Below, piece by piece: positions 1 to 64,000 of a DNA stretch of 64,000 nucleotides (positions are counted from its first letter, which is position 1; each line of letters begins with the position of its first letter). The notes beneath the pieces were generated by a model that searched no databases, was not told the DNA's origin, and saw nothing but the letters and a program-made list of their open reading frames with translations. A program made the translations under genes and the position numbers. The stretch lies in the NCBI GenBank assembly GCA_964270895.1, contig OZ185448.1. One strand, 5' to 3'. Source of the stretch: Podarcis filfolensis (Eukaryota).

Positions 1-69
1 AGTGAAATAGATTAAGCTCTCTAAGTCTTTTGGAGATAAATTTCCTATCCCTGTGGTCATTTCGCTCCT

Positions 70-202
70 TAGAATCGTAGAGTTGGAAGGGACCATGAGG
101 GTCATCTAGTCCAACCCCCTGCCATGCAGGAATCTTTTGCCCAACGTGGGGCTCAAATCCACACCCCTGAGATTATGAGTCTCATGCTTTACCGAGCTAT
201 CC
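70..202 (-). mobile_element. SINE with tRNA-Lys(CTT)-like head and CR1-like 3' tail
   Basis: The minus strand reads GATAGCTCGGTAAAGCATGAGACTCATAATCTCAGGGGTGTGGATTTGAGCCCCACGTTGGGC, a degenerate tRNA-Lys. It continues GGGGGTTGGACTAGATGACCCT...CCCTTCCAACTCTACGATTCTA, a CR1-type 3' end. A second copy lies at 46874-47011. Confidence 0.8.
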
Positions 203-1843
203 TTCTTTGTACTAAATTTACGTCAATTGAAGAACCCTCTAAATTATCTTTTAAAATATCTAATTTGACTATATCTTAAGATGGCAATGGATTCCAACTC
301 TCCAGGTGCCAGCATTCCTGCCTCTCTCAGGCTGACTGTTTTGCAGGCATCTCAGTAGACAACTCTCCCTCTTCTTGACTCCTATTCTCTGCTTGTGACT
401 AATGATGGCTTTGAATGATGTGGGTTAATCTGGCTTCCAAGTGCTAGGATTCTGTTGCCCAGATCCAGTAAGGTGTGGCTTCACACAGAAACGGATTCTG
501 CCTACTAATTGTTGTCACCACATGGCCGAGAGGAGACACACCTAGCATCTGGCAGCTTGGGTTGCACATGGAGGTCTGGCTCCAACCCAGCAGGCCCACG
601 ACCATCACTTGATCTGCTTTCCTCCAAGGCTGAAATTTGTCCTAAGCGCTCAGTCTCTCCCACAAGCTCTTAGGTTAGGGTGTATGAGACTACATTTAGC
701 AATGCAGCTAATTATCTTAAAGCCCCGCAATAAAATATTGTAATTACTTGTGGGATTATTTCTCACATTTTTTAATTATAAGGGGAAATAATTTCATAAA
801 TGTTTTTGGCTTGATATTTTTTATTTTTAAAAAAACAGTAGTCTTGAACTTTGACTATTTCCCATGTCATTTCAATCTAATAGTAACACTACCACGTCAT
901 GTTTAAAATATATGTACCCCTCTCTTTATATATAAATAATAGCCTTGCTTGCTAGTAAAAGTACATGTGACATTTTATACGTAGTTTGATCATGTGTTTT
1001 TTATGTTGTATGTGACTTAATGACAGTTTCATATTAAAACTAGTCTTTCCTTATGTACTGCTTACATATACCTGTTTTTGGGATATCAGTTCAGTACTTT
1101 TATACAATCTCAAATGTGTTCCACATTGGTGACATTTATTTTTGCAACAACTTTAAATGAAAACGAAATTAGAGCATGTCTGAAATAACACGTGCAGTAG
1201 AACTGTGGTGTGCGGCAAAGTTGATGTATGTAATTCAAATTGGAAACAAACGCCCAGACTTTGTCCATTATTATTCCTTTAGTTCAGCCTTCCCCAACAA
1301 CGGGGACCCTCGAGATGTTTCTGGACTCCAGTTCCCCCCATCATCCCTCAAGCCTGGTCATGCTGGCTGATGTGAGTTGTAGTTCAGTTGAACGTCTGGA
1401 GAGTACCAGGTTGGGGAAGGCTGCTTTAGTAAGAAATTTAATTACTATGTAATGCAAATGATTTCATATCATGGTGTGTGTTAAGCTACTCTATGACGTA
1501 TAGGAACCATGTTTATGTCTCTGGATAGTTAGCTGGTCTTACATTACAAGCTGAGTTCTAGTAGATGATAGCAAGTGCATCAACCAGTGTAAATGCCTTA
1601 AGGCACACACAGAATTTGTGTCCGATCTAAATGGTTAAATGTTTCAATGTGCGATACCGAGAAATGGGTGCCCATTTGATTGCATTACCAAAATGACAAT
1701 CCTATGTTTGTATTTTCTTCAGGATGTTCATCATAAAAAAAGAAAAATGTGAGGGCACCATATCAGAATTTTAATTCACTGCTGGAATTGTTAATATTTC
1801 AATTCACTTTTCACAAAGTTGAAGACGGACAGAATTAAGTGCT

Positions 1844-1909
1844 TGTAAAATGAATGTTAATAAAGTCATGTCAAAGTAACAAAGGAGAATGGAAGGTGTT
1901 CTGTTTGTG
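1844..1909 (+). terminator. Candidate polyadenylation site of an upstream plus-strand gene (PYGO1 by synteny)
   Basis: TGTA at 1844, AATAAA at 1859-1864 and a GT-rich tract at 1896-1909 follow an AT-rich, UTR-like stretch. The gene identity is inferred only from human gene order. Confidence 0.35.
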
Positions 1910-4109
1910 CATGAAGCACTGCATCACATACTTGCTTGTATTAGGAAGTCATTGCAATACCTTTTGTCACATCTTAATTGATCATTGTTGTGAATCTGAA
2001 GAATCAGGAAGAAAAGATTTTATCCTGTTTAATTCACAAGCTGCTAGATTTGATGTTTACCTGACTGTAGTGGGTGCTTGCTGGAGTGGCAGCTGTATGA
2101 ACTCTGCTTACCCTGTAGGCAGCAACATCTCTGCCAGAGTGCCTTGACCATCTTCATTGCTAGCAAAGGCTGCAATCCTGTGCACGTTAACCTGAATGAA
2201 AGCCCCATCATACATTGAGAGTTACTTCTGAGGAAGCCTTTAGGGTCCAGGTCACAAGCTGAGTTGGCCTTGAGTTGGCTGTTAGTGCTGGTTGAGCAAC
2301 ACTTGGATTAAAAAAACAGAATGCCTGTTGAGTCCAGCTGGATGTGGGAACTGCACTCATCCTTGCCCTGGGCTGCTCTCTCTGTGCCTTAATAGAAGGC
2401 ATGAGCTGCCATATAGCTGAAGTTCAATGGGCAACTTACGGGGTTATAAAGGACTGCAGGTAGTCACTATGGCTGTGGATATAGCATTCATGATAATTTT
2501 AAAAACATTTTTATTGAGATGAGGATTTACCCATATAAGGAAAAATAGCATTAGTGCAATAATGAAGCTAAAACAAATAACCATATGAGCAGCTGCTGGA
2601 TTATTGACAACAGGGCACAACATGGAATGATGATGTCAATCAAGGGTAATACGTTAGTATTGTTCATACATTTGGACTCATTCAGCTGGGGAAGTGTTTC
2701 CAAGTGTGGAGATGGCCTATTAGCAATCAAACATGCAGGAGCTTTGTCAGGGGGGAAAGTAGCAACCCTGAAGATTTCTGCAAAAATATTTTAAACTACT
2801 TTAGTTCTGGAAGTTTTTTGTTTCTCTTCTACCTAAAGCATGGGAGGTAAAACTCTTTAAATAAACTGCGCAGCTGCTCCTCCTGGCTACAATCAACCTG
2901 TCCCAGGCATTCTTATTTATAGCAACCAATCTATTTCGGGAGTTATACTTCAGAGGTTGAAGCCACTATGATTTAACTTTGCCTACAGGACTGCAAATGG
3001 CAGGTGTCTCATGGTCGGAGTAGGGAGATGTTTGCTTTTCAGCAGTGCTTTTGATCTCGCTGATAACAAGTCTGGGTGGAAAGGATTTTCTAACTGCCCA
3101 GCACTTGGAAAATGCTGCTCCTGCTCTGGCCTCTATTCCAGTATTTTCCCAGTTGAAATGTATGCAAATGATCAATACTCTGGCCTGCATTTATCATGAC
3201 TTTTCTCTACTCCCCACCAATCTATATACTCTGATGATGCCTTTTCTCTGGGTGGGAGGGAAACGAAGGAAAAAGCAAACTATATTTGAACGTTTTTGCA
3301 GTTGGGCAAAATAAATAAATGCCTCCTTTTCAGGGGCTGCATATTGGCAGACTGGAGTTTTTGCAGGGAGCACCCAGGCGAATTTCGCTGTGGAATTTTG
3401 GAGTGCAATTCCACGCAGCCCTGAACTCACTGGAACAGTCCTGCGCGAGGGCACATGAGGTCTGCCCTGCTCCACAACCAATGGTGCGCCATTAAAAAAA
3501 AAGCTTGCACCCAGTGGCTCTCCTGTCCTCAACTGAGATCCACTTGGCCAGTGTACAAGTGGTGGCTGAGAACAGGCTGGAGGCTTTAGCAAACTTGGGG
3601 AAACAAACATGGGAGAAAGGTGGCTTATCTGCTTTGGAACTGCTGCAGTAAGCATTCTTCCTTTTGCGTGGTAAGCAGGAACTTTCTGTTGCAGAATTCC
3701 CTTCCTGTTTTTTGTTATTATTGAATTAAGAGGTTCAATCCTGTTGTTTAATCGAGTAATGCAGCTGAGGGAAGAAGTGGTGGTCAAATGGATTGTGGCT
3801 TTTGAAAGCCTCTCGGGAGTGGTTTCTTCGCTTTCAAATGTACCAGCGTTCTCAACTGCCTCCGAAAATCCCCCAATTGAGTTTTCATAGTAAAGGTTTG
3901 ATTTTGTAGTTGAAGGTGGGTGATGCAGATTGGGAAACCGATTATCTCTCCCCCCCCTTTCCTCTTCCTACGATTATTTAAACTGCTTTTGGTGTGCATA
4001 AATTGGTCTTTTCCCCCTCCCTCCCCCTGCCTACAAAGCAAAATCCTTTCCAGTAGAAATAAATGCTTGGAAGATGAAAAAAAAGAAAAAAATAAGAACC
4101 GCCAGGAGG

Positions 4110-4500
4110 GAAGGCAGCGCGCACGCGCGACCGCCCGCCATCCTCAGGCTCCGTTCGCTGGAAGTGCTTAAGAGCTTCCTGGAAACCGTTGCTTAGCAGC
4201 GGCGATGCCGCTACGGACGGGGCCCTTAGCAACGGGATCATGCCGGTGTGGGTGCGCGACTACAGCTGGGAGCAAACGGCCGAGGCCGTCTACCTGGTCG
4301 TCCCCTGGAGGGCCGCCCCGCTCCGCCGCGACGGCATTTTCTGCGCCGAGCGATACCTCAAGGTCTGCGGTAGCCCGGCGGGGGCAGGCGGGGCCTGGGG
4401 GGTGGGGTGGCCCTCATGCAGCCGGGGGCCCTTCGCCAGGAAAGGAAAAGAAGCAGTTGTTGTAGTGACAGGGCAGGGGGCGCCACGAAGACCCTAGCGG
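4110..4500 (+). promoter_or_regulatory. CpG-island promoter of DNAAF4 with RFX X-box-like motifs
   Basis: CpG-dense region. Motifs: GCTTCCTGGAAAC 4174-4186, GTTGCTTAGCAGC 4188-4200 and GGCCCTTAGCAAC 4221-4233, just upstream of the ATG at 4240. Confidence 0.7.
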
Positions 4501-7500
4501 ATCACTTGCAGTGCAAGCCTGTATGCGTCTACTCAGAAGTAAATCCCAGCGAGGTTTGCCCTCATCAGGCCCACGTAGGTCTTGCAACCTTAAGCTAGTG
4601 TTGCTGCTCTTTAAGGTAGAATTGTGAAGTTGGAAGGGACCCTGAGGGTCATCTAGTCCAACCCTCTGCAACACTGGAATAATGATCGGATCTCCCCTTC
4701 TTGTTCACGTGCTTTTTTTTAATGGAGCCACAGAGGGATGCCTCAGACTGGATTGAAAGAGCAGCACTGGGGCGGGGGGAGGATGTTGTCTTTATTTTGA
4801 TTGTATATATTGTGTTTTTTAGGGTGATCTTTTCTGTGAACCGCCTGAGATCTCCGGGTACAGGGCGGTATATAAATTCAATAAATAGTAATAACAATAA
4901 CACAGGAGTATGCAGCTATCCCATATGGGGATCAAACCTGCAACCTTGGCGTTATCAGCACCACGCTCTAACCAGGCTGACAAATGTGTTGGGGCCTAGC
5001 AGGTTCGGGGCAAGTATAACGTGTAAATGTTTTGGGATACATATTATTATTGTTGTTATTGTTATTTATTGCATTTATATCCCACCTTTCCTCCAAGCAT
5101 CTAAAGGTGGTGTGAAGCTTTGACTTGTGCCCCCAGCATGCTGCCCAAGTGTGTTTCTGAAATGCAAGCATATTCATGTTGATTTCTAAATGTTCTTATT
5201 AGGTAAATTCTCCTCCGTTTCTATTCGAAGCCATTCTCTATGCTCCTATAGATGATGTCCGCAGTACTGCCAAAATCGAGAATGGCTCAGTTTTCTTCAC
5301 CCTCTATAAAAAAGAAGCGGCCATGTGGGAATCCCTCATTATGGAAAATGGTGAGTTTTCCATTGGGTTGGTCTTAAACAAACCTTTGCTGACCTTCCTG
5401 CAGTATTTATATATGTTTCCTTTGCCACATATATGTTTCCTTTGCCACATATATGCATCACCATACTTATTATTATATATTAGCACTCACAATTCCTAAC
5501 ATTTTATATCTGATTTAACTAAAGCTTAACAAGTGATGTGATGCCCTTATTTTTGACTATATTCAGTAAAGTTAATCCAGTTTGCCATAAAGTTGTCTTG
5601 TCTTTGTTTCCTAATTTTAATAAAGTGTGTTAGTCTAGTGATTAGGGCAAACCCCTTTCCATGGGCGTAGCTAAGGGGGGTGGGGGGGCAGATGCCCCTC
5701 TCCCTAGATTCACAAATATTTTTGAGAAGCATTGAAAGTTGTTGTCTGATGTAGAGCTGTATATATCCTTTACAACATCCACATTTCTTGCCAATGCTTT
5801 ACAGATTTGTGTAATAATGAATGGGAAATTATTTATCCTGTAAAGGTCGGGGAGTAGAAATGTAAACCACTATTATTAGCAGTATTATTGTTATTATTAT
5901 TTTTATGTGTGTAATGGGACGCGGGTGGCGCTGTGGGTAAAACCTCAGTGCCTAGGACCTGCCGATCATATGGACGGCAGTTTGAATCCCCGCAGCGGGG
6001 TGAGCTCCCGTCTTTCGGTCCCAGCTCCTGCCCACCTAGCAGTTCGAAAGCACCCTTAAGTGCAAGTAGATAAACAGGTACTGCTTTATAGCGGGAAGGT
6101 AAATGGCGTTTCCGTGTGCTGCGCTGGTGCTGGCTCGCCAGAGCAGCTTTGTCACGCTGGCCACGTGACCCGGAAGTGTCTCTGGACAGTGCTGGCCCCC
6201 GGCCTCTTAAGTGAGATGGGCGCACAACCCCAGAGTCGGACACAACTGGCCCGTACGGGCAGGGGTACCTTTACCTTTAATGGCTGCTTGCTAAACACAA
6301 TAAACTGAACTAAACTTAACTCAGTTATCTGAGGTTCTGCCCCCCCCCCCAGCAGAAGCTTGTCCCCTGCAATGTCCTGTTTATGAGGTATTTTTACCCA
6401 TGATTTCCTAAAAAAATTCTCAACAACTTTGGCTGCACCTCCGCGCGCCCCCCCCCCCAGTCCTGGCTGTGCCCATGCCCCCTTCCTTTGTCAACTCATC
6501 TCTTTAACAAATGATGCATACAGCAGTCTCCACTTCCCCACATATTGATTGGACTCAAGGCAGCTTACAGATAAATACAAGAACTATTAAAACATAGAAA
6601 AAACAATCATTAAAAAAATTAAACATAAAGAGTTTTAGCTGCTCTTGCCATATAAGAAACACTGGTTCTAGTAGACTTTCATATCACACAGTCCCTTTTA
6701 CATGACTTTTTATTTTTATCCAATATTTCTTTGCCATATCATATTACTGCCATGTGTGGAACAAGTGTGTGTTTTACCTTTGCTGGGTATCCAGCAAAAG
6801 TAATGTGCTATATCCTCATTATCTAAAAACAGTTTTCTCTTATTTTCAAATTTAGAGAAAGCTTGTGTGCACTTTCCCCAAATATCTAATGTGTTATTCT
6901 CCTCACAGAGCCCATTTCATCATGAATTCTTTAACTTGTTTGGTTCTGTATTATATTTAACAAGTAACTGCTAGATTTTTGCTAATATGTGCCTGTTGGT
7001 CTCTGTTATTAAGTTGTTGAACTCTGTTGCTGCTTTTATTTGTTCATGTGTTCAAAGATTTTCCTAGACCTTAAATACTAAAACCATGGGCATTTCTTCC
7101 CTTCTCTTAATCTCCAATTAAGTGATCATAGTCCCCTGATATAATAAATTTTAAATCCTAAAAAGATTATTATTTATCCAGATTTCAAAACTTGTGCTTG
7201 TATTCCAATTGATTTTTGGCAGCATAGATTCTAAGGGTTTGGGCGCAACAGACACATATAATGATCCCAGGCACTTAACAAATTTGATAGTAGAAAATTA
7301 TCTTTAACTAACTGTTGCCTTACATTGCTGTTTCCGTATAATATTTTGTGCAAGGGTATTCTGATAACATTTACTCAGCTCTTGATATGAAATAATGTGG
7401 GGTCACTATCCAACCTCCTATCGAGTTTTTGCAATTTGCAATATACAACAAACTCAAATTTGAGATCTAGAGATTACCTCATCTCTCATCTTCATAAAGA

Positions 7501-10500
7501 ATTCTAGCTTTTACTATTTTTTATTATTCCAAACAAATCTTAATATAAGTTGTGGCTCTTTGTTCAACTGTTGAGTTAATATGTGTAAGTGAGCTGAACT
7601 CAGCTCAATTCTTTCTCGTGGCCTGGTAAGTTAAGTGCAGGATGTATTCTTGAAATATACACTAGCCTAACCCAAGCTCATCATCATACAGTGGCTGCAT
7701 AGGTTGTGAGCAAATTGACAGACCCTGTTCTAAAAAAATCATCAATGTAGAGCCACCCATGGTTTATGTGTGCTGCTGGTGGCAGAAACTAAACTAATCA
7801 CATCGGTAAGCTGCTCTGTGTAAACTGGTTATCTTCATAATTTGGCAGTGGATGAGAGGCCAAACAGTTTGATCCAAAAGCCAGAAGCAGCATTATAAAA
7901 TTGGGAAGTAAGAATGAGCTAAAATGTCAAGCTGCAGTGACAACCCCTCCAGGCAGTGCTGCAAAGGCAAAGAGGGGTTGGTAAGTAGCAATTAATTTGT
8001 CCCCAGAAGGGTTTAGTCTTCAGGGAGTCCTTGGCTCCTCCCCATGCATTGCTTACTGCTTCAGGGGGCATGATCTTTAGGTCCTCTTCTTGCCACTACT
8101 GTCCAGGGAGAACAATTCAGTTCCCAGCTCCTTGGCTACAACTTTGTCACTGGAAGTCTCTTTTCCCCTTCCTTCCTGCTGTTGGATGAGGGGATGGAAG
8201 GAGTTGCCCAATCAGCAGTGTTTGGCTTGCCTTACTGCCCCGCGAAGAACAGTGCCTGAATATCACTGCAGCTGACACAGTTTCAGAATCTCTCATTTCT
8301 CATACCTCAATTGTACTATCACACCTATTGGTCTTTTAATTGATATTGTAATGGTTCTCTTCAGGGGACAAGGGAGAAATGCAGAGAATCCGAGAGGATG
8401 CTGTGCGCAAAGCACAAGAGGACGCAAAATCAGAAGCAGAAGCAAAAGCTGCTCAGAAACGAGAGCGCAGCAAGTTTGCTGTGGAGGCCACAATTAAGGT
8501 AAATCTGGTGCTGCCTGAGTCATCCTTACGAGCGGAAAACAGGATTGCAAATAATGGATAACCAATATTATACCTACTGACAATATTATAAAGGTAAAGG
8601 GACCCCTGACCATTAGGTCCAGTCATGGCCGACTCGGGTTGCGGCGCTCATCTCGCTTTATTGGCCGAGGGAGCCGGCGTACAGCTTCCGGGACGTGTGG
8701 CCAGCATGACTAAGCCGCTTCTGGCGAACCAGAGCAGCGCACTGAAACGCCGTTTACCTTCCCACCGGAGCGGTACCTATTTATCTACTTGCACTTTGAC
8801 ATGCTTTCGAACTGCTAGGTTGGCAGGAGCAGGGACCGAGCAATGGGAGTTCACCCCGTTGCGGGGATTCAAACCGCAACCTTCTGATCAGCAAGCCCTA
8901 GGCTCTGTGGTTTAACCCACAGCGCTACCCGCGTCCCTTATTATATTATAATATTATACCTACTGACAATATTATACCTACTGACAAATGTTTCTTCAGA
9001 TGTTACAGTTTGCATTGCAGCCTCAAAGTTAACATGGGTGGAAGCTACACACATATTAAAAGCTCTGTGAAAATGCTTTCTTTAATAACGTTTTGAAAAA
9101 TGCATTGAATTTGGCATATCACATTCTTGCCATGTGTGGAACAAGTCACCCTTCTTTTTTATATATATATGGGCAGCAGTGTGTTTTACCTTTGCTGAGT
9201 ATCCAGCAAAAGTAATGTGCTATATCCTCCACCCCCTCCTTCGTAAGAGTTACTGTGTTGAATATAAGAGATAAGTCATGAAAGACTTTGCACCTTAAAA
9301 GTAGTTGTAGTGCAGCGTTTGACGGTTCTGCAATTCAATCAGCTAGAAGATGCGGAAAGAGAAAGGATAGAAGAGCTGAAAGAAAAGGAGCGGAAAAAAG
9401 CCACTGAGGAGATTGAGAAATGGAAAGAGCAGAATGAGAAACAAAAGAAGATTCATTTTCGTCAGCCACATCAGGAACACAGAAAAACCCCAGTGGAAAG
9501 CAAGCAAGAGAAAAAAAGGAAAGTGAAATCTTCAAGTAGAGGAACATCCAAGTCAAGTACAACTACAGGAGGTAAAATGTTCTTGCTGTTTTCAAAACAA
9601 ACATTTTAACCTTCCACTGCTTTTGGCTTGTGAAACCATTTCTAATCTGTATTCACCCTAGTATCCAGGCTCAGCATCATTGCTCCATTTTTTATTTCAG
9701 CTGCTTTTATTCCTTGCTAAAGTGTCAGCACAGTACTTTCCTCCTTTGTGGCATCTCCTGATAGGATGCATGAGGTGGGTGCCTGGGTAATGAAGAGTGT
9801 TGGCCCATTAGGTAACTCAGATCCGGCCCTCCTCAGAAGGCAGAAAACGTGCCTGGCTGGTATGATGTACAAACACCATTATAGCACAGACTACTGAACA
9901 ACTTCCAAATCGAAGTAACTTCTTATTGTTCCTACTATCTTCATTAACCTAGAAGCTAGCCTTTCTTCACCTGTGGGTTCTGTGAAAAGGGAACAATAAA
10001 CAACAAAGTTTAATACAATGGTCCTAGGACTTTACAGTATTGACAGTGCACAATAGTTTATCTGTAATTGGTTTTATATGTTCTCCATGATTATTTGTTA
10101 TTTATATTTTATATAAGCTCCAGTTATTGCCTTTATGGCTTTTTTTTAAAAAGTGATTTAACCTTTGAGATAAATTATCTAAAAGTGTTCCCATCCTGAG
10201 AGTTAGCTTGCCTGTTAGTGTTTCCCCTGAGGTCTTTTTCTTCCTTCTCAGTGACTTGCACCATCAGATGCACATGTGCTGGTGTGCTTCTTTGGGCCTT
10301 CAGGATCCCACCAGGCACTACCCCCAGGATACTGGATGCTCTAATCATAGCAAATGCCAAATGTTTATCTCAGCAGTGGTGATACAAATAAAGAGACCTT
10401 TTACATGCAGCTTCAGCCCTGTTAGTTGTAAATAATCTGTACTTGTATCATCCTGCCAACGCCTGCCAAATAAAGGTTAGAAAGAGGAAACCTATTTAGA

Positions 10501-13500
10501 TCTGTGCCCAAGACTCTTCTTTTCCCTCCCTGGTTGCTGATACATTGAACTGATACATTGAAAAATTAATTCATTATGTATTCTGATTATTGCAGATACA
10601 GTTTCTGGAAATATGTTTTCAGAGAAGCTGAAAGAAGAATCTATCCCTGCTCCGCGATCTGCCAGTAGCATTGAAATAAAATTCACCCCTCGCGTCTTTC
10701 CTACAGCTCTCAGAGAATCCAGGGTTCCAGAAGAGGAGGAGGTAGGGAGACCCAGCCGCTCTGCTGTGGCTTCAAGGCATGCTGAGGAGCTGCAGTTGTA
10801 GAGTGGGGTGTGGCCTCCAGCATTATTTTAACCACTTTAGAAAAAAGAATCTGGATAGACAATCCCACATGTAGAAAGCGAAAAATAAAGGTACTTTGAA
10901 AAGGTCATAAAGTGATGTGGACTTTAAATGGAGGGAGAGGATTTGTCCTACTGATTGCTAATGATGTCATAGATACTGTCCAATAGGGGCCAGTGACACT
11001 TCTTCAGTCATGTTCCTCACAGCAATTGAAATTGCAATGTTTGGGCTAGCTGCAGACAGGAAAGCATGTTCTCCTGTCAGTGAAATGTTGGCAATGAAAT
11101 AGCCCCACAACACACACGGCAAATTGAGGGAAGACTTCAGCCATTGAGCATTAACTGCGCACTTATGATGTTGTAAACTGATGGTCTGGAAAGGCCTGTA
11201 TGTCATTAATTCAGAGGGCACTGGAAGCAGGCTGCAAACAAAGGGAAAGGAGAGTGTTTTTTGTGGAATGTGGTTTTCTTTATGAATGTATGCATGTACT
11301 GCCATGACTTGTAAAAGTCAGCAGTGCCTGTTCACCCAAAGGGATTATGACAATGACCCTTACCACAAATTAGAGCAAAAGTAATGCACAAACACTGCAG
11401 AGAAACTGTAGGCAATGCTTCTCTGGAGGTACTGATTTTCTATCACAAAAGACACAAGCAAACAAGCCTGAGTTAACTGAAAGTTATCAACAGCCACTGG
11501 CCATAATAACTCAGTGGAACTTTCCATGTGCAGAGGCCCCCTTCCTCCATACAAGGGGAAAGCAAATGACAAGGGAGGGTGTTGGTTCCAGGCCCTGCCT
11601 GTGGGCTCCCCAGAACTACTTGGTCTGCCACTGTGGGAAGAAGCAGGATGTTGAGCTAGGTGGACCCACCTTGACCTGATCAATTTGGGCTCTTCTAGCA
11701 TTCTGGAACCCTTTGGAAGTCAAATGCCAATACACTTGGTGTTCAGTATTGTTGCCATACACTGGCATATTCACTTACATTTGCTAAATAGGGCAATTGA
11801 ATATACTTGTACTGTTTTAGGCACAAAGCACTGCACATATCTTTTATTCACAGTGGCTATGTAAGCAAGCAGAAGCTCGCAGAATCATAAATTCAGACAT
11901 TGCTGAGCTAGAAGATTTAAAAGAAGAGGAGAAGAATCCAGATTGGTTGAAAGACAAAGGAAAGTGCGTTTGGATGTTGCTTCAAAGGATGTGTAAAATC
12001 ACTTTTATCTCACATGTAATAATGGCTTGCTGTTTATGGGGGAAAGGGAATGAAGTAGCAACAAGTTGGATGGGCAGTGTATGTGTGTTTGTGGTTCAGA
12101 GCAGGCTTTTGCGATTCTTCTCAAACTCTGCCAGAATGGCAACAATTACGAATCCCGGTTGGGAGTCCTAGAAGTAAAATTTAGTTGGATACAACCCCTA
12201 GTCCTTTTGGAAATTTAATACAGTAACTAGACTCTTCTGTATACTCTTATCTTTTTAGTAAAATGTTTGCAACGGGAAATTATCTTGCCGCTGTCAATGC
12301 CTATAATTTGGCAATTCGTATCAGTAATAAGATTCCAACATTGTACTTGAACCGAGCTGCCTGCCACCTTAAGCTGAGAAATCTACACAAGGCAATTGAA
12401 GATTCCTCAAAGGTATTTGCTTTTATCAAAGCTTTCAGGTCTGTAGCAAAACTCTGTATCACATTCATTTGTCGCCCTACTGTGCCTATACAAGCCTTAC
12501 AGTATTCTGTGCAATACTGTTATTGTTTAACACCGAGTAATTATAATTTCATCAAATATCAACATTTCCCAAAATTGACACCCAACATACTGAAATTCTG
12601 TAAAAATCTGTTGTGCCATCATCTAGGTTTGCTGGAACTTTATTAGAATTTGCTGTCTGCCATAGATTTTTGTTTGTTTGTTTCATGAGAATATTTGTAA
12701 GCTGACTTGAGAGCCTCTTGGGGCTATAAAGCAGGATATAAAATATATATAATAAAATTGGCTGATGCCACTGTGTTGGGATTACAAAACAGTTGGGTTC
12801 AAGGGCAAATTCGTGCTCTCTCCCCCCCCCTTTGTGTGTGTCACTCGTAAGGGTGAATGTGCACTATGCAGCTGTCAACTGATAAGACTGGTTTTGCTAC
12901 TTTAAGCAAGGGTCTGATACTGTCCTTGCCTGCAGCCTGCAGTGGTTTTCTTACCAGTCTACTTACTGCCCTCTTCTATTATTATAATCTGCTAATTTAT
13001 ATGTCTCTTAATGTCCACATGGCTTCTAAGTGGTTTACAAAATATGAAAACTAATTGCACAATGTTGTTAAAATGCAGCAAAATGAAAAATACACCATTA
13101 TTAAAATACATATTAAAATAATCCCAGTAAAAATGTCAAAATATAAATGGCTGTAGCTCAGTAGTGGAGCTTCTGCTTTGCATGCAAAACCAGCATGAGA
13201 GCCATCATGATGTGGTTAGAGTATTGGACCAGGGGGTGAATCCTCGCTTGGCCGTGACCCTTACTGGATGACCTTGGACCAGTCACTGCCTCTCAGCCTA
13301 GTCTACTTCACAGGGTTCATGTGGGGGTTAAATGAGGAGGAGAACCATGTAAACTACCTTGAGTTCCTTGGAGGAAAAGGTGGCATATGAATGATGATGA
13401 TGATGGTGAAGAAGAAGAATAGGCCCCATGTTCAGTTCTTGGTGGCATCTCCAGGTAGGGCTGAAAGAGACTCCTGCCTGAAACTCTGAGAGCTCTGGAG

Positions 13501-15939
13501 AGCTGCTTCCAGTCAGTGTCAATAATGCTGAGCTAGATGGACCAATGGTCTGACTCAGTATAAAGCAGCTTCCTTTTCTATAGTGAAAATATACAGTAAA
13601 ACAGTTGGGCAGTTAAAGCAAGAGAGCTGCGGTCTGTGCCCATTTGTGCACCAGGTAGCAATATGCTGCCAGTGCCGGATTTACATAAAAGCTAAACAAG
13701 CTATATCTTAGGGCCTCTAATTGTGATAGTGATTAAAAAAAATAAAAAATACAGATACCCACTAAGACTTCAGACACCTCAGCCAAGGCTCAGCTTGTTT
13801 TGTTTGTGCTCCAGGGTGGTCCTGCAGAGAGCTACTTGACATGTTTGTGTCTCTGCAAATGAAGGCAAGGAACCTGATAGATTTGAAAACAAATGCTGGC
13901 AAATGCTTGTGTGAGTTGTACACTGTCTTCAAGGGACAGCTAAGCTGACTTCCAAACTTGTGTGTTTTATTTTTCAAGGCCCTGGAATTACTGACTCCTC
14001 CTGTTCCTGACAATGCTAATGCTAGAGTGAAAGCTCATGTGAGGCGTGGGACAGCATTCTGTGGACTGGAATTGTATGCTGAAGGTAGAGGAAAGATACA
14101 TGCTGAAGATAACATTCCTGCATTTGTTGGGATTTATTGTATGATATGAACAAGACTTTGTTAATCTGTACTTTTTATTTTGCTTGTTCATCCAGAAAGT
14201 TAAATCTTTTAAAATTTTAGTTTTGTTTTATTTATGGAGATGGGATGATGCAATACAAGGCATTCGCTGGACTCAAAATAGACCTAATGACATCAGCGGA
14301 CTTAATGAACTTCTGCCCATTGATTCAGTAGGTCCACTTTGAATTATTTGCATAGATCACCCTCAGTCTGTTAACACACTGTTACCCGCAACCAATAGGA
14401 ACAAAACCACAAAAGTGGTTCTTTCTACAAGTACTATTCCCGTTAGATGAAATCTTTAAGTATATCGGACAGTGTGTTGCATTGGAACGCTTTATTTTCT
14501 AAACTAGCTTTCTTTGCCCGATGTAAAAGTGAACAGAAAAGTCTTCTGTATCTTTCTTTCCTTTTACAAGTAGTTTCTCTCTTTGTAAATATATTTGTTT
14601 GCTACCTTGTTTCCTTTAGCTTTACTGTACATCTAATTTGGAGCTTAACAAAATGCTTCCTTACTTCAATCTGCTTTCATCATTTCTAGCACCTGTAGAT
14701 TCCTGTAGTAAAGTTGCTATATTTTGCCTTTAGCTGTATTTTCCTTGTCCAGTACATTTCCCCAAAGAAAATTATGTAATACTTCTTCCTAAATTTCTGG
14801 GCATTGGAAGGTGAGCAGCCATTATGTCCCACTTCTCCCCTCCAATGTAGCACAAAGTAAGTCAAAAGACAAGGCACCAAAACACCCATTTCCCTGTTTA
14901 TTCACTCCATGCAGGTGCTTTTGAGAAAAAAGAAATGCACAGCTTCTCAGCCAACTACACATAACCATAGTTTTATCAGTGACTCAGCACAGTCGTGTTC
15001 CTGTTGTCAATATCTAGAAATCTAACTTGCAGTTCTGCAAAGTACTGGTTTTTTTATGGGTGGTTGCGGGGAGCCTTTGGGTTCCGAGTCAAACCTGAAG
15101 AGCAGGTATTGCTTGTATTGTGCTTTAGAGATTTCCTTGCCTGTAAATACCATTGTTTATTAAAGGAAAATCTGTCCGTCTGTTTCCCAGGTCTTGCTGG
15201 TATAAAGACTCTATGCTAAAGGAAGTGTAGAACAGCAACAATAAAGTAGGGTACTCCCAATGGCCTCTGAAAATGTCCCAGCTAGGCCATGTTATATGAC
15301 TAAGAAGCACATTCTGTATTGGTCAGCAAGACAATCTAACTCCTGGCCAGGCAGCAGCAGGGTGCAATGAAGTGGTAGAGCCAGGGCTGCATCCCCATTG
15401 CTCACATTATCCAGGAAAGATGGTGGAGGGGAGTACAAATGGTAGAACCAGTGGATCTCAGGCCACCAACTCAGCCCTTTCCCATACCTCCATTTGGGGC
15501 TTTGGGGATCCCACAGGCAGAAGAGGAGTTTTGGATTGCAGCCCAAGGCTATAATCCAGGGATGTAACTCCAGATGTTGTTGGACTCCCAATTCTTAGTA
15601 GTCCCCCTAGCATGGCCAGTGGTCAAGGATAGTGGGCTATCCAGCAGCATCTGGAGGGCCTTAGGTTCTTCACCCCCAGTGCAATCCTATACATACAGTA
15701 CTTACCTGTGATTAAACCCCTTTGAATACAGGACTTGCTTGTAAGTCAATATGCACAAAAGTAGATGCATCTTCTAATTCTACTTTATAGTCTTTTGCTG
15801 CCATTCTATGATTAAAATGCATGCTAAATTAACCCTAGGTCTCCAAGATTATATTGCTGCTCTCAAGATTGAGCCCACAAACAAAAATGTAGAAGATGAT
15901 GCTGAGAAGATTCGACGCATAATTCAAGGAAATGAATGA
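4240..15939 (+). CDS. DNAAF4: Dynein axonemal assembly factor 4 (DYX1C1); N-terminal CS/p23 domain and C-terminal TPR; 416 aa
   Basis: Coding exons: 4240-4362, 5203-5350, 8365-8498, 9343-9571, 10596-10741, 11854-11963, 12259-12412, 13979-14084, 15839-15939. All introns are GT-AG with consistent phase; 1251 nt in total. Peptides [62 protein letters not shown] and [11 protein letters not shown] match recalled human DNAAF4. Confidence 0.97.
4617..4980 (-). mobile_element. tRNA-Ile-like/CR1-tailed SINE split by an L2-type 3' fragment
   Basis: Head at 4980-4907 (TTAGAGCGTGGTGCTGATAACGCCAAGG...) and CR1-like tail at 4681-4617. They are separated by about 225 nt ending in GGGCGGTATATAAATTCAATAAATAGTAATAA. 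Confidence 0.6.
5660..6477. mobile_element. Non-autonomous hAT-like DNA transposon carrying a nested Sauria SINE
   Basis: Termini are CATGGGCGTAGC and GGCTGTGCCCATG. The 8-bp flanks CCCCTTTC and CCCCCTTC match at 7 of 8 positions. Confidence 0.6.
5916..6279 (+). mobile_element. Sauria SINE, full length
   Basis: The head is GGGACGCGGGTGGCGCTGTGG, the body contains GGCCACGTGACCCGGAAG, and the tail is (ACCTTT)n. It is homologous to the copy at 8589-8937. Confidence 0.9.
8589..8937 (-). mobile_element. Sauria SINE, full length, with long target-site duplication
   Basis: Starts TAAAGGTAAAGG (reverse tail) and ends GCGTCCC (reverse head). AATATTATACCTACTGACAATATTATA is present at both 8564-8590 and 8950-8976. 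Confidence 0.9.
13149..13580 (+). mobile_element. tRNA-Ala-like SINE interrupted by a second (MIR/L2-tail type) SINE
   Basis: The head GGCTGTAGCTCAGTAGTGGAGCTTCTGCTTTGCATGCA is at 13149-13189. An insert at about 13197-13420 ends in an (ATG)n(GAA)n tail. The host resumes at 13421 with GGCATCTCCAGGTAGGGCTG...GAGCTAGATGGACCAATGG. Confidence 0.7.
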
Positions 15940-15954
15940 TTCGTGGAGGTGGAG

Positions 15955-16171
15955 AATAAAAATTTGGTGATCAGCTATCATGTCCATGATAGTAATGTTG
16001 ATACTTATCCTTGGAAGATATTTTATTGGTGTATTAAATAAGTAGTTGGATATTCCTCTTCTTTAGTTCAAGTATAGTAGTTAACATTTTGAGGGCCTTT
16101 ATATTATAAGAATAAAATATAAAATGCTTTCTTAAACTTAGAACACATTTTTTCTTATCTTGCACAATAAA
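15955..16171 (+). terminator. DNAAF4 polyadenylation signals
   Basis: AATAAA at 15955, 16111 and 16166, downstream of the TGA at 15937-15939. Which one is used cannot be determined. Confidence 0.55.
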
Positions 16172-17465
16172 CAAATAGAAAACCTAACTTTGCTTAAGTT
16201 TGGATTTGTTTTAAAACTTGGGGAAAATAACTTGTAGTGTTAGATCATATTGCATAATATATGAAATATGATGTCACAATTCATAAGGTGATAGAATTAA
16301 TAGCCACTAGTCTACATAGCTTTTCAGTGATAAGAGGTATACCCTCTTGAAGGTATACTCCCTTGAAGAAAACCTCACCAAAAATACATGCCACTTCTAT
16401 TTATTTCTAAAAATCAAATTCTAATGTGCAATATGTAAGATACACTGTAATCAAAGCCTATTTGTTCCTCTGTAAAAATCCATAACCCAACATTATTGAA
16501 AGGTTTAATCAGAAAACTGTAGGCTTATAAGAATGTTTCTGTTGTGTCAGTTCTCCAGGGGACTCCATGACCCTCCTTTTCTTCTTTGGCTTTGTTTATT
16601 GCCATGCAGAAGATGGCTTAACTGAAGGCTTAAGAACATTCGTCAATTCAAAATGTGCCTCAGTGATCCCTCTCTTAACATGAGAAGTGGTACTCCTTGA
16701 GCTACAATGTCCTGAAGCTTGTTATTTCTTGGATTTGTAGGGCTTGGTCCTCTTACAAACTACTAAAGTACTCCCTTTCTGGTATATTTGTATAACCATT
16801 TGCATAGTTATAGGGCTGGCAAAAAGACGTACATGAAAAATGTTTTTGAATATGGAAAAGTCCTCAATCCTACTGGAAAAACACCAAAAAGATTTGTTTT
16901 GTTTTGTTAATCCCATGCAACATTTTGTCTCTAGTTCTAATTCCTGATATGAAGAAGAAAACTCAAGTTGGTGAGAGGTGCACTTCTTGATGCCAGCAAC
17001 CCTTTAGGGAGCCAGCACAAAAACCTGCCGGTAGTTCTCACTAAGATTAAAAAAAAGTAGTGTCTGTGCAGCATCACCACAGACTGCACTTGGGGGCTCT
17101 AAAAACTGAATGCTTCTCCATACCAAAGCCAGCGTGGCAGTGTCCTGCATATTTAAAAAACAAACAGCTACATCAGGGAAGTCTAGGATTAAACCTTCTC
17201 CCCAACATACATAATAGAGAGGAGCATTAAATCATGCAAGTTTTCACCTGCATTCAGATATTAGTCTCTTACCTCAGTAAAAACTAGATCTTAGAATTCC
17301 ATTTGATGAAAGATCTCCTGACTTAATTTGCTAGCATACTTAATAGGATGTTGAACCACGTATTTTTACTGGTATGGCCTTATTGAAATCAGACTTACTT
17401 TCAATAAAGATGTTTCAGTATTAGATTATTAAACAAAAAAGCCAGACTGTTACTCTCTTATTTGC

Positions 17466-17471
17466 TTTATT
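17466..17471 (-). terminator. PIERCE2 polyadenylation signal
   Basis: Plus-strand TTTATT lies about 30 nt past the PIERCE2 stop codon. Confidence 0.5.
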
Positions 17472-17501
17472 ATTTTAACAGATAACAAAAACACACTGAT
17501 T

Positions 17502-17855
17502 TTATAAAGTGTGCATAAGATCTGAGTGATCACAAACTTTGCTTTTGTCAGTGCCAGTGTTAATACCATTAAATCGTGTCATCCCACAAGTAAACAAATG
17601 ATTTGTGAAAGTATTGTCCTTTGGACAGAATTTACAAGGTACCATTTGTGTGGTAGGCGGTATAGCACCGTATTCACCTGATGTTGTTTTATAGAGCAAA
17701 AGCTGGGGCTTAGTTAAGAAATTGCTAGAGGTGAGAGTCTTTGCCTCCAACATACAGGAAAACACAGGATTGCCAGGGTTTGCACATGGACGCCACTGGA
17801 CAGAGGCTGTGTTCTTTGCACCACCCCTTGGTTTTGTTTCTGGCTCAGAAGTCAT
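17502..17855 (-). CDS. PIERCE2: Piercer of microtubule wall 2 (C15orf65), ciliary microtubule inner protein; about 117 aa
   Basis: PCANPGNPVFSCML...KPQLLLYKTTSGEYG...NGINTGTDKSKVCD...HTL matches recalled human PIERCE2. The acceptor TTCTACTTTTGCACAG opens the exon at 17864. The first in-frame ATG is at 17855 (AAAATGA); the ORF-track start at 17897 is intronic. Confidence 0.9.
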   Translation of the reverse strand: MTSEPETKPRGGAKNTASVQWRPCANPGNPVFSCMLEAKTLTSSNFLTKPQLLLYKTTSGEYGAIPPTTQMVPCKFCPKDNTFTNHLFTCGMTRFNGINTGTDKSKVCDHSDLMHTL

Positions 17856-18740
17856 TTTCAGTTCCTGTGCAAAAGTAGAAAAATTAAGAGGTTCCATAAG
17901 AGCATAGGTAGTTAAATGACATATTTAAATCTAGCTTTATAGATGGTTCACTTTTAGAAACTGAGCTGGCACAGCAAGGAGGTAAATCCTGTTGAGCTCA
18001 ATGAAACAACTTCTTCTTCTTCTTGAAATTTGTATAGCACACTATATCTGTAGATTTCTGGCAGGTTCACAACATAAAATTACAATATAAAAAGCACACG
18101 ATACATAATAAAAACAAAAACAAAGATAACTCAATAATCCCCCCTTCCACAACACATTTAAAAGAGCATTGGATGTCAGTCAGCCATACTATTTTTTATT
18201 ATGAGTGGAAGTATTTAGGACCAACTGAGGTGCTTGATGCTTGCATGGTTGTCTTCCTTAAATGCAAGTGACTTGGAAAAACCTTTACTCCTCATTGAAA
18301 GGAGCCCAGCTACAGATTTAAGGGACCCAGTGTGACCTTTGTAGCCCCAGTGAAGTTCCTCTGAGCTATATGCTGTCACAAACTGATTGGCTTGGCTCAG
18401 AACTACTCATACCTAAGAGCTCAGTGTCCTGTATTTTTGTCTCATATCTCAGAAAGAAATGTACTCTTAAAAAACCCCAACAACCTCAATTTCTAAAAAA
18501 ATAATGCTCTGTTCTGCTTCTTAATACCGATTTACAAGATACTACTAAAAGGAGAAAAGCGGCAGGGAGCACCGCTCCTAAAAATGCCGTTCTTTGCTGT
18601 GATGTAGGCAGCTAGCTAGGCCAGGCGAGCGAGTCGTCTGTCCCCCATTCTCCCACTACAGCCGCTGGGCTTTGAGGGCCAGGCTCCGCCGAGGGGCCCC
18701 AAGAGCGCCAGCCTTGCCGGGGAGGCACCCCGCTCCTTAC

Positions 18741-18850
18741 CGGCCGGCGGCGAGAGCTCGGGCCTTCCGACAGCGAAGGATGCTGATGCTGCGCCGGGCT
18801 GGCGGCGTCACCATGGCAACTGCCTCAGCATCTCCACACATCACGCGTCC
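18741..18850 (-). other. PIERCE2: Probable first (non-coding or uORF-bearing) exon of PIERCE2; 5' end uncertain
   Basis: The donor CG|GTAAGG at 18741/18740 lies inside the CpG island, giving an 876-nt intron to the acceptor at 17865. No upstream ATG is in frame with exon 2. Confidence 0.5.
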
Positions 18851-19039
18851 CGCGCCGCGTCGGCGCACCCTTTGTTGACTCAGCGTCCGGGACTCCGCCA
18901 GCGCTGGCCCCGCCCCTCAGCGCCCGCGGCTCCTTGGGGCCTGTAGTCCCCGCGCGCCTCCCTCGGCCGCTGCGCCTGGCAGAGGCGAACTACCGCTCCC
19001 AGGGTTCCTCCGGGCCCCGCGGGAATGCGCAGGCGCACT

Positions 19040-19219
19040 GCTCGCCCCCGCCTTTCCGGCTGCTTGTTTGTTGTTCTGGCGAAGGAAGGAGGCGGCGGCG
19101 GCGGCGGCCGTGACAGCAGCAGCAGCAGCAGCGGGAGCAGCCCGGCCCGAGCGCGCCTCACCTTCCCCGGCCTCTGCCCCTCCTGAGCCCCTCGCCCTCA
19201 GGGGGCCGGGCTCGCTCAG
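19040..19219 (+). other. CCPG1: Probable non-coding exon 1 of CCPG1; 5' end uncertain
   Basis: The donor CAG|GTAGGC is at 19219/19220 in the CpG island. The first coding exon has an acceptor at 23745 and only 11 nt of UTR. Confidence 0.5.
19091..19132 (+). repeat. Adjacent (GGC)6 and (CAG)6 trinucleotide tracts in the putative CCPG1 5' UTR
   Basis: Read directly from the sequence: 19091-19108 and 19114-19132. Confidence 0.9.
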
Positions 19220-19444
19220 GTAGGCCCGGCCGGGAAGGTCTCCTCGCCATCGGGCACCTGCGCCCTTTGGCCAGCCAGGCCCCCGAGAGGCCTCGGGAGG
19301 GGGCGGGCAGGTCTACTCGGGAGGAAGCGGGCTTCGGAATGCTGCCTCCCCGCGAGGCGCCGGGGAAACGCTCCCTGCTGCAGGCCTCGCTGTCTTCGGC
19401 CGGCCGAGGGACAAGCCGCGCTTTGCAGTTCAGGGGTTTCCAAA

Positions 19445-19615
19445 CATAGCTGTCAACTTTCAGATTGTAGGGCTTTCATAGCCTCAGATTGTAGATCAGC
19501 AGCCTCACCTGTCCCGGGGACAGTCTACGGGATATCTAACAATCCGGGATAGCAGCGGGAAGCGGCGCTGGAATAACGGAATTTCCCGCAAAAAAAGGGA
19601 AGGTTGACAGCTATG
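19445..19615. mobile_element. hAT-type MITE
   Basis: 13-bp TIR CATAGCTGTCAAC / GTTGACAGCTATG with a perfect 8-bp TSD, TTTCCAAA. A related copy lies at 52738-52827. Confidence 0.9.
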
Positions 19616-19779
19616 TTTCCAAAGCAGAGGCGCCTCTGGATTAGTGGCTGGTTGGCCCTTCGCTGAACTGGAACTTTTGAGAATAGCACAGAGTCGCACA
19701 ATTATTTCGCTCCCCGAGTGCAACTACTCCGAAGCCTCCCCTTGGCGCAGGTGGAGGTGGGTGACAACTTGGCTCCTTC

Positions 19780-20340
19780 AGGGGAAGGTGAGGCTGCAGC
19801 AGCATCCCCTGCCTGTCCTTCTCTCAGCTGCTGCAGAGGGTCTTGGGATTCCCAGGCTGGCCCTGGAGAGTGTTTTGCTCTGTGACAGCTGACTCAGGAG
19901 AGGCGCTGCTGGTTCTTGACCAGTGCCTGGATGCAGTGGTGGGCTGGGTGAATCCTGACAAGGCAGTTGCTGTGGGAATTGGTTGCCTGCCCAATGGAGT
20001 TGAATTGCCCCTTAAGGAGCACATGTGTCATCTAGGGGGACTCTTAGATCCAGCGTTGGTGATGGAGGCTCATGTTGCTTCCATGGCTAGGAGTGCCTAT
20101 AGGCCAGCCATTCCTGTGGCCCATGCATTGGTCTTATCCAGTGGCGTAGCGTGGGGGTGCAGGGGGGGCCGGCCGCACCGGGCGCAACATCTGGGGGTTA
20201 GGGTTAGGGGGCGCAAATCCACGAGTTAGGGGTGCAAATTACTTGCCTTGCCCCGGGTTCTGACAACCCACGCTACGCCACTGGTCTTATCATAGTTTGT
20301 TTACGGCCATGTGCTTTATTTGGGGCTGTATTTGGGCTTT
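19780..20340 (+). mobile_element. Degenerate L2-type LINE ORF2 C-terminal remnant
   Basis: The translation QCLDAVVGW-VNPDK...LPLKEHMCHLGGLLDPALVMEAHVASMARSAY resembles the L2 post-RT region. The boundaries are approximate. Confidence 0.65.
20139..20283. mobile_element. hAT-type MITE inserted in the L2 remnant
   Basis: Perfect 17-bp TIR CAGTGGCGTAGCGTGGG with a perfect 8-bp TSD, GTCTTATC. Confidence 0.92.
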
Positions 20341-22259
20341 GTTTGGAAAGTGAAGCTGGTGAGTGGGGTAGCTAGCTGAAAATGTATAGCAGTTCTAAAG
20401 GAAGAGCATTGGAGGCCAGTTAACTACTGAGTCAGGTTCAAGACACATGTGTTGGCTTAGGACCTAGGTATTTTCTGATCCCTTGCCTCACAGATTTAGC
20501 TGACACCAACCCTGATAAATTTCAGGCAATTTAGTAAAGACATTTTTATTTGCTTTGGCATTTGGTTAGTTGATTGAAGGAGATGTTGCAGTTCTGTGAC
20601 ATCATTTAGGATTGATTTTAATGAAGATCAAGAACCTAAATGAAATAAGTAGCACACTTGTAACTAGATGTACTTTGATGGGAAGCTAACATTCCTCTTG
20701 ACCTCTGGTCAGAGGGTGTGATGGACAACATGGGGAAATTAGTTTCTTTCTTCCTAGGAGAGAGGCCCAAAACAGAATCCTAATCAGGGAACAGCCCTGC
20801 CATATTTTAGACATTTTCCCATTAATTTAAAAGATTTTTCTAAAAATTGCCAGAGGTGACTGCCTGAATCACTATTAAAACAATGCAACAATTTAAAAGC
20901 TAAACTGTAAGGAGTATAAAACAGTAAGATAAATCATTACCTATACAAACTAGAGTGTTCCTTGGTGGGGTGTAATTATAGCATCCCTGCAAATCAGTTT
21001 CTGGAAGCTGCTAGCCCACCAACCCACAAATTCATGTGTTAAGATATTTGTGTTTTAGAAGGGAATGACTTTCATGGCTGGTTACCTGGAATAACTTCTC
21101 CCTTGCTGCTAAGGCAGTAGCTAATCAAGTGGCTTTAGAAGTACAAGTTGTACAAATAAAAAAAATACAGAGTGATCAGTAGCAGCCATTGTATGCAAGA
21201 TTGATAATCAGTTAACATCCTTTAACGTTAAAAAGACATAATGGCTCTGCTTGTTGACTTGCTGTCTGTTTTAATACTCTGCACAAGAATGACTATTCCA
21301 CCTGACTTCATTGCCCTGGGACTACTTTGCATCTGTTTCCATAGGTATAAGACAAGCCCCTTAGAAGTGGAGGAAGGGGCAAGGCAATGTCAATCTCTTC
21401 CTGCAGAGTGATGCCACTCGTGCTGAGATCCCTGTTCTGTCTTCTAAGTGGGGAGGTGGACAGAAACCCGCCACAAGCCCTGAAACAGAGAGGGGCTGAG
21501 CTGACTTGGGATTTGTTGGTTCCCAAGTAGACCCTACTGATTTGCTTCTACTTTCTGCCCTAGGTGACAAGAGTGGGCAGGCTGTGGGTGTGGTGGTGGC
21601 GGCCCTGTCACTTTGGTTAAGCACTGCTCCTGCCCAGCTGAGGTTTGGTTTGCAGCTGTATCCGGGAGTAAGCAAACACAGTGGAGGTCAGCATGCATAG
21701 GGTTGGGCTGCCCCCATTTTAAACACTGGAGCTGAGGGATGACAGAAAAACCTGTTATGTGAAGTAAGGCTTTCAGCAGATTTCATTAGCACTGGGCTGT
21801 GGTTGGAGTTTGAAAGAGCTAATATTCTGCCTATATCCAAGAAAGATCAAATTGCTGAAGGTAGTAGAGCTGTTAGGTTATTTTCAGTGGCAGATAAGGC
21901 TTAGAATAATAAATGTTAAAGTGGATGTTCACTGTGGGTGGAATAAAAGATCAGTGTGTTTCTGGAGAAAGGGAATGTACTGCACTCAGTCCCATGAAAT
22001 TTCAACTTCCTACTCTTTGAAAACCCATTCCATATAGAGTTGTCTGCAACAAGCTCTCCTGTCAAAGATGAACTCTCCATCTGCACCAGGGGCTAGCAAG
22101 GAACTGTTTGGCCAAGTCCTTGCAAACTCCAAACTGGAGAGTCTCCACTGTGCAGGGCATAGACAGTTATGAGAAATGAGCTGCCCCTCAGGTAGCTGGC
22201 CCAGCATTGCTGACCTCCAGGTTCCTGGGAGCACAAGTTAAAAACCACTGCTCTAGTCA

Positions 22260-23270
22260 GCTTAGATTTTAGCAAAGTGTTTGCTGATAACTATTATTTA
22301 AACAGGAAAAAAGATACTGGTGAAAAGACAGAAAAGCTGCAGAGTCTGTGAATACAGGAAAGCATGCCACTGGCTGAGAGCAGAATCGGGCACCCGGAGC
22401 ACATCAGCTGCATTTGTCAAAAGAAAGGAGGTGCCTTCCAACCCGTCTGGCTAGTGTGCGGCCAAAGACCCAAGGAAGTGAATTGCTTGGCTGGATGGGA
22501 AAGAAGTAGCTAGCCAAGTTTTTCAGGGATCAGTCTAGGAGCCTGTTTTAGTCAGTATTTTTCCTTTGAAGAAAAGGGGGAGGAGTGTCCCTCTGATATT
22601 TGCATGTACCTAGCAAAGAAGTGTAGTTAATACAGACAAGGCATTGTTCCTTAGGGAATGTTACAGAGCAAAATGGGTGATCTTCTGAATTACCAAGTGA
22701 CATTCAGCCATGTATAGCATCAGGTTATGTGTTTGTGGGCAAACAGTGACTGTTTTTACTACTGCTTGCAAAATAGCAAAGGAGGGAAGTGTGCTTGAGT
22801 ACTAGTTCATCACAAAACATCTGGGAGCTGCTCAGACATGACAAGGCAAAGTTTTGGATATATCAAGTGAGGCATTTCTAGTTAAGTTAATGAAATATTG
22901 GCTCCCTTCTACGAGCTATTGATGAAGCAGTAGTTCCCCACCCTATCCCTTTCAGAAAGGGTGAGTTGAAATTGGAGCAAATGGAGAGAAGATCAGTTAA
23001 TGATCAGAGGAATCGAGAATTTCTCTTCAGAGTCTAAGGAGGTGATAGAGCAACATTCACATCTTTCTCTCAAGTAGGATAAGGCACTCAGTGGCTACCA
23101 GTCATGATGGTTGTGGACCACATTTTTGGAGACCGTTTCTGGATCATCACTGGGGAGACTGCCGTTGTGTTTATGTGGAATTCCCATAATGTGCATGTGA
23201 TTTGCCACTGTGAGAACAGGACGGGCCTTTGGCCCTTCTTACATTCTTAGAAAGGCAAGCAGATAGAGGC
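22260..23270 (+). mobile_element. Highly degenerate CR1 LINE 3' remnant
   Basis: Decayed RT motifs TTAGATTTTAGCAAAG (LDFSK) and CAGGGATCAGTCT (QGSV), and a terminal CTTCTTACATTCTTA tail. The boundaries are approximate. Confidence 0.55.
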
Positions 23271-23756
23271 AGTATATCTGTGTTTGGTAATGGAAAAGGA
23301 AGAGGCAGAGGTTCAGCTGGCCCTCTTGCAGTCTGCCCTTCTTCCCTAGTTAAATTTTGCTCATGTTCAGCATATGGTAGGTGGCCATATTTAGAAAAAA
23401 AATCTCTTTGAGTTAGATCAGAGATGGACCTGGAGACTCTTAGGCCACTTGCCTTCCTTCCAGCTATGGGGAGTGTCTTCAATGTGGGCACGTTTGTGCA
23501 GTGCCCCTGCATTGTCCACATGGCTTGGATTGGGTCAGGTGAATATGGACAAGAAGTTAAGGTTGGATTAAATCACCTTTGCTCCCCACTCTGTGATCCC
23601 TCGAATGCCATGAACTGGCTCTTTCTAGATTCTGTTTGCAGTGGTGAAGTTTGAAATGTATTTGAACAGAGATCCCCGTTTAGAGTCAAGTTGGCTAATC
23701 CTTTCAGGTGCCACATTTGTACTGTTCTTTGTTTTTTACTTTCAGCATCTGTCAAA

Positions 23757-26700
23757 ATGTCTGAAAACTCCAGTGACAGTGATTCATCTTGTGGCTGGAC
23801 GGTCATCAATCATGAGGTACTCTATGGCGGTGTATTTTAAGTGGGGCTGGTGTTGATTTGCCCTTAGACATTTCAAGCTCATCCTACAAATTTCCTTCAA
23901 TAGCTGTTACTTTGGACTCAATGAAGGACGAGTCCCTTATGCATTTTTCTGCTGTTTTCAGCTAAGACACCAAGAAATGAGTTGATTTCTATAGGACACT
24001 TAGCTGAATCAAGCAAACCTCACAACAGAGCCCAGTAGCAGGGAAGAGCTCAAGAGCACTGATGAAGTTGTTCCCATTATCTTAGACAGGGCAAAGGAGA
24101 AGTCTAGATACTTCCATAACCTCAGGGCCACTGCAGCAAAATTAGATAAATGAGAGAGTCAGGATTTGAGTTTGATCTAAACTCGGATGTGCTTCAGCAG
24201 GTTATGCTATGCTGGCTTAAGGTTTCCTGATAACCTTGAAGTAATTTCTTGTGTGACTTAAAGCCCCCTGAAGATAGTCTGGGAGAGATGCATGTCCGAG
24301 ACCCTGGAAAAGTGCTGCTATTCAGAGTAGCCAAGCCATTGAGCTGGATGGACTGAGAGATGCAGTGTGCAACCCTTTGGGCTCACAGGAGCCTTTAGCC
24401 ACTTATTTTGTTTGTTAGCTATCACCAGGTGAGCACCTCTAGTTTCACTTGAGAGCTCCTCCTTTTCTTTTTCATTTAGGGCTCTGATGTTGAGGCTGTG
24501 GCATCTGAATATGAAGCTTTAAGTGGTCATGTGGAGCCAGCCTTGGATGAATCTCTCTCTCTCGCACAAGGTGATGAAGGGCAAGAGCAGCCCATCGACT
24601 TGCAAGGTAAGCCTTAGGCCACAACTATGCCACCTGCAACCCTGTGTGCAGTGACGACTCGACTGCTTCGGTCGTGAGCTTGGGAACACTTGCGGAACTT
24701 GAAGATGAATCTGATAACCAGGACATGTCAGTAAGGGCAAGTGAACATGTGGAGCTGCCTTATAGAGAGACAGCAGGCCTTTGTACAGCCCAGTATAATG
24801 ACTGGAAGGTTTCAAACAGGACACTTTCCCCAGCCCTACTTGGAGGTGCTGCCTGGGATTAAATCTGTAACCTGTGTGCAAAGCAGATGCTCAGTCATCA
24901 ACTAACAGCAAACATAGGAGCTGGGGCAAAATGACCTTGGATTGTGCCATTGTTAATACAGGTATATTCATGTCTTTCATCCAGGGAGCTCAAAGTGGCA
25001 TACCTGGTTCTCCCTCTCTGCACTTTATCCTCACAACAACTGTGAGGTAGGTTACGCTGGGAGTCTGTGACTGGCACAAGGTCACCCAGTAAGCTTCGTG
25101 GCTGCATGGGGATTTGAACCCTGGTTTTCCAGAGCCTAGTTTGGCACACAAACCAGTACACCACACTGTATCTCTTAACAAAAAGCTAGTTAAAGCTGAG
25201 GAGGGCATGTAGAAATACACTGGAGGGGCAAGCTGTTATAGAGAATGGGGATGCATTTGCCATAAGAAGGTGTGATGGCACAGAGAGCCAGTGCTGTGAG
25301 GAAGCAAGCAGACCGAGCCACTTCAACACTCTGATGGTCCTCTGCACTGTCACCAGGTGTGCTTTTTATTTCCTGCCTGCCTCCACTGATCAGCCCTTTC
25401 ACCTTTGGAATGTCTTTGCTGTCCCAGTGAACTCAATGTACAGTGGTACCTCGGGTTACAGACGCTTCAGGTTACAGACTCCGCTAACCCAGAAATAGTA
25501 CCTCGGGTTAAGAACTTTGCTTTAGGATGAGAAAAGAAATCGCACGGCGGCAGCGGGAGGCCCCATTACCTAAAGTGGTACCTCAGGTTAAGAACGGACC
25601 TCCAGAATGAATTAAGTTATTAACCCGAGGTACCACTGTATCTTCAAAACTCCTCAGCCATCCTCCTGCCCTTCGCTTGCCAACTTCACTTGCATACCAT
25701 GTTCTCATTTTCCACTCCCATCACTGCTATCTGGATGACTTAAAGGTTTGATGCGGGGAGTGGAGTTTTGCAAAGTTTCTTTTTCGCCCAATGTTCTCCA
25801 CCCCATTTCAGTTTCCTGGCCTGACCTTTTCTACCTTCTGGCAAGAATTGCCTCTAGGCATAAAGGAGCAGTTTTGCAACCAAGACAAACACAAGGCAGC
25901 CAAGAGTCTCCTTGTAACTGTTCGCAGCATAGGAGTGTGGAATAAACTCCCTGCCATTGTTCTGGAAGCAAACCCAGGGAAGGTTTTGTTTCTTTGTTTA
26001 AGGAAGAATTTGCAATGCTTACAGAATGGATACCTAATTTGTCTACAGGGTGTTGTCTTCCTTTCCTTTCTTTCCTTTCCCTTTCCCTTTCCTTTCTTCT
26101 CTTTCTCTCTCTCTCTCTCTGAGATAATTGTAGTACTTGCCTGTTTATCTTATATATGCTCAATTTTTATTTTTGTAGCTGAATTTGGCCAAGGTGATGT
26201 GTCATCCATGATAGTTCAAAGTCATTCTACCTCAGAGGCCACCAAGCCAGTTCTGGAGGTAAGATGTAGTTCTATGAAGCACACAAGCGTAATAAACAAT
26301 GGAGCCCCACCAACCCCTGTTGGCCGAACATGATAGAGGGAAATATTCACCGTAGGGTTTGCTGCTAACTTGCAAGCCCAGCACCTGCTGCTGACTCTTT
26401 TGGGCTAGTTTGGTGGGAACGAGTCCCAAGCAAGAGCATGTAACCCCCAGGTAGTTTTTTAGAAAAATAGCTTCCTTATATTACATCATAATGATTTAGT
26501 AAAAGTTTGTTGCATTAGAGTTAGTTATTTATTGAACCCATATGCTGCTTTTCTAGAATAGTTTTTCTCAAAAGCAGTTTACAAAAAATATTTTGTCATA
26601 TTAAAGGAGGGGTGCAGAAGGGAAAATAACAACTAAACAGCTAACTCTGCATTTGTAATCTTTGCCGATCCTTTTCTGAGATATACCTTGAAATGTACAA

Positions 26701-29700
26701 GCAAACATGGGTTACTGTGTTTTTTGATGTGAAGAATTCCCCTGCACCCCCAAAAAAGCTGCAGTGGAGACGTTCCAAAACACTTGGAAGACAATATAGA
26801 TTCCACAGGTGAGAAAAACGCTTTATCCTGTGTGACACCTGTCATTTTACATTTCATCTAAGGATGAAAAAGAGAAAGTGACAGATGAAAGCTCCTGTGT
26901 GGGGGCAATTAGTGATGACTCTGACATTGTGACACTCGAGACACCCAAAGTAGAAGAAATTGGAAGCCCAGAAGAAGAAGAAGAAGCTGTGCCTGTTGAT
27001 GAGGCCGTTCCTGCCCCTGAAGATTTTAACATGGGCTCCTCTTCGAGCAGCCAGTACACCTTCTGCCAGCCAGAAACAGGTAGGTGACGTCTCTTGCACC
27101 TTGTAGGCCAGACTTGGCCAGAAAAAGAGGCAGCAGGTAGTGCCGTCCTCTGCAGGCTTCACGAATCTACTGACCACCTTTCCTGCTGCCAGTCAGGTTA
27201 AGGAAATAAGATTAGTTTCAGGAGCAGCCCGTGAATGTGTCAGCAGTGACTTGAGCAGTCTCACTTTCATTCCCCAAACCGTGGTATATGGCCTTTCTCT
27301 TAAAAGAAACTGATTTTGCACTATACTGATGGATCAAGTGATTAATTCTTGGTGCAGTCCATTTAATTCAGTTAACAGTATGGGAGATCATGATACCACT
27401 TGCAAGAGACAGATACCATGGGAGCCAGTCAAAGAAAGCTCATTCCTAGCTAAGCTTTCCCTCCAGCTTCCATTCATATGTGCTGGTGTTGTTTGTTCTT
27501 TTTTTAAAAAACAACAACCTGTTGGTTTGGTACCAGGAGTGTCTGCTGAAGTGGTTGATGGCCTTTAAAGCTGCAGCCCTATCTTTAAATACAACAATGA
27601 AGTCCTGGGGAAGAAAATCTCCTCTTTCCAAACCACACCTAAGCTACACAGGGAAAAAACGAAGCAGAAAAAATGCCCTGGCAGAGCCCTGCATGATTTC
27701 TGTTAGGGGAAAAAGATCTTTAAAAAATTGGAGGCTGTTTAGTTTCACCTTGGCCTGGATGTGAGGTTAGGCTCTTTTCAAGTGTTAATACTTTGCCTGT
27801 TCAGCCTTTTCTAAGCAAATTTGCTATCTGGCCTCTATCACCTCTTCAAGCCCCATGCCTTTTCTAATCACTGCAAATTTAGAAATGAAATGCTAGAATT
27901 GCCTGCCTGTTCATCAGATGCAGTTGGGTGATCTTATTCCCAAGGGATGTTGGGATTCCCAGGACGGAAGTCTCGTAAGGTAAGCCACCCTCCCCCAACA
28001 TGGTGCCCTTCAGGTGTTTGGGATGCTGCTACCGTCAGCCCCAGCACCATATGGGGCTGCTGGAATGCTAGATGTACTTCAAACATCTGTATGGCACCAA
28101 GTTGGGGAATGCTGCTGCAAGGAAAATTCTTTCACTCAGCAAGTGCGTTTTGCCTGTGTGACTGTCTCTTCTGAGACTTCCCCAGCAGCCATCTAAACAT
28201 TAACAGAATGTGCTTGGCAGTCTTAAAGTGTTCATAATTCTGTTTCCCAGGCTCCGGCCATGTGCCTCTATTTAAAATCTACCCAGAAGCAGTTTGTACA
28301 GGGGCATGTCAGAGACTGGACTGAGTGTGTGCACATTGCAGGGCCTTCAGAGTCAGGGTCTCAAAATCTTGAGTCTGGGAGAGTCTGGGCCTAGGGACCA
28401 CCCCCAGCTGCTGACAGGACAGCTGCTCTTGGGGCCAGGGGTTTCACATATACCAGAAAAGAAGACTTGGAAACCCTAATGTCTAATTTGCTTTTGGTGA
28501 TCAAAGTGTCATGCTTTCTATCTGCTCCCACCCTAGCCAAATTGCTTTGTGGTCCTGTGTTGCATTTTCCTTTTAGTCAGCGGTTAAAATCTCTTCTTTC
28601 TGTTATATATACATACAAAAGCCAGTTGGCTGGAGAAGCTCCGGAAGATCCCAGAGTGTATCAGTGGATGGGGTGAGCAGCTAAAGCAGCAAATGGCTGG
28701 CAAGGTCCCTTTCCAAGGTGGCCCAACTGCTTGTGCCTGGTGTGAGCTGTGGCTTGTGGTGTGGCATCTTGTCTGCTTGTGTGGTGGGGACAGCAGTTTC
28801 AGGAGCTAGCTCAAGTTGTTGCTTACTGATGGCAGGGTCAGGAAAAGCAAAGACAAACGTGGAGGGGGCAGGGAAAGGGAGGAAACAGTAGAGGGGGAAT
28901 CCATTTGGCTTATTTTGGGAAGCCCCCTGCATTTTGAATCTGGGAAGCTCTTCTCCAGGGACAACTGTAAGAACAAGCCTATACCTCCTAACTCAACTAA
29001 AATGTGTGCCATTAAATGCAATAATCTACCACAATATTTATAGATTAATCTAATGTGTCAGGTTGTTCCTCTTCTTTCTGGCTTGCTCTTGGCATTCTGC
29101 TTTGCATCACTGGCCTATTGGTGATGTGCTTGGATGTTGAGTGAACTGACTGCCTTAGAACTGGCAGGAATCTTAAACTTGTAAGTTACTAGGGAGAAAG
29201 CCCTTTGGGTTGTCAGCAGGGAGGAGGGCTATTTCTGGTCCTTCAGCCACAGTAACCCCCTTCCATTTGCTCCATGGCCACCTGAATGACCATCCTGTCA
29301 CTGGTTTCTCATAGTGGGTGCCCCCCCACATGATCTGAGGCCATGTGGCCTTGGCATGAGCCAATCTTTACCTTACAATCCTGTTTTGACAGATATTTTG
29401 CATTTGCATTGGAGCATATATGATGTTTTCAGTTGCAATATAGATGGAATGGATAAAAAGGCCATTTAGGCAGGCCCCCTACTCCTAAAAATGCACCCAC
29501 ACCCTTCCTCCCAGGACTCAGCCCACATGATCCAGCTGTTAATCTACTGATCACTGCAGCAAGGAACCTACAGTGCAGCAAAGTTCTTGGTTACTTGAGC
29601 ACAACAACTGAGCCCCACACTGCTGGCAAAGCAGAGTCCCGGGGTACATGGGGCAAGAAAATTCCTCCTGGTTCTGGGTTTCTGCTTTTTCAGAAACCCC

Positions 29701-32700
29701 AAAGCCAAGTTTTGTCAGAATTTTAAAGACCCCAACACCTTAAATTTTAAGAAATATAATGGTATTTTTATCTATATTTTCTTGCCCCTCTGAGGGAACA
29801 AGGATATCATTCTCTGTACACAACTGAGGGGAGAGGGTTTGCTCAGAACTAGCGGCTGTGGATGAGGACATGGCAGAAGGGGAAGCTCTCGTCCTGCCAC
29901 AAGGGACACACCTTAGCAGGCTCTAATCTTCTCCTAGGATGGAGAGAACAATACTCCATATGTCAGGCTAGGAGGCTGCACATTCCTTGCTGACAGCGTA
30001 AAGGATTGTGGGTTTGCTTTTCAGTCTTTCTGCCTCGTCCCAGTGGCGAAGAATCAAGCAGCGACGAAACCAGCAATCGTTCCAGCCCCACCCTGAGGCG
30101 ACGACGTGCGAAGAAGAAGTTGGTCTCAAGTTCTGAATCAGAGGATGTGCCACCTCTCGAACAGGAGACCGAACAGGCCAAAGAGCATTCGCACAAACAT
30201 CAGTTCAGTAGTGGCCTTAATAGGTGCATTATCCTGGCATTGGTGATTGCAGTCAGCATGGGCTTCGGGCATTTTTATGGTGAGTACATGAATCATCCTT
30301 CATTGAACTAATAAGAAATACGTTTTTAAACCAGTGGCATTTCCTCACAGGGTGCCGTAAAGACCAGATCCTTACTTGCCCTATCCCCTGCAGGCCAAAT
30401 TTGAGAGATGGGCAGCCCTGACATTGCAATGATCGTCAGGACTTCAAAGCAGTTAAGAGAGTTGTTGGTATATGGAACTTAGTTTGAGGACATTTACATT
30501 CACATCTTAACAAGCAAAAATCCCTACTTGGACTTGCAAGTGCCCAGGTTGTGCCTTCAGACCAGTCGCCTAACTTGCAGGGTCCTTGTGGGGAAATTCT
30601 CTTGCACATTGTCCTCAGCTGCTGGGTGGGAAAGTGGGATATAACAGAGACTGACAATACAGATGAAAAGAGATGTGATTCTTACAGCTGGAGTGTATGT
30701 GTGCATGTTTTCCCTGCCTCCCTGTCAGTCTGCAAGCTGAGGGAGAAGTCTCAGTTAACTGAGGCTCCTAGGCAGGATGGGTGACCCATTGATTTGACCC
30801 ATTCCACTGACACACTCTTGCTTTGTGTGTGTGTCAGTTTGAAATTTAGTTATAAAATCCAGTCACTGATCCCCTGCCTGTGTTTTGTGGTTTCTGCTGT
30901 TTATCCCAAACATAGTAACCAGTCATCTAAAATAGAGAAAGTCCTGTGCGCAAAATTCCTTTAGTTGACGACCCAGATTCCTGATGTTCTGTTCTAGTAA
31001 TACCATTTTTAATGGTGTGTAAAAAGAGACTAAAGATTCTTGACTGAGTTATAAAGCATTCAGTAGAACAACCTTAGAGCAAAACTTAACACCTATCCAT
31101 TATTTTGTCCTCAGGGAAATATGAAGGTAAGAGGCTTGGTTGGAATGTGTTGCTGTGAAACAGAGGCCAACGGCCTTTTCCCTCACCTTCTCACTCTGAC
31201 ATGCTTTTTGACTGTGGATGCTCTAGCACAGGGGTAGGCAACCTAAGGCCCATGGGCCGGATGTGGCCCAATCACCTTCTCTGGGTTATTTCTGGGGCAT
31301 AGGAATTCGCTCATTTCCCCCCTAAAATATAATCCAGCCCACCACATGGTCTGAGGGACAGTGGACTGGCCCATGGCTGAAAAAGGTTGCTGACCCCTGC
31401 TCTAGCAGATTAACCTTGTTTTCCACTAGGGGGCATCATTGCAGGCTTTTGGACTTGGGCTATTCAGTCCAGCTCCTACATTGGGAAACATTTTTTCATT
31501 ACTTTCTGGTTCTCTGGCGGTAGCATGCACATTTTGATGTCAACACTGGAATTCCTGGATGGGAGGTGTGTGTGTGCCGCTTGTATAGGAGAATCAGATT
31601 AGCCTTTTGCTTCTTGAGAAGCTAAATGTGCCCGCTGGGCCAGTAGTTTGTGCTCAGGCACTTAACAAAAAATTTCTACAGGCTTGTGTGGATTCCAAGC
31701 ATCCTGTTGCTGCTGTCACCCCTTGTACCTCTTCCATGATTCTTGAGACCAGTGTCCTTCCCCCTCCTGGGTGGACCTGCCCTTCATTGTTTGCAGTTGG
31801 TTTGTGCTCAGAGGGCAGGACTTTGAAGCAGCCTCCACCGCTCTCCTCCTTAGTCACTAACCCAGGTCTGGGGAGGATTTGTGGTCCTCTGGCTGATTCC
31901 AACCACTGGCCATGCTGGCTCTTGGTGTTCAGCAACATCTAGAGGGCACCAGCTTCCCTAGCCCTGCTCTCATGTCACTGAGTGAGCATTTGTGACATGA
32001 CATTGCACGATATAGATTTGCATGTAGCTGTTTTCATGTTATTTGTACTGATCGTAGTACTTCATACATTTCACCTTTTCAGAGAGGAATGTATGTTACA
32101 GGCTTTCTTTGTCCAAATTGATGCTGCTATTGTAATAGATGTTCTAAGGAGGCCTGACCTGGATTTGCCCCTCTGATTTTGCTGTTTTGCTAATACAGGG
32201 TAATGTGCAGCTGTGCACAGGGATACACTGGGGCTTTGTGAGCCCCATCAGTCTGTTCATTTAATGATGGATCAGTGTCTTTGCCACTGAGCTTAGCTTG
32301 CTTTCATCAGCATAGCGTTCATGCCTTATTTTGTTAATGCAAAAGTCTAGCATAGCTGTTGCAAACAATTAAAAAAGTGACCGTTTTAAACTACACTGTT
32401 CACTGATTAATGTACTTATGAAGGACTGAAGAGAAAAAAGCCATCATCACTGATAAGCTGCCTAATTTCCAATTTTTCTTGTCAGATAAAAGAGAAAATT
32501 TTCTGTTTCAAGGTACTGTTCAGATCCAAAAACGCCAGCAATTGGTTGAGAAAACTCATGAAGACGAACTGAATGGTATAAAGGATAATCTTATTCAGTG
32601 CCAACAAGAACAAGGCATGAAAGCAGAATGTAAGGTAAAGGTGGCTTTCCCATCATACTTGAAAGCGAGGATGATATTTTGCCTTTGGCTTCCAAACTCC

Positions 32701-35335
32701 ACCTCCATTGGGAAACTTTGCTGTCATTACTACCGCAAGTGTTGGAAGCTGTCTTCTAGATGAAGGCATGGCAAAATCCAGTCTTGGCATAGCAGGCAAT
32801 TTTGAACTGGTTCAGTGTCAACCACAGAGGGTAGGAGAAGATGCCATTGTATCTGCTTCTTGAAGCTTTTAGAGTGGTTCAGCAGATTATTCTGTAGCAA
32901 GGGCTGGGTAGTCCCAATTGCCACTGTCCTTGCCTTGAGCACTTTCTCCCCAGAAGCATATCAGCTTCCTCTGTGCTTGGCCCATGTAGGCTCCATGGCT
33001 CCCCTCCTCCTTCTGGGACTGCAGCCATGCACCTTGCTGTGGACAGCTGGCCCCTAAACACACCACTCCCAGGCAACGTTTGTGATGTTTTCTATCAAAA
33101 GTGGAGGAGACTCTGCAGGCTTTGTGGGGGAACGTACAACTCTGCACAGCCTGTTCCCCCTGCCCCTAGAGCAAGTGCCACAGAAGCTCCTTACTAGCCC
33201 TATTTATCCATCGATAGGTTGGCTCCTGCTTAGCTGTCCTTCTCCACCCTCCCAATGTCCTTGCAGCATTTGGACACTGGCACACAGCAGCTGATGTGTT
33301 TGCTTTCATTTTGTCTCTGATCAGTCTCTAAAGGAAGGCCTTGAAACATGCTTGCATACAACAGAAGTGGAAAAGAAATCCTTTGAATCTCAGAAGCATC
33401 ATCTTGCTTCAGAAAACCAGCACCTGAGAGAATCTCTAGAGAGGGAGGAAAAAGCTTTGGCATTGCTGCAAGAAGAACTGAGGAAGCTGAGAGAGCAGAT
33501 TCGGCACCTGGAGAACAAAGGTTCTGGCCCAGAGTTGGTTGCCACCGAGAATCAGAAGCTGAAAGCCCACCTGGAAGAGGAAAGGCACCGCATGCAGAGT
33601 TTTGTGAAGCAAAAGGAGACTCTGTTGGCAGAGGCCCAGATGCTGCGAAGGGAACTGGACAAAGAGCGCCAGCTGACGGTGGCTCTCAGGGAAGAACTGG
33701 ACAAGTTAAGTTCTCAGCAGACGTCTCCTGAGGGGGCAGGTGCTGGCGATGAGAGCCAAGAAATAGAAGCTTTGCGGGGTAGGCTGACTGAGCTGGAGCA
33801 GAAGCTGAGCTTCGAGCAGCAGCGTTCTGACTTGTGGGAAAAGCTGTATGTTGAAGTCAAGGACCACGCCGAGAAGAAACAGCAGACCGAGAGGCCACAG
33901 AAGCCAGATGGGAAAGGAACCAACAAAGCCAAAAAGAAGCCAAAAGGAACATTTTTTGGTTCTGTGAAAGAAACCTTTGACGCCATGAAAAATTCAACAA
34001 AGGAATTTGTAAGGCACCACAAAGAGAAAATTAAACAGGCCAAAGAAGCCGTGAAAGAGAACTTGAGGAAATTCTCCGATTCTGTGAAGTCCACCTTCAG
34101 GCACTTTAAGGACACAACAAAGAATATATTTGATGAGAAGGAGAAGAAAAAGTACAGTGACAGCAGGCATGAGGTGAACAGAAAAGGGAAAACAGGCAGC
34201 TCCCAGGAAGGGTTACACAAGCAGGCGGCCCACCGCTCACCTGGCAGCCAGAGAGAGTTTAGAGATGGAAGGCGATCCAAAGAGAGCCGCTCCCCTCCGC
34301 ACTTCTCCAAGGACCCTCCCTTCCAGGAATGCCCCAAAGGTAACAGAAAGCATCGCCCTCTTGTTCTCAAGGGATGTTCGGGCATCTTTGACTGTGCCCA
34401 CCAGGAGTTTTTAAACCTCTTCGACAAAGACTTGGACCCGATTCGAGCAGATGAATTTAACCAATTAATGCACAAATATTTGCAGCAAGAAGTAAAGAAC
34501 TTCCACCACTGGCGAGAACTGGAGATCTTTGTGAATAGGTTTTTCCGTAATGGCGTCTTTATACATGATCAGATGCTGTTCACGGACTTTGTTAATGACG
34601 TTAAGGATTACCTTGAAGACATAAAAGAATACCAGAGGAACAGGGATGGTGTATTTGAAGACCTGGATAAATATATCTACCGATACTACTTTCATTATGA
34701 TCACTTGCCTGAGCACGGACCAAGGTTAGTACTAAAATTCTGCTAATAATTTAAACTGGGCATGTTTGAGTTGTGAAAGAAGGAAAGCTGCTTCAGCTGG
34801 CTGGCCTAGCAGGTTATTTCCCTGTTTGTTTGAGCTTTGCAGTTGCTGCTGGGCAGACAAGGAAAGCCTCCCTAAAGAGGGGTGATTATGCCATCCTCAA
34901 ATAAGGGCACCAGTTCCATTGTATTTTAAGCACCACAGTACAGAATTTCTAATGTAGCAAAGTGGCAGCGTGTGTCAAAAGGAATGGAAGGAATTCCATT
35001 CCACCCACTTGCCGTATCCACTTTGCTTATTTTAAATAACAAAGTTGGTTGTAGCCTTTCGGGGGAGTTAAAACGTTTGGGGCATTGGGCTTAAGGCCTA
35101 ATACTGAGGTGCTCATGCAGCCCTAACTTCCCTTCTGTACTTTCCTTTCAGCCACCCTGCTAGGCGGGCTCCTTTCACGCACCCTCATAGTCCACAGCAG
35201 GACAGACATGCTGCAAAGCACCAGCATCGCTACAAAAGAGAAGGCCGGTGGCACAAGCAAGGGCGCAGCAACGGAAGACACATGGCAAATTTGGAGATAG
35301 AATTGGGCCAGATGCCCTTTGATCCAAAGTATTAA
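23757..35335 (+). CDS. CCPG1: Cell cycle progression protein 1, type II ER membrane ER-phagy receptor; 814 aa long isoform, or 760 aa if exon 8 reads through to the stop at 34746
   Basis: Coding exons: 23757-23816, 24480-24606, 26179-26258, 26863-27079, 30025-30279, 32513-32634, 33325-34724, 35152-35335. All introns are GT-AG and phase-consistent; 2445 nt in total. Matches to recalled human CCPG1: [17 protein letters not shown] (LIR), [10 protein letters not shown] (FIR), TM segment [19 protein letters not shown], and the C-terminus [17 protein letters not shown]. Confidence 0.97.
24960..25173 (-). mobile_element. tRNA-derived SINE (MIR/L2-tail type)
   Basis: Contains TTTATCCTCACAACAACTGTGAGGTAGG and the reversed B-box GGGATTTGAACC. 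It is the same family as the insert at 13197-13420. Confidence 0.7.
25441..25638 (+). mobile_element. Tc1/mariner-type MITE
   Basis: Perfect 18-bp TIR CAGTGGTACCTCGGGTTA with a TA TSD on both sides. Related copies lie at 47513-47738 and 59119-59343. Confidence 0.92.
31229..31399. mobile_element. hAT (Charlie-like) MITE
   Basis: Termini are CAGGGGTAGGCAACC and GGTTGCTGACCCCTG, with a perfect 8-bp TSD, CTCTAGCA. Confidence 0.9.
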
Positions 35336-35832
35336 ACAGCTGTTGTCCGATGGAACCCAGCGGGATGGTAAAAATAGTGGACGCGTGGCTGTTTCTGCAG
35401 CTGGCTGAATCAGCAGAGCAATCGAGGGCACGTTTCCCCTTTCCTAATGACACTCCTTCTCCCCTGCAAAGATCAGCCCAGCTTCTCCATCTTTCTCCTT
35501 TCCTTTCAGCCTCTCGGGAAACATTAATTTGGGTGCAGTCCTACTATTGCAATAAATTAAGCAGGGTAAGCAGTAGCTTGTGTGTGTTTGCAAAATAAGC
35601 TTCTTTGCACTGGTTGGTACTAGAATTCATACTTGATTCAGACTTAATGTTAGAGTAATATTATGATGTACTAATTTCATCTCATACTGTTCAGAAGCAT
35701 GTCTGTTTTACAACTGTCTATTTGTTCTCGTGATGGGGTTGGAACCTGTTGACTTCATGTGTGTGCTATTTTCCGATCAGCTTGCTGACTTGCATTTGAA
35801 ATTTCTTGTGCATCTGCAAATTGTAGAAGAAA

Positions 35833-35866
35833 AATAAAGATGTGGTTGGAAAAAGTTACTTTTATT
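35833..35866. terminator. Back-to-back polyadenylation signals of convergent CCPG1 (+) and PIGB (-)
   Basis: AATAAA at 35833-35838 and TTTATT at 35861-35866. There is also an upstream AATAAA at 35551. Confidence 0.55.
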
Positions 35867-36156
35867 TTTATAGGTTTGCATAGCTAAACATCCTCAGAGA
35901 AGGACTCAAAGCCTTTGTTAAGGCCACTCTTCTGTTATCTTGCACATGCTGTCCATGCTGAAGTGTGTCTTCTCTACACCCGCAATGAAAAATGGTCCAG
36001 GCTGCAATCAGAGTTCCATTAACTCAGCAAAATTTACTGCTAAGCGAAGAGGACTGTCCTATTAACTATATCTCATGTGAAACACAGACCCATGCGGTGA
36101 TCTTTGAACAAGATATAGTTACATTCCTGTATTTGTTGTTTGGGCTGGGACCATCT

Positions 36157-39100
36157 TCAAAGATGCTTTTGATTTCTTTTGTAGACATGAATGGAGCTCC
36201 CGATCCGTCCTTGAGGCAGATGAGTGTGAAAAAACGTGGCAACTTTTTCATACCTATTTGTAACTAGAAATGATGATATATCCTAGAAGTAAAAAATTCA
36301 ATATTCAAGTAACAGTTCTGGACCAAACATCAGGGTCCAGCAATCAAGAATTGAGGAAGAACCATCATTATGCCTGGCCACATTCATTTTTCCACCATTT
36401 ATTTTGAAGATCGGAGGGGAGGGGAAGGAGCACTGTAGAATTGTATATTGCTAGGAGGTTAAATTTCCAACCCAATTTTGTTGAGCCACTAACAACTTGT
36501 ATTTTCATAAAAGTGGAAAGAGCACAAATCCATCATCTGTATTCACTGCTGTAAAGGCCAGTTGTTGTCAACCTTTTTGGACCAGTACACATTTTTTTTT
36601 TTAATTTTGAGACAGTGCTACAGGCACCAGTCACAAAATGGCTGCCATAGAGCAGGACTATAGTTCATCCCAGAAGAGTGTGTGAACACACACACACACA
36701 CACGCACACACACACACACACGCCATCGCAGGCACCACCACACTGACTATCCTTGCTATGGCCTGACCAGTTCAGGTGCTCTGAATTTCTCCACATGGAA
36801 CACGTTTTGTGGCACCATTTTCTGATAGTTTATTTTCAACGGTATCACAAGAGGAAAAATTAGCTGGATCAAAGAGAACTGTGGACAAACCAAAATGTGA
36901 ACCCTTCCTTACACAGTGTGGAGTTCACGGGTGGAAATAACTTCCAAGGTGAGGTGATGTCTGTTAGCTTTAGTGGCACAGAGGAGGAGAATGAAGCCTA
37001 TCAATTCAGTCATGGGAGGAATATGACCCCCAACTTCAGAGGGAGCAATGAGAGACACAGACAGTTGGTCTCATCCAGTAGACTCTTTTTACCTTCTTAA
37101 ACACATGTATGCTCTTCCCTCCCCATCCCCCGCTTTTTGGGACCTTCTGGGCTATGCAGCATTCATTCATTTCCCACCCTCCACCCCAAGGTCCCCTGGT
37201 GGGTCACAATTTCAAAACAACAATAAAAACAGTTTAAAACAACTTATGCTTACACCCTCTGTAATCATCTCGTTCATCTCCTTGATGAAGATGCCAACGG
37301 GTGTGCGCGATGCCCCACTGAAAACAATGAGACTGGGATTCTTCTGCACTTGCCTTACCTGCTCAAGCACACTGAAGAACACCAAGTGTGTGGGTAGCAG
37401 CGTAACATTGGAAAACGTTTCACTGAGCCAGCTGAGAGGGCCTGCATAAAATAAGTCGGCTTCATCAAGGTAATTTGCCCTTCCGGTCAAATCAGGGGGG
37501 CACTGAAGAAACCTCAAAGGTAGTGGGCAATGAACATGGCTAGAAAGGGGGGGGGGAGAAACAGGCATTAATACAAATGGCTGAGGCTATTTTGCATTAG
37601 CAAGCGCTGGCAGCGCTTCTTTTCCACATGCTGATCTGAATACACACATACCCGTGTCTGTGTTTGTTATCAATTGAGAGGCACAGCAAAAATAAGACCT
37701 GCAGGATGGGTGGAAAGGGCTGAAGGTGACTTTTCCACACACTGCTGCAGATAGTCCCCATGTCACCAGGTGAAGACAAAGCGTGAGGCAGTGGAGACTT
37801 CGGAATCGGAAGTGGCACTGACTTTACAGGCGGAAAGACGGGGAAATGGCTCAACAGCTAGAATACAGTCAAGGTTCCCACAATCCCAATAGGGGCACAA
37901 CTTCCAGGGTCCCCTCAAGTGTGAAACTGGCTTAAGGTGCTTGGGCAAAGTGTTACACAGATACAGGGTTCTGGGTTCTCTATCTCAAGCTCTTTGCATC
38001 AGTTCCAGCAACAGCTGCTGATCCAGCCATAAAGACACAATTAAGCCCACAAAGGCTGCTCCTGTTACAAAAAGTATAGCACAGAGGTGTAGACTAATAA
38101 GGAGTCAGTTTAAGGAGAAACATCTTCTAAAGGCTGATCGCATCAGCGTGAATCCAGCATAACTATTTAGAGGACAATCCTATCAACAGTTGCTGGCAGG
38201 CTGTTCCAAAGGCCAGGTCAGAAGGTTGCCCCACAGGATTGCTGCAGCCACAAAATCTCCACAGCTGTCCCTTTCAGCAGAAAAGTGAAATTCTGGGGGT
38301 GGCTTTACCAAATCCAAAGCCTTTCTGTTCCCCTGACGTAACCCAGAAGGATATGGAAGTATGCTAGTCCCGGAGCTGAGATCAACAGAAAGGAAAAAGG
38401 CCAAAGAAAGAGGCGGGAGGGAAATGGCAGCTCCCCTACCCCAATGCTTTTTGCCCTCTTGGTGTGATCCCAGGAGGGCTTTTGGTGCAGTTCCTCCACC
38501 TTGAATTCACCTTCTCCTGCCTCCTCTGAATTGCTCTGGCAGTAAAAGAGCAGAAAAGCTGCAGATTCCCATGCAGAGTGCCACCAGAACCTCACACACA
38601 TACACCCCCCGATGGGTCTTACCTATAAAAAGGAGTTGAATGGCAGGGCATGAGCATGAAGACGGATGCCGGCTGCTCTGCAGAGTCAGCAGGAGCACTG
38701 CAGAGGCTTTGCAGGTGGCCCATGACATCCAGGGTTCCACGCTGATGGACCAAGCCAGTGTAGAGGGCGGGCAGCAAGTTTGTCACCAGCAGGAAGGAGA
38801 CGGCTGCTGCCCGCTGCCACCTTTTCAGCTGCTTAAGAGAATGCCCTACGGGGAGGAGAGGGAAGAAAGCAGAAAATGGAGCAGATGAATCTAGGGTCCT
38901 TGAGATCAGGGACCTGAGCAGTTCCAGAGACTTCCAAACAGCAGCATGGTGGGGCTTTCCTAACACCTAAAGATCCCCTTCAAAGACCCTTCCCCCTTTG
39001 GCTCAGCCCTGAGGCATCTCATCATTCAACTTCCCCTTCAGCTTGGCCTCCCTCCCTTCCATCAAATGTCTGAGAGCTATTTCTATAAAGACTGCCCAGC

Positions 39101-42100
39101 CTTTACTTTCATTCCTGCCTTGGAAAGAGCCCAAGCACTAAACCTGCCAGAAGCCACAGCTGAATCTTTTTTTAAAAAAACAACAACATTGTATGTAGAA
39201 GATGTACTTATTAATCAATGCGAGTGAAATAATGTGTCACTATTGGACAGTTTGCTTTTACAGGTACGCTGTTTTGATGGATGTCAGCCAATTTGGACAC
39301 AATGGCAGCATTTTTTCCTGCACTGACACACACAATCTCTGTATCAAACCATTTAAGATGCTCATTCCCTTTAGAAGAAGGAAGCAGTATTTCAAACTTC
39401 TCAAAGATGAGACACATTTTGGCACTAAAACTTCCACAACAGCAAGTTTTTCCTTTAGAGTGAAGATTTAACAACACCATGAATCCAAATATATCGACCA
39501 ATCGGGACAAATGTAAGGTTATATGCAGGCAGGAAGAACCAACTGCACAAATACGATCTAGAATCAGTGTGATGTAGCAGCAAAAAACCCCTAATGCTAT
39601 ATTAGGCTGCATCAACGGAAGTATAGTGTCCAGATGAATGGAAATAATAGTACCACTCTATTCTGTCTTGGCCAGACCACACCTGGAATATGGTGTCCAG
39701 TTCTGGGCACCACAATTCAAAAAGGATATTGACAAGCTAAAATGTGTGCAGAAGAAGGCAACAAAGGTGATAAAGGTTCTGGAAACCAAATCTGGGGAAC
39801 GGTTGAGGGAGTTGGGTATGTTTAGCCTGGTAAAGAGGAAACTGAGAGGAGGTAAGATGGCCACCTTCAAATGGGCTGTCACATGGAGCAAACTTGTTTT
39901 CTCCTATTCCAGAGGGTAGGACCTGAACCAATGGCTTCAAGTTACAAGAAAGGAGATGTCAACTAAACATCAGGAAGAACTTTCTGAAAGAGAGAGCTGT
40001 TTGGCAGTGGAACAGACTTACATGAAAAATTATGGACTCTCCCTACTTGGAGTTTTTTTAAAGCAGAGATTGGATGGCTGTCTGTCATGTATTATTTGTT
40101 GTACATTTACTGTATGATCTATTTGAGATTCCTGCATTGCAGGGGGTGGTACAAGATGACCCCCAGGGTACGTTCCAGCTCTACAATCTATGATTCTATG
40201 AAACAGCACACAGAAACATCATAATGTGTTTAAAATCAAAACGCTTACCACAGAACACCATGCAGATTGGCAGCACTGGGTAGATAAAGCGGAATTCTTT
40301 GTGGCTCAGGGTGCTGTAACACAACAGGAAGGTGTAAATGGAAGGTTCTCCTAGGCGTCTTCCCAAGCCCAGGCCTCTTCCCTCAGGAAATCATCCTTAG
40401 TCCAGAAAAATCTGCCAAAGGTCCTCCCAAGTCACAGAAGCAGCCAGCTGATGGGGCCACAGCCCAATCCAAACGCTCCCTTGAGCTGTGATGGAGGAGC
40501 CTGCCGCCAACATGGGAAGCACAGAGGACTGTGGCAGACTATACTGTCCCGAGGCAGATTTTAAAAGTAAGATTCCTCAGCCACAGGCCTGGGCTATATA
40601 TTGATATATCACCCAGGACCAGTATGAAGGGCAGACTGCGATGAAAGCTTAACTCAGCGATACATCACACGAGCCAGCGGCAGGGTGGGGGCTCCATTAA
40701 AGTGCCCCCCCAGCTGAGAGCGCCCCAACCCTGCTGCTTGCAAGCCTGTGCCAGGGTGCGGACTCCGTTAGACTCCCCCCTCCCGACCTGCCAAGGTGGT
40801 GGTGGCTGCTGAGGCAGGCCCCCGAATGCTTGCCTCATCCGCCACTGCCTTAGCATAGGGGTCAGGCGGGCTCAGATAGGCAGTGCAGAGACAAAGCGCA
40901 GATAGGGTGACTTTGCACCCCACACCTTGCAGAGTGGTACAGAGGCTGTCTGATGCTGGTGCTGGGGCAGAGGCAGCCTTGCTTGGCTACCCTGCCTTCA
41001 TCTGTCCACGAGGATGAACTGCGTCTTTCCTCCCAGGGTGGTCATTCACCCCAGGAGGAAAGATGGAGCCCACTCTCCCGGGTGAAGGCAGCAGCTGGGC
41101 CCAGCGCTGGCCAGCAAACTCAGGCAGCCCTGCTCCACAAGGTGCAGATAGAGTGGCTGTGCACTCCACACCCTGCGGACTTCACTTGGGAGGGTGGACT
41201 GCATTTTTCCTTCTGGGCTGAATGACCACCCCAGGAGGAAAGACTAGCTCTCCCCTCCCATCCACCAGCACAAGGAGGAACAGAGCCAGCCCAGCAGTCG
41301 GAACCAAGGGCTCTGGTCACCAGCTGCAGCTTGAATCAAACTTTTCCAGAGCAAGTGGGGCTCCCAACATGCCATCATAAAAGCTACCCCATCTGGCTCC
41401 ATAAGAAGGAGAGGCAACAGTGGCTACCATTTTGCTCTGTCCCTCCCACCACCGATCCACCAGAACACCAAATGCTGAACTCTGTACAAGAAATGGAACC
41501 CACATTTTCTTCCTATTGGATTTTAAACAGTGAGCTGGCTCTTCTGGCACATTGGCAGGAAGACAGCGTTAGAAGCACCCTAAGCAAACTAGCCAACAAA
41601 TCTGAAGGAGGAAATACCTGGCACAGAGTTCTGTGGTGTGGAAGGAAGCCTACCTGTAAACAGCCACCGTCCACAGCACCACCACCAGGAGTATGCCATG
41701 CCTCTTTGATGCTTGGAAGCAGCCATGGAGAAAGAAGGGGAGGTGAGGGCCAAGGACCACAAGGAAGCCCTGGGTGAAGTACCAGTGCCACGGGTGGGAT
41801 CCGTAGAAGGTGGCCACATTCTGCAGCACGTTAAACTTCAAAAAGTTCAGTTGAACCAGGACCCACTGCAGGAGCAAAGAAACAGCAAGCAAACAAGACA
41901 GGCTTTATAACAGGAGAACTGTGAGAGGAGTGGTGTATTTGTCCTGACAATGCTTTTGTAAGCTTAGGATTGCTTCCTCAACACATCCCACTGCCAAGGG
42001 AATTGGAATCTGGAGCACCAAATCCATCAACACAGCCTAAGCATCTCTTAACTATCCCTGCCACTGATAATTGCCAGAACTCTCCAAAGAGAACGGCTGG

Positions 42101-45100
42101 TGGAGATGGGGACAGGATACTCCATCCCTCTTTCGCCTGTTTGCTGGCAAAAAAAAGAAAGTGCAACCTACTAAAGTCTGAGCGCTTGTGTTCAAGGCTG
42201 GATTACTGAACTGCTTTAAGTTGCTTATTCATTTGGTGCTCCTAGAGGAAAGAGAGAGAAAGAGAGGAGGAGATGAGAGGAAATGCCCACAGTCCAGGCA
42301 ATCACCTGGATGCCCTTGTTGGCATGGTGTCAGCAGCTATACCAGAGGACAACTGGGCAGAGGGCAAACAGCCAGATGTAAAAGCCACCCCTGCCCAGCT
42401 CCACTCTTCAGCAAGTAGCCAAGGGGGAAATTTCCCCTGCCTGCCCAGCTGCTGCCTTCCCTTGCAGTTCTCTAGCTTTTCTCATTTCAAGCGCTGCTCT
42501 CCAATTCTGCTCATTCCTCAGCGAGAGCAGAGACTGGCAAAGAGCACAGGTGAACCCTGATCTTTCTCTGGCTGGGAAACTTCAGCCCGGCACTTTCCAG
42601 CCAGGCAAATTGCCCCACCATGCGTTTCCTATCTGACAGCATTAGTTAAAAAGCAGCACAGCAGCTTAAATAGACAAATCTCAAAAGCCAGGATCACACT
42701 CTCAGCACTGTCTGCACAAGTTTCTCTTTGCCTGAGCCACCCTGGCCACGGCTGGCAACTGCACAGGCCAGCCCTGTTCCCACAAGCGCTGATGTGCTTC
42801 ATGGAGCTGAGGGAGAGGAGCTGCCAGGTGGAGTGGCAATGGGGGGGGGAGGGTGAAGACAGAAGTGAGACTCCCCTGGCTGGTGCATTGCAGTTCTTTT
42901 GGAATCTGGGTGCAATACTCAAGCAGGAAGGAGAAATGCATTCCCTCATCCAAGCCCCCTGCAAGAATGGCAACAACCACAGTTAGGGAAAGTCTGTGGC
43001 ACCATCTATAGAAGAACTCACTTTAACTGATCTCAGAATGCTGAGTGAATGCCAACTTACCTTGCCAAAAAATACTCGGTCAGTAATTAAAGAGATTCCC
43101 AGAATGATGAATCTGTCAAGAAAGAACACACTGGAGAAAAGAGGGACCTGCTGGGCTGCACCCGGCAACCATCTTCCCTGGAGTCCCCCTTGGGGAGCAG
43201 GCCAATTCAGCCCCCAGGAAGAGTCCGGCTCCCACCTGCTCCTGGCACCGATTCACGGGCCTTCTCCACGCTGCCCAAAGTGGGAGCTGCCTCTCCTGGC
43301 TGGAGGAACAGTCCTTCTCCAGACAAGCAAGCTGGGCCAGCTGCTCTGCACAGCATCTGTGGCCTGGCTCTGCTTCTGCTATTTGGGGCACTCTAGCTCA
43401 CCCAGGCCTACGTAGATTCAGAAGAGACGCCCTTACCCCACTGGGAGGCAGCTGTGCAGGACGAGGTGCCGCTTCTGGGGCTCCTTCCAGAAGTGCCGGA
43501 GCAGCAAAGGCACCCACAGAATGAGAGCGGTTGGGCGAATCACAAACGAAAGAGCAACCAGGGTCAAGTAAGGGATGCTGGAAAGAAGAGGTGGTGGTGA
43601 GGGCAGGATCATTGGGGGCAGCTTCAGCAAAGCAGGCTTACTGTTTCACAGCTATGGGGATGCCTCGGAAGGCAGCCCTGCTGCATATAATAGGGCTTAC
43701 ACTCAGGTAAGTGAGTGGAGGACTGCAGCCTTTTATATAACATGTCTTGAGAAAAGGAAAATGTTGCCAACAAGGAAGAGAGAGAGACAGACAGATGTGA
43801 GAGCTTTTGCATTTATCTATACAGTTGATCACACAGCCCTGCCAATCCAGAGCTGGGCAATGCCTGAAACCAAACCCATTCGTTTGCCTGCCAGGAAACA
43901 ACACATTTGAAAAGAAGGACAAGGTTACTGGGAAAGGGTGTTTTTGCTTGAATGGCGAAAAGAGTGCTTGGTTACTGGATGACCCCCCCCCCATTTACAC
44001 ACAAAGAAATAGCTAAGCTGGCGATGGAAATATGCTGCGTGAGGGGAAAACCAAGCATAAGGAAGTTCAACAAGGGTGTGACATTTCCCCAAACCTACCA
44101 TTATAAACATTTTAATTAGGCGTCAGGGGTCTGCCCCAGCCCCTTTAATGGCTATTAAAGATATCCATAGATATTCTCACCTGCTCCTCTTTGTCTTGGT
44201 GCCTTCCAGGGGATAGTAGTAAAGAGCGAAAATGGTGAGAACGGCTTCCATGGTGTTGGTGAGCGTTCTGGTACAACAGTACCATGTGAACCAGGAACAC
44301 AACTGGCAGAAGTACTGGAAACAAGGTGGGAGGAGAAGAAGAAGAGCTGGTGTGGGACGAGGGAAAGAAGGGTCACAATGCAAGACAAAGGACCAGGCGC
44401 TCATCACCCTCCAGCCAGAAGCCCAAGAAAGAGGAAGGCAGACAGGGACTCACCACCCACTTGGCCACCTCTGCGCCATCCAGTCGCTTCACCAAGGAGT
44501 ACAACACCACGTCTGCCAGCGCAGCCAGAAGAGCCTGTGCAATTCTAGGGAGCCAGATCTGTTAGGGTAGGAGGAGCACAAGGCATTCCTGTCTGAGGGA
44601 TCATTCATGCATAGATAACATTAATGTGCTTGATGATGGAACACACGAGCCCCCGTTAGGAAGACAACGCTTTCAAATCAACACAAACTTCATTTATTGA
44701 TTGCTTTGCCACCCTTTAGGTTTCTGTTTTCTTCCTTCCTTCCTCAGTTGTTGCTGTAATGTGGCCTGTGTGCCTTATGCACAATGTAAATTCACACTTT
44801 CCTTCCCATGGACACCAGCAATAAGTGTGTTTCAAAAGTGGCTAAGGATAAAGAGGCCACACAAATCTGCTGAAGCTGTTGAGCCTTTTGCTGAATGGCA
44901 GTGAACTGGCCCCAAGACTCAGATCTTGGCACAAAGGAGTGCCTTCCTGGTCCTGACCCCATGACTGAGGCCCATCAAAGAACCCCAGGTCCCATTCTTG
45001 GAAATACATTTCCAAGGATGTTGAAAGCCAGAGCAGGCAAGGCTCCTAGCTCTCTCCTGCTCCCAGTTTGCACTATTAAACCCAAAACTGCATGAGAAGG

Positions 45101-48100
45101 GTACCACTTGGCCTGAGAGAATCTTCTACCAGATCCCAACTCATTCTGCATAGTGCAGCCAGAAGCGGGGATGAGGAAAGCAAGAGACAGACGGACAGCA
45201 GGCAACAGCCCCCCACCTATCATTGCCCCCCCACCATGCTAAAAGAGGGTGGTTCCTGCCTACCCTTCTCCATGTTACCACTGGACAATCCCCAACCCCC
45301 CTCCCACCAACTCTGGTATTTGCCTGCATGTCCTCAGCAAAGGCGCCATGAGATATGCTTCTGTGGGATGAAGCATAAGCATAACTAGATAATTCCTGCC
45401 ACAAAAGCAAAATGCTTGATGTGTTTCTGGCAGCAGCTGAATGACACCCAAGTCCACACTCACCAGCAGCTGAACATCATCCTTGTTAAGCAGGTGCAAC
45501 ACTTTATAAATGCTTGCGAACAGCAGAGGGTAGAGATGGCTCCGCAGACCTTCTGTCCACTCCCAGGTCAAATAGCCATAATTATCATCATTAAAGATAT
45601 CATAAAGAACAGGCATGGAGCATGGTGTTATGTGGCCAACCTCCAACAAACTCATCAAAATTCAACTAATGTAATATTTTAGGGCCTTTGACAATTACTA
45701 AATTACAACTACTCCCACCTGCTGAAAAACTGAATCTTGTTCCACCCAAACCCACATCTCAGATGTGTCAAGAGTCATCCAGCTGGCACGTTCCTGTGGC
45801 AGGAAAGAGCCTTTTCCAATACCAGTTTGTGTCTCAAGTTCCTTGTATCTCAGAGCATGCTGGAGGGAGAGGGAAAGGAATGGGCAGGACTTCAAGGAAA
45901 CCATCCAAGCCCCACACCTGAGCTTCAGGGGCCTCTGAACTGCCTAACGCTTCATGACAACTGACAGTCAAAATGGCCCCGTTGTGACAACATGATAAAA
46001 TAAGAATCCTTCCAAGCCTGATCCTATTCACTCCAGGCAGCCTACATGCTTCTTCCTAGGCCTCCTCTAACCGGCTACCTTAACCCAGCCACAACATGCT
46101 CAACCACAGCCATGTTCCTTTACTTCATAAATCTACATCCCACTATCACAGAATTCAAGGCTGCACACAGGTAGTTTCCAAAGGGGCTCCTATCCAGGCC
46201 CTGACCCAAGACTGATTTCACTTCAACAAAGTAGATGCCCTAGGCCAGACTTCCTCAAACTCGGCCCTACAGATGTTTTTGGCCTACAACTCCCGTGATC
46301 CCTAGCTAGCAGGACCAGTGGCCAGGGATGATGGGAACTGTAGTCTCAAAACATCTGGAGGGCCGAGTTTGAGGAAGCCTGCCCTAGGCGACTGCAGGCA
46401 GCAAGCCACTCCTAGGACTGAACTTGGATTTACTCTCAAGTTGTGCAGCCCAACAGGACAGTCCAAAGCATGTTGACTTTATGCTGAAGCGAGTCCCATT
46501 CTGCTCAGTGGGACCTACTTCTGACCTGTCCTAACTAGGGAAAACTTTCACTTAAAATTTCAGTACATAAAAAAAGGATATTTGAAAACCATATGATGTG
46601 CGACTTCAAGTGACTGCCAATATTCATCTGGGACAAAGCTTGTCTGGACTAAGAAGCAGTTTAGTAGCCTCACCATGATGGTAAACAAGCACAGATAAAG
46701 GTTTTCCCCAACAAGAGCTGGAAAAAAGCAGATGGGATTAACCTCGTGTACAGTGGGTTTTTTACGGTTATGTTGTAATCAACTGCAAATAAATAAACCT
46801 TGGATACCTTTTGGGAGTCTTATTTCAATTCTTGCCTTGCCTCCAAAGCTGTGAATTGTTTTCTCAGTATCACAGAATCATAGAATTGCAGAGCCTGAAA
46901 TGACCACAAGGATCATCTAGTCCAACCCCCTACAATGTCTTTTGCCCAATGTGAGGCTTGAACCCATGTCCCTGTGATTAAGAATCTCATGCTCTACCGA
47001 CTGAGCTATCCCTTGTCAGGAATTCTAACATCCCTTAGTTTGTGGACAACTCTAAAACTGGCCTTTGTACCACAATCTTAGCAAAACAGAACCTTGATGG
47101 TAGAGGGGGGGAAACCTTGACTTTTCTCTAAATTAGAACTGACTTTCTTCTCTTTGAAGAGGCTGAAACAAAAGAGGCTCTTCAGAGATGAATCTACAGT
47201 CACATCTAAAGAGCTAAGTGAGCACTGAATCCCCCAGGCTCCTGAGTCCTGGAATTTTCCTCACTAGGACTCCACAGAAAGGGTCAGCTGCTGGGGCCCT
47301 GACTAGCAATGCTACCTTTGCTAAACTAGGAAAGGCTGCAATGACCTGGGGAAGGTGGCCTCAAAGGGGGGGACAAGGACAAAGTCTCCAGATTTGAACA
47401 GGTTTTTTTCCAGCAGCCATGCCTTTAATGGTTTCAAAGGAGAATAGAAGTGGCTGAGAGACAGCTATGACTATACACAGTAAGATGCCACAGCTGCCCT
47501 TGCTGTGCACTACAGTGGTACCTTGGGTTACATACACTTCAGGTTACAGACTCCGCTAACACAGAAATAGTGCTTCAGGTTAAGAACTTTGCTTCAGGAT
47601 GAGAACAGAAATCATATTCTGGTGGTGTGGCGGCAGCAGGAGGCCCCATTAGCTAAAGTGGTGCTTCAGGTTAAGAACAGTTTCACGTTAAGAACGGACC
47701 TCCGGAACGAATTAAGTACTTAACCTGAGGTACCACTGTTCTGGCCTTCTTCTGGGCAGCCACCAGGGCTTTGCTCTGGCCACAGATCTACAAAAGGAAA
47801 GCACCAAAGCCACCAGCTCCTGCCCATCAGGTGCCATGTGGCAGCAACAGCGCTGTCATCTCCCAAGCATCTTGGTGCTGGAGGAGGCAGAGGCAGCAAG
47901 TGCAAAGTTCCTCCCTGCCCCCATCAAGCATCCTGTAACCCAGCAGGAAGTTCTCTTGCACAAGGGCCACAGATGTGAACAGGCATCACTGCAGCCTTGC
48001 GCGCCTCCCACGGGGAGTTTGTGCAGGAGACCTTCCCAAGGGATGGGGCCTCCTCACTGCCTTTTGAGGGACAAACATCCCAGGGGCCAAGAGTCCCCCA

Positions 48101-48523
48101 AGGGGTGGGAGGGAGGCTGGGAATGTGCTTCGTGCATGACGTGGCCTCTCCCTCTGGCCCTGCAGGTGCTGGTCAAGGCAGCTGGAAGGAGCCTCTCTGG
48201 ACGTGCACGGCGCCGGCTTCCTTGCTCCTGGGACGGGCCGCCTCAAGCGTCGCTCGGCCCCTGCGGGAAAGGAACCACCACCTTGGAAAGGCCCCCTCCT
48301 GACCAGCGCCCTGGCTTCCTTGGGCCTCTCCCAGCGCGCGGGCCGCGGCTACTTCGGCCTCACAACAGCCCCGCGAGGTGGACCGCGGCCTCTCCTCACC
48401 CGCACCCCGCCCCGCGAGGGTCCCGGAGGGGGCGGGCCTGTATAGCGTCGACTTCCGCTTCCGCAGCCGCACCGGCAGGGTCCGCCTCCCGCCGCTGCCG
48501 TCGACCCCCCGCGCGGCTTCCAT
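36157..48523 (-). CDS. PIGB: GPI mannosyltransferase 3 (GPI-MT-III); 538 aa
   Basis: Exons on the minus strand: 48523-48400, 46717-46582, 45581-45464, 44558-44454, 44314-44181, 43577-43437, 43112-43061, 41865-41654, 40313-40249, 38845-38623, 37539-37359, 36282-36157; 1617 nt, phase-consistent. Motifs [58 protein letters not shown] and FFHTHLP match recalled human PIGB. Confidence 0.97.
36686..36721 (+). repeat. (CA)n microsatellite with one interruption
   Basis: Read directly from the sequence. Confidence 0.95.
39490..40201 (+). mobile_element. 5'-truncated CR1 LINE in PIGB intron 9, antisense to PIGB
   Basis: The [41 protein letters not shown] is a CR1 ORF2 C-terminus. The element ends in ATTCTATGA. 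Confidence 0.9.
45582..46581 (-). other. PIGB: U12-type (minor spliceosome) intron 2 of PIGB with AT-AA termini
   Basis: The 5' splice site is AA|ATATCCTTT at 46581. A branch-site-like TCTTTAAT lies at 45597-45590, and the 3' end is GATAA|T at 45582. The flanking exons (136 and 118 nt) rebuild MVFNYGYLTW without an indel. Confidence 0.85.
46246..46381. mobile_element. Palindromic hAT-type MITE inside the U12 intron
   Basis: Long TIR CAG(A/G)CTTCCTCAAACTCGGCCCT with a perfect 8-bp TSD, CCCTAGGC. Confidence 0.92.
46874..47011 (-). mobile_element. tRNA-Lys/CR1-tail SINE
   Basis: The plus strand shows GAATCATAGAAT...CATCTAGTCCAACCCC...TCTCATGCTCTACCGACTGAGCTATCC. It is homologous to 70-202. Confidence 0.8.
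47513..47738 (+). mobile_element. Tc1/mariner-type MITE
   Basis: TA|CAGTGGTACC ... GGTACCACTG. Same family as 25441-25638. Confidence 0.9.
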
Positions 48524-49100
48524 GGCGACGCCGGCGCGGCTCCAGGACGGACACTTCCGCCTTCCCGGGGGCGGGGGCAGCCTCCTCCGTCGGAGCGCAT
48601 ACGCGCCCATACGCCGACCGCTGCTTCCTCCTTTGCGCATGTGCGCCTCGGCTCCCGGCAGCAATTCTCGCGAGAAGAGGCGGGGCGAGAGCGCGTGTCC
48701 TCGACCGTCGCGCGACTTCCGGCGCCTGGAGCCGCACCGGTTGAGCGGCTGCCTGAGGGAGAGTTGAGGCGCGGAGAGCGAGACAGGCGTCGCGGAGGCC
48801 ATGCTGGGGCGGCGAGGCTTGTCCTTCGGGCAGCTGCTCCTGGCCACGGGGCTCGGCGTGGCGGGAGGCATCTACATCTACCAGCCCATCTTCCAAGGCG
48901 GCCCACGCGCGGGAGGCCCTGCCCGGGACGCGCCGCCGCCGCCGCGGCAGGAGGAGAAGCCGCCTCCCGGGACCCGCCTCGGCTGAGCCGGAGAGAGGCG
49001 GCGCTCCCTCGCGGCCTCGACGAGGCTCCTTTCTTGGCCCCCCAGGACGGGAAGCCCACCCGGCGCACAAGCGCTGCCGAGAAGCCCCTCCGAAGCGAAA
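48150..49100. promoter_or_regulatory. Bidirectional CpG-island promoter for PIGB (-) and PIGBOS1 (+)
   Basis: The two ATGs are 278 nt apart. Motifs: NRF1-like TGCGCATGTGCG 48634-48645, the perfect palindrome TCTCGCGAGA (BANP/ZBTB33-type) 48666-48675, and ETS ACTTCCGG 48715-48722. Confidence 0.85.
48801..48986 (+). CDS. PIGBOS1: PIGB opposite strand 1 microprotein (mitochondrial outer membrane); 61 aa
   Basis: MLGRRGLSFGQLLLATGLGVAGGIYIYQPIF aligns with recalled human [29 protein letters not shown]. The position opposite the PIGB 5' end is syntenic, and the Kozak context is GCCATGC. Confidence 0.9.
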   Translation: MLGRRGLSFGQLLLATGLGVAGGIYIYQPIFQGGPRAGGPARDAPPPPRQEEKPPPGTRLG

Positions 49101-49519
49101 GAGATGTGGACTGAAAGTTGAAAAATTCAACATGCCGTAAGCCATGTGCGAGGGATCATCAGGAAAGGGGCTGAATATATAAACCTGCCAGCAGCACAGC
49201 GCCAAACCACGACATCCACAATTGTTGGAACAGCCAAGAACTGGGAGGGAGGCAGGTGATATCTTTGCTGCAGCTGTCACACTGAGAGAGACATCAGCAG
49301 CAACCACCTGGTGAGGACATCCTGCTCTGCGTGGGACTGACGTGGCTGGGTTGCCAAAGAAAAAGAGGAACAGGGACTTGCATACGTTGTTCAGCTGTAG
49401 TGACTGTCATATCACTGCCCTTTAAATTGTTATTTGAATATAGCAATTTAACATAAGGCCGCCTCAAGAACTTTGTTCAGTAGCCGGGGTATAAATACTC
49501 CTAAATAAATTAAATAAAA

Positions 49520-50330
49520 TAGACCTATGGCAAGACAATGCTTGGAATGCCGTGTGCCGTTTTGGCTCACTTAAAAATGGATGTTGTGGAGTTGGAAAAG
49601 GTCAGAATAGGGCAAATGGAATGATCAAGGGGATGCAGCGACTCCCTTGTGAAGAAAAGTTGCAGCATTTGGGCTTTTTTAGTTTGGAGAAAAGGAAAGT
49701 AAGAGGTGATGTGAGGGAAGTTTATGAAATAATGCATGACACACAGAATTGAGTTTCTCTCATAACATTAGGACCCAGTGGCAGATTTAAGAAAACCAGA
49801 AGGAAGGAGTGCTTCACATAGTTAAGCAAGCTCACTCCATTTTTTTATTATTAAATTACCACTTTATCTTCCAAGGAGCTCTAGGTGATGCACATGGTTC
49901 TTCCCATTTCATCCTCACAACAGCCCTGTGCGGTAGCTTAGACTAACAGATGGTCACCTAGTAGTCCAACACGCTAACCATTACGCCACATTGGATGGTT
50001 TAAAAGAGGATTAGACAAATTCATGGATAAGGCTTTCAACAGCCTACTACGGACAACAGCCTTGTTCTACCTCTGTTGCCAGTGGTGGTGGTTTGTATTC
50101 TCATTTTGTATTTCTCTGTTGTGAAGCGCTCTGGGATCTTTGGATGAAGGGTGGTATACAAATTTAATATAACAACAGCAACAGTATGCCGCTGAATGCC
50201 AGTTGCTGGCAACTGCAGGTGGAAGAGTGCTGTTGTTGTGCTCAGATCCTGCTTTTCAGCTTCAGATTTGGGGCCTCTGGACTAGGTGGGCCCCTTTGGC
50301 CTGACCCTGATGCAGCCAGACTCTTTGGCT
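49520..50330 (+). mobile_element. Degenerate CR1 LINE 3' fragment with internal SINE-like insertions
   Basis: The translation MIKGMQRLPCEEKLQHLGFFSLEKRKVRGDVREVYEIM is a CR1 C-terminus. A reversed SINE lies at about 49843-49990. The boundaries are approximate. Confidence 0.75.
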
Positions 50331-50630
50331 TCCCCTCTGGGCTAAAGTGAGCCGAACTCACAGTTGTGCATATCTGGGGGAACTTTGGAGAGAGAACTTA
50401 GGAATCCATGAGGGTGGCCGGCCGCCAGAGGGCACCAGAGCTGCAAGAGTTGTGGCAGCTGCTGTGTGGTTGAGACAGTGGCTACAGAGCTGCTTTTGTA
50501 GAGCCTGTTGTAGCAAAACAAATCCAGAACCCTTGGGGGACAACTTAAGGGTGAGCACATGACCCAAGAAAGCCTTCACTCATCCTTCAGGCACTGCCTT
50601 GCGGGGGAGGGAAGCTTCAGCCTCTTAAGT

Positions 50631-50762
50631 CAGTCATAGGCAACCTTGGCCTGCCAGATGTTTTGGGACTACAATTCCCACCATCCCTGACCACTAGTCC
50701 TGTTAGGGATCATGGGAGTTGTAGTCCCAGAATATCTGGCGGGCCGAGGTTGCCTATACCTG
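50631..50762. mobile_element. Palindromic MITE related to 46246-46381
   Basis: TIR ATAGGCAACC / GGTTGCCTAT and internal inverted GGGACTACAA / TTGTAGTCCC. The TSD is only partly preserved (TAAGT). Confidence 0.8.
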
Positions 50763-51336
50763 CTCTAAGTGGTGCCTCCCCTTTCCTTGAAGCTGGTTTC
50801 AAAGGACCCCCAAATCTGTAGGGGGGTACCAGTTGTTTTTGTGGACATCAGCACCACCTCTCAGGTTTCTCCAAGTCGGCAGGCCTGGGCAGACTTCCCT
50901 GCCAGCCCCTGTGAGCTCACTGGGACTGACTGCCTAGTAGGTAAACAGGGGAGCAAGTTGGCCAGAGGAAGTGCAGGAGGAGATGCAGACCCTACAGAGA
51001 GCCCCAAATCTCATTCAGCTGTGCTGGCAGAATAAAGATGTGAAGGCCCATGGGGGAAATGGTGGGGCACTGTGCCATTTGCTTTAATGGACTGACCTTC
51101 ACTGGTCATATTTTTCATATTTAATCATTTTTATTTTCTTGATTGCTGTGTCTTTTAAAACATATGCTGCCTTGGGACTTTGGGTAAGAGGTGGCATGGA
51201 AATGCTTTGAACAAACCAACACACTTTCAATTTGAAAGCATCCCAGAGTGCTAATCTCCAAAGGGCGAGCTGTGTTGGTTTACTGCAGAACAAAGGGTGT
51301 TAAGGCTTGTGGCTGGCTTCAGCCCATGGAAGTTTA

Positions 51337-53360
51337 TTATGCCATAAAGTTATTAAGTCTTTGAATTGTCACAGGATTCTTGGCTGTTTTGAGAGCATCA
51401 ACCAAGTTCTTCATCTCCTTTAGCAAAATCTACACTCTTTCAGGGCATGTTCCAACCAAAGTTGAACATATTTAAAGCTGCAGTCCTATACCTTGGAACT
51501 CAGTAGGATTTATTTCGGAGTAAAGATGTATCAGGCTGCATTGACTGCAAAAGGCAAAGTGAAGCATATGCCTGCCTCTCCTGTTGGGAGTCCATGTGGC
51601 ACAAAAACAATGCCCTCCCCAGTGGGACCCACTTTTGATGCCTTCTTGCTAGGACATTGAGAGTTGCAACCTGCATCAGGTAGTGCTGGTTTATTAAAAT
51701 AGAAGCCTAGGGTTTGCTTAAAAGGAAAATTGGAAGAGCAAAATCTCACACTGGGGTAGGGAACCTGCAAACCCCTTAAGACATTGTTAAGCTACGATTC
51801 CCACCATCCTCTCTGCCCCTGATCTTTCTGTCTGGGGCTGATGCAGGCACTGGGTTCCCCACTCCTGATCTCATGAAAGACTAGGCCTAGGATCTTCCTT
51901 GTGTCAGGAGGAGAATTGGATTAAGCAAAAATAGCATTGCACCCTCAGCTTAACCCTGCTTCTTCGGAAGTGACTCCCATTGATTCCAATAACGCTTCCT
52001 TCTAGATAATTGTGTCTAGGTCCGCAGCCTTAAGTGGGCAGAAAGAGGTCAGTTCCAGCCAAGAAAAGTTACTGGTAAGAGCTTGTTGGCTCCTAGCAGC
52101 TTATTATGAGTACCAAAACCTGATGGATCATAATAGATTGATGCTGTAGACCTGCTTTATAAATTCATTGAGCAGCCATGATTCACAGCCCTTTTTCTCT
52201 GTTATGTGCACTGCAGCTGCATCCTTTGAAATCAAGTATCCACCACCTGGGATTTAAAGCACAGCAAAATGTGTGCAAAAGACAAATTTCTCTTGGTTTT
52301 CGCCTCTTGGTCTGCACATTTGTCAAAAAACCCTTCAGGATACTGCATGAAGCCCAGTCCATCATGGCTGTGCAGAGAATGAATGTTAAGAGGCTGTCCT
52401 TTTGGACAACAACAAGCACCTTCACAGTTCTTGCGTTTGAGGTTCAAGTCTTGCAACTCTCATCCATGCTGCTCCACACATTACACAGAGAAATCCACTG
52501 CTTTGCCTACCATGTTCAAAAGGAATCTGAGCCCAGTAAATGTCTGAGATACCCGTTTGTTTCAATCCCAGGTCACGTGGGCATCTGCTTTGCCACTGTG
52601 ACAAAAGATAGTTCGGCCGTTGCGCAACATCTTGCCTGGTGAAGAGTTCTGGAGAAGTCAAAAGCCTGCTTCACTTTCGTGACAAATTGATTGATCCCAA
52701 TAAAGACACCACCCATGGGTGGATTTTGGAATTTGTTCATAGCTGTCAATGTTTCCCTTTTTTAAAGGGAAATTCCCTTATTCCGAATAGGATTCCTTGC
52801 AAGAAAAGGGAAAAGTTGACAGCTATGAGTTTGTTTATGGGACTGGCATTGATTCCCCGCTCCCTTCTCATGTTGCTGGGTAGCATTTAAAGAACCCACA
52901 TATTTGATCTAATATGAACTGTATGTATCTGTCTCATGGAGACTTTTCTTCCCCCACAAAAAAGAACAAATAGACTTTCTGTCTGCATACACACATAATT
53001 AAGGGGATAGAAGTAGAAAGGAGAGGCAGGAAAATTGCCGGGGGGGGGGGGGCCTCTGCGCTCTCAGTCCCAGGGAAGGAAGGGCCTGCTGGCAGTGCTA
53101 CCTTCAAGTCAGTGCTCAAACTATAGGTGGGGAAGTAGGGGGTCTTTAATTAAACCCACAAGCCCCATCCAACTTAGCTTCTCCCAGTTTTAGCCTGCCA
53201 ATATTTGGGTGTCCTGTCCCATCTTCTGCAGTGTTGCTCTTTTAATAGGCATGTCTTAAAAGGGTGTCTCTTAGATCCCTCTCTGGTCCCTCCATGCTGA
53301 CCTTTGAGTCCACAGCTCTGGTAAAAGCCATTCCTCCTCACCCTCACCCTCCTTGCACAT
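51337..53360 (-). other. Candidate unrecognised 3-4 exon gene or pseudogene
   Basis: Exon candidates: 53360-53348 or 53360-53302, 52648-52511, 52367-52247 and 51429-51337. The two middle ones have good polypyrimidine-AG acceptors. X-box half-sites lie at 53375-53412, and AATAAA overlaps the last stop. No homology was recognised. Confidence 0.3.
52738..52827. mobile_element. Short hAT-type MITE, same family as 19445-19615
   Basis: TIR CATAGCTGTCAA / TTGACAGCTATG. The flanks AATTTGTT and AGTTTGTT match at 7 of 8 positions. Confidence 0.85.
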
Positions 53361-55012
53361 CAATTTTCCAGGTGGTTGCTAGGTGCCGTCACAGGACTGG
53401 TTGCCATGAGACCCAAAGGGGGTGGGTGTTTGGGGCAGGGCTGGGTTGCTGCTGCAGATTAATTTCTGTCACTTGGGCCTCTCTTGCTGCTTCCTGCTCA
53501 AGGTGGTTGCCTCATGGGAGACCCCCCCCCCCCCGCCTGATGCAAGCTTGCTTGAGATGAGCAGGAGGCCCCAGAGGTGCCTAGCTCCCATTTCCTTGCA
53601 CTGTATTGTGCCCGGGTTGTCAACCTGGCTTGTCTCTGTGGTTGAAGTGGCAACAATATGTGTGTCTTCTGCTGCCCAACAGATGTTTGGACTAGGCCTC
53701 CCCATCAGCCTCTGCCAGCGTGGCCAAAACATCTAGAGGGCACATCTAGAGAACGTTGTATATTAAAAAGCTTCCTAGAAGCCAGCCAAAGATTTAGGTA
53801 ATAACATTTCTCCCTTTGAAGGTTGCCCTGGTCCAGAGAGGTCTGCCCAGCGGGGGTTGATCCATTTGCAGCCAAATTCTAGGTCCCAGGCCTTCATCAG
53901 CTTGGTGCCCTTCTGTCCTTAGGCTATCAGGGCTGATGGGAATTGTAGTGCAAAACACCCAGAGGGCATGAGGTTTGCAAAGGCTGAAGGATTCGTGTGC
54001 GTACTTGAAAAATGCAAATACTGGAATTGAATTGTTTAATTATTTCCTTCCTGGGACTCTTTTGCTTTCTTTCTCTCTCTTTAAAGGGAAATGTACTTTC
54101 TTAGCTTATGACTGACTCATCATGGGCAGATGAAACTCTAATCAACCTTCAAATTCCTCTTGGGTGTTAAAAGGCAGGTGTGGCTCACTTCTCTACCAGT
54201 GGAAAACCACCCTCTTTCGCTAATGCTTGGAAGAAAAATTTAAACCTTAACGGTGACATCCGCCTTCTATAAATGGTTAGCATTTCACAATACATTATTG
54301 CACCCTTCTGTACACATCACTGAGGCCTAAAGAAGCATAGTTAAAAGGTGTTAAGGGAAGGCTGGACCTTGTGCATGCACACACAAGTTGTTTCTCCCAT
54401 GTTATCCTCTGCTTCCAAGCTGTCCCAAAAACCAGGGAGGGTGGAAGTGGGATGAGGGAACACCTGTGGTCCTTCAGATATAGTAGGTCTCCGGCCCCCA
54501 TCATTATCATCCCTGAACACTGGGCATGCCAGCTCCTGGAGCTGATGGAATCTGGTGTCCAGGAACCCCTGGAAAGCCCCAGAGGTTCCCCATCCCCACA
54601 CTCTTCCCTACATTGGACCTGCTGTGTGGTGGCGAATTAACAGGGTTTTCATCCTTGCTGGAACAGCCTGTGGGATGGGCTTTAATGGGCAGGAGAGGAT
54701 ACCGTATATTAATTGCAAGAGCAGCTGCATTGCATGCTGAAAGTCCCAAATTGGAAGCATCTCATGTTGGTTGCTTGGTTTGTTTCTGAAAGCAGCGTTG
54801 CAGGGAAAAGCCTCTCTGTGGTCGGAGACCCTGACGGACTGTGCCATGGCAGGCTAGATGGGGCCTGTGGTCAGATGCAGCAGGGACGACCCTTTGATCT
54901 GCCTCGGTGGAGAAGAGGCTCCCTAGTCTGGCTCTGTTTCCCCCTTTTCCAGCAGACCAGCTGCAGGAGTAGCTCAGGCCCGCCCCCTCCAGCCTGTGCT
55001 GCTGACAAACCT

Positions 55013-57753
55013 CTAAGCCCCAGGGCTGGCCACGGCTGTTGTGGCACATTCCTGCTTCTCTGGGCAGAAGAAGGGCTTGTTTGCAAGCTCCTGCGCCTGG
55101 GAAAGGAGGCAACACCACAATATCACTTGATCAGCCAGCGAGGCCACATGACAAACAGCTGAGAGTCATTAGGGTGGGCTGGCAGGCAGGCTGGGCTGAG
55201 GGAGGGGGGGGCTACTTTGGGTGCAGCCAGACTAGGGGAGCAAAGGGGACCTTCTGAAAACCGGCTCCTTGTTGCTCTTACCTCCTCACGTGCCAGCTGG
55301 CTGCTTTCCATGGCTCTGCTACTGGACCACAGACCCAAATTCCATCTCTGCTTGGGGACCTGTCTGTAGGACCTGCTGGGAAGGTGGGGGCCGCTGAGCA
55401 TCTCCTGCCAATTCCAATCAGGTAAGGAAAGGATTTCTTCATTCCTCCGCTCTCCTTTCTTCTTCTTCAGCGGTTTAAGCTCACGTTATCCGTGTGCAAA
55501 CTACCTCACTAAAATTACACACCTTCAGTGAACCCGAACTTAGCTAAATTATTCCAGGGAATTAGGGTGAACTTCAGTTACGACGCCAATCTGCCAAAGG
55601 GGGGGGGGGAGATTTCAGATGGATTCAGTGAAATCCCCCTGGGTACGTTTCCTTGGAAGTCCTTTGAACTTAGGGGGTGAATGTGTTTAAGGTGGCAGCC
55701 CCAAGCCCTTGGGGGGATGATAGGGTGGGCTCCTTGGTTCTTTGGAGCCTGACCCAGGGCTCTTCTGTTCACATAATGTGTCTAAATGCTGGAGACTGGA
55801 GGCTTTCTTGCTGAGCTGACCCTGGGAAAGTGGGTTTCCTTTAATTTTCAGAAAGCGCATTTTAATCTCTAAGCTGTGCGGCCCCAGCTTGTTCTATATA
55901 AACGGGGCATGTTTAGGCCAAAGGAAGAAGTGTGAAAAAGAGAAAAGGTGCAAATGTATTCAGGTAGCTTTCAAACACTTAAAGGGATTTCTGAAAACGA
56001 GGAGGAAGAAGGTGTCTTCTTTATGCACAGCCAGGGTATTGTGAGCTTAGCCAAGCGGGTGCGTTGCACTACAACTCCCATCGGCCCCAGCCAGCACAGC
56101 CTTTTCTTCCATTTGCCCCTCAGCTGCATCCATCTCCAAAAGCTCGGGCGAAAGCACAGCAGCTGGGTCAGGCAAGGCTGCACTAGGACATTTTGCCGCC
56201 TTAGGAAATACTGAAAATCCTGCCCCCACCTGCATGTATGCATGCCGCCAACTGACCATACACTTTGGGCTAGGGCCGGCCCACCCATGAGGCAAGGTGA
56301 AGCAGCTGCCTCAGGTGGCAAGATTCACCGGGGCAGCAGACCCTGATGTCGATCTTCTCCCTGCAGCCCTTGTTCCTGATTTTCCTTCTTCACTGGTGGG
56401 TTGGGGAGCTCCATGATGGGGTTTGCCTCAGGTCCCAAAATGTCTTCCGCTGCATCCATGTCTGCATGCCACCTGAGGTGCCCTGGGGAGTGAAAGGAAG
56501 AGTGCAGCAGCGGCAGGAGGGCAGCGGTGGGCATGCTGGGCTGGGCCTGAGGCGGCCACCTTCCCCCCCCTCATGGGCAGGGTGGCTGGCCCAGCAGCCA
56601 GGGCGTGTCACTCTCCCACATGGGTAGAAACTGTCGTGCAAGGGCTTTTGAGCTGCTCCCCTCACTCTCTGTGGGGCCTGGGCAGGACAGCTCCCCGCCG
56701 GATCGTGTCCTTTGCCTTTCAAGATGGGCCATGGAGAGCCTTGTTGCTGGGTGGCTGGCCAGTCCAGACTCAGAAGGACATAATGCTCTTAATGAAGGGA
56801 AAGAGAAAAAGGCCACTTTGTTACATGCATTCAGCTCCCACCAACATGAAAAGAAATAATTCTTTGCTTGGGGATCATATGATGCAGCCTGGAAGTTGGC
56901 GGTTTGTCAGTTGTGCGCTGGGCCAGAGGCAGGTCTTTAGCCTTGCTGCAACTGCAGGCTGGGCAACCGCAGCACAGTTGTCTGGCAGGGTTCCTCTTCC
57001 TTCAGCTCCTCTGAACTTCACGAAAGCGAAGGGGATGTGGAGAAAGAGCTTGCGGAATTTCTTTTTGTTCAAGCCGTCCAAAAGCGCTGAGGGCCTGTCA
57101 ACCGCTTGCACTGTGGGGCTGAATTAAATCAACCACATTTAACAGACAGAATAAACTATAAGGAACTCAAGCATTTCCCAGCTCATTTCAGGCTGTTTGG
57201 CTGGCTGTCAAGGTGAGGTGCAACCTGGAATTGGGGAGAAGCTGCTTCGGAAGGAGAAGGTCTCCAGCTTTGATCCCTGGAAGCATCTCCAGCCCAAAGG
57301 CTCAGTCATAGGAGAGGCTTCTCTGCCTGAAGCTGTTGTTGTTGTTGTTGTTGTTGAACACCCCACCCATCTGGCTGGGTTTCCCCAGCCATTCTGAGCA
57401 GCTCTCAACAGGAGCAGGCAGGAGTCTGAAGGGTGGGCCGAGGAGGCAAGGGGGCAGGAGGATGATCCAGGGGTAAGGGTCAGTGATTTGTGAGGTTCGG
57501 TGCCACCTGTGAAGCAGGGGGAAGAGGGGCAGTCGGAGAGGACAGAAGAGGAGGTGGAGGAAGAGTTGCAGGAAGGTGAAGAGGTGGAAAAGATTCCCAG
57601 GGAGAGTCGGGGAGAATCTCCTTTGTCCCCTGGTATCTTCAAGGATAAGGAGGAGCTAAAAGCGACAGGAGCTGCTGGAGCTGCTTTCATGTGGTACATC
57701 GGAAGAGGGGAGTTAAATGTCCTGATGGAGGCATGGTTGTGCTGTTGCACAAA
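55013..57753 (-). other. Cluster of candidate coding exons of an unrecognised gene
   Basis: A phase-compatible chain 56787-56666, 56482-56342 and 56210-56047, plus the pair about 55404-55282 and 55096-55013, and a Ser/Pro-rich ORF 57753-57208. No homology was recognised. Confidence 0.3.
57334..57356 (+). repeat. (GTT)n microsatellite
   Basis: Read directly from the sequence. It encodes poly-Thr in the minus-strand ORF 57208-57750. Confidence 0.9.
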
Positions 57754-58918
57754 CTGTTTAAGGACTCAGCTATACAGCTGCAAATAAAACGTTTTGAATG
57801 TGTTGTAAAGTGCAATATACAGAGGGCGGGCGATTTTGAGCCAAAGCAAATTCAATGCATTTTTTCAAAACGGTTTTGAAAAAGCATTTTCACAACGTTT
57901 TTAACATGTGTGTAGATTCCACCTTGGTTGGAGGACAAGTCTGAAGATGGAGATGCCTATCTAGCTATTTCGCACGAGTGGTGCATGTAATTCTTGCACC
58001 TTAGGAGCTGACGTAATTGAGTACTTTGCCAATAAAAAACTAGACTTCCCAATTGCATGTCCTCACTGGGGGCTGGGTGTGCTCAGGATAGAAGCCCCGG
58101 GGAATCACTGCCTGTCTAAGTAGACAAAGATGCCCTATAAACTTGCCTTACAGCCAGAGTTTATGCCAAGTCTAAGAGAGGACCAAAGCCCTGGGGGAAA
58201 GGATGGGAAGCAAACAAAACTTTTGAGCAAGGGCAGAAGCCCGTAGGACCCCCCCAATCTCTTGTTATATGAGCTCATTAAATCCCTTAGAGTGCAAATC
58301 CCCCTGGTTTTTGTTCACTCTGGTGAAATTTGTAGCAATTATATACAACATTCCCTTTTGACACAAAAATGTTCCGTAAAGCCTTGCATGAAATATCCAC
58401 CCCGGCAGTTAATAAGCGCTACCCATTTCCTTGCTTCAGAGATTTCTGTATCATTAACTGCTAACAAGTCATTTTCAAACATCCACATCCAAACAGGGAA
58501 ACGCACTTAGAGGGTCACCTGGGCATTGAAGAAAAGGCACTGGTGGCTTCAGCGATAAAAGAGCCATCCTTTGTTGCCAGGTAAGTTGTGTCCAAGAATC
58601 AAGGCGAGGGAAACAACAAGGACTTTTTTCTGAGATAAAAAGCAAGAATCCTAGCGAGACTAAACAAATACGACTTGTAGGCCTGGCAATTCCTGGTCTT
58701 TTTAAATGGACTGAATCCCTCCAGCTGGCTGTGACTGACAGCTGCCTTAAAGGGAAACTCCCTACTAAATCACCACCACAGGATCCAGGGCCAAGGGCTC
58801 TGGGCTACAGGCGTTTCTGCTCTGGAGACGCCTGGAGGTGAGCTGAACAGGAAAACGCCTAATGCCTGTGATCAAACTGATTTGACAAGAAGGAAAACCA
58901 CACTGTTTGTTTTAGTGG

Positions 58919-59118
58919 NNNNNNNNNNNNNNNNNNNNNNNNNNNNNNNNNNNNNNNNNNNNNNNNNNNNNNNNNNNNNNNNNNNNNNNNNNNNNNNNNN
59001 NNNNNNNNNNNNNNNNNNNNNNNNNNNNNNNNNNNNNNNNNNNNNNNNNNNNNNNNNNNNNNNNNNNNNNNNNNNNNNNNNNNNNNNNNNNNNNNNNNNN
59101 NNNNNNNNNNNNNNNNNN
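58919..59118. other. Assembly gap of 200 N
   Basis: Run of N. Confidence 1.
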
Positions 59119-59343
59119 AGTGGTATCTCGGGTTAAGTACTTAATTCGTTCCGGAGGTCCGTTCTTAACCTGAAACTGTTCTTAACCTGAAGCACCACTT
59201 TAGCTAATGGGGCCTCCCACTGCCACCGCGCCGCCAGAGCACAATTTCTGTTCTCATCCTGAAGCAAAGTTCTTAACCTGAGGTACTATTTCTGGGTTAG
59301 CGGAGTCTGTAACCTGAAACGTATGTAACCCGAGGTACCACTG
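59119..59343 (-). mobile_element. Tc1/mariner-type MITE abutting the gap
   Basis: AGTGGTATCTCGGGTTA ... TAACCCGAGGTACCACTG|TA. Reverse copy of the 47513-47738 family. Confidence 0.9.
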
Positions 59344-61799
59344 TATTAGCAAATTGGCTAAGAGTATATTGGCTCTGTTCTGTTGCTAGGGTTGCCAGAC
59401 TTCCAGGTCTGGCCTGAACTCTTCAGGTTTCAAGTATATATAGTTCTCAGGAGCTGGCTGCAAATTAAAGCATTGACACTTGGAGGGAGGTGTGTGTGGC
59501 AGGTCTGCCTTCCTCCACTCCCTTCTCCCAATTTACCTGCATCTTCAGGGCCAACCTTGTGACATCACCAGGGGCTGCCCTAGGTCTCAGGTTTGGGTCC
59601 TGAAATCATAGGGCACACGGGACGTCCCTGATTTAGAGAAGCCGTCCCAGTTTCTGATTTGATCCTGGAATGTCCCACTTTTCCTTAGGATGTCACTATT
59701 TTCATTGGAAAAATGTGGGAGGGTATGGGCATTATCTGGCCTCCAAGCGTTTTTTAAAAAAATGTTTTATTAAGTGTTATTTATTAAGTGTTTATTAAGT
59801 TTTTTTAATGTTTTATTATTTTTTAATGTATTATTATTTATTTTTATATATGTTGGAAGCTGCCCAGAGTGGCTGGGGCAACCCAGTGAGATGTGTTGGG
59901 TACAAATAGTAAAATTATCATTATGGAATGGGACGTCCCTATTCTCATCGGATAAAGGTTGGAGGGTATGTCCAGGTCTCAGTTGCTCCTGGCCTGGCAG
60001 CCATAGTTGTTGCCCGGAACACATTCTTTAAGCATGGTCAAAAGGGCAGTTGTTGTGGCCAAATGGCAGGAAAGTGAAGCCAGGACACATGTCCCAGCCC
60101 AGTTGTCTACAACTCCCTTGAGCCCCACCCAGTTGCAGTCCAAAGCAGGAGTTCAGCGAAGGCTGTCCTAGCTGATCTAGTAGCTTTCCTGCAGCTTTCG
60201 TGCCTGCTGACCACATCAGGACCACGTGGCTCTGAATCTGGCCCATTGCAAACTTTTCAGCAGTAGCATTAAGGAGAGTCTTATGCAGAAATCTCTCATG
60301 TGCATGCTTTTGGGGTATGTGGTTTGGGTGTTTTTTTTTGCATGTTTTGAGTTTGCTTTAATTAGTTATGTTCTGTTTTCTACCGTCACCACCCCACATG
60401 TTGCCTCCAAGGTTCTTCTCAGGAAAATGTGGACTCCCTAGCTTCCCTTTTCTCCCCCAGTTGTCTAAGGCACAAGCTGCAAGCGTTCTCTCCAGCATCT
60501 AACTCCCTGCATCCTTTTTCCTTCTGCAATGAGGAAGGGGGTTGTTTTGTAAAAGCAGGTGATGGCTCTGTCTTCAGTTAACTAGTTTCACACACAGAGG
60601 AATGGTCACCTCTCTTCTGGCTTTGTATTTACAAGATCCTATTTTTGGCCACTTGATTGCAGCAACAGAAAAGAGCAAATCCGGAAATAGAGTAAACCTC
60701 ACAGGAATGTAGGAAAGGGCCTGGGACTCTGCCATATAACAAATCACAATATCGACCCATCTAGATCTCCATGTTGGCTCTCCTAACTGACAGCACTGCT
60801 CAAGTATGGAAGCCTGAGTTTTTTGTACCTTTTAAAAAAAAATTCCTATCATTTAAATGCATTGCTTACTTCTTGCCCCTCAGGCTCTTGGAGGCAGATG
60901 TAAACAAGAGCCCAGACTTTGGGAGGAGGGAGCAAAGAATCCCTGCTGCCACCATGGCCAAGACGCACCGTGCTTTCTCTTTCTCTCTCTCTCCTTGTAG
61001 AAGCCTCCTCTGGCAGCTACAACAGACGGGTCTCCGAAGGACACGCTCTGGAAAGGGTAGGTTTGCCAGGTTGCATATGGCTGTTATGAATCAAACATGA
61101 CAGACGGTGCACAGGCAGTAAGCCTCTTCCACGAAGTCAGGTGCCTTCTTATCAGCTGGCCTTCGGAAGCAAGAGTGGGGAATACGATATTTTAAGCACA
61201 AGGAAGCAAAAGTTATGGCTAAGTGCCTGGTGTGCAAGGAGTCAGACGAGCTGATTTCTAGCGCCAGAGCCATCCTCTTCCCTGTTAGGAAGTGCTGTAG
61301 GTTTGCCAGTCTTCACTTGGCATTTAAATAAATAAAACTCAGATCACAAAAAAGACAGGTAAAACACACAAGGGAAAAATGACAATTAATATTCTAGTGA
61401 ATATTACGGTAGCCAACACAAGGTGAGAAATACATCCCGACCCATCAACGCCCCCTGGTGAGTGTACCCAAACAGGAGCTGTCCTCTTGCGAACAGCTGG
61501 AGTTGGGTGGGCAGAGCTGTGAAAGGCACAGAAGCTGGGAAACAGTTTCACCTGGATATAAGGCAGCAATGTAAACACTCCTCTGCTTGATGCCTGGCGA
61601 TGGCTCCCTAGCCTTGCCACCTGTGTGCTGCAACCTTGTACCGTTTTTTGTGTGAGGGATGATGAGTCTGGAAGGGGTGGGGATCCGAGCCCCCCAGGAG
61701 ATAAAGGGCAGCTGTGTGCCTCTGTGCCCAGATGAGGAAGGGGCTCCCTAGCCCAGCCCTGTCGCCAGCCCGCCCGAGGCACACCTGCCCCACCTGTCA

Positions 61800-61951
61800 A
61801 GAGAGCAAACAGGTGACACGTAAGCTGCCGGCCGGGCTGTGTGCGAAGCAGGTGGGGCCCCTCCGGCTGCTGTTCCTCCGCTAGCTGGGCTGGGGAGAAT
61901 GTGCCTTGGGCGAGAGCACGCTGCTGCTGCTGTGGTGTTGCTGTCCAAGAG
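61800..61951 (+). other. Possible non-coding 5' exon of RAB27A
   Basis: A GC/CpG-enriched patch ends in a consensus donor GAG|GTGAGT at 61951/61952. The assignment to RAB27A is by synteny only, and no RAB27A coding sequence was seen. Confidence 0.3.
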
Positions 61952-63505
61952 GTGAGTGGCTTTTCCTTTCTGGGGCGATGCCTGGGGTGCAGTCCAGGGG
62001 AGCAGCAGTCGGTGGGGGTGGGGACATGGCTTGAGGCAGCTTGGTGCTGAAAGTGATCATTTACCTGGTCAGTTGTTAGTCAACACCTGGGGGGGAGGGA
62101 GGGGACTCAGCTGCTGCTGGGGATTCAAGCTCACTTTGAAAAGGTGGCTTTCCTGATCCTGACCTCTGCCTTCCAGCTGTGCTGTTTTTCAGTGCAGGAA
62201 CTTCCATTTGTATTATTTGGGTGTAAGAATGAGCTGCAGGGAGCCCCCAAGCAGAGGGCCTTTCCCCTCAAAGCCAGCAGCTCTCTTTCAGCAAGCAGCA
62301 AGCAGCAAGCAGCATAGCTCTACCCTAAAAGACCCAGGGTGCCCTTGGGCAGGCTAGGAACTTGGAATCAGTCCCCCCTCAACCATGCATCCCTTTTAAA
62401 ATGAGACTGCCTGAACTCAAGCTGTTTGCCCAAACCCATCCAGTGCTCTCCAGATGTTTTGAATGATAGTTGCCGCAGCTGCAGCATCTGGCGTCCCAAA
62501 TATCTGAAGAACACCAGGTTAGGAAAGGCCTGCCTAAAGCCAGGGATTACCGTATTTAACGGGGTCTAACGCACCATTGAATCCAATGCACCTCTCAATT
62601 TTCAGAACCTTGAAACCAAAAAAAGTAATTGCTGGCAAATGTAAATGTGCGTAGAATCCTAATGCTCACCTTAATTTTTGCAATGTAATTTGGCCAAAAA
62701 AGCTGAGCATTAGATTTGAGTAAATACCGTATGTGCAACCAGCTTAACACTGGTGCAAATTGTGTATAGGTGCAGCAGCTGCAGCAGCAGCACATAGGAC
62801 AGATGCTGAGGGGTTAATTCCAGCCACTTTTAGCGAAATGTTCAGGTCAGGGAGAAGCAGCAGGCAGAGCAGAGTGCTGCTGATTATGGCTGGGACTGTT
62901 CGCCTTGCAGCTTCCCAAGAGCCATGTTTTGTCCCTTTCTGGAATCCCAGGTTTGGCCATCAGTGGAAATCTGCTTTATGTGGCCGCTGCACACAGAGCT
63001 GGTCCATGTGCTGGCACTGGTCCATTCTCAGGGCAGAACTTCTTGTGCACTGCTGCAAACCCTCCCAAATGGGAGGCTGGCTTGGCATGTGATGAGTCCA
63101 ATAGCAGCCTCTGCTCCTGCACGGCTCCAGTTTGCACCATGCAGGCCTTGCAAATGGCTGCTGTGTGCTCAGGTGGTCCTGTGGGTCCTCCTTTAGTCTT
63201 ATGTGATGCTGCTCTGAGGATTCTGCCTGGCCAAACCCTCCCTGAAGTGGAGGCTCTTCCAGGTCTTATTGTGCCATCTGCACCTTGTTTATGTCCTCCT
63301 GAAGGTATAGATTGCTATACTAATAGGCATTTGGTGGTGTGTGATGACATTTGCAAAAATGTTGTAGATGGTCATCATGCTGACTAACCCGCCTGCTGAA
63401 ATCCTGCCTGGGCTTTGCTGCTGTTCTTGTGGAAGGGCTCCTGGGCTGTTTAGCTTTAACCTAAATAGACTAAGGGTGGAGACCGCTTCTTAAATATTTG
63501 TGCAG

Positions 63506-63538
63506 GGAGGAGGAGGAGGAGGAGGAGGAGGAGGAGGA
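63506..63538 (+). repeat. (GGA)n microsatellite
   Basis: Read directly from the sequence. Confidence 0.95.
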
Positions 63539-64000
63539 TGAAGCTTAACCCTGCAGGACAACAATAGTCTTGCTGCCTCTCTTATCTGTGCCAACCTTCC
63601 TTGGGAGAGATTTTCGGCTGGTTTCCTCTCAGGGATTATCATGCCAAGGCATCAATGAGGTGTTGTCTTTTCTTTTTTCCTAAATAGCATATCTAGCCCT
63701 CAGCCTGTCATAACAGCCCCATCTTCCTGCTCACCCCTTTCCACAGGTAGAACAGCTTGTTCATTACTAGACTATTTTTGTATTTTCTTAACTGCCTTGA
63801 GCGCCGTGTTCTGAAGACAGGAAGGACAGGTAGGAATTTTAAAAATAAATCATGAAAACCCGTGCAGGTTGGAAGTACAGGTCAGCACAATTTAGCTCCG
63901 TTACCATCAGCTGAAAACCTATAAAAAGCACCTTGGCATCATTTCCCCTGACTTTAAAGTTCCTTCTTCCAAAACCAGGCTGAAACACAGTCAATAAGCC

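Follow-up and report, generated by a model that had tools for sequence, protein, structure and literature searches.

The window, a stretch of 64,000 nucleotides from Podarcis filfolensis (contig OZ185448.1), carries on its minus strand the gene for GPI mannosyltransferase 3 (PIGB), a GPI-anchor mannosyltransferase. Exons were searched singly: one exon ORF was compared with a representative protein library, an exon-sized query being used because the word search sees only proteins of similar length, and pigeon PIGB was then taken as the word-search query. Four exon peptides matched the Pfam profile PF03901 (Glyco_transf_22) with E-values ranging from 7e-19 to 5e-9, and identity of the exon peptides to the PIGB proteins of two lacertids, Podarcis muralis and Lacerta agilis, was ~96%, which places the window in a lacertid lizard. 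Neighbors of PIGB observed within the window included PIGBOS1 and a putative CCPG1. A long open exon of 464 aa (33352-34746, plus strand), with coiled-coil and lysine-rich character, is convergent to PIGB and, judged by the human gene order, looks like the large CCPG1 exon. At 58919-59118 the window has 200 consecutive N, an assembly gap or a masked stretch.

Exon 2 of PIGB (46582..46717, minus strand, 136 nt) begins after an acceptor reading ...TTTTTTCCAG|CT at 46718/46717, the exon 1 donor being GTGAGG, and its 3' end reads ...CAT CAT ATG GTT TTC AA on the minus strand, with the last base at 46582. This terminal AA provides the first two bases of a split Asn codon, which is completed by the first base (T) of exon 3 (45464..45581, minus strand, 118 nt). 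Exon 3 opens T TAT GGC TAT TTG ACC TGG GAG TGG from 45581 on the minus strand and is followed directly by GTGAGT. The exon 2 peptide covered positions 2-37 of the Glyco_transf_22 profile and the exon 3 peptide positions 39-77, and thus a single residue, that of the split Asn codon, is encoded across the exon 2/exon 3 join.

Between these exons lies intron 2 (45582..46581, minus strand, 1000 nt), for which the assembly letters give AT at 46581-46580 and AA at 45583-45582. A script scored every donor/acceptor pair against the Podarcis muralis protein, and frames were enumerated together with their joined junction codons. Four equivalent cut placements were found to give the same mRNA, none of the four having GT-AG or AT-AC ends, and the U12 5' consensus stood at the intron start only in the placement 46582|46581 ... 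45582|45581. The AT-AA junction reproduced the Podarcis muralis protein across the join (17/17), and the five lacertid PIGB models of the protein database (from Podarcis muralis, Lacerta agilis and Zootoca vivipara) all share one 14-residue string over the join. Introns 1, 3, 4 and 5 as well as the last four introns are all GT-AG, which leaves intron 2 as the one resolved intron with other ends. The coordinates and letters that the original prediction gave for both intron ends were all correct on re-reading the sequence, and its claim that a sole junction restores the conserved FNYGYLTW agrees with the unbroken Pfam numbering (37 | 38 | 39) and with the lacertid models (5/5). For the AT-AA junction in the lizard, and for base 45582 in particular, the grounds are sequence and orthology.

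The first nine nucleotides of the intron (46573..46581, minus strand) read ATATCCTTT, an exact match to the U12-type 5' splice site consensus RTATCCTTT, and from 46581 the 5' side of the intron reads ATATCCTTTTTTTATG..., or over a longer stretch ATATCCTTTTTTTATGTACTGA. This consensus starts at the very base where protein homology stops, placing /RTATCCTT at the intron start, and the predicted arrangement of an exon 2 ending in GTT TTC AA followed by the U12 5' consensus was borne out at every base (9/9 at 46581-46573). On the 3' side, the sequence up to 45582 reads ...TCTTTAATGATGATAA, with longer stretches ...ATATCTTTAATGATGATAA and ...CTGTTCTTTATGATATCTTTAATGATGATAA. A branch-point motif, TCTTTAAT, was observed at 45590..45597 (minus strand), separated from exon 3 by a spacer of 8 nt. 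Its candidate branch adenosines, 45592 and 45591, are at -11 and -10, in line with the distance of about 10 nt first proposed between a branch-like motif and the junction. The position of TCTTTAAT agrees with that of the printed human PIGB BPS and with the [VILFN]LN tripeptide of the vertebrate read-through models described below. The motif differs from the textbook TCCTTAAC by two transitions and from the TCCTTAAT of human and mouse PIGB by one, and this single transition from TCCTTAAY should keep wobble pairing with the U12 snRNA. No U2-type polypyrimidine tract and AG were observed at the 3' end of the intron, the last 20 nt of which are GATATCTTTAATGATGATAA. From these signals we infer that the minor spliceosome excises the lizard intron and that it cuts at exactly this position.

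The remainder of intron 2 contained a palindromic MITE-like repeat (46239..46388, strand not assigned) composed of two 68-nt arms that are 84% complementary and 14 nt apart, with related copies at 1285-1382 and 50641-50752. This repeat is a passenger and forms no part of the splice signals. An Rfam scan of the whole window gave no match inside intron 2. A weak Rfam tRNA match was observed in PIGB intron 1 (46948-47009, minus strand) that scored 31 bits, the gathering score being 29, with no tRNA called there by ARAGORN; since a copy with 77% identity occurs at 91-202, the match is more likely a tRNA-derived SINE than a gene.

We also examined how often the splice motifs would be expected by chance. 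The 8-mer ATATCCTT is not rare when taken alone: the window has five copies against an expectation of 1.8, and 4 of 100 shuffles contained at least as many. For a 5' motif falling on any of the four equivalent junction offsets, combined with TCYTTAAY 5-20 nt upstream of the acceptor, motif rates measured within the window gave a joint expectation of ~2e-7, and chance is therefore excluded for the motif pair at these positions. Three minus-strand copies located elsewhere were considered and set aside as chance occurrences. One of these (38347-38354) lies in the intron after the exon ending at 38623, while another (29800-29807) lies outside the mapped exons. The third is an exact second ATATCCTTT (39721-39729, containing ATATCCTT at 39722-39729), situated ~520 nt inside a GT-AG PIGB intron after the exon ending at 40250, and was taken as chance because no exon boundary is found there.

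The human counterpart of this intron has been published. PIGB intron 2 (NM_004855.4) is listed as a U12 AT-AA intron by de Wolf et al. (2021, EMBO J, PMC8280824, Datasets EV1/EV2), with the BPS CTCCTTAAT and then eight bases ending in AA before TTATGG. Upon CENATAC depletion the PSI of the human intron rose from 0.29 in controls to 0.55 at 24 h and 0.76 at 48 h (padj 2e-16; Dataset EV1), and ZRSR2-mutant samples had a PSI of 0.60 versus 0.20 in controls (padj 2e-7; Dataset EV2). The Minor Intron Database (MIDB) paper likewise reports the minor intron in mouse Pigb and human PIGB and treats it as conserved between the two species, with 5' scores of 96.5 and 99.5 and the branch TCCTTAAT (Olthof et al. 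2019, PMC6717393 supplement). The suspicion that the intron may already be catalogued was thus well founded, the lookup of MIDB through the PMC6717393 supplement and the PMC8280824 list both confirming it. Descriptions of AT-AA U12 introns as a class go back to Levine and Durbin 2001 and to Sheth et al. 2006 (PMC1557818), the latter reporting such introns in RASGRP4, FLJ21106 and MSH3 and a class of <1% of U12 introns that is often conserved between species (Tables 2-3). These three introns, in other genes, share with PIGB a U12 5' site and branch site with terminal AA, while PIGB is absent from the 2006 list. Canonical U12 AT-AC introns share the recognition signals and belong to the same CENATAC-dependent A-type class in human cells, but have C as the last base where PIGB has A.

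The lizard and human introns are alike in gene, codon position (F-N|YGY), 5' site ATATCCTTT, AA end and 8-nt spacer, and the lizard intron sits in the same split codon as the human/mouse PIGB minor intron. Their lengths are similar (1000 nt in the lizard versus 862 nt in human). Differences were observed in the branch motif (TCTTTAAT in the lizard, TCCTTAAT in human and mouse), in the six spacer bases before the AA, and in the MITE-like palindrome of the lizard intron. The primate sequence also has an AC 3 nt upstream of the AA which the lizard lacks, and use of this AC in primates would explain the chimpanzee 'isoform 6' model, which reads FNNYGY. Judged from its sequence and position, the lizard intron 2 is very probably the orthologue of the catalogued U12-type, A-type (AT-AN) PIGB intron 2. 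The proposal of a U12-type intron with AT-AA ends is upheld by the perfect 5' site, the branch motif 10-11 nt from the junction and the published human orthologue, and we regard the lizard intron as a real and ordinary copy of an already known, catalogued U12 AT-AA intron. That the major (U2-type) spliceosome splices intron 2 in spite of such unusual ends would have precedents in U2-type AT-AC introns (PMC8280824, PMC11347168), but is scarcely conceivable with a 5' site that matches the U12 consensus in full and is unlike any U1 site, a 3' end devoid of a polypyrimidine tract or AG, and a human orthologue that responds to the loss of the minor-spliceosome factors CENATAC or ZRSR2 (PMC8280824).

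The vertebrate comparison covered 115 PIGB protein models containing the YGxLTWEW motif, with intron ends deduced from amino acids and not from DNA. Exactly one residue, mostly Asn, was observed between ...F and YGY in 89 of the 115 models. The remaining 26 were aberrant at PIGB intron 2, with a wrong junction, read-through or a truncated N-terminus, as had been anticipated by the claim that GT-AG gene finders mis-annotate this intron. Mis-built models included those running into the 5' site (..F[KG]YP..), those running through the branch site ([VILFN]LNxxN), and those with residues added or dropped. The first kind is exemplified by the CRA_c model of the rat (...MVFGYPLCYGY) and by a Hydrobates model (...MVFKYPWRNNYGY). 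Two further models were without the region altogether, one of them squamate-like and missing the region of exons 1-3.

Thirteen models continue in frame across the 3' intron end, displaying [V/I/L/F/N]-L-N (corresponding to an NTC CTT AAY branch site), two codons, and then the junction codon, which is made up of the last two intron bases and the first exon base. This junction codon was Asn in ten and Lys in one of the thirteen, implying AA in 11/13. The AA-implying models came from birds (Oxyruncus, Donacobius, Molothrus, Piaya, Crypturellus, Apteryx) and from Gekko kuhli, the opossum Monodelphis, the bat Myotis brandtii, the frog Rhinophrynus and the sturgeon Acipenser. In the desman Galemys pyrenaicus (VLNVNT|YGY) the junction codon was Thr, equal to AC, and in the duck Asarcornis it was Ser (AGY or TCN). 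Comparison of terminal dinucleotides across vertebrates, proposed originally as a check, therefore favored AA, as deduced in 11 of the 13 read-through protein models. These models indicate an AA end and an 8-nt spacer that are probably old and widespread, with occasional switches.

The same comparison bears on whether the lizard intron could be an ordinary U12 AT-AC intron whose true base at 45582 is C, read as A through an assembly or consensus error. Among A-type introns the AT-AC ending is by far the most common, and the Galemys pyrenaicus model, in implying AC, indicates that the base can vary between species. Against this stand the publication of the human intron as AT-AA (PMC8280824) and the coding of AA in 11/13 read-through models from sturgeon to birds and mammals, on which grounds AA is the expected ancestral state and no error needs to be invoked. 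Since the AA end and 8-nt spacer appear old and widespread, we consider a consensus error at this base extremely unlikely.

Other in-phase acceptors were enumerated around the AT-AA junction. The original prediction stated that no in-phase AG or AC precedes exon 3; the first part of this statement stood, with no AG among the in-phase acceptors enumerated up to 57 nt upstream of the junction, while the second did not, an in-phase AC being present at 45627-45628 (minus strand). This AC lies 45 nt before exon 3 in an open frame and would add 15 residues, and no branch motif precedes it. An upstream in-phase AA at 45591-45592 (minus strand) also has an open frame, and its use, which would add Asn-Asp-Asp, is conceivable with a second, upstream branch-like motif, TTCTTTAT, at 45609-45602. 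A downstream in-phase AC within exon 3 (TTTGAC|CTGG; 45567-45568, minus strand) would give an AT-AC intron and delete YGYLT. The motif TTCTTTAT (45602..45609, minus strand), recognized from a duplex scan and the sequence, has its A at -22 and lies 12 nt further upstream than TCTTTAAT, outside the conserved position; it is possibly a backup branch site or a chance match. A crude energy scan of U12/branch-site duplexes put TTCTTTAT above the conserved site, a ranking that we judged uninformative because the bulged branch adenosine is ignored.

A U12-type intron whose main 3' cut in the lizard falls at one of these three sites (AA 45591-45592 with the TTCTTTAT branch, AC 45627-45628 or AC 45567-45568) would retain an open frame in each case, and the crude duplex calculation gives TTCTTTAT a pairing to the U12 recognition stretch comparable to that of the conserved site. 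Both the unbroken Pfam spacing and the orthologues conflict with all three sites: the profile runs 37, 38, 39 only with the 45581 junction, and one residue separates ..F from YGY in 5/5 lacertid and 89/115 vertebrate models. The upstream AC also has no upstream branch motif, and 24-25 nt separate the downstream AC from the branch A, past the usual U12 range reported by Dietrich et al. (2001, 2005; cited in PMC8280824). We consequently hold a main cut at any of these sites to be very unlikely. Minor use of the downstream AC would fit a 2026 preprint that describes for human PIGB an AT-AC 3' splice site with an adenosine matching the DRACH motif (10.64898/2026.10.16.759739). This description disagrees with the AT-AA label of human PIGB unless another isoform is meant. 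The AA|T junction cannot fit DRACH, whereas TGAC|C, the context of the downstream AC, would, and the site in the preprint may be that of an annotated isoform using the downstream in-phase AC.

With the cut at the AT-AA junction, splicing of the lizard intron would be expected to follow the steps established for the minor spliceosome. The U11/U12 di-snRNP would bind the 5' site ATATCCTTT, contacted first by U11 and later by U6atac, and the U12 snRNA would pair with the branch site TCTTTAAT, where the C-to-T difference from other vertebrates would replace one G-C pair with a G-U wobble. Distance would set the 3' cut, 10-11 nt past the branch adenosine and whatever the last base; the dinucleotide at that place reads AA in the assembly. 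ZRSR2 and CENATAC would probably assist, as in the human intron, and exon 2 (...TTC AA) would be joined to exon 3 (T TAT GGC...) with the Asn codon restored. If intron 2 were retained, an in-frame TGA (46560..46562, minus strand), which ends an ORF extending over 46560..46688, would be met; retained transcripts are predicted to give no enzyme because translation would stop at this TGA after 7 extra codons.

The basal retention of the human intron (20-29%) is compatible with an inefficient splice, and does not establish a limit on GPI-anchor synthesis. A further proposal is that PIGB intron 2 has kept its AA end and its exact 8-nt spacer since the last ancestor shared by ray-finned fish and tetrapods, as the read-through models from sturgeon to bat would imply, and that this conservation reflects selection for a weak, CENATAC-sensitive 3' site that tunes PIGB output by intron retention. 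We consider this proposal rather unlikely; if it were true, regulated retention of PIGB intron 2 would set the supply of GPI anchors, and the weaker branch site of the lizard would be a natural variant. The value of the observation is mainly in annotation: gene finders restricted to GT-AG fail at this intron, and the lizard annotation should force the AT-AA junction 46582|45581. Biologically, nothing suggests a new mechanism, and the lizard would add one more species to those known to possess a conserved A-type minor intron in PIGB.
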